Source of the DNA: an uncultured Candidatus Binatia bacterium
GTDB taxonomy: Bacteria; Desulfobacterota; Binatia; HRBIN30; JACQVA1
Assembly: GCA_964648215.1 (NCBI GenBank)
Contig: CAZYMF010000005.1
Coordinates: 888 to 64,887, forward strand
Reading direction: 5' to 3'
DNA length: 64,000 nt
A program made the translations under genes and the position numbers. Every line of letters starts with the position of its first letter. Within the stretch, counting starts at the first letter, position 1. Under the pieces are notes generated by a model, which saw only the letters and a program-made list of their open reading frames with translations, did not search any database and was not told where the DNA came from. Positions 1-64,000 of this stretch are shown here, piece after piece.

Positions 1-1
1 T

Positions 2-952
2 CATTTCAGCGGCGAGGTGAACAAGTACATCGGCATCGGCGCCGACGTCCGTTTCAGCGAGACCGCGACCTTCCAGGACCGGGGATCCAACGGACGCGTC
101 GACAACAACAAGGTGTTCCGCGGTCGCCTGGAGAGCAACTCGCTCGACACGACCGAAGCCGTCGCTTACCTGGAGGTGCGGCTCATCCCCGACCACCTCA
201 GCTTCTATCTCGATCAGCGGTTCGCTCCCAACACCGATACGCGCGAGGTGTTTGGACTGCTGCGCGGTCTGCCGGCCAACGGCTTCATCAAGGCGGGTCG
301 CATGTTCCTGCCGTACGGGTTGCAGCTGCAGGACGACTCGGCGTTCATTCGCGGCGGCCGCAACGGCTCGGCGACGACGAACTTCAGCTTCAACACGCGC
401 CAGTCGGGCCTCGAGGTGGGTATCGAGCCCGGGCCCTACAGCGCGATCGTCGCCGTGTCGGACGGCTCGGCCGGGGATCGGGATGTGTGGGTGACCGGGA
501 CCGTGTCGGCGATCTGGACCGACCTTCCGATCGTGCGCAACGTGCTGCTCGGCGGCTCGGCGGCGCACATGGGGGGCTCGTCGGAGAATACCGAGTTCGG
601 CTTCTTCGGCGGCACCAACCTCGGTCCGGTCACCGGGCTGGCCGAGGCCGATTTCCTCAACACGCGGACGTCGACGTCCAACGGCAATCAGGGCACTTTC
701 ATCGCCTACGGCGAGCTCGACTACCTGCTCTTCGGGTGGATGAACGTGAAGGCCGCCATCGACTACGCCGACGACGACGGCGACCTCTCCTCGCGCGCCG
801 ACGACAGCGAGAACCGGGTCAGCTTCGGCCTCGAGCCGTTTCTCAACCGCTTCGTGCAGACGCGGCTGTTCTACCGGATCGGCAACGGTGTGCGCTCGAT
901 GGCGAACCACAATCAGAACGTCCTGCTCGCCGAGCTGCACCTGTTCTTCTGA
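2..952 (+). CDS. Outer-membrane beta-barrel (porin-like) protein, 5' partial; reading frame open to the window edge
   Basis: There is no stop upstream of the track start (GTG 17), so the frame is open from nt 2. The protein is Gly/Asp/Asn/Ser-rich with alternating hydrophobic residues. It ends ...AELHLFF with a terminal Phe, typical of a BAM beta-signal. Confidence 0.5.
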   Translation, partial: HFSGEVNKYIGIGADVRFSETATFQDRGSNGRVDNNKVFRGRLESNSLDTTEAVAYLEVRLIPDHLSFYLDQRFAPNTDTREVFGLLRGLPANGFIKAGRMFLPYGLQLQDDSAFIRGGRNGSATTNFSFNTRQSGLEVGIEPGPYSAIVAVSDGSAGDRDVWVTGTVSAIWTDLPIVRNVLLGGSAAHMGGSSENTEFGFFGGTNLGPVTGLAEADFLNTRTSTSNGNQGTFIAYGELDYLLFGWMNVKAAIDYADDDGDLSSRADDSENRVSFGLEPFLNRFVQTRLFYRIGNGVRSMANHNQNVLLAELHLFF

Positions 953-967
953 CGACTGGCGGCCGGC

Positions 968-2005
968 TCAGTTGGTCCGGCGCATGAGCTCGAGGATGTC
1001 GTACCCCGTCACGCTCCGGCTCTTGGCGGCTTGCTCGGCGAGGTAGGCGCTCTCCACAGTGCCCGACTGAACGCCCTTGGCGAGGTCCATGAGGGCGATC
1101 TTGATCGTGGCCTCGTCGATCATTTCCCCGGTCTCGGGATCGGCCATCGAGCCGCCGCCCTTCTGGTGGTACAGCTCGATCACTCGCTTGGCATAGTCGA
1201 TCTGCTCGCCCGTGGGCGAGTAGCAGGCGTTGGCGATCTTGGCCTGCTGCGGGTGGATGATCCACGTGCCGTCCATGCCGAGCGCGGCCGACCCCAGGTT
1301 CTTCGCCCGCAGGCCGTCCTCGATCTTCTTGACCTGCGCCGGCGAGTCGTCCTTGCGCACCAGACGCAGGTAGACGTTGTCGACGGCGTGCAGGCCGGCG
1401 GCCTTCGCGGCCACCACCATCGACTGCTTGGCGTAGTGGAAGTTCTGGTTCTGATTGTCGACGATCTCGTGGATGCCGAGCGTCGCCGCGAAGTCGGCGA
1501 TGCCGAAGACCAGGCCGCACATGCGATCGGAAGCGGTGGCGATCTCGTAGGCCTTGACCAGGGCGTGCGGCGTCTCGATCAGCGACTCGATCTGCAACCG
1601 GTACTTCCAGCCGCCGCGACGCTCGAGGTCGTCCAACAGCTTGGCAACGTAGATGATGTCCTCGGGGCCGCGCGTCTTCGGCAGCATGATGCCGTGGAAG
1701 CGATTGGGGGCGCCGAGCATGACCGCCTCCATGTCGCCGTAGAAGAAGCGCGAGTGGATGTTGTTCGGGCGCACGCTGACGACCTTCTGGCCGAAGTCGA
1801 GAGAGTTGAGCGCCTCGACCATCACCTTGCGGCTCTTCTCGCCCTTGAACTCGTAGGGACACGCATCCTCGAAATCCGCCATCACCAGATCCACCGGCGA
1901 TTTCTTCGGGTCGGCGGCGTTCTCGTGCAGCTTGAGGTTGTGGCCGGGATAGGTCTGCTCGGTCCGCGGGATGACCAGGCGGCGACCTCCGTCGAGTACG
2001 AACAT
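968..2005 (-). CDS. HpcH/HpaI aldolase - CitE family CoA-ester lyase (malyl-/citramalyl-CoA lyase-like)
   Basis: 345 aa. Family landmarks are DLVMADFEDA, VRPNN, IMLPKT, ESLIETP, FGIADFAA and GTWIIHPQQ. SD-like GGAAGGGG lies upstream of the ATG at 2005. Confidence 0.75.
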   Translation of the reverse strand: MFVLDGGRRLVIPRTEQTYPGHNLKLHENAADPKKSPVDLVMADFEDACPYEFKGEKSRKVMVEALNSLDFGQKVVSVRPNNIHSRFFYGDMEAVMLGAPNRFHGIMLPKTRGPEDIIYVAKLLDDLERRGGWKYRLQIESLIETPHALVKAYEIATASDRMCGLVFGIADFAATLGIHEIVDNQNQNFHYAKQSMVVAAKAAGLHAVDNVYLRLVRKDDSPAQVKKIEDGLRAKNLGSAALGMDGTWIIHPQQAKIANACYSPTGEQIDYAKRVIELYHQKGGGSMADPETGEMIDEATIKIALMDLAKGVQSGTVESAYLAEQAAKSRSVTGYDILELMRRTN

Positions 2006-2276
2006 GGCGTCCCCTTCCTGCGCGCCGAAAACGATGCGCTGCGTGTCGTTGGCTATGAATCACGGCGGGTACTATCTCCCCCGAGAAAGGTCAAATTAGC
2101 AGAAGTGCCGTGCTCCCGGGCGCGTTCTAATGGGCGGGCGGATGATCGAGACGGAGCCGCGGCCATGGACTAATGGACGACATTAGGCGGCCGAGCACTG
2201 GCCTCGCTGTCCGGGCGATGGTAAGAACGCAGTCTCCGGCAAGAACAAAATCAACCGCTCGTGGGGGAACAAGCGC

Positions 2277-3941
2277 ATGTCTGAGGTCAAGAGCAATCCG
2301 GTCGATCTCGCCGGCGTGGAGCAGCTGGTGGCGACCACCGATAGCGTCGTCCGCGAAGCCCTGGAGGTCGCCGGCAAGCGCACCGCGGGCGGGAAGGGCA
2401 TCGACGACGAGCAGGTGCACTGCGAGCGCCTGGCGTACGCCGCCACCGAGGTCGCGGCGGCGCGTGATCTGCTGGCGTACGCCCAAGCGGCCGCGGCAGC
2501 GGGCCGTCGCGACGCGACCGTGGAAGCGATGGCGGCGGTGTTCGCCGCCGAGGTGGCGCAGCGGCTGAGCAATCAGATCGACGCGCATCTCGACGAGTTC
2601 GGTGTGAGCGAGGAGCGGCTGAACGGCACGCTGGCGGCCCCGGCAGTCAAAGCGCTGGTGCGGCGCGCCGCCGCCGACGACGCGGTGCGAGCCATCGGGC
2701 GGCACGTCATCGAGCAACGCGGCGTGAATCACTGCTGGATCGACAACGACCTGGCGGTGATGACGCGCGACTCGGTGCGGCAGTTCGCCGAGGCGGAAGT
2801 GGCCCCGATCGCCGAGCACATCCATCGCAGTGACGACTTGGTGCCGGACTCCCTGATCGACAAGATGGCCGAGCTCGGCTTCTTCGGCATGTCGGTTCCC
2901 GAGGAGTTCGGTGGTGGCGGCATGGGCAACCTGGCCATGATCCTCACCACCGAGGAGCTGTCGCGTTGCTCGCTGGCGGCGGCGGGAAGCCTGATCACGC
3001 GGCCGGAGATCCTGACCAAGGCGCTGCTCAAGGGCGGCACCGACGCGCAGAAGCAGGCGTGGCTGGCGCCGATTGCCGCCGGCAAGGTCATGGTGGGGAT
3101 TTCGGTCACCGAGCCGGACACCGGATCGGACGTGGCCTCGGTGAAGTGCCGCGCCGATGCCGGCGAGGCCGGGGGTAAGAAGGGGTACCTCCTCAACGGC
3201 GCCAAGGCGTGGTGCACGTTCGCCGGGCGCGCCAACGTCCTGGCATTGCTGGCGCGCACCGACCCCGATCCGAAGAAGGGCGCGCGCGGGCTCTCGCTGT
3301 TCATCGTCGAGAAGGACGTGTTTCCGGGCCATCAGTTCGAGATGAAACAGGCGACCGGCGGCGTTCTGGCGGGGAAGGCCGACGCCACGCCGGGGTATCG
3401 CGGCATGCATTCCTTCACCCTCAACTTCGACAACTACTTCGTCCCGGCGGAGAACCTGGTCGGCGAGCAGGGCGGGTTGAACAAGGGCTTCTACCTGCAG
3501 ATGAACGGGTTCGCGGCCGGGCGGCTGCAGACCGGCGGGCGTGCCACCGGGCTGGCTCAGGCTGCACTCGAACGGACGGCGGAGTACGCCAACGATCGCA
3601 AGCAGTTCGGCGAGCCGATCGGAAAGTTCCAGTTGACGCAGTACAAGCTCGGGCGCATGGCGACCCACATCATGGCCGCGCGCCAGCTCACCTACGCCGC
3701 CGCTCTGGCCATGGACAGGGACGAGTCGATCGCCCTCGAGCCGGCGATGGCCAAGCTGTTCGCCTCGGACGTGGCGGTGTGGACGACGCAGGAGGGGCAG
3801 CTCCTTCACGGCGGCTGGGGTTACGCCGAGGAGTTCGCCATTTCGCGCTACGTCGTCGACGCCCAGGTGTTGCCGATCTTCGAGGGGGTGAAGCCGATCC
3901 TCGAGCTGAAAGTGATCGCGCGCAACCTGCTCGGAGCGTGA
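2277..3941 (+). CDS. Acyl-CoA dehydrogenase, long form with an N-terminal extension of about 170 aa (methylsuccinyl-CoA dehydrogenase-like architecture)
   Basis: 554 aa. ACAD core motifs are GISVTEPDTGSDVASV, ANDRKQFGEPI and GGWGYAEEFAISRYVVDAQVLPIFEG. The core starts near aa 170 after an Ala-rich helical extension. Confidence 0.8.
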   Translation: MSEVKSNPVDLAGVEQLVATTDSVVREALEVAGKRTAGGKGIDDEQVHCERLAYAATEVAAARDLLAYAQAAAAAGRRDATVEAMAAVFAAEVAQRLSNQIDAHLDEFGVSEERLNGTLAAPAVKALVRRAAADDAVRAIGRHVIEQRGVNHCWIDNDLAVMTRDSVRQFAEAEVAPIAEHIHRSDDLVPDSLIDKMAELGFFGMSVPEEFGGGGMGNLAMILTTEELSRCSLAAAGSLITRPEILTKALLKGGTDAQKQAWLAPIAAGKVMVGISVTEPDTGSDVASVKCRADAGEAGGKKGYLLNGAKAWCTFAGRANVLALLARTDPDPKKGARGLSLFIVEKDVFPGHQFEMKQATGGVLAGKADATPGYRGMHSFTLNFDNYFVPAENLVGEQGGLNKGFYLQMNGFAAGRLQTGGRATGLAQAALERTAEYANDRKQFGEPIGKFQLTQYKLGRMATHIMAARQLTYAAALAMDRDESIALEPAMAKLFASDVAVWTTQEGQLLHGGWGYAEEFAISRYVVDAQVLPIFEGVKPILELKVIARNLLGA

Positions 3942-3963
3942 AGCCGAGCCGCCGAGGCCGGTC

Positions 3964-4200
3964 ATGGCCGTGGTCCGAGACGCGCAAGAGGTGCAGATGC
4001 TGATCGAGGCGCGGGCGCGCGCGCAGCAGATGCTCGACGAGCTGGTGCGACGCCAGGCCGAGATCGAGGCCGCCGCCGCGGATCTTTCCGAGGAGCAGCT
4101 TGCCGAAGGGCGGGCGGCATTCCAGAAGGCGACTGAATCGGCGCGGCGGGTGGTGGAGAATCTGGACCAGGCGCTGAAGCTGATCGCTCCGGTGCAGTAG
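3964..4200 (+). CDS. Small hypothetical coiled-coil protein
   Basis: 78-aa ORF with high third-position GC, 23 nt after the ACAD stop. No recognisable motif. Confidence 0.45.
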   Translation: MAVVRDAQEVQMLIEARARAQQMLDELVRRQAEIEAAAADLSEEQLAEGRAAFQKATESARRVVENLDQALKLIAPVQ

Positions 4201-4306
4201 CCGTCGAGCCCGCCGGGTCGGCTCGCGACGGCCTGCGGGCCGTCCGGCGCTTGCGCTAGCGCCGGCGCTCGCCGATACTCGCCGCAACCGCACGGAAGGA
4301 GACAGC

Positions 4307-4954
4307 ATGAAGCTCTACAACATGAACCTGAGCAACTTCGCGTCGAAGTGCCGCCTGGTGATTTACGAGAAAGGCGCGCCGGTGGAGATCGTGCCGATTC
4401 CCGGCGACGATCTGAAGTCGCCCGACTACCTCAAGATCTATCCCCTGGGAAAGACGCCGGCGCTGCAGGTCGACGGCCAGATCATCGGCGAATCCGAGGT
4501 CATCAACGAGTACCTCGAGGAGAAGTTCCCCGACAAGCCGCTGCTGCCCAAAGGGGCGGAGGATCGCGCCCGGGCCCGCTCGATCAGCCGCTTTCACGAC
4601 CTGTATCTGGAGCCGCCGCTGCGCGCGCTGTTCCCGCAGGTGAGCGCCAAGGAGAAGGATCAGAAGCTGATCGCGGAGAAGCTGGCCGAGATCAAGACGC
4701 GATTCGACCAGCTCGAGGGGATGCTGTCGAGCGGGCCGTACGCCGTCGGCGCCGCCTTCACGCTCGCCGACTGCGCCCTGGTGCCGACGATGTTCTTCGC
4801 CAACCTGCTGTTGCCGATGATGGGGGCGAGCTCTCCCACCGAGGGGCATCCCAAGGTCGCGGCGTGGTGGGCAAAGGCGCAGGAGCGCCCGTCGGTGCAG
4901 AAGGTGCTGGGCGAGCAGCAAGAGGCGCTGATGAAGATGCAGCAACAGCGCTGA
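4307..4954 (+). CDS. Glutathione S-transferase
   Basis: N-terminal thioredoxin-fold GST pattern ([39 protein letters not shown]) and a helical C-domain. SD GGAAGGAG upstream. Confidence 0.85.
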
Positions 4955-5009
4955 GGAGAAGCGGTTCCAACAGGTCGGGGCGGAGGCGCCGCCGCGGCGG
5001 GAGGACGTC

Positions 5010-6020
5010 ATGCGAGCGATGGTTCTGGAATCGCCGGCGCCCATCGATACGGCGCCGCTGCGCCTGTGCCAGCGCCCGGTGCCGGAGCCGGGCCCGGGTG
5101 AGCTGCGCATCCGGGTGAGAATCTGCGGCATCTGTCGCACCGACCTGCACGTGATCGAAGGCGAGCTGCCGCGGCAACGCCCGCAGCTCGTTCCCGGCCA
5201 CCAGGTAGTCGGCGTGGTCGATCGGCTGGGCGAAGGTGCCGATCGCTTCGCGGTCGGGATGCGCGTGGGCATCGCCTGGTTGCGGTCCACTTGCGGGCAA
5301 TGCGGGTACTGCCGCGCCGGGAAGGAAAATCTCTGTCAGCGGGCGCGCTTTACCGGCTATCACGAGGACGGCGGCTTCGCCGACTACGCGGTCGTGCCGC
5401 AGGCGTACGCGTATGCGCTGCCGGCGGCGATCGGCGACGCCGAGGCGTCGCCCCTGTTGTGTGCCGGTATCATCGGCTTCCGGGCGTTGCGCCGAGCGGA
5501 GATGACGCCCGGCTGCCGGCTGGGTCTGTACGGGTTCGGAGCCTCGGCGCACATCGCCATCCAGGTAGCACGCCATCTCGGCTGTCGGGTGTTCGTGATG
5601 ACCCGGGACGAGCGCCATCGCTCCCTGGCGCGAGAGCTGGGAGCGGAGTGGACCGGCGCGGCCGACGCTCCACCTCCGGAGAAGCTCGACAGCGCGGTCC
5701 TGTTTGCGCCGGCGGGGGAGCTGGTGCTCCCGGCGCTCGCAGCGCTCGATTACGGGGGCACGCTGGCACTGGCCGGCATCTATCTCACGGACATTCCCCG
5801 ACTGGAGTACGAGCGGCACCTGTTTCACGAGAAGAACCTGCGCAGCGTAACGGCCAACACACGGGAAGACGGCGAGGAGCTGCTGCGCCTCGCGGGCGAG
5901 ATTCCGATCCGGCCGCACACCACCAGCTTCCCCCTCGAGCAGGCCAACGAGGCGCTGCAGCGCCTCAAGCACGATGCCATCGCCGGGGCCGGGGTTCTGC
6001 AGGTGAGTGCGGCGGACTGA
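5010..6020 (+). CDS. Zinc-binding alcohol dehydrogenase family oxidoreductase
   Basis: [18 protein letters not shown] catalytic Zn motif, structural Zn Cys cluster [15 protein letters not shown], and [10 protein letters not shown] Rossmann motif. Confidence 0.85.
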
Positions 6021-6119
6021 CGGGGCGGGCGCTTGTCGCCGGCGAGCGGTTTGCTATAGGTCGCTTCGCCCGGCGTCGTGCAACCGGCGAGCGGCCGGAA
6101 AACACTGGAGGTGATTCCC

Positions 6120-6899
6120 ATGGGCTACGAGTTCGTGAAGTACGAGAAGGAAGGGCATCTGGCGCGTATCACCATCAACCGGCCCGAAGTAATGAATGCG
6201 TTGCACCCCCCGGCAAACAAGGAGCTGACGGCGATCTTCGACGATTTCGCCGAAGATCCCGAATGTTGGGTGGCGATCCTCACCGGAGCCGGAGAAAAGG
6301 CATTCTCCGCCGGCAACGACCTGAAGTATTCGGCCGAGCACGGCATGGGTGCGTCGGCCTTGGGCAAGGCCGGGTTTGGCGGCATCACCGCCCGCTTCGA
6401 CCTGTTCAAACCGGTGGTCGCGGCCGTCAACGGCTTCGCGCTCGGCGGCGGTTTCGAGATCGCCCTGGCCTGCGACATCATCGTCGCCGCCGAGCACGCG
6501 CGCTTCGGCCTGCCGGAGCCGAAGGTCGGCTTGGCCGCCCTCGCCGGCGGCATGCAACGTCTGCCGCGGCATGTGCCTCCCAAGATCGCCATGGGCATGA
6601 TGCTGACGGGGAAACACATCCTGGCGGACGAAGCGCACCGGCTCGGTATCGTCAACGAGGTGGTGCCGGGCAAGGACCTCGCGGCGACCGCCGAGCGATG
6701 GGCCAATGAGATCCTGGAGTGCTCGCCGACGTCGGTGCGGGCGACGAAGCAGGTGGCGTTGCAGAGCGAGGGGATGCCGCTGGAGCAGTCGCTGAGCAAA
6801 TCCTACCCACTGATCGGGGCCCTGTTCGGCTCCGAGGACATGATGGAAGGCGTGATGGCCTTTGCGCAAAAGCGCAAGCCGCAGTGGAAGGGAAAGTAG
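6120..6899 (+). CDS. Enoyl-CoA hydratase/isomerase (crotonase) family protein
   Basis: ARITINRPEVMNAL, GAGEKAFSAGNDLK and AVNGFALGGGFEIALACD. The ATG at 6120 is preferred over the track start 6078 because GGAGGTG lies just upstream. Confidence 0.85.
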   Translation: MGYEFVKYEKEGHLARITINRPEVMNALHPPANKELTAIFDDFAEDPECWVAILTGAGEKAFSAGNDLKYSAEHGMGASALGKAGFGGITARFDLFKPVVAAVNGFALGGGFEIALACDIIVAAEHARFGLPEPKVGLAALAGGMQRLPRHVPPKIAMGMMLTGKHILADEAHRLGIVNEVVPGKDLAATAERWANEILECSPTSVRATKQVALQSEGMPLEQSLSKSYPLIGALFGSEDMMEGVMAFAQKRKPQWKGK

Positions 6900-6929
6900 C
6901 CCCGGGCCACACCGGCGCGCCGAAGACAC

Positions 6930-6968
6930 AAAGAGCCCGGGGACAAAATCCCCGGGCTCTTTGCGTTT
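6930..6968. terminator. Rho-independent terminator-like hairpin between the crotonase gene and tRNA-Gly (usable from both strands)
   Basis: AAAGAGCCCGGGG-acaaaa-TCCCCGGGCTCTTT followed by GCGTTT. Confidence 0.6.
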
Positions 6969-6974
6969 GCCGAG

Positions 6975-7048
6975 AGCGGGTGACCGGGATCGAACCGGCG
7001 ACTTCAACCTTGGCAAGGTTGCGCTCTAGCCAGCTGAGCTACACCCGC
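6975..7048 (-). tRNA. tRNA-Gly (anticodon GCC)
   Basis: The reverse complement folds as a cloverleaf: acceptor GCGGGTG/CACCCGC, D arm GCTC/GAGC, anticodon stem CAACC/GGTTG with loop TTGCCAA, T loop TTCGATC. CCA is not encoded. Confidence 0.9.
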
Positions 7049-7143
7049 ATGGCGCTTTTCTTAGCCGAGGAAGGGGCACGTGTCAAAAGCCGTTCCGCGG
7101 GGCGCGGTGCGAATATTGCGTGGGGGCTCAACGTCCAACAGTC

Positions 7144-7617
7144 ATGAACCGCTTAGCAAAGCATGACCTGCCGAAGCAGCGCGTCGCCGCCCGGCTGCGC
7201 CGCTTGGGCCTCTCGGTTCGCTCCGCGAACCCAAACCTCGGGTACGATCTCCTGGTGGACGACCACATCCGGGTCAGCCTGCGGGTAGCCTTTCCCAGCA
7301 AACGGCGCCACCGCGTCACCGTGGCGGGACGTTCCTACACCTACCGCTATCATAGCTGGCACTTCAATTTTCATCACCACGGGGAGATGCGCGACCGCTA
7401 CACGGACTTCTTCGTCTGCTTGGCGGTACCGCCCGCAGGCCTGGCGGCGCGCACGGAAACGTTCGTGATTCCGTGGGAAAAGGTTCGTGGGAAGACCTTT
7501 TCGCTCCACGCCGGACGCCGCCGCTACGCGGGGCAGTACGCTTGCTACCGGGACGCATGGGAGCAGGTGGCGGAGCTCACCCGTCGCGAGGCAAGCCGGT
7601 TGCGGGCCGTGGCCTGA
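7144..7617 (+). CDS. Hypothetical protein with weak resemblance to small PD-(D/E)XK endonuclease-fold proteins
   Basis: GYDLLVDDHIRVSLRV resembles the yDlivd...rvQVK core of group-I-intron-associated PD-(D/E)XK proteins, but the Q and K positions are S and R. ATG 7144 is preferred to the track start 7120. Confidence 0.45.
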   Translation: MNRLAKHDLPKQRVAARLRRLGLSVRSANPNLGYDLLVDDHIRVSLRVAFPSKRRHRVTVAGRSYTYRYHSWHFNFHHHGEMRDRYTDFFVCLAVPPAGLAARTETFVIPWEKVRGKTFSLHAGRRRYAGQYACYRDAWEQVAELTRREASRLRAVA

Positions 7618-7775
7618 CGGGCTTCGCCATCGGGCAGCACACCCGAGCCGCGCGTTAGGTGGGGAGGGTGTAACCGCCGCCGACCCGTTCGTGGTCAGCG
7701 GCACCCGTCGCGGCGGGCGGCGGACGCAATGTCTTGCCGCGTAGCCTGGGCCGGTGTCCGACAGGTGGGAAAGAG

Positions 7776-8570
7776 CTAGCCCTCGGCGTCGTCGTCCGGC
7801 GTCGGCGGGTCTACCTGTATCTGGACGTCCGCCGTCCCCTGCTGGCCCGTGCTCTGTCGGCTGACGAGTAACTGGGCGGTGTACGTACCGGGTTGTTGGT
7901 ATGTGTGCGTGATCGTCTTTCCTGTGCCGCTCGTACCGTCCCCGAAATCCCAATCGCAGAGGGCCTCGCTCTCGATCCCATAGGGGAGGACGGCGACGAA
8001 GTGCGAGGTCAGGGGCGCACGGCCGATGTCCGGGTAGGCCTCGATCTCGACGGCGAAGTTCGCCTCGGTCACGGTGATCGAGAACTCACGCGTTTCCTGG
8101 AGGTTGCTGCCGGTGAGGATGAGTACGGCCGTATAGTGGCCAGGATCGCGATAGACGTGTGAGGCGCTCGGGCTCGTCCGTGGCGGTGAGTCGTCGCCGA
8201 AGCTCCAGCTCACCGCCAGGCCGGGCGGCGGATTGCTCACGGTGAGGAAGAACTTCACCTCGAGGGGAGCGGCGCCCGACTGCGGCGCGGCGACGGCGTT
8301 GAAGCCGAAGGTATCCGGGGGATGCAGCGGCGGCTCTTCGCCCGGGAACTCGAGCGGTCGGCCGACGGTGGGAAAGGCGACCGCCTCGTCGCGCGGGCGA
8401 CGTTTGGCGGGGCGGAAGGAGGGGGCGGCGGCACGGTGGACGTTCGCCGGCACCCGCGCCGTGTCGGGGGCGGGGCCGCCGCAGCCGCGAAAGGTGCAGC
8501 CGGCGGCGCTCAGGCACAGTGTCACGAGCAGGCACGGGATGAGGGTGCTCGGCCGGTCGAGGGTGCGCAT
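7776..8570 (-). CDS. Lipoprotein with two PKD-like domains
   Basis: Signal peptide plus lipobox (LSAAGC). Two PKD signatures are present: WSFGDDSPP..HVYRDPGHYTAVL and WDFGDGTSG..HTYQQPGTYTAQL. Confidence 0.75.
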   Translation of the reverse strand: MRTLDRPSTLIPCLLVTLCLSAAGCTFRGCGGPAPDTARVPANVHRAAAPSFRPAKRRPRDEAVAFPTVGRPLEFPGEEPPLHPPDTFGFNAVAAPQSGAAPLEVKFFLTVSNPPPGLAVSWSFGDDSPPRTSPSASHVYRDPGHYTAVLILTGSNLQETREFSITVTEANFAVEIEAYPDIGRAPLTSHFVAVLPYGIESEALCDWDFGDGTSGTGKTITHTYQQPGTYTAQLLVSRQSTGQQGTADVQIQVDPPTPDDDAEG

Positions 8571-8746
8571 GAACGAGTCTTACTGGCCGGCCTGCGCCGC
8601 TGTCAATTCAACTGCCCTGCTGCGATCACTGGGTTGCACGACCTAGATGAATGCCGCAAGAGCGCTTGCCTTTGGCTGATTAACTGCGGTAGATTGCACA
8701 AATGACTGTCGAATTGTCTCGAACCGGGAAGGAGGCAGATACAGCA

Positions 8747-8974
8747 ATGACGAGAGATCTCAGACTCGAAGACCTCAAGGAGCGTAGTCAAGCAGTGTAC
8801 ACGAAGCTTCTCTCGGTGCGCGTCCCCGTGGAGCTGATCGATCGCATCGACGCGGTCGTCGACCAGCTCAACGCGGGCAAGGGGGAGGTGGTCGTGGCCT
8901 TGCTCAACGAAGGTTTGGGTCGCTACTCGACCGGGCGCGGCAAACTGGTCAGCCGGGCGCGGAAGAAGAAGTAG
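8747..8974 (+). CDS. Ribbon-helix-helix (CopG-like) small protein
   Basis: LSVRVPVELIDRIDAVVD is a typical RHH beta-strand plus helix. GGAAGGAGG lies 8 nt before ATG 8747. A possible promoter is TTGCCT (8666-8671)-N18-TAGATT (8690-8695). Confidence 0.6.
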   Translation: MTRDLRLEDLKERSQAVYTKLLSVRVPVELIDRIDAVVDQLNAGKGEVVVALLNEGLGRYSTGRGKLVSRARKKK

Positions 8975-9060
8975 TAGCAGTAGAAGAACACGGGCGCTCC
9001 CGCCGCCGGCGGAAGCTGGGTTGCGCAGTTGCACCCCCTGTGTTAGCAGGCCCGTCACAC

Positions 9061-9133
9061 GGCGGCGTACCCAAGTGGTTAAGGGAGAGGTCTGCAAAAC
9101 CTCCATGCAGCGGTTCGAATCCGCTCGCCGCCT
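9061..9133 (+). tRNA. tRNA-Cys (anticodon GCA)
   Basis: Acceptor GGCGGCG/CGCCGCC, anticodon stem GAGGT/ACCTC with loop CTGCAAA, T loop TTCGAAT, discriminator U. Confidence 0.9.
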
Positions 9134-9229
9134 CTCTTCTCCTTGCGTCAGCCTTCGGGTGACGCCCGTCCGCTGGCGATGACTCGGCCGTTTGTGACAC
9201 CCGTGGAAGGCACAGCCGCGCTCAGCCGC

Positions 9230-9314
9230 GCCGGGGTGGTGGAACTGGCAGACACACAGGACTTAAAATCCTGTGGGGGTTTCCCCCGTGCGGGTTCGAG
9301 GCCCGCCCCCGGCA
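9230..9314 (+). tRNA. tRNA-Leu (anticodon UAA), long variable arm
   Basis: Acceptor GCCGGGG/CCCCGGC, anticodon stem CAGGA/TCCTG with loop CTTAAAA, variable arm GGGGGTTTCCCCC, T stem GCGGG/CCCGC. Confidence 0.9.
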
Positions 9315-9487
9315 TTGAAGCGACCGCCATGCTGTGCGCCGTGAGAGGGTAGCGTGGAAATCGCGCGCGCCGGAGCCTCGGGGACCTTGGCGAGTATCGC
9401 TCCGTGTGCTTTGATGCTGCCATAAGCGATTGGAGCGGATGGCGGCCCTTAGCAGGGGGGACAGGGCAGCAGCAGTCCGGTACGAAT

Positions 9488-10576
9488 GTGAAACGATCCT
9501 ACCTGTGGGGTTTGACGGTGGCGGGCATCGTGGCCTTGATGCTCGGCGCTGCGATCGCACGTGCACGCGAGTGGAGCGAGGACGACTTCCTCCACAAGGC
9601 CGGTAGCGCCAACTTTCTCGTTGTTGCCGGTCGCGACTGGCGCACGGCGCAGTCGGTCGTGGGGACGACTCGGTTCTACGAGGTGCAGAAGGGCGACACC
9701 TTCCTCGACCTCGCCCGCTATTTCCGTCTGGGTTACAACGAGCTGGTCGACGCCAACCCGGGTGTCGACGTCTGGGTTCCGCCGCCGGGGCAGGTCATCC
9801 TGATTCCGAGCGAGTTCATCATCCCCGATGTCGAGCCGAAGGGGATCGTGGTCAACATCCCGGAGATGCGGATTTACTACTTTCACCCGCGCGCCGACGA
9901 CCACTCGCCGCTGTTGTTGACAACCTATCCCGTTGGCCTGGGACGAGACGACTGGAAGACACCGGTCGGGCATTTCAAGGTCCGCGACAAGACCGTCAAC
10001 CCGCGCTGGGTGCTGCCGGAGTCGATTCGCGCGGAGCACCGCCGCGACGGCAAGCCGGCGCCCGCATTCATTGCCGGCGGCGCGCCGGACAATCCCCTGG
10101 GGAAATACCGTCTGGCATTGACCATGCCGCTCTATGCCATCCACGGTACGAACATCCCGTGGGGCGTGGGCATGCAGGTGAGCCACGGCTGCATTCGTCT
10201 CTACCCGGAGGACATTGCGCAGTTGTTCCCGATGGTGCCGGTGGGCACGCCGGGCGAGTTCGTCTATCAGCCGGTCAAGGTGGGGGCGCGCAACGGCCAG
10301 ATCTACGTCGAGGTGCACAAGGACATCTACGGCCTGACGCCGGGGCCGTACCGCGAGGCCATGCGTTTGCTGAACAAGTTCGGCTGGGCGAACCAGATCG
10401 ACGACAGCCGGCTTCGCCGGGCCATCGAGGAGCAGTCCGGCGTGCCGATGATGATCTCGCGCGATGCGGCCGGCGAGGCCGTGGTCGAGGAGCGCTTTCG
10501 CATCCGCCGGCCCAAGGCGGAGGACGCGGGCACGGTGCCTGCGATCCCGCGGCCGCAGCGGGCCCCGGCCGACTAG
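9488..10576 (+). CDS. L,D-transpeptidase (YkuD domain) with LysM domain
   Basis: LysM motif YEVQKGDTFLDLARYFRLGYNELVDANP. YkuD catalytic motif HGTNIPWGVGMQVSHGCIRL. GTG 9488 gives a signal/TM N-terminus (KRSYLWGLTVAGIVALMLGAAIA); the track start 9404 is probably too long. Confidence 0.85.
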   Translation: MKRSYLWGLTVAGIVALMLGAAIARAREWSEDDFLHKAGSANFLVVAGRDWRTAQSVVGTTRFYEVQKGDTFLDLARYFRLGYNELVDANPGVDVWVPPPGQVILIPSEFIIPDVEPKGIVVNIPEMRIYYFHPRADDHSPLLLTTYPVGLGRDDWKTPVGHFKVRDKTVNPRWVLPESIRAEHRRDGKPAPAFIAGGAPDNPLGKYRLALTMPLYAIHGTNIPWGVGMQVSHGCIRLYPEDIAQLFPMVPVGTPGEFVYQPVKVGARNGQIYVEVHKDIYGLTPGPYREAMRLLNKFGWANQIDDSRLRRAIEEQSGVPMMISRDAAGEAVVEERFRIRRPKAEDAGTVPAIPRPQRAPAD

Positions 10577-10598
10577 CGATTCGGCGCGCCGTCTCGCG

Positions 10599-11444
10599 CT
10601 ACCCGCGCCACGGCGTGCCGACGCAGAAGCAGCGGGAGGCCGCGGTCGGGTCGTTCTGGCGAAAGGCTTCGCAGTCCTCCTGGCGGCGAAAGACGTTGCC
10701 GGCCAGATCGGTCACCGTCACCGCGCGGCGCGTGGGTGGAATGGTCTGCGGGTGAGGATAGGAGTAGAAGCCCCAGACGGTGCAGGTGAGCGCCGCGTTG
10801 AGCTGCCATTGCATCATCGTCAGCTGCTCGCTGAGCGTGCGATTCTGCTGCTGCAGGGCCGTCGCGCGGTCGTCCTGCGCCGCGCTGGCCGAGGCGGCGT
10901 CCTCGTTGGCCTTGGTCAGCCGCTCGATCTCCTCCATCAACTTCGCGTTCTCCTGGCGCAGGTTCCCGTTCTCCTCATAGAGGCCGGTGTTCTCGCTGGT
11001 CGTGCGCCGGTGCGCCGCGCGCAGGTCGAGCAACGACTGTTTGAGCTCGGCAACCAGTGTATCGGAGGGGTGGGGTGGGCTCGGCGCCGCCGTGGGCGGC
11101 GGTGGCGCGACGCTGAAGCGCCGCTCGGCCTGGATCAGGCCGCCGAGGAGCGGGGCGCGCGCCTGGAGGCGATACGAGCCGGGGCCGGACAGGTCCGCGG
11201 CGCTGAGCTCGAACGGCGACGGATGGGTCCCAAGGTCACGGGGCGCCGCGCCTGCGCCCACGAGGCGAAGGCGCAGGCGCGGCGGACCCTCCCACCGGAC
11301 CTGCACCGGAGGTGTGACGAGGGTGCCGTCGGCCGGCGTGATGATCAGCGGCTGCAGCAGCCGCAGCAGCGGCACCTGGAGCACCAGCTCGAGTAGAACC
11401 AGCGCTGCTGCCGTGACCAATGCGATACCGAGCGTGTTGCGCAT
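10599..11444 (-). CDS. Membrane-anchored coiled-coil protein with Cys-containing C-terminal domain (hypothetical)
   Basis: N-terminal TM segment (LGIALVTAAALVLLELVL), a Pro-rich linker, then a heptad-rich stretch (LYEENGNLRQENAKLMEEIERL). The C-terminal part has four Cys. ATG 11444 is preferred to the track start 11513. Confidence 0.55.
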   Translation of the reverse strand: MRNTLGIALVTAAALVLLELVLQVPLLRLLQPLIITPADGTLVTPPVQVRWEGPPRLRLRLVGAGAAPRDLGTHPSPFELSAADLSGPGSYRLQARAPLLGGLIQAERRFSVAPPPPTAAPSPPHPSDTLVAELKQSLLDLRAAHRRTTSENTGLYEENGNLRQENAKLMEEIERLTKANEDAASASAAQDDRATALQQQNRTLSEQLTMMQWQLNAALTCTVWGFYSYPHPQTIPPTRRAVTVTDLAGNVFRRQEDCEAFRQNDPTAASRCFCVGTPWRG

Positions 11445-11587
11445 CCGAGTCGCCTCGGGCGCGAGTATAGGCCAACTCGCCAGTGTCCGCCTACCCCTGT
11501 TCGGTACGCGCACGACCGGCCGGCCGAGCTTGACTCTCTGGGGTATCCCGGTTAAGCGTCAGCGACTCTGCTGCAGGACACACCCAC

Positions 11588-13102
11588 GTGGAAAGCGATA
11601 GTTCGGACCTCATTGCGACGCGGCGCCGCAAGCTGGAGGAGATTCGCGCTCGCGGCGATGAGCCGTTTCCGAACGACTTCCGACCCGGCGAGACTGCGGC
11701 GAGCGTGCAAGCGCGCTTCGGGGCGTTGCGCCGCGAAGAGCTGGAAAGGGTCGAGGATCGCGTCGCCATCGCCGGCCGCATCGTCGGCCTGCGCGATTTC
11801 GGCAAGGCCTCGTTTGTCCATCTCCAGGATCGCACCGGTCGGTTGCAGGTCTACGTCAAGCGCGACGTCGTCGGCGAGCAGCGATTCGCGGCCTTCAAGC
11901 TCATGGACCTGGGCGACTTTGCCGGCGTGACCGGGCGTCCGTTCCGCACCCGCACCGACGAGCTGACCATCGAGGCCGACGAGATTCGCCTGGTGGCCAA
12001 GACGCTGCGACCCCTCCCCGAGAAATGGCACGGTCTGACCGACGTCGAAGCACGCTATCGCCAGCGCTACCTCGATCTGATCGCCAATGACCAGGTGCGT
12101 GCGGTTTTCCGTGTCCGTTCGCGTGTGATCGATCGCATCCGCGCTTTCCTGACCGCACGCGACTTCCTCGAGGTCGAGACGCCGATGATGCAGACACTGG
12201 CCGGGGGCGCGGCGGCCCGGCCGTTCGTGACACACCACAACGCTCTCGACATCGACCTCTACCTGCGCATCGCCCCCGAGCTCTTCCTCAAGCGGCTGCT
12301 GGTCGGCGGCTTCGAGCGGGTGTTCGAGCTCAACCGGGTGTTTCGCAATGAAGGCGTCTCGGTCCGGCACAACCCCGAGTTCACCATGCTCGAGTTCTAC
12401 TGGGCCTACGCCACGTACGAGGACTTGATGCAGATGACCGAGGAGTTGGTGGCCACGCTCGCCGACGACATCGTCGGCGCCCGCACCTTCCCCTACGGCG
12501 AGTGGACGATCGACGTCAGCCCGCCGTGGCGGCGATTGTCGATTCCGGAGTACGTTGCCGCCCACGGCGACGTCGCGCTGGAGGACGTGCTGGCTCTCGA
12601 CCTGGCCGCCGTGAAGAGAGCGGCCCGGCGCATGGGTGTCCCGGTCGAGCGCGACTACGAGGGACACTACGGGCCGTCCGCCGCGGGCTATTTGCTGGTC
12701 GACGTGTTCGAGGCGGCGGCCGAGGCGGAGCTGATCCAGCCCACCTTCGTGCACCAGTACCCGGCCGCGGTCTCGCCGCTGGCGCGGCGCAATCCTGCCC
12801 GCCCGCTGTTCGTCGATCGCTTCGAGGCGTTCGTGGCCGGGCGCGAGCTGGCAAACGCGTTCTCGGAGCTCAACGACCCGGAGGACCAGCGCCGGCGCTT
12901 CACCGAGCAGCTGGCGGCGCGCGCGGCGGGTGACGAGGAGGCGCACGTGATGGACGAAGACTACGTGCGGGCACTGGAACACGGCATGCCCCCGGCCGCC
13001 GGCGAGGGCATCGGCATCGACCGGCTGGTGATGTTGTTGACCAACTCTCCCTCGATCCGCGACGTCATCCTGTTCCCCCACATGAGGCCGCACGCGCGGT
13101 GA
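11588..13102 (+). CDS. lysS: Lysine--tRNA ligase, class II
   Basis: 504 aa with an OB-fold N-domain and class II motifs ([45 protein letters not shown]). Confidence 0.95.
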
Positions 13103-13156
13103 TCTCGGGCACGGGCGCGGCCCCGTGCCTGCCGACCTGGGCGCGACCAGAGCACG

Positions 13157-14405
13157 ATGCGGTACGAGCTGTTCATCGGCCTGCGATACCTACGGGCAAA
13201 GCGCAAAGAGGCGTTCATCTCGCTGATCACGGTGATCTCCATGATCGGCGTGCTGATCGGCGTCATGACGCTGAACATCGTCCTGTCGGTGATGACCGGT
13301 TTCGAGGAGGATCTGCGCGACCGGATCCTCGGCTTCAATCCGCACATCGTGATCCTGAGCTACAGCGGCACCATCTCCGACTATCAATCGACGGTGGATC
13401 AGGTGCTGGCCGTGCCCGGGGTCGTCGTCGCCGAGCCCTTCGTCTACGGTCAGGTGATGCTGTCCACGCGCCAGAACGTCTCGGGCATTCTGGTGCGCGG
13501 CGTATTGCCGGCGACGGGGGGTGCGGTCGACCTGGAGCGCCACCTCACCGAGGGCCACATCGACGCGCTGGCCAAGCTGCATTCGGTCGAGCGCGACAAG
13601 CAGATCGGCGGCACGGTTTCCCTGCCGGGAATCATCCTCGGCCGCGAGCTGGCGCGCCAGCTCGACCTCGCGCTCGGGGACACGGTGAGCATGATCTCGC
13701 CCATGGGCACGCCGACGGCCGCCGGGGTCGTGCCGCGGGTCAAGAGATTCGTCGTCGTCGGCATCTTCAACTCCGGGATGTCCGAGTACGATTCCTCGTT
13801 GGCGTACATCAGCCTGCCGGAGGCACAGCACTTCTTCGACCTCGGCAGGGCCGTCACCGGCATCGAGGTCCGCGTCCGCGATCTCTACGACGCCTCCAAA
13901 ATCGCCGGCCAGATTCGCAAGGAGCTGGGGTTCCCGTACCGCGTCCGCGACTGGATGGAGATCAACCACAGCCTGTTCTCCGCGCTCAAGCTGGAGAAGA
14001 CCGTGTACTTCATCGTCCTGCTCCTCATCATCCTCGTGGCCGCCTTCAACATCGTGGCGACCCTGATCATGGTGGTGATGGAGAAGCGCAAGGACATCGC
14101 GATTCTCAAGTCGATGGGCGCCACCGCGGCCGGCGTCGCGCGCATCTTCGTCCTCAAGGGCGTGATCGTCGGCGTGGCCGGGACGCTGTCGGGCGACCTG
14201 CTCGGCTATCTCGGCTGCCTGGCCCTGCGCCGCTACCAGTTCATCAAGCTCGATCCCAACGTCTTCTACACGTCGACCGTCCCGGTACGGATGTACCCCG
14301 AGTACTTCGCCATCGTCACGCTGGCGTCGATTGCCATCTGCCTGCTGGCAACGATCTACCCGGCCCGCCAGGCGGCCCGTCTGGTGCCGGTGGACGTGAT
14401 TCGGT

Positions 14406-14413
<8 letters not shown>
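13157..14413 (+). CDS. lolC: Lipoprotein-releasing system permease LolC/LolE family (single copy here)
   Basis: [23 protein letters not shown]-terminus, a large periplasmic loop and a C-terminal FtsX-type TM bundle. Confidence 0.9.
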
Positions 14414-15083
<670 letters not shown>

Positions 15084-15162
15084 AGATCGGGCCGGCGCTT
15101 GCTTTACACGCTCGGGGGCCTTTGCTACGAACTCGCTCCAATCAACGGCAGGGAGGTGGTGG

Positions 15163-17508
15163 TTGCGAGCGCTGCCAACGATGATTCTGGTGGGGTTCGT
15201 TCTGCGCGCCACGGCCTCGATCGCTCAGGCTCAGCCCGTGGTCGGACCCGCCCCGTCGATTTCCTTCAGCCAGGTCCGGATCACCGGGAACCATCGGGTC
15301 GAGGAGGAAGCCATTCGCGTGCAGCTCCACACCCACGCGGGTGGCGCCTACGATCCGGCGACGGTGGACGAGGACATCCGCAACGTCTATCGGATGGGCT
15401 TCTTCAGCGACGTGCAGGCGGAGGTGTCGCAGGAGAACGGCGCCTGGGTGCTCACCTATCACGTGGTCGAGCGGCCCGAAATCAAGGAGGTGCACCTCGA
15501 GGGGAACAAGAAGATCGACCGCGAGGACCTCGATAACGCCCTGAAGATCCGCCCCAACACCATTCTCGATCCCACCAAGATCCGCCGCGGCATCGCGGAG
15601 GCCCAGAAGCTGTACGAGAAGAAGGGGTACCTCGACGCCAAGATCACCTACACCACCAAGTCCGTGGCCGACAACGAGGTGGTCGTCACCCTCCACGTGG
15701 ACGAAGGCAAGGTCGTCCGTATCAAGCACCTCGTCTTCGAGGGTGCCGAGCACATTCCGGCGTCGACGCTGCGCAAGGTGATGCAGACGAAGGAGGAGTG
15801 GTTTCTCTCGTTCATCACCAACGCCGGCGTGCTCGATCGCGAGGTGCTCAAGACCGACATCGAGCGCTTGACGGCATACTACTACGATCACGGCTACATC
15901 GACGTCCGCATCGACGAGCCGGTCATCGAACGCAAGGAGGACGGGCTCTACGTCACCATCAAGATCGACGAGGGCAAACAGTTCAAGGCGGGCAAGGTCG
16001 ACCTCGCCGGTGATCTGCTCCCCGACGACGACGCGCTGCGCAAACAGCTGACCTTGAAGGAAGGGGCAATCTTTCGCACCAGCGAGCTGCGCGCGGACAT
16101 CAACAAGATCACCGAGTTCTACGGCGATCGCGGCTACGCCTTCGTCAACGTCACCCCCGACACGCAGATCGAGGCGGGCAAACAGGAAGTCAACGTCCTG
16201 TACAAGATCAGCAAGGGTCCCCTGGTCACGGTCGGCAAGATAGAGATCACCGGCAACACCAAGACGCGCGACAAGGTCATCCGCCGCGAGGTCAAAGTGC
16301 AGGAGCAGCAGCTGTTCTCCGGGTCCAAGCTGCGCAAGAGCCAGGAAAACTTGCGGCGGCTGGGGTTCTTCGAGGACGTCAACCTGACCACGCGCAAGGC
16401 CGGGAGTGAAGACCATCTCGACCTTCTGGTGAACGTGAAGGAGGGGTCGACCGGCACCTTTTCCGCCGGCGCCGGCGTCGCCTCCGGCGAGTCCTTCCTG
16501 TTCAACGTGCGGCTGCAGGAGATCAACCTGTTCGGCCGCGGCCAGCGACTGGTGCTCAACGCCGACCTCGGCTCCATCCGTCGCCAGTTCCAGGTCAGCT
16601 TCACCGAGCCGTACCTCTTCGACAGCCAGATGAGCCTCGGCGTCGATCTGTTCAACTGGGAGCTGATCTTCGACGAGTTCACCCGCGGCGGCACGGGTGG
16701 CGGTATCCGCACCCTGTACCCGCTGACGGCGCTCGGCTGGGACAAGCTGTGGGGCTTCTCTCTCGAGGACACCCGTCTCGGTCTCGAGTACCGGGCCGAG
16801 GAGGCCACGATCAAGGACGTCTCGTTCACCGCGGCCCAGACCATCAAGAACGAGGAAGGCTCGAGCCTGACCAGCAGCCTGACGCCGCGAATCTTCCGCG
16901 ACACCCGCAACCATCCGTTCGATCCCACCGGCGGGTCGCTGCAGGACTTCTCGATCGAGTTCGCCGGCCTCGGCGGGCAGAGCAAGTTCGTCAAGGTGGA
17001 GAGCCGCCTGCGCTGGTACCTGCCGTTCTACAAGAGCTCGCCGCTGGGCACGCTCGTGTTTGCGCCCGGCGTCACATTCGGCTACGGGCTCGGTTATGGA
17101 GGAACCAGTGGCTTGCCGCTGTTCGAGCGGTACTTTCCCGGCGGCATCAACTCGGTGCGCGGGTTCCTGGTGCGATCCCTCGGCCCGCGGGACAATGTGT
17201 TCAACTCGCGCGGCCAGCTGGTGCGGCGAGACGTCGTCGGCGGCAGCCAGGAGCTCGTGTTCAACAACGATCTGATCTTTCCCATCATTGAGTCGCTGGG
17301 GCTCAAGGGCGTTCTCTTCTTCGATGCCGGCAATGCGTTCCGATCGTCACAGGGTATAGCATGGAGCGACATGCGCATGTCGGTGGGCACGGGCGTGCGG
17401 TGGCTGTCCCCGATCGGCCCGCTGCGCATCGAGGTCGGATTTCCCCTCAATCCACGGGTGGGCGATGACAAGCGGGCGGTGCTGTTCTCCTTCGGCGGGC
17501 CGCCCTGA
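15163..17508 (+). CDS. bamA: Outer membrane protein assembly factor BamA
   Basis: Five POTRA-like repeats, then an Omp85 barrel ending ...AVLFSFGGPP. I prefer TTG 15163, which has GGGAGGTGG just upstream and gives the signal peptide MRALPTMILVGFVLRATASIAQA. The track start is 15067 and an ATG lies at 15181. Confidence 0.9.
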   Translation: MRALPTMILVGFVLRATASIAQAQPVVGPAPSISFSQVRITGNHRVEEEAIRVQLHTHAGGAYDPATVDEDIRNVYRMGFFSDVQAEVSQENGAWVLTYHVVERPEIKEVHLEGNKKIDREDLDNALKIRPNTILDPTKIRRGIAEAQKLYEKKGYLDAKITYTTKSVADNEVVVTLHVDEGKVVRIKHLVFEGAEHIPASTLRKVMQTKEEWFLSFITNAGVLDREVLKTDIERLTAYYYDHGYIDVRIDEPVIERKEDGLYVTIKIDEGKQFKAGKVDLAGDLLPDDDALRKQLTLKEGAIFRTSELRADINKITEFYGDRGYAFVNVTPDTQIEAGKQEVNVLYKISKGPLVTVGKIEITGNTKTRDKVIRREVKVQEQQLFSGSKLRKSQENLRRLGFFEDVNLTTRKAGSEDHLDLLVNVKEGSTGTFSAGAGVASGESFLFNVRLQEINLFGRGQRLVLNADLGSIRRQFQVSFTEPYLFDSQMSLGVDLFNWELIFDEFTRGGTGGGIRTLYPLTALGWDKLWGFSLEDTRLGLEYRAEEATIKDVSFTAAQTIKNEEGSSLTSSLTPRIFRDTRNHPFDPTGGSLQDFSIEFAGLGGQSKFVKVESRLRWYLPFYKSSPLGTLVFAPGVTFGYGLGYGGTSGLPLFERYFPGGINSVRGFLVRSLGPRDNVFNSRGQLVRRDVVGGSQELVFNNDLIFPIIESLGLKGVLFFDAGNAFRSSQGIAWSDMRMSVGTGVRWLSPIGPLRIEVGFPLNPRVGDDKRAVLFSFGGPP

Positions 17509-17538
17509 TCCCGCTCGCGAACGAAGTCGGATGGAGGC

Positions 17539-18066
17539 ATGAGAATGAAATGGATCGCAGGGGTCGTACTGCTGGGCCTGATGGCTTCGCCGGTGCTGGC
17601 CGACAATGTGAAGATCGGCTACGTCGATCTGCAGCGGGCGTTGAACGAGTCGAACGCGGGCAAGCGCGCGCGCGACGAGTTCAAGTCCCAGGTCGACAAG
17701 GCGCAGGCGTCGCTCAAGAAGCAGAAGGACGAGGTCGACGCGCTGCGCGAGCAGCTCGCGAAGAAGTCGATGGTGATGAAGGACGAGGAGCGCAGCAACC
17801 TGGAGAAGGAGCTCGCCCGCAAGGGTCGCGACTTCGAGCGCGCCTACAAGGACTCGCAGAGCGATCTGCAAGCGAAGGACAACGAGCTGACGGCCGGCAT
17901 CCTGCGGGGCCTGCAGAAGGTGATCAAGCGGTACGGCGACAAGGAGGGCTACACCCTGATTCTGGAGAACTCCAGCAACGCGGTGCTCTACAGCGCCAAG
18001 GACGCCGATCTGACCGACACCATCGTCAAGCTCTACAACGCTCGGGGTGACAAGGGGAAGGATTGA
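17539..18066 (+). CDS. skp: OmpH/Skp periplasmic chaperone
   Basis: Signal peptide, then IGYVDLQRAL and a long Lys/Glu-rich coiled arm. Canonical position after bamA. Confidence 0.85.
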   Translation: MRMKWIAGVVLLGLMASPVLADNVKIGYVDLQRALNESNAGKRARDEFKSQVDKAQASLKKQKDEVDALREQLAKKSMVMKDEERSNLEKELARKGRDFERAYKDSQSDLQAKDNELTAGILRGLQKVIKRYGDKEGYTLILENSSNAVLYSAKDADLTDTIVKLYNARGDKGKD

Positions 18067-18530
18067 TGGGCGAGGGCGCCGGGGGTTTTGATCATCACGA
18101 GATCGCCGCGCTGCTGCCGCACCGGTACCCGTTTCAGTTCGTCGATCGGGTCCTCGAGTTCGTCGACCGGGAACGCATCGTCGCGATCAAGAATCTCTCC
18201 TTGCTCGATCCCTTCTTTCGCGGTCATTTCCCCGGCAACCCGGTCATGCCGGGCGTGCTGATCTGTGAAGCCCTGGCCCAGACCGGCGCTCTGCTCGCGC
18301 ATCGCTCGACCGACGGCGTGCCGCCCGACGCGGGCGTCGTGCTCAGCGGCCTGGACAACGTGCGTTTTCGCCGGCCGGTGGTCCCCGGAGACCAGCTGCG
18401 CCTGGAGGTGAACATCGTCCGCGTCCACCGGCCGCTGTGGCGGTTGCGCGGCAGGGCACTGGTCGAGGGACAGCTGGCGGCGGAAGCGCACATCCTCGCC
18501 ATGGAAGTCAGCCGCAGCCGGCGGGCCTGA
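18063..18530 (+). CDS. fabZ: 3-hydroxyacyl-ACP dehydratase FabZ
   Basis: LLPHRYPFQFVDRV, FFRGHFPGNPVMPGVL, EALAQTG. Confidence 0.93.
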   Translation: MMGEGAGGFDHHEIAALLPHRYPFQFVDRVLEFVDRERIVAIKNLSLLDPFFRGHFPGNPVMPGVLICEALAQTGALLAHRSTDGVPPDAGVVLSGLDNVRFRRPVVPGDQLRLEVNIVRVHRPLWRLRGRALVEGQLAAEAHILAMEVSRSRRA

Positions 18531-18550
18531 GAGCGGACGGCAGGCAGACG

Positions 18551-19438
18551 ATGAGAGCCACCCCAGCCAAGGTCAAGACGCGCAAGCCCGCCGCCAAGCG
18601 GGCGGCGCGGCCGAAAAGGCGAAGCGCCAGGGACATCCACCCCACGGCCGTGGTCGCACGCGGCGCTGAGCTCGCCGACGGAGTCCGCATCGGACCGTAT
18701 GTCATCATCGGCCCAGGGGTGCGCCTGGGCGCCGGCACCCGCGTCGGCCCGCACGCGGTGATCGAGGGACACACCACCATCGGCGAGGAAAACGTGATCT
18801 TCCAGTTCGCGGCCATCGGGGCGATCACTCCCGACCTGAAATATCGCGGGGAGGACAGCCAGCTGATCATCGGCAACCGCAACAGCATTCGCGAGTTCGC
18901 CACGCTCCATCCCGGCACCGCCGTCGGCGGTATGATCACTCGCATCGGCGACGACAACCTGTGCATGCCGTACAGCCACGTGGCGCACGACTGCCGCCTC
19001 GGCAGCCACATCGTCATGGCCAACGGTGCCCAGCTGGGCGGCCACGTCACCGTTCAGGACTACGCCGTGTTCGGCGCCCTGGTCGGCGTGCATCAATTCT
19101 CGACCGTGGGCGAGTCGGCGATGCTCGGCGCCGGCGCCATGGTGCCCCTGGACGTGCCGCCGTTCTGCAGCGCCGCCGGCGACCGGGCCGTGCTGCATGG
19201 CCTCAATCTCATCGGTCTGCAGCGGCGCGGCTTTGCCCCGGAGACGATCCGTACCCTCAAGCGCGCCTACCGCATCATGTTTCGCTCCGGCCTCAAGGTG
19301 TCCGAGGCGGCGGCGCGCAGCCGCGCCGAGCTGCCGCCGAGCCCCGAGGTCGAACGCTTCCTCGGCTTCATCGAGGGTTCCGCACGCGGCGTTTGCCGGC
19401 CGGCCGGCCCGGCCTCGGGCGCCGAGGGCGAGGACTGA
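18551..19438 (+). CDS. lpxA: Acyl-ACP--UDP-GlcNAc O-acyltransferase LpxA, with a 27-aa Lys/Arg-rich N-terminal tail
   Basis: IHPTAVV start of a left-handed beta-helix with hexapeptide repeats, then HVAHDCRLG and GLNLIGLQRRGF. ATG 18551 is the only in-frame ATG/GTG/TTG after the fabZ stop that keeps the IHPTA motif. Confidence 0.92.
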   Translation: MRATPAKVKTRKPAAKRAARPKRRSARDIHPTAVVARGAELADGVRIGPYVIIGPGVRLGAGTRVGPHAVIEGHTTIGEENVIFQFAAIGAITPDLKYRGEDSQLIIGNRNSIREFATLHPGTAVGGMITRIGDDNLCMPYSHVAHDCRLGSHIVMANGAQLGGHVTVQDYAVFGALVGVHQFSTVGESAMLGAGAMVPLDVPPFCSAAGDRAVLHGLNLIGLQRRGFAPETIRTLKRAYRIMFRSGLKVSEAAARSRAELPPSPEVERFLGFIEGSARGVCRPAGPASGAEGED

Positions 19439-19483
19439 GCGCCGGCTTCGCCCGGCGCGGCGGGGCTGCTACGCTGTCGCTCG

Positions 19484-20299
19484 ATGGAGTGGGTCGGACT
19501 AATCGCTGGGAACGGGCGTTTCCCCTTGATTTTCGCGGAAAGTGCCCGGGCCTCCGGCCTCGCCGTGGTGGCCGTGGCCCACGAGGGCGAGACCTTGCCC
19601 GAGCTGGCGCCGCTGGTAGACAACATCACCTGGATCAAGGTGGGACAGCTCGAGCGCATGATCGAGGCCTTCCGCCAGCATCATGTCCGGCGCGCCGTGA
19701 TGGCCGGCGGGTTGCGCAAGGCGGCGCTGCTCGAGCACTTTGCCCCCGACGAGCGCGGCACGCGCTTTCTCGCCGGGTTGACCGCGTTCTCCGACGACGC
19801 GCTGCTGCGCGGACTGGCGACGGAGCTGGAGAGCGAAGGGATCAGCGTCGTCGATTCCGCACCCTTCTTGCGCTCGATCCTGGCGGAGCACGGGTCGCTG
19901 GCCGGGGGCGAACCGACGGACGAGCAGTGGCGCGACATCCGCTTCGGCGTCGAGGTCGCCAAGGCCGTCGGCCGCTTCGACATCGGCCAGAGCGTCGTCG
20001 TGCGCTCGGGCATGGTCCTGGCGGTCGAGGCCATCGAAGGCACCGACGCCGCGATCCGGCGCGCCGGCGTCCTCGGCGGTCGCGGCGCCGTTGCCGTGAA
20101 GGTGAGCAAGCCCGGCCAGGACCTGCGCTTCGACATGCCGGCCGTCGGACCCGGAACGGTGGCGGTGGCGCGAGAGGCCGGGATCGCCGTGCTGGCCCTG
20201 GAAGCCGACAAGACGCTGCTGCTCGACAAAGCCCAGTTCCTGGCCGATGCCCGCGCCGCTGATCTGGTGGTGGTCGGCGTCGCGAGTCCGGAGAAATGA
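19484..20299 (+). CDS. lpxI: UDP-2,3-diacylglucosamine hydrolase LpxI (DUF1009 family)
   Basis: GLIAGNGRFPL, FDIGQSVVV, AVEAIEGTDAAIRRAG, KPGQDLRFDMPAVG. Confidence 0.85.
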   Translation: MEWVGLIAGNGRFPLIFAESARASGLAVVAVAHEGETLPELAPLVDNITWIKVGQLERMIEAFRQHHVRRAVMAGGLRKAALLEHFAPDERGTRFLAGLTAFSDDALLRGLATELESEGISVVDSAPFLRSILAEHGSLAGGEPTDEQWRDIRFGVEVAKAVGRFDIGQSVVVRSGMVLAVEAIEGTDAAIRRAGVLGGRGAVAVKVSKPGQDLRFDMPAVGPGTVAVAREAGIAVLALEADKTLLLDKAQFLADARAADLVVVGVASPEK

Positions 20300-21240
20300 C
20301 CGCTCCGGGACGCAAGCTGCGCGCCGCGGTGATCGGCGCGGGCTACCTCGGCCCCTTTCACGCCGAGAAGTACTCCGGTCTCGCCACCGTCGATCTCGTC
20401 GGCGTCGTCGACATCGACGGCTCCCGATCGGCGGAGCTCGCGGGGCGGCTGGGGACCCGAGCCTTCACCGACTACCGCGAGCTGTTCGGCAAGGTCGACT
20501 GCGTCAGTCTCGCGGTGCCGACGCCGGCTCACGGCGGCATCGGCAAGGACCTCCTTGTCCACGGCATCGACGTGCTGGTGGAGAAACCGGTCACCGCCAC
20601 CGTGGCCGAGGGCCGCGAGCTGGTGGCGCTCGCCGAGAAGCACGGGCGCATTCTGCAGGTCGGTCATCTCGAGCGCTTCAATCCCGCCATTCGCTCCCTG
20701 GGCGGCGTGTTGACGCGGCCGCGTTTCATCGAGTGCCACCGCCTGGCGTCGTTCATCGAGCGCGGTACCGAGGTGGACGTCATCCTCGACCTCATGATCC
20801 ACGATCTCGACGTCATCCTCAGCGTGGTTCCGGGCGAGATCGAGCGCGTCGAGGCGGTCGGCGTGCCGGTGCTGACCGGGCAGATCGACATCGCCAACGC
20901 GCGGCTGCGCTTCGAGAGTGGTTGCATCGCCAACGTGACCGCCAGCCGGGTGGCGACCAAGCGCGAGCGCAAGATCCGCTTCTTCCAGGCCGATACCTAC
21001 GTCTCGGTGGATTACGACGCCAAGCGGGTGCGGGTGTATCGCCGGCGGCACCAGGAGACGGGTGCGCCGGAGATCGACGTCGCCGAGCAGCAGTTTCCTA
21101 CCAGCGACGCATTGCTCGCCGAGGTCACGGACTTCGTCGAAGCGGTACGCGAGCGGCGTCCGCCGGTGGTCGACGGTCGCGCCGCCTTGCGCGCCCTCGA
21201 GGTCGCCCAGCTCATCAAGGATTCGCTGGAGACCGTATGA
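20296..21240 (+). CDS. Gfo/Idh/MocA family NAD(P)-dependent oxidoreductase (lpx-cluster associated)
   Basis: N-terminal Rossmann motif LRAAVIGAGYLG and a HDLD motif. ATGA overlaps at both ends. Confidence 0.85.
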   Translation: MTAPGRKLRAAVIGAGYLGPFHAEKYSGLATVDLVGVVDIDGSRSAELAGRLGTRAFTDYRELFGKVDCVSLAVPTPAHGGIGKDLLVHGIDVLVEKPVTATVAEGRELVALAEKHGRILQVGHLERFNPAIRSLGGVLTRPRFIECHRLASFIERGTEVDVILDLMIHDLDVILSVVPGEIERVEAVGVPVLTGQIDIANARLRFESGCIANVTASRVATKRERKIRFFQADTYVSVDYDAKRVRVYRRRHQETGAPEIDVAEQQFPTSDALLAEVTDFVEAVRERRPPVVDGRAALRALEVAQLIKDSLETV

Positions 21241-22397
21241 GCGAGTCGCCACCGATGGCCGGCCCGCAGCCGGCGGGGAGCGCGAAACGTGTCCTCCTGG
21301 TGGCCGGCGAGGCCTCCGGCGATCTCCACGCCGCGGCGCTGGTGGATGCCGTGCGCCAGGCGGATCCGTCAGTGGAGTTTTGGGGAGTCGGCGGCCAGCA
21401 CCTGCGAACCGCGGGAATGCACGTGCTCGTCGATACGGCGCACGTCGCCACCATGGGACTGACCGAAACCTTCGGCATGCTCGGGCGGCTCGTGGGAACG
21501 TACCGTCGGCTGCTCCGCTTTCTCGACGAGCAGAAGCCCGCGCTGGTGATTCTGGTCGACTATCCGGAGTTCAATTTGCTGCTCGCGCGCCAGGCCAAGC
21601 GGCGGGGCATTCGCGTGTTCTACTTCATCGGGCCGCAGGTGTGGGCGTGGCGGCGTGGCCGCGTGCGCAAGATCGTGCAGCGGGTCGACCGCATGGCGGT
21701 GGTGTTTCCCTTCGAGCCCGAACTCTACAACAACGGCCGGGCGGTGGCCGAGTTCGTCGGCCATCCGCTGCTCGATCGCGTTCGCGTGACGCGGACGCGC
21801 GAGGAAACCTTGGCCCGCCACGGTCTCGACCCGCAGCGGCGCACCCTCGCCATCTTGCCGGGAAGCCGCAAGAAGGAGGTCCGCTATCTTCTGGAGCCGA
21901 GCTTGGTGGCGGCGCGGCGGCTGGTGGACGAGGACGGCTGGCAGGCGATCGTGGCCCTGGCGCCGACCCTGACGGCGGCGGATCTGCGGGCGACGTTGGG
22001 GCGGGAGGTCGCGCTGCCGGTGGCGATCGACGACACGTACAACGTGGTGAACGCGGCCGACGCCGCGCTGGTGGCCTCGGGCACGGCGACGCTGGAGACG
22101 GTCCTGCTGGGCTGCCCGATGGTGATCATGTACCGCGTCTCGCCGTTCACCTTTGCCGTCGCGCGGCGCCTGGTGGATGTCGAAGCGATCGGCATGCCCA
22201 ACATCATCCTCGGCCGCAAGGTGTTTCCCGAGCTGATCCAGAACGAGGTCACCCCGGAGCGTCTGGTGGCGGCCGTGCGCGAGCTGCAGGGCCATGGCCA
22301 GGAGCAGCGCGCGGCGCTGGCGGTCGTCCGCGAGCGTCTGGGAGGGCCGGGGGCAGCGCAACGGGCGGCCGCCATGGTATTGGAGCTGCTGCAATGA
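21237..22397 (+). CDS. lpxB: Lipid-A-disaccharide synthase LpxB
   Basis: The true start is MSESPP... at 21237, internal to track ORF 20247..22397. Motifs VLLVAGEASGDLHAA, DYPEFNL and LPGSRKKEV. Confidence 0.92.
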   Translation: MSESPPMAGPQPAGSAKRVLLVAGEASGDLHAAALVDAVRQADPSVEFWGVGGQHLRTAGMHVLVDTAHVATMGLTETFGMLGRLVGTYRRLLRFLDEQKPALVILVDYPEFNLLLARQAKRRGIRVFYFIGPQVWAWRRGRVRKIVQRVDRMAVVFPFEPELYNNGRAVAEFVGHPLLDRVRVTRTREETLARHGLDPQRRTLAILPGSRKKEVRYLLEPSLVAARRLVDEDGWQAIVALAPTLTAADLRATLGREVALPVAIDDTYNVVNAADAALVASGTATLETVLLGCPMVIMYRVSPFTFAVARRLVDVEAIGMPNIILGRKVFPELIQNEVTPERLVAAVRELQGHGQEQRAALAVVRERLGGPGAAQRAAAMVLELLQ

Positions 22398-24148
22398 ATG
22401 CCCTCTACCGCCGGCTGCTGACCTACCTGCGACCCTACGTGTGGCCGTACTTCGCCCTCGCCATGGTGTGCATGGTCCTCTACAGCAGCACCAACGGGGT
22501 GATGCCGCTGCTGGTGCGGCACATCTTCGACGACGTGTTCAGCAACAAGGACGCGTTCGCCCTGAGGGTGCTCCCGATCATCATCATCGGGGTGTTCGTG
22601 GCCCGCGGCGTCTTCGGCTTCGGCAGCACGTATCTCACCGAGTACGTCGGCCAGCGCATCATCGCCGACCTGCGCAACCAGCTCAACGACCACGTCCAGC
22701 ACCTCTCTCTGTCCTTCTTCAACCGCACCCCCACGGGGACCATCCTGTCGCGCATCACCAACGACGTGGCCCTGGTCCGCTCGGCGCTGACCGACGCGGT
22801 GGCCTCGATTCTGAAGGACGGGACCTCGTTGCTGGTCCTCGTGGCGGTCGCTTTCTGGCAGGACTGGTTGCTGTCGCTGATCGCCTTCGTCGTCTTTCCC
22901 GCCTCGGTGCTGCCAATGATCCGCCTCTCCAAGCGCCTGCGCGGCTTCAGCCGCAAGGGGCAGGTGTCGATGGCCAACCTGACGGTGCTGCTGCAGGAGA
23001 CGGTGCAGGGAAGCCGGGTGGTCCGCGCCTTCGGCATGGAGGACTACGAGCAACGCCGCTTCGCCGCGGAGAACGATCGCCTGTTCAAGTTGGCGATGAA
23101 GGCGACGTGGATTCGGGCCTTCACCAACCCGATGATGGAGATCCTGGCGGCCTTCGGCATCGCCGGGGTGGTTTTCTACGGCGGCCACAGCGTCATCGAG
23201 GGCGGGCGCACGCAGGGCGCCTTTCTCGCCTTTCTCACGGCGTTGTTCCTGCTCTACGATCCCTTCAAGGCGCTGGCGAAGACCAACAACGTGATCCAGC
23301 AAGGCCTGGCGGCCGCCGAGCGCGTGTTCGAGTTTCTCGACTCCCAGACCGATGTGCCGGACAAGCCGGGGGGACGCGCTCTGGGTTTGGTGAGTGGGGG
23401 CATCACCTTCGAGCAGGTCGGCTTTCGCTACGAGCACGACATGGTTTTGAAAGACGTGAACCTGCGTATCGGGCGCGGGGAGGTGGTGGCCCTGGTGGGC
23501 ATGAGCGGCGGTGGCAAGAGCACGCTGGCCGATCTGCTGCTGCGCTTCTACGACGTCGCCGCAGGAACCATCACCATCGACGGCATCGACATTCGCGACT
23601 ACAGCCTGCAGAGCCTGCGCGCGCAGATTGCTCTGGTCACGCAGCACACGTTCCTGTTCAACGACACCGTGCGCAACAACATCGCCTACGGCAACATCGA
23701 GTGCGGCATGCCGGCGATCGTGGCGGCGGCCAAGGCGGCCAACGCGCACGAGTTCATCGAGGCGCTGCCGAACGGCTATGATACGGTCATCGGCGAGCTC
23801 GGCTTCAAGCTCTCCGGCGGCCAGCGGCAGCGGCTGGCCATCGCCCGCGCGCTGCTGAAGAACGCGCCGATCCTGGTGCTCGACGAGGCGACCTCGGCCC
23901 TCGACAACGAGTCCGAGCGGCTGGTGCAGGTGGCGCTCGAGACGTTGATGGCCGGCCGGACCACCCTGGTGATCGCCCACCGCCTGTCGACCATCCGTCG
24001 GGCCGACCGCATCGTGGTGCTGTCGGCCGGACGCGTCGTCGAGCAAGGCACCCACGACGAGCTGTTGGCCCTCAATGCCGAGTATCGCAAGCTCCACGAT
24101 CTGCAGTTTCGCGACGACGAGCCGCCGGCCGGCAAGACGCTGCACTGA
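22394..24148 (+). CDS. msbA: Lipid A export ABC transporter MsbA (fused permease-ATPase)
   Basis: Start MNALYRRLLTYLRPY at 22394 (ATGA overlap with lpxB). Six-TM domain, Walker A GMSGGGKST, signature LSGGQRQR, Walker B LVLDEATSALD. Confidence 0.9.
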   Translation: MNALYRRLLTYLRPYVWPYFALAMVCMVLYSSTNGVMPLLVRHIFDDVFSNKDAFALRVLPIIIIGVFVARGVFGFGSTYLTEYVGQRIIADLRNQLNDHVQHLSLSFFNRTPTGTILSRITNDVALVRSALTDAVASILKDGTSLLVLVAVAFWQDWLLSLIAFVVFPASVLPMIRLSKRLRGFSRKGQVSMANLTVLLQETVQGSRVVRAFGMEDYEQRRFAAENDRLFKLAMKATWIRAFTNPMMEILAAFGIAGVVFYGGHSVIEGGRTQGAFLAFLTALFLLYDPFKALAKTNNVIQQGLAAAERVFEFLDSQTDVPDKPGGRALGLVSGGITFEQVGFRYEHDMVLKDVNLRIGRGEVVALVGMSGGGKSTLADLLLRFYDVAAGTITIDGIDIRDYSLQSLRAQIALVTQHTFLFNDTVRNNIAYGNIECGMPAIVAAAKAANAHEFIEALPNGYDTVIGELGFKLSGGQRQRLAIARALLKNAPILVLDEATSALDNESERLVQVALETLMAGRTTLVIAHRLSTIRRADRIVVLSAGRVVEQGTHDELLALNAEYRKLHDLQFRDDEPPAGKTLH

Positions 24149-24206
24149 GGGGGCGGTGAGTCGCGGGGAACTGACCGTGCAGCGCAGAGAAGGTCGGTCG
24201 CGGGGG

Positions 24207-24248
24207 GAAATGAGAAACAGGAAACGGGAAACCGGAAACTGGAAACCG
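24207..24248. repeat. Six in-phase 7-bp tandem units GAAA(C/T)NN (five are GAAACNG) in the msbA-DUF374 intergenic region
   Basis: Read directly: GAAATGA GAAACAG GAAACGG GAAACCG GAAACTG GAAACCG. Unit starts are 24207, 24214, 24221, 24228, 24235 and 24242. Confidence 0.9.
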
Positions 24249-24418
24249 ACCGATTCGGCTCGCCGCTTCCCCGCGCGTTGGCCCGTTTTTCATTCCCGGC
24301 TTGCTGTTTTCTCTTTTTCATTCGGCCGCGTCTGTCCGACTGAGGGCACGCCGTGACCAGCGCCGCCGGGCCCTCGTCCCAGCCTTCGCCCGGCAGAGCG
24401 AGACGGGGCGGCCCAACC

Positions 24419-25090
24419 ATGCCGGGGAAACTGCGCGAGCGACTGCTCCAGCTGTTGGTCGCCATCGCGCCGCGGCTCCTCAGCGGCGCCTTGTGGCTGC
24501 TGGCGCGAACCCTGCGGATCGAGTACGAGCACGCCGAGGAGCTGTTCGACTGCTGGGCCCGGCGCGAGCAGGTGATCATCGCCTTCTGGCACAACCGGGC
24601 GGTGTTGATGCCGCTGCCCTATCGGGGAGAAAAGCTGTGCATCATGAACAGCCAGCACCGCGACGGCGAAATCGCCACCCGCGCCCTGGAGCGCTGGGGC
24701 ATCCGCTCGGTGCGCGGCTCGGCCACGCGTGGCGGGGTGGGCGGGTTCCTGCAGCTGGTGGCCGCCTACCGCGACGGCTACGACCTGGCGGTCGTTCCGG
24801 ACGGGCCGCGCGGGCCCCGCTACGTGGTCAAGCCGGGGATCATCCACCTCGCCAGGGCGACCGGAGCGCGGATCTTTCCGGTCAGCTATGCCGCCTCGCG
24901 CAAGAAGCAACTGCGTAGCTGGGATCGGCTGATCATCCCGCTGCCCTGCGCCCGCGTCGCGTTGGTCGTCGGCGAGCCGCTGGCGGTCGGGCGCGATGCC
25001 GACGAGGCGCGGATCGAGAGCCAACGGATGCTGCTCGAAACGCGTCTCAGGGAGATCACGGCGGCGGCCGAGGCCCGCTTCGGTGCCTGA
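24419..25090 (+). CDS. DUF374 (lysophospholipid acyltransferase-like) protein commonly found next to waaA
   Basis: FWHNRAVLMP, SQHRDGE, RGSATRGG, VVPDGPRGPRY. ATG 24419 is preferred; the track start is GTG 24353. Confidence 0.8.
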   Translation: MPGKLRERLLQLLVAIAPRLLSGALWLLARTLRIEYEHAEELFDCWARREQVIIAFWHNRAVLMPLPYRGEKLCIMNSQHRDGEIATRALERWGIRSVRGSATRGGVGGFLQLVAAYRDGYDLAVVPDGPRGPRYVVKPGIIHLARATGARIFPVSYAASRKKQLRSWDRLIIPLPCARVALVVGEPLAVGRDADEARIESQRMLLETRLREITAAAEARFGA

Positions 25091-25106
25091 GGCGCGCAGC
25101 GGGGAG

Positions 25107-26381
25107 ATGAGGGCCGGCTCGGTGAGCATGCGGCTGTACGACGCGCTCGGACGCGCGGTGGCCATCCTGGGCCGGCCGCTGTTGCCGCTGTTGGCCGTGA
25201 GCCGGGTCGGCGCCGGGCTGAGCGAGCGTCTGGGAGAGCTGCCACCAGCCGTCCGCGCGCTGGCGGGGCGGCGGCCGTTCTGGCTGCACGCGGCCTCGGT
25301 CGGTGAAGCGCTGGCCTGCGGGCCGCTGGTGACCGCGCTCCGGGAACGCTGGCCCGATCTGCCGGTGATGCTGACGACGACGAGCCTGACCGGTCGGGAG
25401 GCCGCCCGCCGGCTTCCCGGGGTCGACGCCGTCATGCTGCTACCCCTGGATTTGCGCCCGCTCGTGACCGCCGCGCTGCGAGTGCTGCGGCCGGGGGCGC
25501 TGCTGATCGTCGAGACGGAGATCTGGCCGGCCCTGTTGCGTGCCGCCGCCGAGGCCGGCATACCGGCGATGGTGGTCAGCGGGCGAGTATCCGAGCGTGC
25601 GTCGCGACGTTATCGCTTGATTCGACCGTTGCTGCGCGACACCTTTCGCTGCGTGACCGCCTTCGGGATGCAGACCGAGACCGACGCCGAGCGGGTGCTC
25701 GCTCTCGGCGCGGAGCGCGTGCGCGTGCACATCACGGGCAGCCTGAAGTACGCGCGGCTGCTGCCGAGCGCGACCGGCCGGCGCAGCTTGCCGGGAACCG
25801 CCGGTCGCCCGGTCGTGGTGGCGGCGAGCACCCAGCCGGGAGAGGAGGAGGTGGTGCTGGAGGCGCATGCGGCGCTCGCGGTGGAGCAACCCGACTGCGT
25901 GCTGCTGCTGGCGCCGCGCCGTCCCGAGAGATTCGCCGAGGTGGCGGCGCTGCTGCAGGGCCGCGGCCTGTGTTGGCAACGACGGAGCAGCCTCGGCGAG
26001 GGTGTGGAGGCGCGCACGCAGGTGGTTCTGCTGGACTCGCTCGGCGAGCTGCCGACGCTGCTGGGCGGGGCACGCGCGGTTTTCGTCGGCGGTACGATCA
26101 GCCCGCTCGGTGGGCACAACGTGCTCGAGCCGGCGGCCGCGGGCACCCCGGTCTGCTTCGGCCCGCACACGGAAAACGTGGCCGAGGCCGCGGCGAGCCT
26201 GGTGGCCGCGGGAGGCGGCGCCGTGGTGCGCAATGCGAACGAGCTGCAAGCGTTGTGGCTCCGGCTGCTGGCCGATCCGGACGCGGCTCGCGCCATGGGG
26301 GCGGCGGCGCGCCGGGTCGTCGAGGCGCGTGCCCGCGTTCTCGTCGATACCCTGGCGCTGGTCGAGCGCGCTTTGCCATGA
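25107..26381 (+). CDS. waaA: 3-deoxy-D-manno-octulosonic acid (Kdo) transferase WaaA/KdtA
   Basis: FWLHAASVGE, VMLTTTSLTGRE, IVETEIWPAL, GGTISPLGGHNVLEPAA. The start is 25107 or 25128, internal to track ORF 24996..26381. Confidence 0.9.
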   Translation: MRAGSVSMRLYDALGRAVAILGRPLLPLLAVSRVGAGLSERLGELPPAVRALAGRRPFWLHAASVGEALACGPLVTALRERWPDLPVMLTTTSLTGREAARRLPGVDAVMLLPLDLRPLVTAALRVLRPGALLIVETEIWPALLRAAAEAGIPAMVVSGRVSERASRRYRLIRPLLRDTFRCVTAFGMQTETDAERVLALGAERVRVHITGSLKYARLLPSATGRRSLPGTAGRPVVVAASTQPGEEEVVLEAHAALAVEQPDCVLLLAPRRPERFAEVAALLQGRGLCWQRRSSLGEGVEARTQVVLLDSLGELPTLLGGARAVFVGGTISPLGGHNVLEPAAAGTPVCFGPHTENVAEAAASLVAAGGGAVVRNANELQALWLRLLADPDAARAMGAAARRVVEARARVLVDTLALVERALP

Positions 26382-27475
26382 CCCTCGCCGAACGGGTACG
26401 GGACCGCGTGTGGCGCCGTCGCGGAATCGATGGCTGGATCGGCTACCTCGCCCTGCGCCCGCTCTCCGGCCTGTTCGGTGCGGGGGTAGCGGCGCGCAAC
26501 GCCGCCTACCGCATCGGCGTACTGCCCGTTCGCCACGCGCCGCTACCGGTGGTGAGCATCGGCAACCTGACCGTGGGTGGCACCGGCAAGACGCCGCTGA
26601 CCCTGTGGCTCGCGGATGCGCTGCAGCGGCGCGGCTTGCGCCCCGGGATCCTGCTCCGCGGCTACGGCGGCAGCGCCGCCGGTGTGACCGTGGTCTCGGA
26701 CGGCGGCGGGCCGCAGGCGTCGGTTGCGGTTGCGGGCGACGAGGCGGTGATGCTGGCGCGTCGCTTTGGCGGTGTCGTCGTTACCGCGCGCAAACGGATC
26801 GACGGGGCCCGGCGGGCGGCGGAGCTCGGGTGTCGCATGGTGCTCCTCGACGACGGGTTTCAGCACCGGGCGCTGGCGCGGGATTTCGATCTCGTCCTGG
26901 TCGACGGCCAGCGTGGGGCGTTGTTGCCGGCGGGCCCCAACCGCGAGCGGACCGGCGCCCTGTGTCGCGCCGACGCGATCGTGGTCGTGGGCGCGGAGCC
27001 CGACGAGCCGGTGCCTCCGCTGCCCCGGAGCGCCAGCGGCAAACCCGTCTTTCGCGCTCGTTTCGAGGCGCATTCGCTGGTGACCTCGGACGCGGGGGTG
27101 TGGCAGGAGCTGCCACTCTCCGAGCTGGCGGGCCGCCGCGTGGCGGCCGTGGCCGGCATCGGCTCGCCCGACCGCTTCTACCGCCTGCTGCACCAGTGGG
27201 AGGCCCAGCTCGAGGAGATCGTCGCCTACCCGGACCATCATTCCTACACGCGGACCGATTGGCAGGAGATCGCGCGTGCCACGCGCAACGTCGACCTGGT
27301 GGCCACCACCGAGAAGGACCTCGTCAAGCTCGAGAGCTTTCCCTTTGCAAGGGGGAAACTGGTTGCGCTACGGATAGGCGCCGAGGTCGCAGACGGTGAG
27401 GAGCTGGTGGAGATGATCGTGGCCCGGATCGGTGCCGCCGCCGGGACTGAAGGAGAAAGAGATGGGAATCAGTAA
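26378..27475 (+). CDS. lpxK: Tetraacyldisaccharide 4'-kinase LpxK
   Basis: VVSIGNLTVGGTGKTP P-loop and LLDDGFQH. ATGA overlap with waaA; the start is internal to track ORF 25970..27475. Confidence 0.9.
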   Translation: MTLAERVRDRVWRRRGIDGWIGYLALRPLSGLFGAGVAARNAAYRIGVLPVRHAPLPVVSIGNLTVGGTGKTPLTLWLADALQRRGLRPGILLRGYGGSAAGVTVVSDGGGPQASVAVAGDEAVMLARRFGGVVVTARKRIDGARRAAELGCRMVLLDDGFQHRALARDFDLVLVDGQRGALLPAGPNRERTGALCRADAIVVVGAEPDEPVPPLPRSASGKPVFRARFEAHSLVTSDAGVWQELPLSELAGRRVAAVAGIGSPDRFYRLLHQWEAQLEEIVAYPDHHSYTRTDWQEIARATRNVDLVATTEKDLVKLESFPFARGKLVALRIGAEVADGEELVEMIVARIGAAAGTEGERDGNQ

Positions 27476-27635
27476 CGAGCTACTCGAAATCTTGGCCTGT
27501 CCGAAATGTAAAGGGGCGATTCAGCTCAATGACAAGGCCGACGGCCTGGTGTGCAACAGCTGCAAGCTGATGTATCCGATCAAGGACGACATCCCGATCA
27601 TGCTGATCGACGAGGCGGTGCACCTGGAGTCCTGA
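27462..27635 (+). CDS. Trm112/YcaR-family small zinc-ribbon protein
   Basis: LLEILACPKCKG...LVCNSCKLMYPIKDDIPIML. AAGGAG lies upstream of ATG 27462. The position after lpxK is conserved. Confidence 0.8.
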   Translation: MGISNELLEILACPKCKGAIQLNDKADGLVCNSCKLMYPIKDDIPIMLIDEAVHLES

Positions 27636-27675
27636 TCCGCTTCCTTCCCCCAGGGGAGGAGGGGGCGGACGAATC

Positions 27676-28728
27676 ATGCGTATCGTCGTTGCTCAGACGA
27701 GCTTCCTCGGCGACGTCGTGTTGAGCACGCCGGTCTTCGCCGCCTTGAAACGACATCGCCCCGATTGTCACGTTACGGCCTGGGTGCGGCCGGAGGCGGC
27801 GGCCGTGCTCGACGGGCATCCGGACGTCGACGCGGTTCTGGTGGACGACAAGCGTGGCGCCGACCGAGGTCCGCGAGGCCTGCTCCGCCTGCGCCGGCAA
27901 CTCGTTGCAGGCCGTTTCGATGTCGCTCTGGCGTTGCACAAGTCGCTGCGCACCGCGGTCCTGCTCGCCCTGGCGCGCGTGCCGCGCCGTATCGGCTTCC
28001 GCCAGAGCGCGGGGTGGTTCCTGTATCACCAGCTCGTCCGCCGCGATGCCTCCCTGCATGACGTGGAGCGCAATCTCTCGCTCGTGGCGGCCCTGGACAT
28101 CGATCCGCAGGCCGTGCCGCCGCGACTGCTCGTCGCTCCCAACCCCACGGCGGCGGGCCGGTTCGGGGCGCTCCTGCGCGAGCTCGGCGCGCCGGTGGAT
28201 CTCCCCTTCGTCGGCATGGCTCCGGGCTCGGTCTGGGCCACGAAGCGGTGGACGGTCGAGGGGTTCGCCGCGGTGGCGCGGGCGCTCGCGGCACAGGGCC
28301 AGCGGGTCCTCCTGCTCGGCGCGCCGAACGAACGCGCCATCGCCGACGAGGTTGAACGCCGGTGTGGTGGCGTTGCCATCAACGTCTGCGGCCGTACCGA
28401 CGTGGCCATGCTGGTGGCGGCGATCGACGCCTGCCATCTGCTGATCAGCAACGACAGCGCGCCGATGCACATCGCCGTCGCGCGCTCGGTCCCGGTAGTG
28501 GCCATCTTCGGGGCGACGCATCCGCGCCAGGGGTACGGGCCGTACAGCGACCGCGCCGTCGTCGTCCAACGCGAGCTCGACTGCCGTCCTTGTGGCCGGC
28601 ACGGGGGCGAGACGTGCCCGATCGGGACGCACGAGTGCATGCGCGCCATCGGCGCGGAGGACGTGCTCGCAGCGGCGCGACGGTTGCTGGCCGCGGAGCC
28701 GTCCTCATCGCGATCGGCGGCGTCGTGA
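27676..28728 (+). CDS. Glycosyltransferase family 9 (ADP-heptose:LPS heptosyltransferase)
   Basis: IVVAQTSFLGDVVLSTP N-terminus, KRW motif, SNDSAPMHIA. Confidence 0.85.
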   Translation: MRIVVAQTSFLGDVVLSTPVFAALKRHRPDCHVTAWVRPEAAAVLDGHPDVDAVLVDDKRGADRGPRGLLRLRRQLVAGRFDVALALHKSLRTAVLLALARVPRRIGFRQSAGWFLYHQLVRRDASLHDVERNLSLVAALDIDPQAVPPRLLVAPNPTAAGRFGALLRELGAPVDLPFVGMAPGSVWATKRWTVEGFAAVARALAAQGQRVLLLGAPNERAIADEVERRCGGVAINVCGRTDVAMLVAAIDACHLLISNDSAPMHIAVARSVPVVAIFGATHPRQGYGPYSDRAVVVQRELDCRPCGRHGGETCPIGTHECMRAIGAEDVLAAARRLLAAEPSSSRSAAS

Positions 28729-29486
28729 CCCGCGCCGATCCGCTCCCCGACGGGTTCGAGTGGTTTCACGCGGGCCGGTTGACCGTCGCCGTGCGGGCCG
28801 AGCTGCGGGCGGAGCTGGTGCCGCTGCTGCGCCAATGGAGCGGCGGGACGCTGCCACCCGGCCGGCCCCTCGCCGGTGGCCGTGGCGGCGTGACGGCGTA
28901 CGACGTGTCGCCTCGCTTGGCCGTCGTTGTGCGCCCGTACCGACGCGGGGGTTTCCTGCGGCACTTCAATCGAGAGGTGTATCTCGGCGGGTCACCGCGC
29001 CCGTTTCTCGAGCTGGTGGTGGGGGAAACGTTGCGTGCTCGAGGAGTACGCACGCTGGAGCTGCTGGCGGCGGGCGTGCGACGGTTCCCGTTCCTCGGCT
29101 ATCGCGGCGCCCTCATCAGCCGTGAGGTCCCCTCGGCCGTCAACCTCTGGCAATACATGCGGAACGCGCCGGCGGAGGAGCGAGTCAGGGTGTGCGAGCA
29201 GGCGGCGCGGGTGACGCGTGGGATGCACGACGCCGGAGTGATTCATCCGGACCTGAACCTACAGAACTTTCTGGTGCAGCGGGTGACGTCCGGTACGGAA
29301 GTACTGGTGATCGACTTCGACCGCGCACGTCTCTGCACGGTGCGTCCGCGGCAGCGCGAAGCGGCCGTGGCGCGTCTGCTCCGGTCGGTGCGACGGCTGG
29401 ATCCGGAGCGAGAAGTGGTCACGCAGAGGTGTGTCGCCGCCCTACAGGCGATTGGCGAGGCGAGGGAATGCACGTCGTACACGTGA
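28725..29486 (+). CDS. Lipopolysaccharide kinase (Kdo/WaaP family)
   Basis: RPYRRGG, HDAGVIHPDLNLQNFLV, VIDFDRA. GTG 28725 overlaps the GT9 stop (GTGA); the start is internal to track ORF 28362..29486. Confidence 0.75.
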   Translation: MTRADPLPDGFEWFHAGRLTVAVRAELRAELVPLLRQWSGGTLPPGRPLAGGRGGVTAYDVSPRLAVVVRPYRRGGFLRHFNREVYLGGSPRPFLELVVGETLRARGVRTLELLAAGVRRFPFLGYRGALISREVPSAVNLWQYMRNAPAEERVRVCEQAARVTRGMHDAGVIHPDLNLQNFLVQRVTSGTEVLVIDFDRARLCTVRPRQREAAVARLLRSVRRLDPEREVVTQRCVAALQAIGEARECTSYT

Positions 29487-30433
29487 GTCGTTGGCATCTT
29501 CCGGTCCAGGGCTATGGCGGGGTGCCGCGGGTGCTCAGCTGGCTGGCGAAGGCGCAGGCCCAGCGGGGCGATCGGGTCACCATCCTGGGGCCCGCGGGCA
29601 TGGCGTGCCCCGGGGTCGACTGTGTCACTGTGCCGGTGCCGCGCGGTGAGAGCGACTACAGTCCCTATCTGGCGCCGTACCTGCCGCGGGATGCGGACGT
29701 CGTGCATTTCCAGCATCAGCCCCGGATCCTGCCGTCGATTCCCTGGGTGCTGACGCAGCACGGGAACGGACAAGGTGCCAACGAAGATGTCTACAAGCCG
29801 CATCTGATCTACGTCAGCCGCGATCATGCGGCGCGGCACGGCTCCGAGCGCTTCGTCTACAACGGCCTCGATCCCGACGAGTTCCTCTTCCGCAAGCGCA
29901 AAGATGATTACTTCCTGTTCCTCTCCAAGGTGAGCTTGCGCAAGAAGGGTGTCGACGTGGCGATTCGACTGGCCCGCGAGATGGGGTTCCGCCTGCTCGT
30001 GGCCGGGGGCACGCGCTTCGGACTGCGCAAGACCGGCGGCCTGTGGAGCAGTCTGCGCGGCGACGTGCACTTCTGCGGCGAGGTCAGTGGGCGGCGCAAG
30101 GCCGAGCTCCTCGCCGGCGCGCGGGCCTTGATCTTTCCGGTGCGCTGGGAAGAGCCGTTCGGTCTCGTCGTTACGGAGGCGCTGGTGAGCGGCACGCCGG
30201 TGATCACGGCGCCCCGTGGCGCCATGCCCGAGCTGGTCACGCCTGACGTGGGCTTTCTGTGCGACTCGTACGCTGCCTTCCGCGACGCGGTGCGCCGCGT
30301 CGCGGAGATCGATCCCAGCGCTTGTCGACGTCGCGTCCTGGACAATTTCGCCAGCGCGCAGTCGACGCTGGCCTATGGTCGCTATTATCGGGAAGCGATC
30401 GCGACGTCGGCGCGATCGGGCGGCGTGACATGA
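29468..30433 (+). CDS. Glycosyltransferase family 4 (GT-B, GT1 superfamily)
   Basis: MHVVHVSR...GYGGVPRV N-terminus. C-terminal EEPFGLVVTEALVSGTPVI is the E-x7-E motif. Confidence 0.8.
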   Translation: MHVVHVSRWHLPVQGYGGVPRVLSWLAKAQAQRGDRVTILGPAGMACPGVDCVTVPVPRGESDYSPYLAPYLPRDADVVHFQHQPRILPSIPWVLTQHGNGQGANEDVYKPHLIYVSRDHAARHGSERFVYNGLDPDEFLFRKRKDDYFLFLSKVSLRKKGVDVAIRLAREMGFRLLVAGGTRFGLRKTGGLWSSLRGDVHFCGEVSGRRKAELLAGARALIFPVRWEEPFGLVVTEALVSGTPVITAPRGAMPELVTPDVGFLCDSYAAFRDAVRRVAEIDPSACRRRVLDNFASAQSTLAYGRYYREAIATSARSGGVT

Positions 30434-30568
30434 CCGGGGCAACGAGTGCCCCGACCGCGGAAGTGGTTCACTGGAGTGGAGGGCCGCCGCCGGCTGCTGC
30501 GAGCGCTTCTGACCGACGCGGTGATCGGCTTCGTCATCTGCATTCGTCGGCCCGGGGGCTTCGGGTCG

Positions 30569-31495
30569 CTATCGCTTCGCGCCCGACTCGCCTGAGACGA
30601 GGATCGCCCGGTCCGCCGCGCCCGCCGCTCCCGCGGGGCGGCGCCGCTTGATGCGGTGAACGAGGTCGATCTCCTCGTCCCCCCAGATCACGAAGACATC
30701 GCGAGGGTCGCGACCGTGGAAGTCCGGGAAGCGTAGCCGGCGCGACAGCTTCTGCACTTCCTTGCGGATGCGCCGCAGCTGCAGCCGCCAGCCCCACTTC
30801 TGCTCGAGCAGCGTCTTGTTGGGGTTCTTGACCTTCTTCCAGCTGCCGCCGGCGAGCGCGCGTTGGGTGATCTGGCCGAAGTGGTGGATCAACGTGGCTC
30901 CGGTCACGGCGCTGCGCAGACCGGCGCGGCGCAAGCGGATGTCGAGATCGTCATCTTCGAAACCGCCGCGGACGAAGCGCTCGTCGAACAGGCCGACGTG
31001 GTCGTAAACCGAGCGGGAGCTCAGAAAGCACTCGCCGCGCCAGCCGGGGCGCCACTGGTCGCCGAAGTGGCGGCAGTAGGCCGCCGCCACTTCGGCCAAC
31101 TCGTCGCCGGAGGGGCCGTTGATCACGGCGGGGCTGACCAGCGCGAATCCGGTGCGGGCGCGGAATTCGACCAGCGCCCGTAGCCAGCCGCGCGGCACCA
31201 CGACATCGTTGTTCATGATGAGGATCAGGGGAAAGCGCGCCGCGCGGATTCCCTGATTCCAGCCGCGGGCGCAGCCGACGTTCTCCTCGTTGCGAATTAC
31301 GCGACAACCGGCGGCGGCGCACAGAGCCGCGCTGCCGTCGCTGCTGCCGTTGTCGACGACGATGACCTCGTGGGCCAGCTCGGTGTGCGCGCGCAGGCTG
31401 TCGAGACAGCGGCGCGTGTAGTCGATCTGGTCGACGACGGCGATGACGACGCTGACCCCGCCGGCGTCGCCGGTCGCGGCGCTGTTGGCTGTCAT
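30569..31495 (-). CDS. Glycosyltransferase family 2
   Basis: VSVVIAVVDQIDYTRRCLDSL, VVDNGSSDGS, DDDLDIRL (DXD region). The start MTANSA at 31495 is internal to track ORF 30569..31783. Confidence 0.8.
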   Translation of the reverse strand: MTANSAATGDAGGVSVVIAVVDQIDYTRRCLDSLRAHTELAHEVIVVDNGSSDGSAALCAAAGCRVIRNEENVGCARGWNQGIRAARFPLILIMNNDVVVPRGWLRALVEFRARTGFALVSPAVINGPSGDELAEVAAAYCRHFGDQWRPGWRGECFLSSRSVYDHVGLFDERFVRGGFEDDDLDIRLRRAGLRSAVTGATLIHHFGQITQRALAGGSWKKVKNPNKTLLEQKWGWRLQLRRIRKEVQKLSRRLRFPDFHGRDPRDVFVIWGDEEIDLVHRIKRRRPAGAAGAADRAILVSGESGAKR

Positions 31496-32073
31496 CGATT
31501 GGATCCGGGTTTTATCACGGCCAGAGTGGCCGTCATGTCCTTGGCGCGGATCACGAAGGCGAGGTACTCTTCCCAGAACTTGCGCAGAAAGCGGCAGGCT
31601 CGGTAGCGGTTCTCGAGATTCACCAGGAGCTGGACGCCCAGAGCCCGCCACAGGCTGGGGAAGCGCACGCGCAGCGCAACGGTGTCGTAGCGGGCGCGGG
31701 TGTAGTAGGCGAATCCGTGCTCCGCGCTGAAGTAGGTGAACGTGCGCGTGTTCAGATGCCAGTGATGGGTGGGGTCGCTCCACGAGCCGTGCGCGCTGTA
31801 GTGCGGCGTCACGATGTGCACGAGAGCCCCGGGGCGGGCGACGCGATGGAGCTCGCCGAGGATGTGGACCAAGGAGGCGGCGTGCTCGATGACGTGGGCG
31901 GCCCAGATCTCGTCGAACGCGTCGTTGCGAAAGGGCAGGTGGGGGCCGTCGAAGTTGGCCACGAGGTCGACACCGGGCACGGCGAACAGATCGAACCCCA
32001 CCGCCCCCGGACGCTTGTTGGGACCGCAGGCGACGTCGAGAACGCGTCGACGGGTGGAGTCGAGATCGGCCAT
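31492..32073 (-). CDS. Class I SAM-dependent methyltransferase
   Basis: VLDVACGPN motif I, FDEIWAAHVIEH and PGALVHIVTP. The start is MADLD at 32073. 4-nt overlap with the downstream GT2. Confidence 0.75.
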   Translation of the reverse strand: MADLDSTRRRVLDVACGPNKRPGAVGFDLFAVPGVDLVANFDGPHLPFRNDAFDEIWAAHVIEHAASLVHILGELHRVARPGALVHIVTPHYSAHGSWSDPTHHWHLNTRTFTYFSAEHGFAYYTRARYDTVALRVRFPSLWRALGVQLLVNLENRYRACRFLRKFWEEYLAFVIRAKDMTATLAVIKPGSNR

Positions 32074-32381
32074 GGCGCTATGCCGTCCGAACGACACGGA
32101 GGGTGCGGCCGGCGGGCGAGCGCAGACGGTGCAAGCCGCAAGCGAAGATGTCAAGCGCGGGCCAGGAGTCGGCCCCCGCCACTGCCGCGTCGATCCTCAT
32201 CAAGATGCGGCATGTAACCCGATCCCGGCAGCGGCGCAACCGCGCGCGGTGCGCACCGGTCGGGCGATGGCGGGTTGCGGCGTGCCTGTCGCTGCGATAC
32301 GGAACGGGCTGCCCCGAAACGGCCTGCCGACAAGTGCCGACGAGGCCGACCGCCGCAATGCAGAGGACCGCACGTTCCGAG

Positions 32382-33512
32382 ATGGCCCCGCCGCCGTGCA
32401 TCGTGCACGTCGACTCGGAAGCCGGTTTCTCGGGAGGCGAAGTGCAGGTGTTTCTACTCCTCGAAGGCTTGCAGCGTCTCGGATACCGTGTGGCGCTGTG
32501 CTGCCCACCCGGCAGCCGCAGCGCCCTGGAGGCGGGGCGTCGGGGTATCGAGTGCCACCTCGTGCGCATGCGCAACGATCTGGACCTGCCGGCGATTCCC
32601 GCGCTCCGGCATGCCTATCGAGCCGTCGGCGCCGACCTCGTGCATCTGCACACGGGCCGGGCCAACTGGCTGGGCGGCCTCGCCGCGCGCTGGGCAGGGC
32701 TTCCTGCAGTCACCTCGCGACGCATGGATCGCCGCGTGAAGCGCGGCTGGCGCACCCGGCTGATCTACGGCCGGCTGGTCCAGCGCGCCGTGGCGATCTC
32801 GCCCGCCGTGGTCGATTGCCTGACGGCAGGCGGAGTGCCGCCCGATCGGGTCGTGCTCATCTGCGACGGCGTCGATCCAGCCCGATTGGCCCCGCGGATC
32901 GGGCGCGACGCCCTGCGGGCGGAGCTCGGCGCCACGAGCGCGGACACCGTGCTCCTGGCGCTGGCGGCGCTGGTGCACCGCAAGGGGCTCGACGTGCTGT
33001 TGGATGCGCTGGGGCAGCTTGCCGGCAGCGGCTTGCGGCCGCCTGTCTGGATCGCGGGTGAGGGGCCCGAGCGCCGGTCCTTGGTCGCTCAGGCGGAACG
33101 GCTGCGCCTGTCGCGGCAGGTGAAGTTCCTCGGCAGCCGCGCCGACGTCGGTGATCTTTTGGCGGCATGCGACGTGTTCGTCCTGCCGTCGCGGCGCGAA
33201 GGGTTGGGCGTCTCCGCGCTCGAAGCGATGGCGGCCGGCCGGCCGGTGGTGTGCAGCTCCGTGGGCGGTATGCGGCATTCCGTGGTGCCGGAGCGGACGG
33301 GATTGCTGTGCGCCCCCGGGGACCCCGACACGCTGGCGCAGGCACTGGCGCGCGTCCTCGGCGACGCCGCGCTGCGCGCGCGGCTCGGGGTGGCAGGACC
33401 GGGTCGGATCGGCGAAGGGTTCCTGGCGCAGCAGATGGTGGAAGCGCACCGCTGCCTGTACTGCGAGGTGCTGGAGGAATGGCGAGCCCGGCGCTCGGCC
33501 AGACGCGCCTGA
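32382..33512 (+). CDS. Glycosyltransferase family 4
   Basis: IVHVDSEAGFSGGEVQVF N-terminus. REGLGVSALEAMAAGRPVV is the E-x7-E motif. The start is ATG 32382 (or 32358), internal to track ORF 32103..33512. Confidence 0.8.
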   Translation: MAPPPCIVHVDSEAGFSGGEVQVFLLLEGLQRLGYRVALCCPPGSRSALEAGRRGIECHLVRMRNDLDLPAIPALRHAYRAVGADLVHLHTGRANWLGGLAARWAGLPAVTSRRMDRRVKRGWRTRLIYGRLVQRAVAISPAVVDCLTAGGVPPDRVVLICDGVDPARLAPRIGRDALRAELGATSADTVLLALAALVHRKGLDVLLDALGQLAGSGLRPPVWIAGEGPERRSLVAQAERLRLSRQVKFLGSRADVGDLLAACDVFVLPSRREGLGVSALEAMAAGRPVVCSSVGGMRHSVVPERTGLLCAPGDPDTLAQALARVLGDAALRARLGVAGPGRIGEGFLAQQMVEAHRCLYCEVLEEWRARRSARRA

Positions 33513-33538
33513 GCGTCAGGGGCAGGGGCGCCGCGGGG

Positions 33539-34354
33539 TCACGAAGCTGCCGCGGTGCGGAAGCGAACGCGCGATACCCAGTGTCCCGGGTTCACGGGGC
33601 CGTGAGGGACGCGCCAGCGGCGGAGCTTGTACTGCAGCTTGGCGATGCCGGCGGGCTTGCGCCCCAAGGCGACGTAGGGAACCAGCCTGGCGAGGCGTCG
33701 GTACAGCGAGAGCTTCTCGTCGGCAAACCCAGCGGCGGTCCGCGGGTCGCGGAAGAACTGCGACCAGCCGATCGAGCCGCAGACGCCGGCCGGGCCGAAG
33801 TTCCCGGCCAGCAGGATGTCCGTGCACAGCACGCGAACCGGCCCCTCCTCGGCGTGCAGCACGTCGTGCAAGGCGACGATGGCTCCGTCTGCCAGGAACG
33901 GCGAGAACAGGTCGAAATCCAACTTTGCCCCGGCGTAGGAATGATCGCCATCGATCCAGAGCAAGCGGATCGGCCGGTTCCAGCCGGCGGCCAGATCCTT
34001 CGAATAGGCATGGTGAAACTCGACCCGGTCGGCTACACCATGGCGCTCGAGCGTAGCGCCGAGCTCGTGCAGCGAAACGTCTCCGCCCGTCAGGGCGGGA
34101 TCGATGAGGGGATCGACGGCGACGACTCGGCCGCTGTCGGATAGAGTGGCTGCCTTGGCCAAGACGACCGTCGACTTGCCTTTGAAAGTGCCGATCTCCA
34201 CAATCTCGCCCGCGGTGGTGGGGCAGGCGGCCAGCAGCGCCAGGAAGGCGATCTCCTTGTCGGAGAGGTATCCACCGATGCTGCGAGTCAGGCTCAACAA
34301 CTCGGTGGTGATTCGTTCCAGGTCCGGCGGAACCGACGGCATGCCGACAGGCAT
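33539..34354 (-). CDS. Class I SAM-dependent methyltransferase (Methyltransf_24 / CmcI-like)
   Basis: IVEIGTFKGKST, LLWIDGDHSY, GAIVALHD. The start is uncertain (34354, 34342 or 34408). Confidence 0.7.
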   Translation of the reverse strand: MPVGMPSVPPDLERITTELLSLTRSIGGYLSDKEIAFLALLAACPTTAGEIVEIGTFKGKSTVVLAKAATLSDSGRVVAVDPLIDPALTGGDVSLHELGATLERHGVADRVEFHHAYSKDLAAGWNRPIRLLWIDGDHSYAGAKLDFDLFSPFLADGAIVALHDVLHAEEGPVRVLCTDILLAGNFGPAGVCGSIGWSQFFRDPRTAAGFADEKLSLYRRLARLVPYVALGRKPAGIAKLQYKLRRWRVPHGPVNPGHWVSRVRFRTAAAS

Positions 34355-34456
34355 ATCGCGACGGCTCGCGCGGTTGCAAGTTGGTGCCGGGGGACCGCCC
34401 GTCGACATCCGCTGAGGATGCAATCGTTCAGCCGGGGATTTGGGAGGGCAGGAGAA

Positions 34457-35365
34457 ATGGAGCAAGGGCAAAACAGGCCTCGGCTCAGCGCCTGTGTGAT
34501 TACCTTCAACGAGGCCGGTCGAATTCGCGACTGCCTCGAGTCGGTGCGTTGGTGCGATGAGATGGTCGTCGTCGATTCTCACTCCACGGACGAGACGCGC
34601 ACGATCGCCGCGCAGATGGGGGCGAAGGTCATCGAGCGCGACTGGCCTGGTTTTGGGCCGCAGAAGGAGTTTGCGGCTCGCGCCGCGGCGCATGATTGGG
34701 TGCTGTGCTTGGACGCCGACGAGCGCGTGTCCCCGCCGTTGCGGGCCGAAATCATGGCGTTGCGCGACGCGGGCTTCCCGGGTCGGCTCGGCTGGAAGAT
34801 CCCGCGCTTGAGCTGGTATCTGGGCCGATGGATCCGCCACGGCGCCTGGTACCCCGATCGCTGCTTACGGCTGTACGATCGCCGCTACGGACAGTGGCGG
34901 AGCTTCGAGGACGTAGGCGCGCCGCCCGCGCCGGCAGGATATCGGTCGAAGGCGGAGCCGCTCGCCCCTGTCGGGGCGCGGACCTTGAAGATGTTCGTAC
35001 ACGTGGAGCTGCCGCAGCCACCCGGACGGCTGCGACACGATCTCATCCATTTTCCCTACCGGGACATCTCGGATCACCTGCGGAAGATCGACCGCTACAC
35101 TACCCAGATCGCAGCCCAGCTGCACAAAACGGGCCGCCGCGCCGGGCTGGCCGACCTGATCGGGCGGCCGCTGGTGGGCTTCATCCGCTCCTATTGGCTG
35201 CAGAGAGGCTTCCTTGACGGCTGGCAGGGGCTGCTCGTTGCCTACCTGCACGCCCACTACACGCGGATGAAGTACGCCAAGCTCTATGCGCTGCGGCAGA
35301 AGGCGACGGATGGCACGGCGTGCGCAGGAGGGTCCCTCGGCGGCACCGGCGATGAGCCCCTGTAG
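34457..35365 (+). CDS. Glycosyltransferase family 2 (WaaE/KdtX-like LPS core glycosyltransferase)
   Basis: LSACVITFNEAGRIRDCLESV, VVVDSHSTDET, LDADERV, and a C-terminal GFLDGWQG helix region. Confidence 0.8.
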   Translation: MEQGQNRPRLSACVITFNEAGRIRDCLESVRWCDEMVVVDSHSTDETRTIAAQMGAKVIERDWPGFGPQKEFAARAAAHDWVLCLDADERVSPPLRAEIMALRDAGFPGRLGWKIPRLSWYLGRWIRHGAWYPDRCLRLYDRRYGQWRSFEDVGAPPAPAGYRSKAEPLAPVGARTLKMFVHVELPQPPGRLRHDLIHFPYRDISDHLRKIDRYTTQIAAQLHKTGRRAGLADLIGRPLVGFIRSYWLQRGFLDGWQGLLVAYLHAHYTRMKYAKLYALRQKATDGTACAGGSLGGTGDEPL

Positions 35366-35407
35366 CGGGCGGCGGGCGGCAGGCGCGTGTGCGGGGGGTC
35401 GCCTCGC

Positions 35408-36289
35408 TCACGGCGGCAGGAGGATGTAGTTCCGGTGCTCGCCGATGCGAAAGCCGAGCAGGGCGCTCTCGATCCACGACAGGGTGCGGATCGAGAGCCG
35501 GTCGTGGTCCCGCCGCGTATGCCCGCTAGGCTTGACCGTCCAGTTCAAGGCCGCGATGCGTGCCTGCATGACGGCGGGGTGCGTGCCTTTGAAGCGGCGC
35601 CGCCCGTGGAGGCGCCCGTAGTCGAACTCTTCGTCGGGATCGGGGATGTGTGCGCGGGCGGCTTCCTCGCCCCGATGAACCGCATAGAGTGCCTGCGTCT
35701 TTCGGGTCATTCGCCGCGGCGGCCGCACCCAGCCGTAGTGGAAGATGCGGGCACCGGCCGGAACCACGTGGATCTTCCTGGCGTCGCGACGAAAGCCCTG
35801 GGCGCTCTTCCACGAGCGGATGCCGGCTCGGTTGCGGACGATGCGCACCTCGCGCCGGTACCAGTTGTGGGCCGCCTGGTAGTGGTCGTAGTCGGCGAAG
35901 AAGTGCAGGTACTCGAACAGCAGGCCCTCGACCCGCGGATCGTGGAGGTAGGTCTCCATGCGCTGCACCAGTGGCTGGAGATCGTCCTCGTGCACGACCT
36001 CGTCGGCCTGAAGGTAAAAGGCCCAGTCTCCGGTGCACGCGTCGAGAGCGATGTTGCTCTGCTGCGCGTTGCTGGCGCCGCGAACGAACTGGCTCTTGTC
36101 CCAGATCGTCTCGATGATCTTGATCTTGGGATCGTCGATGCTGCGCAGCAGCTCGGTGGTGCCGTCGGTGGAATCACCGGCGGCGATGACGAACTCGTCA
36201 CAGATGGGGAGGATCGAGCGGATCGACTCCGCCACGGGGTAGTACAGGTCGATGGCGTTGCGAACGAAAGTGAAACCGCTGATCCTCAT
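35408..36289 (-). CDS. Glycosyltransferase family 2
   Basis: ISGFTFVRNAIDLYYP, AAGDSTDGT, LQADEVVHE. Confidence 0.8.
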   Translation of the reverse strand: MRISGFTFVRNAIDLYYPVAESIRSILPICDEFVIAAGDSTDGTTELLRSIDDPKIKIIETIWDKSQFVRGASNAQQSNIALDACTGDWAFYLQADEVVHEDDLQPLVQRMETYLHDPRVEGLLFEYLHFFADYDHYQAAHNWYRREVRIVRNRAGIRSWKSAQGFRRDARKIHVVPAGARIFHYGWVRPPRRMTRKTQALYAVHRGEEAARAHIPDPDEEFDYGRLHGRRRFKGTHPAVMQARIAALNWTVKPSGHTRRDHDRLSIRTLSWIESALLGFRIGEHRNYILLPP

Positions 36290-36383
36290 TCCACTTGTCC
36301 GCTAGCGAAGGGAGGACAGACCGTCAACCACCGTCAACCGCCGGGCTTGCCCGGCCCGCGGGGTTTGTGCTTCCGTCGGTGCC

Positions 36384-37481
36384 GTGAGCAAGGCAAAGGC
36401 TGGCCCGGCAAAGCGGGTGCTGGTCGTGCGTCTGGGGGCGATCGGAGACGCGCTCCGCGTGCTTCCTGCCGTGCGCCGGCTGCGCCTGGCCCGGCCCGAC
36501 GTGCTGATCGGCTGGGCGGTGGAAGATTGGGTGTATCCGGTGATCGAGGGGAATCCCAACGTGGATCGGTTCCACGTTCTGAGCCGCGGCGCGCTACGTG
36601 CGGGGCCGCGCGCGGCCGTCGCCGAGAGCTGGAGATTCATCGGCGATGTCCGCAAGCAAGGGTACGACACGGTCCTCGACTTTCACGGGCGGCTCAAGAG
36701 CGGCATCGTCTCCCTGCTCTCCGGGGCGACGCGGCGCATCGGCTATGCGGCGGGAGATTGCACCGAGGGCAATCACCTCTTCAGCAACCTCCACGTGACG
36801 TTGGAGGATCGCTACGAGAACCGGGTGCTCCGCTTTCTGCATCTGCTGGCGCCTCTAGGCATCGAGGCGGCGTTCCATCCGCGGGACACCGGAATCCACC
36901 TCGATCCGCGGCGCCGCGCAGCGGCGCGCGCCTGGCATGCCGAGCACGGCCATCCGGCGGTCGCGGCCTATCCGGGCACGAGCCGGAACCAAGCCGGCTA
37001 TCATCGCTGGCCGCCGGAAAAATGGGTCGCCCTGCTGCGACGCCTGGCCGAGGCGGGCGTCGGTTCCGTCCTCTTCTGGGGCCCCGACGAGGCCGATCTG
37101 ACGCGGTGGATTGCCGCCCGTGTCCCCGAGCGTTGCCTGTTGGCGCCGCCTACGGCATTAACCGAGATGATGGCGATGCTTGCCTGCTTCCAGGCCTTCG
37201 TCGGCTCGAACACGGCGGCCATGCACATGGCCTGGCTCCAGGGCGTGCCGGCGGCGGTGTTCAGCGGTCCTGCCGAGCCGCGCACCGACGCGCCGCTGGA
37301 CCCCGTGCCGTTTCGGGCGCTGCGCGCCGCCGGCCAGGCGCGGGCCGGAGTCAGCAAGCGCCGCCAGGCCGACGTGGTCGCCGAGGTGTCGGTGGACGAA
37401 GCCTTCGAAGCCGTCACGGCACTGCTGGCGCAGGGATCGGCGCGAGGCACGGCAGCGGCCGCGGAGAGGGCGAAGGGGTGA
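36384..37481 (+). CDS. Glycosyltransferase family 9 (heptosyltransferase), second copy
   Basis: VLVVRLGAIGDALRVLPA, EKW motif, GSNTAAMHMA. Confidence 0.85.
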   Translation: MSKAKAGPAKRVLVVRLGAIGDALRVLPAVRRLRLARPDVLIGWAVEDWVYPVIEGNPNVDRFHVLSRGALRAGPRAAVAESWRFIGDVRKQGYDTVLDFHGRLKSGIVSLLSGATRRIGYAAGDCTEGNHLFSNLHVTLEDRYENRVLRFLHLLAPLGIEAAFHPRDTGIHLDPRRRAAARAWHAEHGHPAVAAYPGTSRNQAGYHRWPPEKWVALLRRLAEAGVGSVLFWGPDEADLTRWIAARVPERCLLAPPTALTEMMAMLACFQAFVGSNTAAMHMAWLQGVPAAVFSGPAEPRTDAPLDPVPFRALRAAGQARAGVSKRRQADVVAEVSVDEAFEAVTALLAQGSARGTAAAAERAKG

Positions 37482-37489
37482 AGGTGGCC

Positions 37490-38068
37490 ATGGATTGGGT
37501 TCCAACGGACGCGCAGGACCGGGCGTTGGTGGAATGGTATCGCGCGTCGCCGGCGTCGGTCGACGCGGGCGCGGATCTCGGCTCGCAAGTGTTGGCGCAG
37601 CATTTCTGCAACTTCAACCTGTGGAACCTGGAGGACGAGGCTCGACGCACCGATGTCGACGACAGCGTCATCGCCGGAATCAAGCGTGCCATCGACCGCT
37701 GGAACCAGAGACGCAACGACCTCATCGAACGCATCGACGAAGCCCTCCTGGCCGAGCTCGCGCGGGTCGACGTGTCGTGCGCCGAGCAGCACTCGGAGAC
37801 GGCCGGTCAGATGGTGGACCGTCTTTCCATCCTGGCGTTGAAGATCTGGCACATGCGGGCGCTGGCGCAGCGACGGGACGACCCGGCTCTGGCCGCGGAG
37901 TGCGCCGCCAAGCTCGCCGTGCTCGAGGTCCAACGCGCGGATCTCGCCGGCTGTCTGCGCCGCCTCCTCGACGATTTCCGCGCCGGCCGGCGCTACTTCA
38001 AGATCTATCGCCAGTTCAAGGCGTACAACGACCCGCGGCTGAACCCCGTCCTCGCTCGGGGACGGTGA
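37490..38068 (+). CDS. DUF4254-like protein
   Basis: 192 aa, start MDWVPTD at 37490 (last part of track ORF 35387..38068). The LWNLEDEAR and SILALKIWH pattern is as I remember for DUF4254, which often sits in LPS loci. Confidence 0.6.
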   Translation: MDWVPTDAQDRALVEWYRASPASVDAGADLGSQVLAQHFCNFNLWNLEDEARRTDVDDSVIAGIKRAIDRWNQRRNDLIERIDEALLAELARVDVSCAEQHSETAGQMVDRLSILALKIWHMRALAQRRDDPALAAECAAKLAVLEVQRADLAGCLRRLLDDFRAGRRYFKIYRQFKAYNDPRLNPVLARGR

Positions 38069-38111
38069 GGGGTGGCCTTTGGGGCCTGCGGTGCGCTATG
38101 TGCGCGGCACG

Positions 38112-39101
38112 ATGACGCGCAAGCGGAGCGACCCGAAACGAGTGCTGCCGCGCTTCCGCCGAGTGCGGGTCCTGGTGGTGGGCGACCTGATTCTCGACCA
38201 GTTCATCTGGGGGCGGGTAGAGCGCATCTCGCCGGAGGCGCCGGTGCCGGTGGTGCAAGTGGTCGACGAGAGCTTTCGGCTCGGCGGCGCCGCCAACGTG
38301 GTCCACAACGTTTGCGCCCTCGGCGGCCGCGCCGCGGCTTGCGGCGTGATCGGAGGCGACGCCGCGGGTCGGCGACTGCTGCGTCTGCTGGCGGAGATCG
38401 GCGCCGGGGTCGCGGGAGTGCTGAGCGGTCGCGGCTCGGCCACGACGCTCAAAACGCGCATCGTTGCCCACCAACAGCAGGTCGTCCGCCTGGATCGCGA
38501 CCAGACGCCGCGAAAATCCGTGCGACTGCGGGCGCGCGTGCGCCACTATCTGGCGCGGCACGCGAGTGAGTTCGACGTCGTCGTGGTGTCTGATTACGGC
38601 AAGGGCGTCGTCGGAAGGGAGGTCCTGGAGGAGCTGGCGGCGGCGCGTCAGCGAAACGGCTTCCACCTCGTCATCGATCCGAAACGAGGCAACTTCCCGT
38701 ACTACCGGGGGGCCAGCCTGGTGACGCCGAACCGGGCCGAAGCTGCCCAGGCCGCGGGCATCGACATTCAAGACGAGCGCACGCTGCGGCAGGCGGGGGC
38801 GCTGCTGCTCGACCACTGGGGAACGGAGGCGGTTCTGATCACGCGCAGTGAGCACGGCATGACGCTGTTCAAGCGCGACGGCGCGGTGATTCACTTTCCC
38901 ACCGTGGCGAGGCATGTTTTCGACGTGACCGGGGCCGGCGATACGGTGGTGGCGACGTGCGCCCTGGCGTTGGGTGCAGGCGCCACCTTCGAGGAGGCGG
39001 CCGTGCTGGCGAACCACGCCGCTGGCATCGTCGTCGGCGAGGTGGGCACCGCGACCATATCCATGGCGACGCTGCGCGGGGACCTGCGGCGCGCCGGGTG
39101 A
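38112..39101 (+). CDS. hldA: D-glycero-beta-D-manno-heptose-7-phosphate kinase (HldE domain I only; PfkB family)
   Basis: VLVVGDLILDQFIWGRVERISPEAPVPVV and GGAANV closely parallel the E. coli HldE N-terminus. C-terminal GAGDTVVA. About 329 aa, with no adenylyltransferase domain. Confidence 0.85.
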   Translation: MTRKRSDPKRVLPRFRRVRVLVVGDLILDQFIWGRVERISPEAPVPVVQVVDESFRLGGAANVVHNVCALGGRAAACGVIGGDAAGRRLLRLLAEIGAGVAGVLSGRGSATTLKTRIVAHQQQVVRLDRDQTPRKSVRLRARVRHYLARHASEFDVVVVSDYGKGVVGREVLEELAAARQRNGFHLVIDPKRGNFPYYRGASLVTPNRAEAAQAAGIDIQDERTLRQAGALLLDHWGTEAVLITRSEHGMTLFKRDGAVIHFPTVARHVFDVTGAGDTVVATCALALGAGATFEEAAVLANHAAGIVVGEVGTATISMATLRGDLRRAG

Positions 39102-39151
39102 CACGTGAGAGTCGAGTCGCGACACGACGAGAAAAGGGAGGAGACGGACAA

Positions 39152-40027
39152 GTGCGGAGTATGACTGGGTTCGGCCAAGCGACGACGCCGGGGCAGGGGC
39201 GCCGCATCACGGTGGAGGTGCGCTCGGTGAACCAGCGCTTTCTCGACGTCAAGCTCAACATGCCGCGCGAGTACACGCCGTGGGAGAAGGAGCTGCGCGG
39301 CCTGGTGCAGGCGGTGGTGGGGCGCGGCAAGGTGGACGTCGCGGTGAATCGCGGCGGCAACGCCGTCGGCGAGGTGAGCGTAGAGATCAACGAGCCGCTC
39401 GCACGCGCCTACCTGCGTGGACTACAGCGGCTCCAGAAGGGGTTGAAGCTCGGGGGATCGATTGATCTGTCGCTGCTGGTGAACCGCTCCGACGTCCTGC
39501 GCGTGGTGGAGCGGCGCGGCGATCCGAAGACGGAGATCCCGGCGGTGGAGAAGGCGTTGCGGGAGGCGCTGCGGCGCTTCAATCGAGACCGCGAGCGGGA
39601 AGGGCGCAGCCTGGCGCGCGACCTGCGCCAACGGCTGCACCACCTGCGCCAACTCAAGCGCGACATGCAGGGGCGCACGGGCCTGCTCGGACCGGCGCTC
39701 AAGCAGCGCCTGCACGCCCGCATGACCGAGCTGCTCGAGGGTGTGGCGCTGAAGGAAGAGCGACTGGTGCAGGAGGTGGCGCTGCTGGTCGAACGGGCGG
39801 ACGTGACCGAGGAGCTGGTGCGGCTGGAGAGCCACCTGGACGCGATGCAGACGGCCCTCGGCGCCAGCCAGCCGATCGGCCGGCAGCTCGATTTCCTGTT
39901 GCAGGAGATCCACCGCGAGATCAACACCATCGCCTCCAAGAGCGCCGACCTGGAGATGACCAATCTCAGCATCGCCGCGCGCGGCGAGGTGGAGAAGCTG
40001 CGCGAGCAGGTCCAGAACGTGGAGTGA
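39152..40027 (+). CDS. yicC: YicC family stress-induced protein
   Basis: With GTG 39152 the protein starts MRSMTGFG (E. coli YicC starts MIRSMTAY). RSVNQRFLD; C-terminal EIHREINTIASKS. GGGAGGAG upstream. Confidence 0.85.
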   Translation: MRSMTGFGQATTPGQGRRITVEVRSVNQRFLDVKLNMPREYTPWEKELRGLVQAVVGRGKVDVAVNRGGNAVGEVSVEINEPLARAYLRGLQRLQKGLKLGGSIDLSLLVNRSDVLRVVERRGDPKTEIPAVEKALREALRRFNRDREREGRSLARDLRQRLHHLRQLKRDMQGRTGLLGPALKQRLHARMTELLEGVALKEERLVQEVALLVERADVTEELVRLESHLDAMQTALGASQPIGRQLDFLLQEIHREINTIASKSADLEMTNLSIAARGEVEKLREQVQNVE

Positions 40028-40040
40028 GGGGGAAGGCGGC

Positions 40041-40394
40041 TCAGAGCTCGTCGCCGCCGTCGCCGTCCCCACCGCCGTCGTCCGACTCGATCTCGTCCAT
40101 CATCTGGTCGAAATCCTCGCCGCCGAGATCGTCTCCCATGTCCTTGCCCATCCGCCGCATCCAGCGGGCGACGCTCTTGGGATCGTTCTCGTCGAGGCCG
40201 GACAGCTTGCTGGGATCGCTCATCGCCTCGATGCGCGCATCCTCCGACTTGGGCATGGCGAAACGGGACAGCAAGCGCTCGGCGGCGGTGCTGCCACACT
40301 TGCTGCACTCGGGCTTGGGCGTTTCGCTCACCCGCAGCGTGAGGACACTGAAGCGCTTGCCGCATTTGCGACATCGGTACTCGTAGATGGGCAT
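40041..40394 (-). CDS. FmdB-family zinc-ribbon protein with acidic C-terminal tail
   Basis: MPIYEYRCRKCGKRF...CSKCGS (CxxC...CxxC). Confidence 0.8.
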   Translation of the reverse strand: MPIYEYRCRKCGKRFSVLTLRVSETPKPECSKCGSTAAERLLSRFAMPKSEDARIEAMSDPSKLSGLDENDPKSVARWMRRMGKDMGDDLGGEDFDQMMDEIESDDGGGDGDGGDEL

Positions 40395-40489
40395 GGCCGT
40401 GCTCCGTCCGCTCGCCAGTTAGCAGAAGCCGCCGAGGCGGACCAGTGGCGGGAAGGGCTCCGCCTTGACAGCCCGGACGGCCGTCCCTA

Positions 40490-41125
40490 GTGTTCCCGCG
40501 CGTGTACGAGGGTGCCACGAGCGAGCTGGCGACGATTTTCGGTGCGCCGCTGGACCGCCGCCGCTTTCTCAGGGGCAGCGCGGCGGGCCTCGCCGTGCTG
40601 GGGATCGGGTCGCTGCTCCCGGCGGGTTGCGCCCGCTATCCCGCCCCGGCGAAGAAGCTGCTCTTCTTCACGGCCAAGGAGTACGCCGTTCTCAACCAGG
40701 CCGCTGACCGTTTGCTCGGAGTCGCCGGCCGGGTGGGGACGGACGACGGGCAGGTCGACGTGGCCGCGAACCTCGACGGTTGGCTGGCCACCTGGGACGC
40801 CGACGCGCAGCAGCAGCTGCGCATCATGCTGCGGGTCTTCGAGCACGGCACGTCGTTGTTCGACTTGCAGCGCAAGCGCTTCACCCGCCTCGGCGCCGCC
40901 GCCAAGGACCGGTACATCGACGGCTGGATGCGCAGTACGCTCGGGGCCCGCCGCGCCGTCTTTCGCGGGTTGAAGGCGCTTGCCGCCGCCGGCTTCTACC
41001 AGGACCCGCGAGCGTGGCAGGATCTCGGCTACGACGGCCCGTGGCTGGGCCGGGTGAGCGCGTCCTCCAACGTCGTGCCCGAAGTCGCGGCGCCGCTGGC
41101 GGCGGTGCTCGAGCGCTCGTCGTAG
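40490..41125 (+). CDS. Tat-signal small subunit (gluconate 2-dehydrogenase subunit 3-like) of the GMC oxidoreductase
   Basis: Twin-arginine motif DRRRFLRGSAAGLAVLG. The start is uncertain: the track GTG 40490 lies inside a TTGACA (40465-40470)-N17-TAGTGT (40488-40493) promoter-like element, so GTG 40502 is an alternative. Confidence 0.7.
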   Translation: MFPRVYEGATSELATIFGAPLDRRRFLRGSAAGLAVLGIGSLLPAGCARYPAPAKKLLFFTAKEYAVLNQAADRLLGVAGRVGTDDGQVDVAANLDGWLATWDADAQQQLRIMLRVFEHGTSLFDLQRKRFTRLGAAAKDRYIDGWMRSTLGARRAVFRGLKALAAAGFYQDPRAWQDLGYDGPWLGRVSASSNVVPEVAAPLAAVLERSS

Positions 41126-41131
41126 GTCGCC

Positions 41132-42661
41132 GTGATCCTGGAGACGAGAACCGTCGATCGCGACGTGACGCTCGCCGCCGACGTGTGCGTCGTGGGCTCC
41201 GGTGCCGGCGGCGCGGTGGTCGCGGCGACCTTGGCACGAGCCGGGCGGGCGGTGGTGGTGGTGGAGCAGGGCGGCTACAACACGGGCAAGGATTTCACCC
41301 AGCGCGAAGAGCAGATGTACCCGCGGCTCTACCAGGGCGACGGGGCGCGGGTGGCCAGCGACGCCGCCGTGGTGATCTCGCAGGGGCGGACCGTGGGCGG
41401 CTCGACGGTCACCGGCTTCTGCGTGTGTGCCCGGCCGCCGCGCAAGATTCTGGACGCCTGGGAGCACAAGCTCGGCATTCCGGGCGTCGGCGCGGAGGCG
41501 ATGGCCCCGCACTATCGTCGCGTGGAGCAGACCCTCCGGGTGAGCCCGCTGACGGCAGAGCAGGTCAACAAGAACAATCAACTCGTCGAAGCCGGAGCCC
41601 ACCGCCTCGGATTCCGTACCACGCGACTGTCGCACAACCGGGTCGACTGTCTCGGCTGCGGCTACTGTGTGCTCGGCTGTGCCTATGACCGCAAGACCGA
41701 CGCGCTGAACACCTTTCTCCGAGAGGCGTCGGGCGCGGGGGCGGTGATCGTTCCGGACTGCCGGGTGGAGCAGGTGACGACGAGCGGAGCGCGGGCGTCG
41801 GGGGTCAGCGGTACATTCCTGCGCACGGCGGGCAAGCCGGCGGCGCTGACGGTGCGATCCAAGGTGGTGGTGCTGGCCGCGGGCGCGATTGCCTCGCCGC
41901 AGATCTGGCTGCGCAGCCGGTTGCCCAACGCCAACTGGCAAGTCGGTCGCAATCTGCGCCTGCATCCGCAGGCGCTGGTCGCGGGGATCTTCCACGAGCG
42001 GGTCGAAGGTTGGCGCGGGATTCCGCAGAGCGTCGTCGTCGACGAGTTCCTCCCCACGCGCGAGGCGACGGAGGGCGGCTTCCTCCTGGTTCCGACCTTT
42101 GCGTATCCGATCGCCATGGCCTCGCTGCTGCCCGGCTTCGGGGCCGATCATCGTCGCCTGATGGAGCTCTACCCCCACACCGGCCTGAGCGCGGTGATGC
42201 TGCACGACCGTTCCAGCGGAAGCGTCGAGGTCGACGGCAGCGGGCGCGCGTCGGTGAACTACACGCTCAACGAGGACGATCGGGCGACGCTGCTCGATGG
42301 CATGCAGCGGGCGGCCGACGTCTATTTCGCCGCCGGCGCCGAGCGCGTCGTGCTGCCCTTCAACGACGTGGTGGAGCTCTCGCGACGCGGCGACTACCGC
42401 GGGCTGGAGGAGCATCCGATCCGCGCCAATGACCCCATCCTTCTGTCGTTCCATCCGCAGGGCACGATGCGGATGGGATCCAATCGCCGGCGCTCGGTGG
42501 TCGACCCTCTCGGCGAGGCCCACGATGTCCCCGGTCTCTTCGTCGCCGACGCCGGCGTCTTCCCCGGTGCCGTCGCCGTTCCGCCGCAGCTCTCGGTCAT
42601 GGCCTTCGCCGAGCGGACGGCGCAGTACATCGCGCAGAAGGCGTCGCGGTACTTCGCGTAG
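41132..42661 (+). CDS. GMC family FAD-dependent oxidoreductase
   Basis: DVCVVGSGAGGAVVAATLARAG dinucleotide fold. C-terminal HPQGTMRMG and GLFVADAGVFP. Confidence 0.85.
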   Translation: MILETRTVDRDVTLAADVCVVGSGAGGAVVAATLARAGRAVVVVEQGGYNTGKDFTQREEQMYPRLYQGDGARVASDAAVVISQGRTVGGSTVTGFCVCARPPRKILDAWEHKLGIPGVGAEAMAPHYRRVEQTLRVSPLTAEQVNKNNQLVEAGAHRLGFRTTRLSHNRVDCLGCGYCVLGCAYDRKTDALNTFLREASGAGAVIVPDCRVEQVTTSGARASGVSGTFLRTAGKPAALTVRSKVVVLAAGAIASPQIWLRSRLPNANWQVGRNLRLHPQALVAGIFHERVEGWRGIPQSVVVDEFLPTREATEGGFLLVPTFAYPIAMASLLPGFGADHRRLMELYPHTGLSAVMLHDRSSGSVEVDGSGRASVNYTLNEDDRATLLDGMQRAADVYFAAGAERVVLPFNDVVELSRRGDYRGLEEHPIRANDPILLSFHPQGTMRMGSNRRRSVVDPLGEAHDVPGLFVADAGVFPGAVAVPPQLSVMAFAERTAQYIAQKASRYFA

Positions 42662-42762
42662 CTCTCGGACCGGGGCGGGCGATGTTTTCGGGTTCTCCCC
42701 GAACCCGGCACGCGCGCACGTCGCTTGACCGACCTCGGAGCCGCCGGTAGGTTCGACAGTCC

Positions 42763-44145
42763 ATGTCTACGCGTCTGTGTTCCCGTATCGCCGCCCTCTT
42801 GATGGCAACGGTGCTGGCGTGCTCGCCGGCGGCGGCGTTGACCTACGCCGAGCGGGTGCACGAGCAGGTGCTCCCCAACGGGTTGAAGATTCTGCTCCTC
42901 GAGGACCACAAGGCGCCCGTGGCCGTCTACCAGATCTGGTACCGCGTCGGGTCGCGCAACGAGACCGTCGGCCACACCGGGCTCTCTCATCTCCTCGAGC
43001 ATCTGATGTTCAAGGGCACGGAGAAGGTCGGGCCGGAGGAGTACTCCAAGATCATCCAGCGCAACGGCGGCAACACCAACGCCTTCACCACCCAGGACTA
43101 CACGACCTACTTCGCCACCATGGCCAGCGATCGGATCGCGGTCGTCAACGAGCTCGAGGCCGATCGGCTGGCGCATCTGCAATTCAAGGAGGATCTGTTC
43201 AAGCCGGAGCAGCGAGTTGTCATGGAAGAGCGACGGATGCGCACGACCGACAATCCGGTCTCGGCACTGTTCGAGCTCATCAACGCCACTGCCTACGTCG
43301 CCCACCCGTATCAGTGGCCGATCATCGGGTGGATGGACGACATCCGGCAGGCGACCTCGTCGGACGCCGAGCGGTACTTTCACACCTACTACCAGCCCAA
43401 CAACGCCGTGGTGATCGCCGTGGGCGACTTCGACAGCGCCGAGCTGGCGGCGGAGATCGCCAAGCAGTTCGGGTCGATCCCGAGCGGCGACTCGCCGCCC
43501 CCGGTGCGGTCGATCGAGCCGCAGCAGCAGGGGGAGCGCTCGGTCGTTCTCCGCCGCGAAGCGCAGTTGCCGTTCATCGGTATCGCCTACCATACCCCGA
43601 ACCTGCACAGCCCCGACGCGGCGGCGATCGAGATGCTGGCGGCCGTGCTGTCGGGCGGCAAGAGCGCCCGCCTCTACGAGCAACTCGTCTATCGCCGGCA
43701 GATTGCTCGCGATGTCGGCGCCAACAGCGACTACACCTCGGTGGACCCGGGAATGTTCACGGTCTACGCGCAGCCGCTGCCCGGCAAGAAGGTGAGCGAG
43801 GTTCGCCAGGCCCTGCTCGCCGAGATCGAGAAGATCCGGGAGAAGGCGCCGAGCGCGCGCGAGGTCGAAAAGGCACGCAACGGCATCGAAGCCGGGTTCG
43901 TCTTCGCCCAGGACTCGCTCTTCTATCAGGGCATGCTCTTGGGTCAGTACGAGATGGCCGGCGACTGGCGGCTGATCGACAAGTATCTACCGGCCATCCG
44001 CGCGGTCACCGCCGAGGACATCCGCCGCGTCGCAGCCGTCTACCTGATCGCCGACAACCGTACCATGGGCGTGCTGGAGCCCTTGCCGAGCAAGGCGGCG
44101 CAGCCGGCCCCGGCGGCGCTGCCTCCTCACGGGATGGTGCGCTGA
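42763..44145 (+). CDS. M16 family zinc peptidase (active subunit), lipoprotein-type signal
   Basis: Inverted zincin motif HLLEH (GLSHLLEHLMFKGT). Signal peptide with LAC lipobox. Confidence 0.85.
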   Translation: MSTRLCSRIAALLMATVLACSPAAALTYAERVHEQVLPNGLKILLLEDHKAPVAVYQIWYRVGSRNETVGHTGLSHLLEHLMFKGTEKVGPEEYSKIIQRNGGNTNAFTTQDYTTYFATMASDRIAVVNELEADRLAHLQFKEDLFKPEQRVVMEERRMRTTDNPVSALFELINATAYVAHPYQWPIIGWMDDIRQATSSDAERYFHTYYQPNNAVVIAVGDFDSAELAAEIAKQFGSIPSGDSPPPVRSIEPQQQGERSVVLRREAQLPFIGIAYHTPNLHSPDAAAIEMLAAVLSGGKSARLYEQLVYRRQIARDVGANSDYTSVDPGMFTVYAQPLPGKKVSEVRQALLAEIEKIREKAPSAREVEKARNGIEAGFVFAQDSLFYQGMLLGQYEMAGDWRLIDKYLPAIRAVTAEDIRRVAAVYLIADNRTMGVLEPLPSKAAQPAPAALPPHGMVR

Positions 44146-45527
44146 TGCGGCGGGCTCTCTTCCTCGTCGCCCTGGCGCCGACGCTGGTCTTCTCCCTGGC
44201 GGCCCAAGCCGGAAGTCCGCCCGCCGACTACGTCACGCTCGCCAACGGAGCGACGCTGATCGTCTCCGAGCAGCACAACGTGCCGATCGTCGCCGTGCAG
44301 GTGATCCTCGATGCGGGCGCTCGGCGCGATTCACCCGACAAGGCCGGAGTGGCCAGCCTGACGGCGGAGCTGCTGACCGAGGGCACCACGAAGCGCAGCG
44401 CGACCGAGATCAGCGATGCCGTCGACTTTCTCGGCGCCTCCCTGTCGGCGGGGGCCGCCACCGACTATGCCAGCGTCGGGCTCAGCGTGCTGAAGAAGGA
44501 CCTGCCGGCGGGCCTCGACCTGCTCACCGACGTCCTGCTGCACCCGAAGTTCGCCGCGGCAGAGATCCATCGTCGCCGGGAGGCGGTGCTGGCGAGCATA
44601 CGCGCCGCCGAAGACGACCCGGGCACGGTGGCGCAGAAGGCGTTCCAACGCGAGCTTTTCGCCGGCGAGCCCTACGGCCACCCGGTGGAAGGAACCCTGG
44701 AGTCGGTGCCGCGCATCGAGCGGGCCGATATCGCGGCTTTCTATCGCCAGCACTACCGTCCCGGTGGTGCGATCATCGCCGTGGTCGGCGACGTTTCCGC
44801 CGGCGCCATTCGGGCGCGGTTGGAGGCGGCGCTGGCCGGTTGGAGCGGTAGCGGCGAGCCGTTCCACTACCCGGCGGCGACGGTTCCACGGAAGAAGCTG
44901 ATCACGATCGACAAGCCGGTCACCCAGGCCAACATCATCCTCGGCGAGCGCGGCGTTGCCCGTGACAATCCCGACTACTACGCGATCACGGTCATGAACT
45001 ACATCCTCGGTGGCGGCGGATTCTCCTCGCGGCTGCTCGATGACATCCGTACCCAGGCCGGCTTGGCGTACTCCGTGGCGAGCTTCTTCACCGTCAACAA
45101 GTCCCCGGGCAGCTTCCAGGTGACGATGCAGACCAAGAACGCCTCCGCCGCCGAGGCCATCAAGCGCGCGCGGGCGGCCATCGAGCGCATCCGTCGCCAG
45201 GCGGTGAAGGACGAAGAGCTCAGTGAGGCGAAGCGCTATCTGACCGGCAGCTTCCCGCTGCGGCTCGACAGCGATCGCAAGATCGTCGGCTTCTTGTCTC
45301 AGGTCGAGTTCTACGGACTGGGGCGCGACTACGCCGACACCTATGCGGATCGCATCAATGCCGTCACCAAGGACGACGTGCTGCGCGTAGCCAAGCGGTA
45401 CATCGATCCCGCCAAGCTGTTGTTGGTCGTGGTCGGCGATCTCGCCCAGGTTCCCCTGGCCGAGATCAAATCGGAGGTGAGCGCGCCCGCGGCGGGCACG
45501 GAAACGGAGGACGACAGGCATGAGTGA
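44145..45527 (+). CDS. M16 family peptidase, second (probably non-catalytic) subunit
   Basis: The start MRRALFLVALAP at 44145 overlaps the preceding stop by 1 nt (TGATG) and is internal to track ORF 42777..45527. M16 fold pattern but no HxxEH motif. Confidence 0.8.
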   Translation: MRRALFLVALAPTLVFSLAAQAGSPPADYVTLANGATLIVSEQHNVPIVAVQVILDAGARRDSPDKAGVASLTAELLTEGTTKRSATEISDAVDFLGASLSAGAATDYASVGLSVLKKDLPAGLDLLTDVLLHPKFAAAEIHRRREAVLASIRAAEDDPGTVAQKAFQRELFAGEPYGHPVEGTLESVPRIERADIAAFYRQHYRPGGAIIAVVGDVSAGAIRARLEAALAGWSGSGEPFHYPAATVPRKKLITIDKPVTQANIILGERGVARDNPDYYAITVMNYILGGGGFSSRLLDDIRTQAGLAYSVASFFTVNKSPGSFQVTMQTKNASAAEAIKRARAAIERIRRQAVKDEELSEAKRYLTGSFPLRLDSDRKIVGFLSQVEFYGLGRDYADTYADRINAVTKDDVLRVAKRYIDPAKLLLVVVGDLAQVPLAEIKSEVSAPAAGTETEDDRHE

Positions 45528-45708
45528 CGATCCGGGGCGGGGGGAGTCTCGTGGGGATCCGCGCAAGGCGGCTTTGCTGGCACTGGTCCAAGCGGCCCCC
45601 GAGGGGGAGTTGCTCAGCCTCGTGCTGGACGGCTTCGAAGCGCTGGAACAGACGGACTTCGGAGAGCTGGAGCCGGTTGGTGTCGGGGCGCCGGTGAGCC
45701 GGCCATGA
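45520..45708 (+). CDS. Small acidic hypothetical protein, overlapping both neighbours
   Basis: 62-aa ORF. Its ATG overlaps the M16 stop by 8 nt and its TGA overlaps the amidase ATG (ATGA). Third-position GC is about three quarters by my count. No motif recognised. Confidence 0.35.
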   Translation: MSDDPGRGESRGDPRKAALLALVQAAPEGELLSLVLDGFEALEQTDFGELEPVGVGAPVSRP

Positions 45709-47105
45709 CGGAGGATCCGACCCGCAAGAGCGCGTCCGAGCTGGTCCAGCTACTGCGCCGGCGTCGGTTGGGCGCGGTGGAGCTGACGCAGGCGTTTCTG
45801 CGACGCATCGAGCACCTCGACGGCGAGCTCAACTGCTACATCACCGTCACCGGCGAGCAGGCGCTGCGCCAGGCGCGGCGGCTGGACCGCGAGAAGACGC
45901 CGCGCGGGCCCCTGCACGGCCTGCCACTGGCGCTGAAGGACCTGTGCGCCACCAAGGGAGTTCGCACCACCGCCGGGTCGAAGATTCTGGGGCAGTGGGT
46001 TCCCGGGTTCGACGCCACGGTGGTCGAGCGCTGGCGCGCCGCCGGTGCGGTCATCCTCGGCAAGCTCAACATGCACGAGCTCGCCTATGGCGTGACGACC
46101 AACAACCCGCACTACGGAGCGACCCACAACCCGTGGAAGCTCGATTGCATCCCCGGCGGGTCGAGCGGCGGCTCAGGCGCGGCCGTGGCCGCTTCGCTGT
46201 GCGCCGGCGCGGTCGGAACCGACACCGGCGGCTCGATTCGCATCCCCGCGTCCGCCTGCGGCGTGGTCGGGTTCAAGCCCACCTATGGGCGGGTGAGCCG
46301 CTACGGCGTGGTGCCGCTGAGCTGGTCGCTCGACCACGTCGGTCCTCTGGCAAAGACGGTCGAGGACGCGGCACTGCTGTTGCGGCACATGGCCGGCGCG
46401 GATACCCGCGACCGCACGTGCAGCACGCGACGCGTCGAGAACTACCGCGCCGCGGTCCGCCAGTCGCCCAAAGGGATGAAGGTCGGCGTGCCGCGCGAGC
46501 ACTTCTTCGACCTCCTGGCGGACGAGGTGCGCTCGGCCTTCGATGACGCGTTGGGCGTGCTGAAGAAGCTGGGGGTGCGGATCGTACCCGTGTCGTTGCC
46601 GTCGTTGTTGCTGTCGCAGCCGGCGGAGCTGGCGATCATGATGGCCGAGGCTTCGGCCTACCATGCCCGTACGCTACGCGAGCGGCCGAACGACTTCGGC
46701 GCCGACGTGCGCGGCCTGCTCGAGCTCGGCCGGCTGGTGCCCGCCACCTCGCTGGTGGCGGCGCAGCGGCTGCGGGCCCGGCTCGCCGAGGAGCTGGCCG
46801 CGACCTTCGCCAGAGTCGATGCGCTCGTGGTTCCGAGCCTGGCGGTTCCGGCGCCGCGCATCGCGGACTCCGCCATCACCGTGGAAGGGTTCACCGTCGA
46901 CGTGGGCACGGCGCTGTCGCGCAACATGATGCCGTTCAACCTGACCGGCGTGCCGGCGCTGGCGATGCCCTGCGGCCGGTCGCGGAAGGGCCTGCCGATC
47001 GCGCTGCAGCTCGTCGGACCCCCCTTCGGCGAAAGTGCGCTGGTGCGCTTGGGCCACGGCTACGAACAAGCGACGCCGTGGCACCAACTGCCCGAGTTCG
47101 GGTGA
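45705..47105 (+). CDS. Amidase signature (GatA-like) family amidase
   Basis: GLPLALKD, GGSSGGSGAAVA, GTDTGGSIRIPA. Confidence 0.85.
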   Translation: MTEDPTRKSASELVQLLRRRRLGAVELTQAFLRRIEHLDGELNCYITVTGEQALRQARRLDREKTPRGPLHGLPLALKDLCATKGVRTTAGSKILGQWVPGFDATVVERWRAAGAVILGKLNMHELAYGVTTNNPHYGATHNPWKLDCIPGGSSGGSGAAVAASLCAGAVGTDTGGSIRIPASACGVVGFKPTYGRVSRYGVVPLSWSLDHVGPLAKTVEDAALLLRHMAGADTRDRTCSTRRVENYRAAVRQSPKGMKVGVPREHFFDLLADEVRSAFDDALGVLKKLGVRIVPVSLPSLLLSQPAELAIMMAEASAYHARTLRERPNDFGADVRGLLELGRLVPATSLVAAQRLRARLAEELAATFARVDALVVPSLAVPAPRIADSAITVEGFTVDVGTALSRNMMPFNLTGVPALAMPCGRSRKGLPIALQLVGPPFGESALVRLGHGYEQATPWHQLPEFG

Positions 47106-47166
47106 GACGAGCGCGATCTTTCGCGCGAACGCCACCCTGTGCTATCAAGAAGGTGAACCGGGTGTG

Positions 47167-47466
47167 ATGTCTCTCGACAGTAACAAGCGGCTGTACCTCC
47201 GCCTGGGGGACAAGGTCAGCCACCGCGACTATCTGCAATGGGGGCAGGGTGTCGTCGTCGAGGAGATGACCTCGCGGCTCCCCGGTGGCACCTGCCTGGT
47301 GCGGATCAAGTTCCAGGACGGGCGCCAACGCACCTTCCACAACGATCTCGACAATCAGAATTGCTGCTACTACTTCGGCCTGCGGAAGTTCTGGGAGCTC
47401 GATCCCGAGACGTGCGAGGCCACCGCCGCGCCACGGGCTCGCCGACAGACGCGCCGGCTGACCTAG
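47167..47466 (+). CDS. DUF3553-like small protein
   Basis: LGDKVSHRDYLQWGQGVVVEE...VRIKFQDG resembles the G-x-V-x-H...WG-x-G-x-V core of DUF3553. ATG 47167 is internal to track ORF 47035..47466. Confidence 0.45.
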   Translation: MSLDSNKRLYLRLGDKVSHRDYLQWGQGVVVEEMTSRLPGGTCLVRIKFQDGRQRTFHNDLDNQNCCYYFGLRKFWELDPETCEATAAPRARRQTRRLT

Positions 47467-47503
47467 AGCCGGCGAGGGAGATTCGCCCGCGGCCGCCGCG
47501 CGG

Positions 47504-48061
47504 TCAGGCGCGGGCGGCCACGTCGGCGCCGCGGGCGATGCCTTCGGGCGAAAGGTAATCGGCGAGGAACCTGCGGAACGCTTTCACGGCCGCCTTGACG
47601 CCGTCGAAGGTCGCCTCGCGCACCCACTCCCCGTCGATCCAGCAGTCGAAAGACGGGGCGTCGCCGAGGGTGAGGTCGAGAATGCGTTCGCCGACGGGAT
47701 TCCCCGTGGCGAGGATCCGAATCGTGCGCCCGGAATCGATGATCGCCGCGCGCGCGTACGCGGGCAGGTTGATCAGTTGCTTGATGCGATCGAGCTCGCG
47801 TGCCGGGAACTTGTGATCGGCCAGTTGCACGTAACCCCAGCCGCCCTCGGGCGGGTTGGCCATCTGCAGCAGCTTGAGATTGTTGTCGGTGAGCCGATCG
47901 CGGGCGCGATCTTGCTCGAAATCGTGCGCCACGGTGAAGAAGCTGGTGCCGGCCGGCCCGGCGGGGCGCGTTTCCTTGGGGCGCTGCTTCGGAGCGGTCT
48001 CCACCCACCAGCGATCGGTGACCCGGGAGTCCGCTTGGTTGTCGGACGGCTTGTTGCTCAC
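47504..48061 (-). CDS. Hypothetical protein (185 aa), downstream partner of the SprT-like gene
   Basis: GTG start 4 nt after the upstream stop, on the same strand. No recognisable motif, signal peptide or TM segment. Confidence 0.55.
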   Translation of the reverse strand: MSNKPSDNQADSRVTDRWWVETAPKQRPKETRPAGPAGTSFFTVAHDFEQDRARDRLTDNNLKLLQMANPPEGGWGYVQLADHKFPARELDRIKQLINLPAYARAAIIDSGRTIRILATGNPVGERILDLTLGDAPSFDCWIDGEWVREATFDGVKAAVKAFRRFLADYLSPEGIARGADVAARA

Positions 48062-48065
48062 GGCT

Positions 48066-48512
48066 TCATCTACCCGGCGACCGCCGCTTGTGGCGCACCT
48101 GCCCGTTCTTGGCGCCGCCGTGACCGTTGCTGCGCGAGTGATTGACGCCGTTGCCGCGCATCATGCGGAAGGCGAAGGTATCGGCCTTGCGCTCGGCATC
48201 GGCCCAGAACACATAGTGGCCCATCTCGTGGAACACCATGTTGACCCATTGGCGCTCGGAGTTGTACTTGCGACCGTTCTTCCAGTTCTCGGGGTGGACC
48301 AGATGAATCTTGCCGTTCTCGTAGGTCTTGCCCGCGGTGCGCCCCCAGTCGATGTACTCGAACCACTCGACGCGGGGCCGCTTGAGGTGGAAGAAGCGAC
48401 ACAAGGCGCCCACGGCGCGATTGAAGTCGGCCGGCCGGTGCTCTTGAAAAAACGTACTCAAGAACCGCTGCATCGTGCGCCGCTCCTTCAGCGGCGGTAG
48501 GATCATTCGCAT
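48066..48512 (-). CDS. Minimal HExxH zincin (SprT-like / DUF45-like)
   Basis: WGRTAGKTYENGKIHL...VNMVFHEMGHYVF parallels the WGSC...I.L...HE..H layout of SprT/YgjP-type zincins. The C-terminal tail is basic and Gly/Asn-rich. ATG 48512 has GGAG about 11 nt upstream. Confidence 0.6.
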   Translation of the reverse strand: MRMILPPLKERRTMQRFLSTFFQEHRPADFNRAVGALCRFFHLKRPRVEWFEYIDWGRTAGKTYENGKIHLVHPENWKNGRKYNSERQWVNMVFHEMGHYVFWADAERKADTFAFRMMRGNGVNHSRSNGHGGAKNGQVRHKRRSPGR

Positions 48513-48546
48513 GTGATGGTACTCCGCACGGGGACAACGAACGGGG

Positions 48547-48575
48547 ACAATAGTGACCGAGCACACCCTTGTCAA
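48547..48575 (-). promoter_or_regulatory. Near-consensus sigma70-type promoter for the SprT-like two-gene module
   Basis: On the minus strand: TTGACA (48575-48570), 17-nt spacer, TATTGT (48552-48547). A 10-bp direct repeat TTGTCCCCGT (plus-strand ACGGGGACAA at 48528-48537 and 48541-50) overlaps the -10 and early transcript. Confidence 0.5.
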
Positions 48576-48637
48576 CGCGCTCCCGGGATCAAGAAAATCG
48601 ATACCCGAAAGCATGGAACCTATGCAAAATCAGGTGG

Positions 48638-51451
48638 TTAGGAATGGACCCGGAATGTGGCGGCTGAGCTTGGCCCTTGGCCTTCGATGGCCACGGCGCA
48701 GAGCTTGAACTCGGGGATTTTTCCGTACGGATCGAGGGCATCGATGGTCAGGACGTTGGCGGCCGCCTCGCGAAAGTGGAAGGGGATGAAGACACTGCCC
48801 GGGGCCATCCGCGGCTCGGCCCGGACCTTGATCTCGATGGCGCCGCGGCGGGAACGGATGCGGGCGAAGTCGCCGGTGACCAGGCCGAGCGCCTCCAGAT
48901 CGTCGGGGTGGAGCTCGGCGAAAGCCTCGGGTTCGAGCGCGTCGAGCGCCCGCGAGCGCCGGGTCATGGTCCCGGTGTGCCAGTGCTCGAGCAGCCGGCC
49001 GGTGTTGAGAACGAAGGGGAACTCGGTATCGGGCAGCTCCGTGGCGGGGACGAACTCGGCGGCGACGAACTTGCCCCGCCCGCGGGGAAAGCCGTCGGTG
49101 AACAGGACCGAGGTGCCCGGGTGCGTCGGATCCGGGCACGGCCAGAGCAGGCCGGTGTCGCCGAGGCGGTCGTAGCTGAGGCCGGCATAGCTCGGCGTCA
49201 GTGAGGCCATCTCCCGGAAGATCGCCTCGACGTGGTCGTAGTGCATGGGGTAGCCCATGCGGGTGGCGAGCTCGCACAGAACCTGCCAGTCGGTGCGCGC
49301 CTGACCCGGCGGCTCGATCGCCTTGCGCCCGAGCTGCACCCGGCGGTCGGTGTTGGTGTAGGTCCCGTCCTTCTCCGCAAAGCTGGTCGCGGGCAGGATC
49401 ACGTCGGCAAACTCGGCGGTCTCGGTGAGAAAGATGTCCTGCACCACCAGAAAATCGAGAGCCGCCAGAGCCTGGCGCACCTTGTTGGTGTTCGGGTCGC
49501 TGAGGAAGGGGTTCTCGCCCATCATCATCATGCCGCGGATCCGACCGGCGAGCGCAGCGGTCATGATCTCGACCACGGTGAGACCGGGGTCAGGGTCGAG
49601 CGCTACACCCCACGCCTGCTCGAAACGCTGGCGCACGGCGGGGTCCTTGACCGGCTGATAGTCGGTGTAGACCATCGGAATCAGGCCGACATCGGAGGCC
49701 CCCTGCACGTTGTTCTGGCCGCGCAGCGGGTGGAGGCCGGTGCCGGGGCGGCCGATGTTGCCGGTCATCAGCGCCAGGGAGATCAGGCAGCGCGCATTGT
49801 CGGTACCCGTCGTGTGCTGCGAGATGCCCATGCCCCAGAAGATCATCGCGGCGCGGGCACGGCCGTAGCAGTGGGCAACGGTCTCGATGAGCGCGCGCGG
49901 CACGCCGGTGATGCCCTCCACCAGCTCGGGGGGATAGCGACCGGCCGTCTTGCGGACGTCGGCGAAATTCTCCGTGCGCTTGCGAATGAAGCTCTCGTCG
50001 ATCAGTCCGTCGCGGAGGATGACGTGCATCAAGCCGTTGAGCAGGGCCACGTCGGTACCGGGCTTGAAGCGCACGTAGTGGTCGGCGTGATCCGCCAGCA
50101 GAGAACGCCGCGGATCGATCACGATCAGAGTCGTACCTTTCTTGGCCGCCTCCTTGATGAAGGTGGCCGCCACCGGGTGATTCTCGGCGGCATTGGAGCC
50201 GATGACGACAGCGACGTCGGCCAGAGCGACGTCGGCGAAGACGTTGGAGACGGCGCCGGAGCCGATGGTCTCCATCAGGGCCGCCACCGACGAGGCGTGA
50301 CACAACCGGGTGCAGTGGTCGACGTTGTTGGTGCCGAACACCGCGCGCACCAGCTTCTGAAAGACGTAGTTGTCCTCGTTGGAGCACTTGGCCGAGCCGA
50401 AACCGGCGAGCGCCGAGCCGCCGTGCGTGTCGCGGATGGCCCGCAGGCGCGCCGCCGCCAGGTCGAGGGCTTCGTCCCAGCTGGCCTCGCGGAAGGCGGG
50501 AAGCACGTGGCTGTAGTCGACCAGACCGCCGGGCCGGCGGCGGCGCTCGTCGCCACGCACCTCCGGTGACAACGGGCCCTTGGGATATCGCTCCGGGCGG
50601 CGGATGAGGGGGACGGTCAAGCGCTGCGGGTGGTGCGCGTAGTCGAAGCCGTAGCGACCCTTGACGCACAGCCGGCCCTGGCTGACCGGGCTTTCCGCGC
50701 GCCCGGAGACGCGTTCGATGCGCCCGTCGCGGACATGGTAGCGCACGGCGCAGCCGACGCCGCAGTACGGGCAGACCGAGGCGACCCGGCGCTCGCTGCT
50801 CGGGGTGGAGACCGCGACCGTGACCGGCTTGTGCACCAGCGCCCCGGTCGGACAGGCGGCGGCGCACTCGCCGCAAGAAACGCAGGTGGACTCGCCCATG
50901 GGGCGGCCGAGATCGAAGGCGATACGAGCATCGAAGCCCTTGCCGGCCCGGCCGATGACCTCGTTGGACTGGACCTCGTCGCAGGCGCGCACGCAGCGGT
51001 CGCAGAGAATGCAGGCGCGATGATCGACGGCGATGACGGGAGACGAGAGGTCGGCCCAGTCGTGCCAGGCACGGGCGCCGAAGCGGGACGTCGTGATGCC
51101 CAGCGCGCGCGCCAGCGCTTCGAGCTCGCAGCCGGTGTCGGCCTCGCGCGCGCAGGGAGCGGGGTGGTCCGCGAGAAGCAGCTCGACCAGCATTCGGCGG
51201 GCGCTGGTCACGGCCGCGGTCGCGGTGTGGACGACCATCCCGTCCTCGACGGTCCGGACGCAGGCGGCCTGCAACGTGCGCGCACCCTCCACCGCGACGG
51301 CGCAGACGCGGCAGACGCCGACCGCGCGCAGGTCGGGACGATGACAGAGAACGGGGATGTCGATGCCGGCTTGCTGCGCCGCGGACCAAATCGTCGTTCC
51401 GGCCGTCGTCTCGACGCGACGACCGTCGATGGTCAGGGTCAAGGGGTTCAT
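48638..51451 (-). CDS. Formate dehydrogenase alpha subunit, NAD-type (NuoG-like Fe-S N-terminus plus molybdopterin domain), Cys variant
   Basis: Start MNPLTLTIDGRRV at 51451. 2Fe-2S and 4Fe-4S Cys clusters (CRVCAV, CILCDRCVRAC, CVSCGECAAACP, CPYCGVGC). VDHCTRLCHASSVAAL aligns with the CARVUHGPSVAGL region of FdhF, with Cys in place of Sec. Confidence 0.9.
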   Translation of the reverse strand: MNPLTLTIDGRRVETTAGTTIWSAAQQAGIDIPVLCHRPDLRAVGVCRVCAVAVEGARTLQAACVRTVEDGMVVHTATAAVTSARRMLVELLLADHPAPCAREADTGCELEALARALGITTSRFGARAWHDWADLSSPVIAVDHRACILCDRCVRACDEVQSNEVIGRAGKGFDARIAFDLGRPMGESTCVSCGECAAACPTGALVHKPVTVAVSTPSSERRVASVCPYCGVGCAVRYHVRDGRIERVSGRAESPVSQGRLCVKGRYGFDYAHHPQRLTVPLIRRPERYPKGPLSPEVRGDERRRRPGGLVDYSHVLPAFREASWDEALDLAAARLRAIRDTHGGSALAGFGSAKCSNEDNYVFQKLVRAVFGTNNVDHCTRLCHASSVAALMETIGSGAVSNVFADVALADVAVVIGSNAAENHPVAATFIKEAAKKGTTLIVIDPRRSLLADHADHYVRFKPGTDVALLNGLMHVILRDGLIDESFIRKRTENFADVRKTAGRYPPELVEGITGVPRALIETVAHCYGRARAAMIFWGMGISQHTTGTDNARCLISLALMTGNIGRPGTGLHPLRGQNNVQGASDVGLIPMVYTDYQPVKDPAVRQRFEQAWGVALDPDPGLTVVEIMTAALAGRIRGMMMMGENPFLSDPNTNKVRQALAALDFLVVQDIFLTETAEFADVILPATSFAEKDGTYTNTDRRVQLGRKAIEPPGQARTDWQVLCELATRMGYPMHYDHVEAIFREMASLTPSYAGLSYDRLGDTGLLWPCPDPTHPGTSVLFTDGFPRGRGKFVAAEFVPATELPDTEFPFVLNTGRLLEHWHTGTMTRRSRALDALEPEAFAELHPDDLEALGLVTGDFARIRSRRGAIEIKVRAEPRMAPGSVFIPFHFREAAANVLTIDALDPYGKIPEFKLCAVAIEGQGPSSAATFRVHS

Positions 51452-53079
51452 CGGCAGACGCCCTCGGGGCAGCGCCCGTGCTGGTGCGCCTCGACCTCCG
51501 CGGGAAAGTGCTGCAGCACCGACGTCAGCGGATTCGGTGCGGCCTGGCCGAGGCCGCAGATGGAAGTTGCGGCCATCGTGCCGGCGAGCTCCTCGATCGC
51601 GGCGAGGGCGGAGGCGGAGGCCCGGCGGCTTGCCAGCTGCTCGGTGAGGTGCACCAGCTTGTCCGAGCCGACACGGCAGGGCACGCACTTGCCGCACGAC
51701 TCGTTGCGAAAGAAGCGGAGCACGTTCAGCGCCGCGTCGACCATGCAGGTGCCTTCCGCCAGAACCACGACCGCCCCGGAGCCGAGCATCGAGCCGGCCG
51801 CGGCCAGCGCGCTGAAGTCGAGGCCGACGTCCACCTGCGCCGCCGGAAGAAAGCCGGAGGAGGCGCCGCCGGGAGCGAACGCCTTCAGCCGCCGGCCGCC
51901 GCTGACGCCACCGCCGTGTTGCTCGATGAGAACACGGGCAGGTAGGCCGAGGGGAATTTCGTAAACGCCTGGGCGTTCGATGTCCCCGCTGATTGCGATC
52001 AGCTTCCTTCCCGGGATGCCGTTGTGGCCGCCGGTAGCGAACCAGGCGCCGCCGCGCGCCAGGATGGCCGGGACCCAGGCCAGCGTTTCTACGTTGTTGA
52101 TCAGCGTGGGTTGCCCCCAGAGCCCGCACGTGCCCGGAAACGGCGGGCGGTTGCGCGGCTCGGCGCGTTTTCCCTCCATGGCCTCGAGGAGAGCGGTCTC
52201 CTCGCCGCAGATGTAGCCGCCGGGGCTGTCGAAGATCTCGACGTCGACGCCATACGACGAGCCGAAGACCGAGCTTCCCATGGCGCCGTGCGCCCGCGCC
52301 GCCTCGAGCGCCCGTGTCAACACCCGGCGCTGGGCCTCGTACTCGTGACGCAAGAACACGTAGGCCTGGCGAGCCCCGACGGTGAGCGCGGCGATGACCA
52401 GGCCTTCCACCACCAGGTCGGAGAAGCGCTCGAGCAAGAAACGGTCCTTGAACGTGCCGGGCTCGCTCTCGTCGGCGTTGCAGACGACGAACTTCTCCGC
52501 CGCGGGCGCGCGGCGCACGAGGTCCCATTTCTTCGCGGTCGGGAAACCGGCGCCGCCGTAGCCGCGCAGGTGGCTCTGCTCCAGCTCGCGCACGACCCAG
52601 CCCGCATCCGCGGCGGCGACGACGCGCCGTAGCGACGCATAGGGTACGGCGTGTCTGGGGTCGACGTGGTCGGCGTGGAAGTAGCGGGTCGGCGCCTCGC
52701 TCACCGCGGGAGATTCGGCCGGGTCGATCGTCCCTGCGGCACCGAGGTCCCCCAAGATGCGGCCGGCGACACTCGCCGCGCCGGGCCGGTCACACAGCCC
52801 CAGGCACGAGCAGGGCCGGACCTGCCGGCCAGCGGCCGCGAGGGTTTCCAGCAGGCGCGGTGCCGCCAGGTGGCAGCTGAGATCGGTGCACACGCGAATC
52901 TCACCCGCGACCTCGGCGCGCAGGTGCGGGTAGAAGGTGCTCAGCCCGTGCAGGCGATAGAGGGGGGTCTGCGTGTCGAGCGAGAGTCGCTGGAGTGCCT
53001 CCGGCGGCTGATTCTTGGCGGCGCGTAGCTTCTCGATGAGTTGGGCATCGCTCTCTCGCCGCTTGCGCACGAGAGGCAT
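51448..53079 (-). CDS. Formate dehydrogenase beta subunit: NuoE-like 2Fe-2S domain fused to NuoF-like FMN/NAD(H) domain
   Basis: CTDLSCHL...CSCLGLCD (NuoE-type), then GYGGAGFPTAKKW, VVCNADESEPGTFKDR and ESCGKCVPCR. 4-nt overlap with the alpha gene. The start is MPLVRKRR at 53079. Confidence 0.85.
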   Translation of the reverse strand: MPLVRKRRESDAQLIEKLRAAKNQPPEALQRLSLDTQTPLYRLHGLSTFYPHLRAEVAGEIRVCTDLSCHLAAPRLLETLAAAGRQVRPCSCLGLCDRPGAASVAGRILGDLGAAGTIDPAESPAVSEAPTRYFHADHVDPRHAVPYASLRRVVAAADAGWVVRELEQSHLRGYGGAGFPTAKKWDLVRRAPAAEKFVVCNADESEPGTFKDRFLLERFSDLVVEGLVIAALTVGARQAYVFLRHEYEAQRRVLTRALEAARAHGAMGSSVFGSSYGVDVEIFDSPGGYICGEETALLEAMEGKRAEPRNRPPFPGTCGLWGQPTLINNVETLAWVPAILARGGAWFATGGHNGIPGRKLIAISGDIERPGVYEIPLGLPARVLIEQHGGGVSGGRRLKAFAPGGASSGFLPAAQVDVGLDFSALAAAGSMLGSGAVVVLAEGTCMVDAALNVLRFFRNESCGKCVPCRVGSDKLVHLTEQLASRRASASALAAIEELAGTMAATSICGLGQAAPNPLTSVLQHFPAEVEAHQHGRCPEGVCR

Positions 53080-53159
53080 TCTGGCAGTGGCTCTCCGAGC
53101 GGGCAAGTCGCCGGGCGAGGATAGAATGTGCTGCCGCCGTCGGCTATGATCCGCTCGTT

Positions 53160-53945
53160 ATGTATCCGATCCTGTTCAAAATCGGACCGCTGACGATCTA
53201 CAGCTACGGCACGATGATGGCGATCGCGTTTCTCGTCGGCGCCTATCTCACCGGGCTGGAGCTCGACCGCAAGGGATTGCCGGAGAGCGCTGCCTCGACC
53301 ATGGTCTTCTGGGCCGCGGTCGGCGGCCTGATCGGCGCTCGTCTGTTGAACGTGTTCGAGGACTGGTCGGCGTTCAGCCACGACCCGCTTCGCTTCATCT
53401 TCACCGGTGCCGGTTTCACCTGGTACGGCGGGCTGATCGGCGGCTTCGTCGCCGTCACCTGGTCGATGCGTCGCCTGAAGCTGCCGTTTCTGCCCACGGT
53501 GGACTGCATCGCCCCGGTGCTGGCGCTCGGTCACGCCATCGGCCGCATCGGCTGCCAACTCGCGGGCGACGGGGACTGGGGCAAGGTTTCGACCCTGCCG
53601 TGGGCGATGGCCTATCCGCACGCGATCGTCGGCTGGAACTACCCGCCCGGTGTCCGCGTTCATCCCACGCCGGTCTACGAGACCATCGTCTACACGGGAG
53701 TGTTCGCGTTCCTGTGGGCGATCCGCAAGCGCGAGCATCCCCCGGGCACGCTGTTCTGGTGGTACCTCGTGCTTGCCTCCGGGGCACGGTTCTTCATCGA
53801 ATTCCTGCGCATCAATCATCCCGTGGCCGAGGGCCTGACCCTGGCGCAGTGGATGAGTCTCGGCCTGGTCGCCATCGGCGCCTGGCGCTTGCTGGCAGGG
53901 CGGATGGCGGCGACCGGCAGGGCGCCGGCGCGATCACCGTCATGA
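53160..53945 (+). CDS. lgt: Prolipoprotein diacylglyceryl transferase
   Basis: YSYGTMMAIAFLVG, GGLIGARL, GRIGCQLAGDGDWG, HPTPVYE. Confidence 0.92.
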   Translation: MYPILFKIGPLTIYSYGTMMAIAFLVGAYLTGLELDRKGLPESAASTMVFWAAVGGLIGARLLNVFEDWSAFSHDPLRFIFTGAGFTWYGGLIGGFVAVTWSMRRLKLPFLPTVDCIAPVLALGHAIGRIGCQLAGDGDWGKVSTLPWAMAYPHAIVGWNYPPGVRVHPTPVYETIVYTGVFAFLWAIRKREHPPGTLFWWYLVLASGARFFIEFLRINHPVAEGLTLAQWMSLGLVAIGAWRLLAGRMAATGRAPARSPS

Positions 53946-54505
53946 GCAGGCGCTTCGGTCCACCCGTCGCGGCCCTTCTCCTCGGGCTGGCGGTAGCGAT
54001 CTATTTTCAGCTCGGCAGCGGCAGCAAACGGGCCGGCTTCCCGGCGCCGGACTTCGCGTTGCCCGATCTTCATGGACAGCTCCACCGTCTCTCCGATTTC
54101 CGGGGCAAGGTCGTATTCTTGAACGTATGGGCCACCTGGTGTCCGCCGTGCCGTATGGAGATGCCGGCCATGGAGACGCTCTATCGCCGGCTCCAGGGCC
54201 GCGACTTCGTCATGCTGGCGGTGAGCCAGGACGACGAGGGCATCCAGGCGGTCAAGCCCTTTCTCGAGAAGAGCGGATACACCTTCCCCGTCCTGCTCGA
54301 TCCGAAGGGCTCGGTATCGAGCCAGTACGGGGTCACCGGCTACCCGGAGACGTTCATCATCGACCGCCAGGGCAAAGTCGTGCAACACGTGATCGGTCCG
54401 GAGAACTGGCAGAGTGACGAGAGCTACCGGTACTTTCTGGGGCTGCTGCAGCACAAGCCGGCGGCGAATCCGGCAAGTGCCGGGCAGTCTGCCGGTGGCG
54501 GCTGA
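53942..54505 (+). CDS. TlpA/ResA-like thiol-disulfide oxidoreductase (membrane-anchored thioredoxin)
   Basis: N-terminal TM segment, FLNVWATWCPPCRMEMP (WCxxC), GYPETFIID. ATGA overlap with lgt. Confidence 0.85.
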   Translation: MSRRFGPPVAALLLGLAVAIYFQLGSGSKRAGFPAPDFALPDLHGQLHRLSDFRGKVVFLNVWATWCPPCRMEMPAMETLYRRLQGRDFVMLAVSQDDEGIQAVKPFLEKSGYTFPVLLDPKGSVSSQYGVTGYPETFIIDRQGKVVQHVIGPENWQSDESYRYFLGLLQHKPAANPASAGQSAGGG

Positions 54506-54531
54506 CGCCTCCGCCTTGCTCGTGGTGTCCG

Positions 54532-55818
54532 GTGTTCGGCCGAAGTTTCGCGTGGCGCAGCGCGGTTGTGGCGGGGCTGGTGCTGGCCTTGGCTGCCCCC
54601 GGCGTCGCGGCAGCGGACAAGGCCACCTACACCATCGACTACGTCGTCACCATCTCGGCCAAGGAGCCGGAGATGGCCTCCGTGCGCTGGGAGCTTGCCG
54701 GGATCGACGAGATTCGCAGCATCCGCCTCCAGTTTGCGGCGGAGCGTTTCTCGAACTTCAGCGCCAGCGGTCGCCTCGAGCAGAACGGCGGCGAGATTCT
54801 CTGGGTGCCGCGGCGGCCGTACGCGCATCTCAGCTATCGCGTGCGTATCGACAACGCGCGGGGACGACAGCAGCGCTATGACAGCTACGCGACGCCGAGT
54901 TGGGTGGTCACTCGCGCCCGGGCGCTGTTCCCCCGTATCGAGGTCGAGTACGACGAACACAAGCCCGAGCCCAAGTCGCGCGCCCGACTGGTGCTCAAGA
55001 TGCCCTCCGGCTGGCGGGCGGCGATGGCGATGGAGAGCGCCGGCCCGGGCATCTTCCTGCCGTCGCAGCCAGGCAACCTCCTCGATCGCCCCACCGGCTG
55101 GATGGCACTGGGGAAGATCGACGTCGTCCGGCAAGAGATCGGGGCCACGACAGTGGAGATCGCCCGCGCGCCGGGGTCGAAGCTGAAGCCGGCGGAGCTG
55201 TTTCACCTCTATGAGACCACGCTCCCCGCGCTCGAGAAACTGCTTTCCCGGCCGATGGATCGCTTACTCGTCGTGAGCGCCCCCGACCCGATGTGGCACG
55301 GCGGTATCAGTGGCAACGCCTCGTTCTACATGCACGGCGCTCGCCCGCTGCGCACACCGGACAAGACGTCGCCGTATCTGCACGAGCTCTTTCACGTCAT
55401 GCAGCCGTACAAACCCGGACCGGACGCGGACTGGATCGAGGAGGGGCTGGCCGAGTTCTACTCACTGGAGCTGCAACGACGAGCCGGTCTGCTCGACCCG
55501 GCCGGGTTCGATCGCGGGCTCGGCTACCTGAAACGCTATGGGCTGTGGCACGTCGACATGACCAAGCAGCAGGACAACGCGGCAACCAACAACAGCGCTC
55601 CATTGATCATGTACGCCCTCGATCAGCGCATCCAGCGCGCGACGGCGGGCAAACGACGACTCGACGATGTCGTCGCGCTCTTGATTCGCCGTGGGGTGGC
55701 CGTCACCACGGCGGGCTTTCAACGGGCGGCGGAGCAGGCAGCGGGCAGGAAATTCGGCGTGTTCTTCCGACGGCACGTTCGCAATGGTGAGCCGCCGGTA
55801 GCACTCACTGTTCCGTAA
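54532..55818 (+). CDS. Secreted gluzincin-type metallopeptidase (HExxH...E)
   Basis: Signal peptide AVVAGLVLALAAPGVAAA. LHELFHV followed by WIEEGLAEFY resembles the M1/M61-type HExxH plus W-x-x-EG-(F/L)-A arrangement. Confidence 0.6.
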   Translation: MFGRSFAWRSAVVAGLVLALAAPGVAAADKATYTIDYVVTISAKEPEMASVRWELAGIDEIRSIRLQFAAERFSNFSASGRLEQNGGEILWVPRRPYAHLSYRVRIDNARGRQQRYDSYATPSWVVTRARALFPRIEVEYDEHKPEPKSRARLVLKMPSGWRAAMAMESAGPGIFLPSQPGNLLDRPTGWMALGKIDVVRQEIGATTVEIARAPGSKLKPAELFHLYETTLPALEKLLSRPMDRLLVVSAPDPMWHGGISGNASFYMHGARPLRTPDKTSPYLHELFHVMQPYKPGPDADWIEEGLAEFYSLELQRRAGLLDPAGFDRGLGYLKRYGLWHVDMTKQQDNAATNNSAPLIMYALDQRIQRATAGKRRLDDVVALLIRRGVAVTTAGFQRAAEQAAGRKFGVFFRRHVRNGEPPVALTVP

Positions 55819-55830
55819 TCGCTTCGTGGA

Positions 55831-55884
55831 TCACGGTCCGGAGGCGAAGGGCGTCGCCAAACGCACTCCGCCTCCGGACCGTGA
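55831..55884. terminator. 16-bp perfect inverted repeat (long hairpin) between convergent genes; terminator-like but without a clear T-run
   Basis: TCACGGTCCGGAGGCG (55831-55846), 22-nt loop, CGCCTCCGGACCGTGA (55869-55884). Confidence 0.45.
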
Positions 55885-55909
55885 AATTCCACTGCCGAGC
55901 AGGACGGGA

Positions 55910-56152
55910 TCAGGGCTCTTTGTGGAGCAGGCCGTTTCCCCCAGGGAGATCCGCGGGGATCGATGCCTGCGCGGCCAGGACCTGCATCGCCTTACGCGCC
56001 AAGCGGCTCGGCTCGATGTGGCCGTTCTCCCAGCGGTTCACCGTGGAAACCGTAACCCCAATGGCGTGCGCGAACTCCTCCTGCGTCATGTTCAGGCGGC
56101 GTCGCAGCAACGCGACTGGTGCTCCGTTGTGCTGCTTTTCATCGAATGACAT
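55910..56152 (-). CDS. XRE-family helix-turn-helix transcriptional regulator
   Basis: LRRRLNMTQEEFAHAIGVTVSTVNRWENG. GGAGGAGG lies upstream of ATG 56152. This is the last 80 aa of track ORF 55910..57145. Confidence 0.8.
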   Translation of the reverse strand: MSFDEKQHNGAPVALLRRRLNMTQEEFAHAIGVTVSTVNRWENGHIEPSRLARKAMQVLAAQASIPADLPGGNGLLHKEP

Positions 56153-56412
56153 AGTGCCTCCTCCATCAGCCAACATCATCCACGTCAGCTTCACCCAGGT
56201 GCCAAGACCGAGAGCACGGCACGTGCCAGAGGAGAGGAGGCTACGGGAGGGCACCGATCCGAGCCCTCCCAGATTGGTCTCGTCACATTTTTGGCGCCAT
56301 GGTGGAATTGAGTCGCTAATCGAACCGCCCAGAAGTGTTTCAAGCACAACTGGACCGCAAGCGGAATTCCATTCGATCCGAGCAAGCTCGCCGGTCAGCT
56401 CGGGGTCCGGGG

Positions 56413-56865
56413 CTACTCCAGAAAAGGAGGCGTCTGTGCCTCGGGGGCGGATGCGGCTTTGGGCGGCGCGGCCGGCTTGCTCCGCAGACGCTTTTCCAGT
56501 TGCGCGATGCGCCGATTGAGCGCCCGCACCTCCTTGCGGCTGGCCACGTCGAGGCGGCGCAGAAGCGGCTCGACGCGTTTGCTGAGCTGGTCCTCGACGC
56601 CGGAAAGCAGCTTTTGTGCTCGGGCTTCCACGTCCTTTTGCGCCTTTTGGGCGCGCTTTTCGATGTCCTTGCGGAGACGCCTGCCCTCGCGGACGAGACG
56701 ATCCAGCGCCTGCTGCTGATCTCGCGAGATGAGATTCGAGGCTTGCTTGCGCGTGCGGGTGAGCACGCGCTCGGCATCGCGCTGCAACTCGCGCATGTTC
56801 TGGCGCAGCCGTGCCAGCGGCTCTGTAGCTTTCTTGGGAGCGGGTCGCTTTGCCTTCTTTGCCAT
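56413..56865 (-). CDS. Phasin-like (PHA granule-associated protein family-like) basic coiled-coil protein
   Basis: 150 aa, start MAKKAKRPAPKK at 56865 with AAGGAGG upstream. The C-terminal LDVASRKEVRALNRRIAQLEKRL matches the hallmark segment of PHA granule-associated proteins as I remember it. Confidence 0.6.
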   Translation of the reverse strand: MAKKAKRPAPKKATEPLARLRQNMRELQRDAERVLTRTRKQASNLISRDQQQALDRLVREGRRLRKDIEKRAQKAQKDVEARAQKLLSGVEDQLSKRVEPLLRRLDVASRKEVRALNRRIAQLEKRLRSKPAAPPKAASAPEAQTPPFLE

Positions 56866-56907
56866 GGGCGCCTCCTTTGCGCAGCGTTCTGGAGGCCCTT
56901 GTAGCGC

Positions 56908-59900
56908 GTGCCGAGCAAGGATGGCAAGGGTGTCCGGACCGCCGCCGTCGGCGCCGCCCTTGTTGACGTGGGCGGCCGTCCTCGGCATAGTTGCGCCTCT
57001 TCTGCTGTGCCGAGCGGAGCCGCATATCGACGCTGGCTGCGAGGTGCAGCAAGCGTAACAATCGTGGTGGGGTGCGTAGTCCGCGTTGCCGCCGCCGTAC
57101 CGCTGTCCGCGGCCGGAGATGCCGATTGCGACGGCGCGGTGACATTCGCCGATGTAGCGCACCTGCAGGCCGAGCTCGTCGACGGCGACGGCAATCTCGC
57201 CACGTCGGTCGACGGGGGCTCCGTCTTCAGCTGCAGTGGGGCGGATGCCAACGGTGACGGCGTGGTCACGGCGGCCGACGTATCTGCCATGCTCGCTTTG
57301 ATTCCGACGCCACGCCAGTCCCCGACGCCCACCAGCGCTACGCCGGCGGCGACACCGACGCCGCCAGCAGGGCCGATCCTGACGTTCTTCGGCCTCGCCG
57401 CGGCTGATGGCTCGATCCTCACGCCGGTTGGCTCCGCCAACGGGATCCCCATCTACCAGCGCATCGTCGGGGTGGGATTCAAGCTGGTCGTGGAAGGGGC
57501 GCCCGGAAGCGACGGCGCGGTGATTGGCACGAAGACCTCGAACTTCAAACCCGACGACCCCAGCGCGCGCCCGGATTTGCAGGTTCTGCTCTCGAGCCCG
57601 CTCGGCGATGGCAGCCCGGTGGTTTGCCAGGACGGCATCCCGGCGGAGCCGCCGACGTTCGGCCCCTCGCAGGAGATCGCCAATGCCTTGAACGACTTCG
57701 GCTGCCGATCGACCGTCGTGGGCAACCCCAACGCTGCGTGCACGCTGAACCAGTTCGGCAACCCGTCCTTCCGTTCGTCGGATACACGGACGCAGTTCTG
57801 CGTGCTGGTGGCCACGGAGCTGCAGTTTCCCGACGGCGATACCCTGGTGACCGCCCGCCTGCGGGATGCCGACGGAGAGGTCGGATCGACGGGCCAGATC
57901 ATCGTCAGGATCGGCGACAATCCCTTGCCGACCAGCACGCCAACCATCCCGCCCCCGACGGCCACCCGCACCCACACCCGGACGCCGACACCGACGCGCA
58001 GCCCGTCTCCGGAGCCCACGTCGACCAGGGTGCCAACGGCGACGCGGACTCCATCGCCGACGAGAACCGCAACGCCGTCGGCGAGCCCGACCGCGACGCG
58101 CGCGGTGCCGACCGCGACACGAACCGCGACCTCGAGCCCGACGCGCACGCCGACGCGCACGGTCACGGTTACCGGAACCGTTCCGGCAACGCCGACGGCG
58201 ACGACAACACGCACCTTCTCCCCCACGATGACGGCCACGCCGAGCTCCACCCGGACGGCGACGCCGACCCGGACAGCGACGCCGACCCGGACGGCGACAT
58301 CGACGGCCTCTCCCACCGGGACGCGACCGCCCACGGAAACACCGACCGCCACGCCTTCTCCCACACGGACATTCACCCGCAGCGCGACAGCCACGACGAC
58401 CCGCACGCCGACGCGCACGGCTACGGCCACACGGACCGCGACGCCGACACGGACTCCTACTCCGACGCGGACGCCGACGCCTAGCCTGACCATCACCGGG
58501 ACGCGACCGCCGACCAGCACCGCGACGATCACGCCGACGGCAACGCCAACGCCGAGCACGACACCGACCAGTACCCCGAGCAGGACCGATACGAGGACGG
58601 CAACGCCAACCCACACGGGAACACCTACGCGGACCAACACCCCGGTCCCTTCCGCGACATCGAGCCGTACGGCGACGGCAAGCTGGACACTCACGCCCAC
58701 CCGGACCGGGACACCGACGCGCACCCCCACCGGCACGTTGCCTCCCACCTCTACGCCGACGCGCACGGGGACACCGACCGAAACCCCGACGCCGACGCGC
58801 GTCCCGACCTATACCCCAATGGCAACCGCCACGGGTACCGTCACGGCCACGCCGACAAAAACCCGGACCCCGACGCGCACCGCGACCTTCACCCGATCGC
58901 CGACGCCGACGCGGACGCGATTTCCCACCTACACGGCGACACCGACCCGGACGGCGACGCCCTCGGCGACGCCCAGCAAGACCCGCACGCCGACACGCAC
59001 GCCGACGGCGACCACCACGCCGAGCTCAACACCGACGTCGACCCCGACCGCCACCCCGACGAGGACGCCGACGCCGACCGTGACCAGGACACCGTCGCCG
59101 ACGCAAACGCCGACACGGACGGCGACGATCACCCCGTCACCGACGAACACGCTTTCGCCGACACCGACGCTGAGCCCGACGCCGAGCGCGACTCCCACGC
59201 CGACCCCAAGCTTGACCCCGACGCGGACGCCGACGGTGACGCGGACGCCGACGTTGACGCCGACCGTCACGGCGACTCGCACGCCGTCCTTCACGCGCAC
59301 GCCGACGCGGACGGCGACACCGACAGCGACACCGACGATCACCAACACGCCCACCATCACCGCGACGCCGACGATCACCGGCACGCCGACCCCGACACCG
59401 TTTCCCGGCCCCTCCATCACTTTCTTCGGTGCCATCAATTCCGATGGCACGGTGCCGACGCCGACGGCGTACACCGCGGGGGGAATCCCAATCTACGAGC
59501 GGCCGCTCGGGTTCAACTTCACCATCGTCGCCGAAGGCAAGCCCGGAGGCAGTCGCCGGCCGGTGGGATCGCAGTCGTTCAACTGGGATCCCGCGGATCC
59601 CGCCGCGCGTCCGGACCTGCAGATGCTGGTAGCGCGGCCTCTCGGCGACGGCAGCACGACCGTGTGCGACAACACCTTCCCGATGATTGGCGGTGTGCCC
59701 GCCGTCGACCCGCCGGACTACTCGCTCACGCAGCCGATCTCCGACGCGATCAACGACCTCGGGTGCCGGTTCGTCAACGGCTCGGGGCTGACTCAGGGGC
59801 GCCCGTCCCCCGCCGACGCGTGCACAGTCGGCAGCGACGGCGACTTCCACTTCGTCGGCTCGGGAACGACAATGCAGTTCTGCGGTACCATGGGTCGGCT

Positions 59901-60006
59901 CTTCGACTTCCCCATGGGCGACACGCTGGTCACGGTCAAGCTGCGCGACACCGGCAACAACTTGAGCAAGACCGCGCACATGATCGTGCGGGTAACGGCG
60001 CCCTAG
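56908..60006 (+). CDS. Large extracytoplasmic protein: dockerin-like repeats, unknown domain copy A, a Thr/Pro/Arg-rich linker of about 495 aa, unknown domain copy B
   Basis: Single open frame of 1032 aa. The start is GTG 56908 or GTG 57007; the latter gives [23 protein letters not shown], a lipoprotein-like signal. See findings for the domain comparison. Confidence 0.8.
57922..59406 (+). repeat. Coding low-complexity quasi-tandem repeat (ACN-CCN-ACN-CGN-ACN-GCN type) encoding the TPTRTATPT linker
   Basis: About 1.5 kb of near-periodic ACG/CCG/CGC/GCG codons. It produces the mirror-image VGVRVGV ORFs on the opposite strand. Confidence 0.9.
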
Positions 60007-60021
60007 CAGCAGAGCGCGGCG

Positions 60022-60342
60022 TTACTTCGGGGGCAGGGTGGGCGAGGGACGGGGAGTACCAGGCCCGGCTGGTTCGGACTGCAACTGCTGCGTGGTCTGG
60101 TCCCGGCGCAGCAGCTCGTTTTCTGCCGCCAACCGCTCCTCTTCCTTGGTGAGCTGTTGCACGCGCCCTTCGAGATCCCGCTTGGCCGCCTGCAGCGTCG
60201 CGACCTCGCTCTCAACGCCGCGCAGGCGCGTCTCGGCCTGCCGTAGTCGCTCGGCATGCCGTCCCCACAGAAAGTAGCCGCCGCCGACACCGGCCGCCGC
60301 CGCAAAGACGACGGCCAGCAGAGCTGCCAGCCAACGGCTCAC
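60022..60342 (-). CDS. Membrane-anchored coiled-coil protein (hypothetical)
   Basis: N-terminal TM segment WLAALLAVVFAAAAGVGGGYFLW, then heptad-rich LRQAETRLRGVESEVATLQAAKRDLEGRVQQL, and a Pro-rich tail. Confidence 0.55.
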   Translation of the reverse strand: MSRWLAALLAVVFAAAAGVGGGYFLWGRHAERLRQAETRLRGVESEVATLQAAKRDLEGRVQQLTKEEERLAAENELLRRDQTTQQLQSEPAGPGTPRPSPTLPPK

Positions 60343-60461
60343 GTGCCCCCTCTCGGCGACCCCGTCGGCCTGGCCATAGGAGTCCCCTTATACCCCAACC
60401 CGGACGCCGGCGCACCTTTTCCGGCCATGATCCACCGTACGCGCGTGCCGCCGGGCGCACG

Positions 60462-60490
60462 TTGACTGGACACTACGCGTCCGTTATATG
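60462..60490 (+). promoter_or_regulatory. Sigma70-type promoter candidate upstream of the small zinc-ribbon genes
   Basis: TTGACT (60462-60467), 17-nt spacer, TATATG (60485-60490), in a locally A/T-richer stretch. Confidence 0.4.
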
Positions 60491-60621
60491 AGAGGATCAA
60501 GTGAGAGAGAAAGGCCAAGCCCCGGGAACAGACGCGGGCGTCTTTTTCTCGGCCGGTGACGGGGCGCTCCCCGACCAGGCGACGAACGCGTTCACAAATT
60601 CTTTGACTAGGGAGAGCGACG

Positions 60622-60795
60622 ATGGCGGACAAGAGGGCGAAGACGGCGCAAAAGAATGCGGGGCAGGGCCAGAAAGCACATCCGTGTCCCAGCTGCGGCG
60701 CGGAGAGCAAGGTGACCTATTTCACCGGTTTCGGCCGCAAGGGGTTCTTTTGGACCTGCGAGAAGGACTGCGGCTATAGCGAACGCACCCGCTAA
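60622..60795 (+). CDS. Small basic zinc-ribbon protein (57 aa), not in the ORF track (below the size cutoff)
   Basis: My translation: MADKRAKTAQKNAGQGQKAHPCPSCGAESKVTYFTGFGRKGFFWTCEKDCGYSERTR. It has CxxC...CxxxC. GGGAGAG lies 6 nt upstream of the ATG, and the next gene follows after 16 nt. Confidence 0.45.
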   Translation: MADKRAKTAQKNAGQGQKAHPCPSCGAESKVTYFTGFGRKGFFWTCEKDCGYSERTR

Positions 60796-60811
60796 CAGGA
60801 GAGACGTCTCC

Positions 60812-61186
60812 ATGGGTCGAACGGCGAAGAAGAGCAAGAGTAAGAGCAGCAGTAAGAGCAGCAGTAAGAAGGCTCACACCATCTTCGATGCGCACGAGCG
60901 AGGCGAGAGCACCGAGGAAGGCGATCTTCCCAAAGACGAGGCCGGTCGTCGAAAGATCAAGCGGCAGTACGAGAACCTGCTCGGCATCCGTGTCGAGAAG
61001 CTGAAGGGCCGCATCCTCAATCGCGAGCGCATCAACAAGACGATCGAAGGCGTGTACTTCATCTGCGCCGAATGCAAGAAGGTCTGCCACAACATGGACG
61101 ACGGGTTGGTGGAAGACCCCAACAACGCCTATAACCTCTGCGGCGCCTGCTCGAAGTCGGCCAAGCCCAAGGGGCGCGCCGCTTAG
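60812..61186 (+). CDS. Small protein with Lys/Ser-rich N-terminal tail and C4 zinc ribbon (hypothetical)
   Basis: MGRTAKKSKSKSSSKSSSKK...; YFICAECKKVC...NLCGACSKS. CAGGAGAG upstream. Confidence 0.6.
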   Translation: MGRTAKKSKSKSSSKSSSKKAHTIFDAHERGESTEEGDLPKDEAGRRKIKRQYENLLGIRVEKLKGRILNRERINKTIEGVYFICAECKKVCHNMDDGLVEDPNNAYNLCGACSKSAKPKGRAA

Positions 61187-62097
61187 GCGCCTCGGTGCAG
61201 CGCGTCGTCGAGCGCCGTGGGCCGCGGGCTCTCGACCAGTATCCGGCTCCCCGTCCTCGGGTGAGCGAAGCGGATCCGAGCCGCGTGCAGCATGAGCCGC
61301 TCGGCTTGGATCCCGCCGTACAGCGCGTCGCCGACGATCGGATGTCCGATCGACGCCAGGTGTACGCGAATCTGGTGGGTGACCCCCGTCCGAATCTCGA
61401 TCGCGAGTAGGGTGAGCGATTGGGCACGCTCCTGGGGGTGGTAGCGCGTCAGCGCCGGCCGCGCCCGCCACGGCCCAGTCTGCTCGGCATGGGAGCAAAC
61501 GCGCATGCGACCGCGGTGGCCTCGGTCGTGCGCGATCGGCGCGGCCACCTCCCCGGAGACGGCGACATCGCCGCCGACCACGGCCAGGTATTCCTTGACC
61601 ACCGTGTGCGCGGAAAACTGGCGGCGTAGCTCGGCGTATGCGAACTCGCTGCGCGCCGCCACCAGCACGCCGGATGTTCCGGTGTCCAGGCGGTGCACCA
61701 GGCCGGCTTCGCCCGCCGCCGTCGCCAGCGCCGCCATCTCGGGAAAGTGCGCCACCAGAAAGTTGGCGACGGTGTCGCGTTCGTCCATGCGCAACGCGTG
61801 CGACGGCAGGCCGGGGGGTTTGTCGACGACGACGACGTCGTCATCGGCGTACAGAAACGCAATCGCCAGCTCGGTATTCGGCGCCAGCGACGTCGGGGCG
61901 AGCGCCTCGGCGGGGATCTCCAACACGTCGCCGCCACGCACCAGCGCGCCCTTCGGTTGCCGCCTGCCGTTCAGTCGGACCGCCCCCTTGGCGATGAGCT
62001 CCCGCACGCGGCGGCGCGAGGTTCCCGGCAGCTGCCGCGTGATGAAAACGTCGAGGCGCTGCGGCACGCTTGCCGAAGGTACCACCCAGGCGGGCAT
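61183..62097 (-). CDS. rluD: RluA/RluD-family rRNA pseudouridine synthase with N-terminal S4 domain
   Basis: S4-like RLDVFITRQLPGTSRRRVRELIAKGAVRLNG. Catalytic HRLDTGTSGVLVAARS. C-terminal THQIRVH. Confidence 0.85.
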   Translation of the reverse strand: MPAWVVPSASVPQRLDVFITRQLPGTSRRRVRELIAKGAVRLNGRRQPKGALVRGGDVLEIPAEALAPTSLAPNTELAIAFLYADDDVVVVDKPPGLPSHALRMDERDTVANFLVAHFPEMAALATAAGEAGLVHRLDTGTSGVLVAARSEFAYAELRRQFSAHTVVKEYLAVVGGDVAVSGEVAAPIAHDRGHRGRMRVCSHAEQTGPWRARPALTRYHPQERAQSLTLLAIEIRTGVTHQIRVHLASIGHPIVGDALYGGIQAERLMLHAARIRFAHPRTGSRILVESPRPTALDDALHRGA

Positions 62098-62104
62098 GGA
62101 TGCC

Positions 62105-62296
62105 TCAGCTGTCGCTCATCGCGGTGCCCCCCCACTCGACCTGACCACGAAGGTCGGCGAACGGGTTGGCTCCGCGCTTGCGGGCGCGGTAGGGTTGGCG
62201 CGCGGGATCGAGCGTGCAGGAGGCGAACTCGAAGCTGTTCGACGGTACGCGGCCGCGTCGGACGATGGTGCCGAAAGAGCGCTTCAGTCCCGGCAT
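62105..62296 (-). CDS. Possible small basic protein upstream of rluD (doubtful)
   Basis: 63-aa ORF ending 8 nt before the rluD start, with high third-position GC. No motif and no clear SD. Confidence 0.25.
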   Translation of the reverse strand: MPGLKRSFGTIVRRGRVPSNSFEFASCTLDPARQPYRARKRGANPFADLRGQVEWGGTAMSDS

Positions 62297-62332
62297 GACC
62301 GCCGATTATAAGAAGGACCAGGGAGATGAGCA

Positions 62333-63457
62333 ATGCAATTCGAGCGATGGCGCAGGGAGTTCCTGAGCTGCGGGGAGACGATCAACTTCAACCACGCCGG
62401 CGTCTCATCGCTGCCGGCGCGCGTGGCCCAGGCGGTGACGCGTTTCGCCGAGCAGGCGACGGCGATCGACGGCGCCGTCCACCGGCAGTGGGTCGAGAGA
62501 ATGGCAGCGGTGCGAGATTCGTTCGCGCGGTTGATCGGTGCCGCAGCGGCCGAGATCGCGTTCGTGAAGAACACGGCGGAAGGCTTGTCGTTGGTCGCCG
62601 GCGGCCTCGACTGGCAGCCGGGAGACAACGTCATCGCCGTCGACGGTGACTACCCCTCCAACGTCTATCCGTGGTTCGGCCTGCGGCGTTGGGGCGTCGA
62701 GACCCGAATGCTCACCCCCGTGGCCGGTCGTTTCGCCGTCGATCAGTTGCGTGCGGCCTGCGACGCGCGGACGCGGGTGGTGGCGGTCAGCGCCGTCGAC
62801 TGGCAGACCGGATTCCGGTGCGACCTGCGGGCGCTCGGCGCCTTCTGTCGCGAGCGCGGCGTTCTCTTCTGCGTCGACGCCATTCAGGCCGTGGGCGCGT
62901 TGCAGATCGACGTGGAGCACGATCTGGTCGACTGTCTCGCTGCCGGTGGCCACAAATGGCTGCTGGCGCCGGAGGGGTGCGGCTGTCTGTTCGTCTCGTC
63001 GCGCGTCGTCGAGCGCCTGCAGCCGGTCCTGCTGGGCTGGAAGAGCGTGCGCGAGCCGGAAGCATTTCTCCCCTATCACTTCGAGCTCCGGCCCGATGCC
63101 AGTCGCTTCGAACCCGGCACGCCGCCCTATCTCGGCATCCACGCGCTCGGCGCGGCTCTCGACCTCCTGCACGAGGCCGGCCCCGCGGCCATCGAGGCCC
63201 GCGTGCTCGAGCTGACGGCGCTGCTGGCGCATGGGCTGCGCCAGCGCGGCGCCGAGATCCTGAGCCCCTGGGGTGAAACCGAGCGCTCCGGGATTCTCAC
63301 CTTTCGCCTGGGCGATGATCCCGAGGCGCTGGCGCGAAACCTGGTCAAGCACGGTATCCTATGCCGCGTGCGCGCGGGCGGGGTGCGTCTGGCGCCACAC
63401 TTCTACAACGACGAAAACGACGTGGCTCGCTTCTTCGCGGTGCTGGCGGACGGGTAG
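62333..63457 (+). CDS. Class V aminotransferase (cysteine desulfurase / selenocysteine lyase-like, PLP-dependent)
   Basis: INFNHAGVSSLP, VSAVDWQTG, LAAGGHKWLLAPEGCG (PLP-Lys in HK). Confidence 0.85.
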   Translation: MQFERWRREFLSCGETINFNHAGVSSLPARVAQAVTRFAEQATAIDGAVHRQWVERMAAVRDSFARLIGAAAAEIAFVKNTAEGLSLVAGGLDWQPGDNVIAVDGDYPSNVYPWFGLRRWGVETRMLTPVAGRFAVDQLRAACDARTRVVAVSAVDWQTGFRCDLRALGAFCRERGVLFCVDAIQAVGALQIDVEHDLVDCLAAGGHKWLLAPEGCGCLFVSSRVVERLQPVLLGWKSVREPEAFLPYHFELRPDASRFEPGTPPYLGIHALGAALDLLHEAGPAAIEARVLELTALLAHGLRQRGAEILSPWGETERSGILTFRLGDDPEALARNLVKHGILCRVRAGGVRLAPHFYNDENDVARFFAVLADG

Positions 63458-63627
63458 CGGGGGGCCGACCGCCGGGAACCGGGAGGCGAGAGAACGGAAA
63501 CCGGTGCGGCTGGAAGGGAGACCCGGCGGCGGCCGTCCCCGTCGTCGCTTGCCTCGCGGTTCGCTCTTCGCGGCTCTGTGCCGGCCGTCTTCTCTGCGGG
63601 CGCCATCCACGCAGGTCGGACAGGCTT

Positions 63628-64000
63628 GTGTCGGCGCTCCAAAAGTCGCAAGCTGCCCCGGTGACTCGACCGGGACGGAGTATCCGCATCGCCGGCGCGG
63701 CCCCGCCGCCCGTTCGTTTTGCCGCCGCGGAGTTGCAGCACTACCTGGGGCGGATGCTGGCCGAGGAGCTTTCCATCGAGAGCGACGCCACGGTCGGGGA
63801 CAGTGGCTTGTTGCTCGGCAGCGGCCCTTTCTCCGCGCCGCGACATGCGGGGGCGGACCACTTCTCCATTGCTCCGACCGCGGACGGCGCGGTCGTCTCC
63901 GGCGGCTCGGGGCGTGCGGTTCTCCACGGCACCTACGCGCTGCTGCAGCAGCTCGGTTGCCGCTGGCCGTTGCCGGGGCACGGCGAAGAGGTGGTGCCGC
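63628..64000 (+). CDS. Hypothetical protein, 3' partial (runs off the window)
   Basis: Frame open from GTG 63628 (or GTG 63661) to the window end. My translation is ...IRIAGAAPPPVRFAAAELQHYLGRMLAEE...VLHGTYALLQQLGCRW. High third-position GC. It is absent from the track because it has no stop in the window. Confidence 0.4.
   Translation, partial: MSALQKSQAAPVTRPGRSIRIAGAAPPPVRFAAAELQHYLGRMLAEELSIESDATVGDSGLLLGSGPFSAPRHAGADHFSIAPTADGAVVSGGSGRAVLHGTYALLQQLGCRWPLPGHGEEVVP

Follow-up and report, generated by a model that had tools for sequence, protein, structure and literature searches.

Type I dockerins (PF00404) comprise two tandem 12-residue EF-hand-like calcium loops (DxDxDG....D), each followed by a helix. 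PT-box linkers, for example the (PT)n segments of Cellulomonas fimi CenA and Cex, are low-complexity stretches of alternating Thr and Pro that lie between folded modules and are presumed to be extended and flexible. Scaffoldins of the CipA/ScaA type are non-catalytic secreted proteins in which repeated beta-sandwiches, Pro/Thr linkers and one dockerin-type module occur together. Beta-sandwiches of the E-set/Ig-like class, among them RhoGDI, the NPC2/ML domain, SrpA-type Siglec-like regions and the N-domain of GH123, are ligand-binding modules.

Here we describe a gene whose predicted product recalls each of these systems. It is found in a 64,000-nucleotide stretch of DNA (hereafter the window) from an uncultured Candidatus Binatia bacterium and encodes, in order, a dockerin-like module (similar in size to a type I dockerin and likewise joined to the rest of the protein by Pro/Thr linkers), a four-cysteine domain predicted to belong to the same beta-sandwich class (copy A), a long Thr-rich spacer and a second copy of the four-cysteine domain (copy B). 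The Binatia are widespread, uncultured bacteria of soil and sediment; to our knowledge the lineage is diderm and has no cultured member.

The gene and its predicted export signal

The open frame of 1032 codons named in the original prediction is present at 56908-60006 (forward strand), but its start is better placed further downstream. GTG 57007 is the likelier initiation codon, both because GTG 56908 would be separated from the divergent gene by just 42 nt and because protein-level conservation is absent upstream of 57007. On the basis of ORF reading and upstream conservation the revised coding sequence thus occupies 57007..60006 (+) and specifies 999 aa plus the stop. Immediately 5′ lies a divergent intergenic region (56866..57006, no strand assigned) that carries GGCATA...GCGCCTCTT directly before the GTG; comparison with the closest ortholog (L003) identifies it as non-coding, since the same DNA in that ortholog uses another reading frame. 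On its far side is a phasin-like gene (56413-56865, reverse strand; ATG at 56865, AAGGAGG Shine-Dalgarno), followed by an XRE HTH gene of 80 aa (55910-56152).

The gene is real and conserved: its two domain copies match each other at E 1e-49, there are 76 close homologs and 406 family clusters, and synteny with the XRE HTH gene, an RluA-type synthase and a class-V aminotransferase is kept in at least 20 loci. Positional orthologs occur in at least 22 genomes. The neighbouring genes (phasin, HTH, RluA, aminotransferase) offer no clue to a pathway, and no envelope-biogenesis genes were seen near the locus.

Export was assessed by eye and by hydropathy. Read from GTG 57007, the protein begins with a predicted signal peptide (57007..57096, +; hydropathy together with the N-termini of L003 and other orthologs), with arginines at positions 8, 9 and 12 and a hydropathy of up to 2.5 in an 11-residue window. 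A likely AxA cleavage site precedes VP at aa 63/64 (1032-aa numbering), where AAA/VP aligns with GYA/VP in L003. Sec signal peptides or lipoboxes are clear in orthologs and paralogs, with lipoboxes of the true type found only in short-spacer paralogs of B-B composition. A lipoprotein reading of VVGC in the window protein, as a lipobox of the pattern [LVI][ASTVI][GAS]C, was rejected: the aligned position in L003 is VVGT. With regard to a Tat motif (Z-R-R-x-hydrophobic-hydrophobic), YRRWL is common to the window protein and L003, and SRRTIC and SRRMVC occur in orthologs L013 and L025; the twin-arginine RR is absent from several orthologs. The window protein has no membrane anchor, and no outer-membrane or surface sorting signal was recognised in it, only the Sec-type signal. 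An extracytoplasmic location, as originally proposed, is supported by the hydrophobic N-terminus that begins at GTG 57007, by the Sec signals and lipoboxes of its relatives, and by the invariant paired cysteines described below.

Modules, spacer and family

The dockerin-like module (aa 70-132; 57115..57303, +) was delimited from the Pfam Dockerin_1 match, AF2 helices and conservation among orthologs. The N-terminal dockerin-like repeats noted originally proved to be two 12-residue EF-hand-type calcium loops with a helix predicted directly after each (residues 13-23 and 55-64 of the modelled fragment), the loops being set apart by a DGDG...DGG insert. The match to PF00404 has E 1.1e-4 over aa 69-128 and scores 22.8 bits against a gathering cut-off of 22.9 bits; two homologs carry a precomputed PF00404 match. 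A conserved cysteine pair (C74, C109) brackets the loops, which brings the mature protein to 10 cysteines. By regular expression, 50 of 66 multi-copy family ORFs contain at least one dockerin-like loop and 30 contain two. We know of no cohesin system in the host organism, and hence of no partner for the module; in the literature searched, nothing relevant connected Binatia or Binatota to either dockerin or cohesin. A second dockerin-like tblastn match in the window (28689-28937, E 8e-4) was rejected: it has no calcium loops and sits in frame within a large ORF, 28362-29486, which from its sequence reads as LPS-kinase-like. A Pro/Thr linker of 22 aa (57304..57369, +) joins the dockerin-like module to copy A.

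Copy A (A-type, 184 aa; 57370..57921, +) and copy B (B-type, 199 aa; 59407..60003, +), the latter reaching the C-terminus, were delimited by alignment of the two and by AF2 models. They are 43% identical over 196 columns, in agreement with the paralogy originally claimed, and no third copy is present within the window. The four cysteines (C240/266/278/298 in copy A, C920/953/972/992 in copy B) are in register, as first noted, and moreover never vary, either in an alignment of 70 sequences or, for both subfamilies, among 175 copies drawn from 78 genomic loci. Near-invariant charged or polar residues are E43, D70, D88, N116, D117, R121, D172 and D181; among these D88 and R121, along with F122, are near-invariant in the B-type only, D88 and R121 being relaxed in the A-type.

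The original prediction could assign the domain to no named family, and our searches bear this out. Pfam-A 2025 returned no match to copy A, copy B or any of 70 family members, and neither NCBIfam 20.0 nor the PDB sequences gave a significant match covering the four-cysteine domain. One PDB profile match, to the Mycobacterium tuberculosis lipoprotein LpqN (E 0.002), was rejected as an alignment of lipobox-like and Thr/Pro linker columns; within the domain it reaches no further than the beginning, agrees poorly there and leaves the core unaligned. Judged by sequence, the four-cysteine domain appears to be a previously undescribed family.

Structure prediction points to a compact, confidently modelled beta-sandwich. 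Both copies were modelled at pLDDT 95 or higher (copy B at pLDDT 97.2, pTM 0.92). Neither the PDB nor BFVD holds a close neighbour of these models: the best 50 Foldseek matches in the PDB gave only generic Ig-like/E-set sandwiches at TM 0.38 or less, and the BFVD fold search only generic FN3/Ig-like matches. The weak structural neighbours are RhoGDI, NPC2, Siglec-like adhesin regions of SrpA and the GH123 N-domain, the last of these a non-catalytic N-terminal sandwich matched at a TM of about 0.3. The predicted fold class is thus that of an ordinary Ig-like beta-sandwich, and the novelty therefore lies at the level of the family. A model of the dockerin-like module together with copy A, built from a comparatively shallow alignment, reached a pTM of 0.70, a result compatible both with modules that pack against each other and with modules that do not.

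Between the two copies lies the spacer (57922..59406, +), recognised by composition and autocorrelation. Its previously noted length of about 495 aa and its bias to T, P, R, A and S both stand (T 208, P 101, R 47, A 42, S 39 in 495 aa); what the earlier description lacked is that the sequence is a strict two-residue repeat, a degenerate PT-box of the form (Thr-X)n in which X is P, R, A or S. As far as lag 12, the autocorrelation of Thr swings back and forth between about -0.65 and +0.65, and 167 of the 208 threonines have another Thr at +2 (TPT occurs 51 times, TRT 36 times). Net charge is about +45. The coding strand is C-rich and T-poor, and synonymous codons are mixed, so the repeat is no recent expansion at the DNA level. 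Spacer length is 318-711 aa in syntenic orthologs versus 19-243 aa in other paralogs, and composition is kept across relatives (T 0.35, P 0.18, R 0.10, about +9 charge per 100 aa). The restriction of great length to orthologs, the conserved composition, the strict Thr periodicity and the mixed codons together argue that the long spacer is a selected feature. Its contour length would be up to about 150 nm.

The homolog search suggested at the outset recovered a large family with modular partners: at E<=1e-30 its 406 clusters (50% identity) are almost all from Candidatus Binatia, to which the domain is essentially confined. Independent assemblies contain 59 two-copy ORFs with the same uninterrupted layout, and the order dockerin-A-spacer-B is kept in positional orthologs. 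A-type copies always come first and B-type copies last; all 53 A-type copies are first copies of multi-copy proteins. The division into A and B is ancient and position-specific, and the architecture seen in the window is no one-off but the usual arrangement in a large family specific to Binatia. Copy number ranges from one to five per protein, and partner modules (FG-GAP, beta-helix/PMP, ELWxxDGT, dockerin-like) are typical of surface or adhesin-like proteins. A single-copy type runs from signal peptide through dockerin-like module to domain; the lipoprotein B-B paralogs are without a dockerin-like module. Around the paralogs, Yip1, a CarboxypepD_reg-like protein and dockerin-B recur as a conserved cluster. 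Neither an enzyme nor a transporter from which a function could be named turned up in these neighbourhoods.

A proposed tethered binding protein and rival readings

We favour, with somewhat more confidence than doubt, the view that the gene product is modular, exported and non-enzymatic, and that it bridges or presents modules on a long tether. Removal of the Sec-type signal peptide would yield a mature protein of about 969 aa in four parts: a small calcium-loop dockerin-like module with one predicted disulfide, an A-type Binatia-specific beta-sandwich with two predicted disulfides, a 495-aa extended polycationic (Thr-X)n spacer and, at the extreme C-terminus, a B-type copy of the sandwich. 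Both sandwich modules would bind a ligand or partner, as such sandwiches usually do in secreted proteins; the dockerin-like module would supply calcium-dependent attachment; and the spacer would act as a long flexible tether, allowing the protein to connect two envelope or extracellular-matrix sites or, alternatively, to present copy B far from an anchored N-terminal end. That the domain is a binding module rather than an enzyme is suggested by its Ig-like/E-set neighbours, which bind and whose role we extend to it, by its occurrence in one to five copies and by its adhesin-type partner modules. By analogy, the most likely role is to bind or tether something in the cell envelope, although similarity to known binding domains reaches the level of fold class only.

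Other readings can be set alongside this one. That the long ORF is an artefact, whether a frame that happens to be open in high-GC DNA or a misassembled repeat that fused two separate genes, is exceedingly improbable. Public gene callers do annotate only a copy-B fragment of 184-198 aa, plus antisense ORFs across the spacer, and overlapping ORFs abound in the window, which a GC content of 66-71% would lead one to expect; yet the independent two-copy assemblies carry the layout uninterrupted, the spacer length falls within the ortholog range, the Thr periodicity never leaves the frame across 495 codons, and the flanking domains share that frame and are both confidently modelled. A small extracytoplasmic enzyme or metal-binding module, present as two tethered units for catalysis or chelation, is an unlikely alternative on present evidence. 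The conserved E43, D70, D88, D117, R121, D172 and D181 could just as well make up a catalytic or metal site, N116 is likewise near-invariant, and the invariance of D88 and R121 in the B-type with relaxation in the A-type resembles pairs of active and degenerate paralogs. However, no resemblance to an enzyme active-site domain could be detected in the sandwich, the GH123 matches fall on a non-catalytic sandwich, Pfam and NCBIfam are silent, and tandem arrays of up to five copies are typical of binding modules. We assign a similarly low probability to a periplasm-spanning or envelope-spacing tether with copy B and the opposite end fixed to different membrane or wall layers, in which spacer length sets or senses distance. 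The gene is a single-copy positional ortholog whose spacer is always long, the only recognisable signal is of the Sec type, and a disordered chain of some 500 residues would, by polymer scaling, measure a few tens of nm end to end, comparable to the periplasm; against this, the protein carries no membrane anchor (its VVGC resembles a lipobox but lacks conservation) and has no envelope-biogenesis gene nearby, and the spacer varies more than two-fold in length among orthologs, which would make it a poor ruler.

It is also improbable, in our estimation, that the four-cysteine domain is a functional counterpart of cohesin that binds dockerin-like modules, giving head-to-tail or network assembly. 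A dockerin-like module accompanies the domain in most family members, the layout, in which sandwich modules repeat, PT linkers intervene and a single dockerin is present, resembles a scaffoldin, and no Pfam cohesin match was found among the proteins scanned. Yet hhalign of the family profile against a CipA cohesin gave a probability of 0.2%, no cohesin (a nine-stranded jelly-roll) is among the best 50 PDB Foldseek matches for either copy B or the dockerin-like module with copy A, the model of the latter pair gives no sign of a defined interface, the lipoprotein B-B paralogs manage without any dockerin-like module, and in cellulosomes plug and socket are usually on different proteins. Under such a reading the window protein would be a two-socket scaffoldin with its own plug. 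The fuller version, in which the sandwich is a non-homologous cohesin analogue, proteins with dockerin and domain self-assemble and the window protein is a long-range cross-linker, seems to us a distinctly slim prospect; it would imply an extracellular or envelope-associated scaffold, with dozens of dockerin-and-domain proteins per lineage.

Comparison with known modular systems

Whichever reading holds, the four-cysteine domain is a large (over 400 clusters) and confidently foldable family without a Pfam, NCBIfam or PDB entry, and its near-complete confinement to Candidatus Binatia suggests that it marks lineage-specific envelope or surface biology. It also exposes an annotation problem: public callers systematically cut these Binatia genes to their last 184-198 aa, so public protein sets conceal the true layout: first the dockerin-like module, next copy A, then a spacer of 300-700 aa, and last copy B. 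Should the domain partner dockerin-like modules, non-cellulosomal dockerins would be explained in at least one phylum; were it a true cohesin analogue, it would represent a second, independently evolved plug-and-socket assembly system. If it is not a dockerin partner, it is one more secreted binding module.

Set against the systems with which we began, each part of the protein departs from its nearest described relative. The dockerin-like module falls 0.1 bit under the Pfam gathering threshold and, in contrast to type I dockerins, has a 20-aa insert between its repeats and a conserved cysteine pair, and is located N-terminally on a protein without a CAZyme module. The PT-boxes of glycoside hydrolases are about 20-60 aa long, whereas the spacer has 495 aa, with roughly half of its X positions R, A or S, almost no acidic residues and a length of at least 318 aa conserved in orthologs. 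The E-set/Ig-like neighbours match at TM 0.2-0.38 on the query with a sequence identity of 8-15%; the four-cysteine domain exceeds them in size (184-199 aa), contains three long loops and one helix, and has two invariant predicted disulfides that are not found in those families. Finally, although the protein as a whole resembles a scaffoldin, its sandwich is not a cohesin by profile or fold search, it has just two such modules and neither a CBM nor an SLH module, and its linker is polycationic and 10-20 times longer than is typical.

The four-cysteine domain and its fold

The gene occupies an open reading frame (ORF) of 1032 codons without interruption (56908..60006, plus strand), from which amino acids are numbered here. 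Its product carries two copies of a four-Cys domain, copy A (aa 155-338, nt 57370-57921) and copy B (aa 834-1032, nt 59407-60003), that share 43% identity over 196 columns (BLASTP, E 1e-49); the Cys residues of copy A (240/266/278/298) are in register with those of copy B (920/953/972/992). All three points, the ORF, the paralogy and the register of the cysteines, bear out the original prediction. A tblastn search of the whole window with either copy returned no third copy.

The domain had also been claimed to belong to no named family, and a search for a confident profile or structure match found none. Neither copy matches Pfam-A at E≤1, NCBIfam at E≤0.1 or PDB sequences at E≤10, and a Pfam match over the domain is seen in 0 of 70 family members. 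LpqN, the sole PDB match of the family profile, is an artefact of lipobox and Thr/Pro-linker columns. The AlphaFold2 model of copy B, built on a 70-sequence alignment (mean pLDDT 97.2, pTM 0.92), has eight strands, three long loops and one helix (residues 109-119) bearing the invariant N116-D117 just ahead of C120; copy A, modelled jointly with the dockerin-like module, reaches pLDDT 95-98. Foldseek gave no match to the PDB at E<1e-3. Its best matches (TM 0.2-0.38 on the query, 8-15% identity) are sandwiches of a generic Ig-like/E-set kind, namely the N-terminal domain of GH123, the p53 core, RhoGDI, NPC2 and the Siglec-like regions of SrpA-type adhesins. A BFVD fold search gave the same picture. 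Given these empty or weak searches, the domain is a beta-sandwich, modelled with high confidence, that has neither a curated family nor a close relative of solved structure.

Ahead of copy A, the Ca-loop repeats at the N-terminus score just short of the gathering cut-off for Pfam Dockerin_1 over aa 69-128 (E 1.1e-4; 22.8 bits, cut-off 22.9), in keeping with the dockerin-like repeats first read there. A tblastn match of this module at 28689-28937 (plus strand, E 8e-4) is spurious: it lies in frame within another ORF (28362-29486) and lacks Ca loops.

Distribution and architecture of the family

A word-indexed search with copy B returned 76 proteins, each annotated as "hypothetical" and none with a Pfam domain. 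Against 1.84 billion cluster representatives, an exhaustive HMMER search returned 406 at E≤1e-30; the far larger count at 1e-3 is inflated by the dockerin and Thr/Pro columns of the profile. Scanning one genome per GTDB species gave 123 relatives, from which 78 loci were kept, several MAGs contributing 3-5 loci apiece. Their titles are overwhelmingly Candidatus Binatia, which NCBI taxonomy places within the candidate phylum Binatota. Synteny with the Binatia loci extends to those bearing titles such as Deltaproteobacteria, Myxococcales and Margulisiibacteriota, which are probably of one lineage with them, carrying outdated or mistaken labels.

All stop-to-stop ORFs in the 78 loci were translated and searched with the domain HMM. 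The 97 domain-bearing ORFs hold two copies in 59 instances, three in 9, four in 1 and one in 28, and in 79 the last copy ends no more than 5 aa from the stop codon. Average-linkage clustering of 175 copies separates an A-type cluster, all 53 members of which are the first copy of a multi-copy protein, from a B-type cluster comprising the copies at the remaining positions, those of every single-copy protein and the initial copies of short-spacer lipoproteins. It follows that the A/B duplication is old, with a fixed order. Neither type shows any variation in the four Cys; conservation of D88, R121 and F122 reaches at least 99% among B-type copies against 51-75% among A-type ones.

Public gene calls miss this architecture. 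In L001 and in L083 (a contig with the window's own sequence) the annotated protein is reduced to its last 184-198 aa, a fragment of copy B only. On the minus strand, long antisense ORFs with a high content of R, V and G cross the (ACG-CCG)n spacer (window 57453-58766 and 56413-58614; L001 6678-7984; L083 638-1144) and have been called in public annotations in place of the true gene.

Before the domain there is usually a dockerin-like module, bracketed by Cys, and then a short linker of Thr and Pro; the largest array has five copies (P0077). The domain also stands C-terminal to FG-GAP repeats (P0132), to beta-helix/PMP repeats (P0186) and to ELWxxDGT repeats (P0142; TIGR04534, E 1e-164). In proteins of ~650-950 aa (P0146, P0148, P0161, P0162 and similar) the dockerin-like and copy-B cassette is preceded by a second unrecognised Cys-rich domain of ~365 aa, duplicated in P0162, which has no Pfam match. 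Six genomes (L036, L040, L045, L062, L067 and L075, at ~2300-7000 in each) contain a tandem gene pair: a three-copy dockerin-A-B-B protein (~800-950 aa), then a two-copy B-B lipoprotein with an inter-copy linker fixed at 20 aa. Two Binatia genomes contain a conserved three-gene cluster (L080 6327-8894; L081 6447-8966) encoding a Yip1-domain membrane protein, a CarboxypepD_reg-like protein (362-364 aa, weak match) and a protein in which a signal peptide and a dockerin-like module precede copy B; adjacent genes touch or overlap, and the cluster is thus probably an operon. The database searches called for originally place the domain mostly in Candidatus Binatia, with several partner domains, and these partners and paralog contexts point to the envelope or surface, without naming a substrate.

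Spacer, start codon and export signal

Between the copies lies the spacer (nt 57922-59406), 495 aa of chiefly T, P, R, A and S as first described (208, 101, 47, 42 and 39 residues, respectively). With only 4 acidic residues its net charge is ~+45. Every second residue is Thr, with an autocorrelation that switches between values near -0.65 and +0.65 up to lag 12; 167 of the 208 Thr have another at +2, and the commonest tripeptides are TPT (51), TRT (36) and TAT (32). By this periodicity and these tripeptides the spacer is a degenerate PT-box, (Thr-X)n. TRF detects weak arrays only (period 12-42 nt, 61-93% matches), and Thr codons are mixed (ACG 107, ACC 67, ACA 29) in roughly the proportions of the folded domains, so the pattern is upheld at the protein level and does not stem from recent DNA expansion. 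The X residues P (CCG), R (CGG), A (GCG) and S (TCG) are one-step codon neighbours; L and Q, though equally accessible by codon, are rare, which suggests that selection favours an extended chain, soluble and non-acidic. Over the spacer the coding strand contains 45% C and 6% T, accounting both for a local skew anomaly and for the failure of gene finders. In every syntenic locus the A-to-B spacer measures 318-711 aa, that of the window (496 aa) ranking fourth in length among 80, and long spacers average 0.35 T, 0.18 P and 0.10 R with +8.8 net charge per 100 aa; spacers of non-syntenic two-copy paralogs measure 19-243 aa.

Two candidate starts had been put forward, GTG 56908 and GTG 57007, of which the second is favoured and the first disfavoured. 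The start of the minus-strand neighbour is ATG 56865, which a perfect Shine-Dalgarno (AAGGAGG) precedes, and a start at 56908 would leave a mere 42 nt for two divergent promoters. L003, the closest ortholog (a Candidatus Binatia MAG), has a GTG at equal offset, four codons ahead of an AAYRRWL common to both loci. Directly 5′ of the GTG the two share the DNA GGCATA(3 nt)GCGCCTCTT (window 56985-57006; L003 3470-3489) but in differing reading frames, which argues that this stretch is non-coding. We therefore take GTG 57007 as the start of a predicted 999-aa product. No Shine-Dalgarno is present at the shared motif in the window or L003; it could be the -10 element of a short-leader transcript, or a regulatory site.

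Read from GTG 57007, the N-terminus carries three Arg, a hydrophobic stretch whose Kyte-Doolittle mean (11-residue window) rises to 2.5, and an AxA site; it aligns residue for residue with VVGTTSAGYA followed by VPRSSMPGDADCDG in L003. Reading the lipobox-like VVGC as that of a lipoprotein is unsupported, since L003 has VVGT there. The RR of the signal region, as in a putative Tat signal, is shared with some orthologs and absent from others, so Tat export is at most a possibility. Textbook Sec signal peptides are seen in other orthologs, and short-spacer B-B paralogs have true lipoboxes (e.g. LAGCGG, VVGCGG, ITGCDD). The mature protein has 10 Cys, corresponding to five conserved pairs. Together these features make the extracytoplasmic location, with its predicted signal, well supported.

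Genomic setting and likely role

Neighbouring proteins in the window show 57-65% identity to their L003 counterparts, which places the window in a Binatia bacterium. An unusually well conserved XRE-type HTH gene (55910-56152, minus strand, 80 aa; 94% identity to L003, 72-84% in 21 other Binatia loci) lies, in all 22 loci, upstream of the long-spacer A-B gene; its product could be a regulator of the long-spacer gene or merely a conserved neighbour. A divergent phasin-like gene (56413-56865, minus strand, 150 aa; PF05597, E 1.5e-9) occurs at the corresponding place in 8 related loci. Directly downstream, a convergent gene (60022-60342, minus strand), conserved in 5 related loci, encodes 106 aa comprising a membrane anchor at the N-terminus, a coiled coil and a Pro-rich tail; also downstream are an RluA-type pseudouridine synthase (~15 loci) and a class-V aminotransferase (at least 9 loci). 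The gene is thus a positional ortholog with a long spacer. Also in the window, at 48638-52528 (minus strand), is a fused molybdopterin oxidoreductase of 1296 aa that bears ferredoxin-like domains (2Fe-2S and 4Fe-4S) at its N-terminus and resembles an alpha subunit of the formate-dehydrogenase/NuoG type. In L080 and L081, too, domain paralogs have molybdopterin enzymes as neighbours, which is probably coincidental.

These analyses show a conserved modular protein, predicted to be exported, in which a Ca-loop module precedes two putatively disulfide-stabilised sandwiches parted by a selected long spacer. That the long ORF is an artefact is scarcely credible. We lean, if only slightly, towards a role in which the sandwiches would be binding modules, as fold class, multiplicity, adhesin-like partners and the lack of an enzyme signature suggest; the spacer would serve as a flexible tether with cationic character, and across tens of nm the protein might bridge ligands or display them. 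It is improbable that the domain is instead a small enzyme or metal site, and we give as little credence to a protein whose function is to span the periplasm as a spacer. The co-occurrence of the domain with dockerin-like modules would fit a cohesin-analogue that binds them; however, no homology to cohesin was found (Foldseek best 50; profile comparison with an approximate CipA cohesin) and the lipoprotein paralogs have no dockerin-like module, making this reading likewise unlikely.

Overall, both the observation and the interpretation first made are supported. With binding preferred, the whole is best described as a modular secreted binding protein of a familiar kind, built on a new lineage-specific domain family; its fold is ordinary and its architecture common within the phylum. 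The N-terminal module may work like a dockerin, though narrowly under the Pfam threshold. The spacer belongs to the PT-box type and is unusual in length and charge, and the domain resembles the GH123 N-domain, RhoGDI, NPC2, SrpA-type adhesins and p53 core at the level of fold class only.
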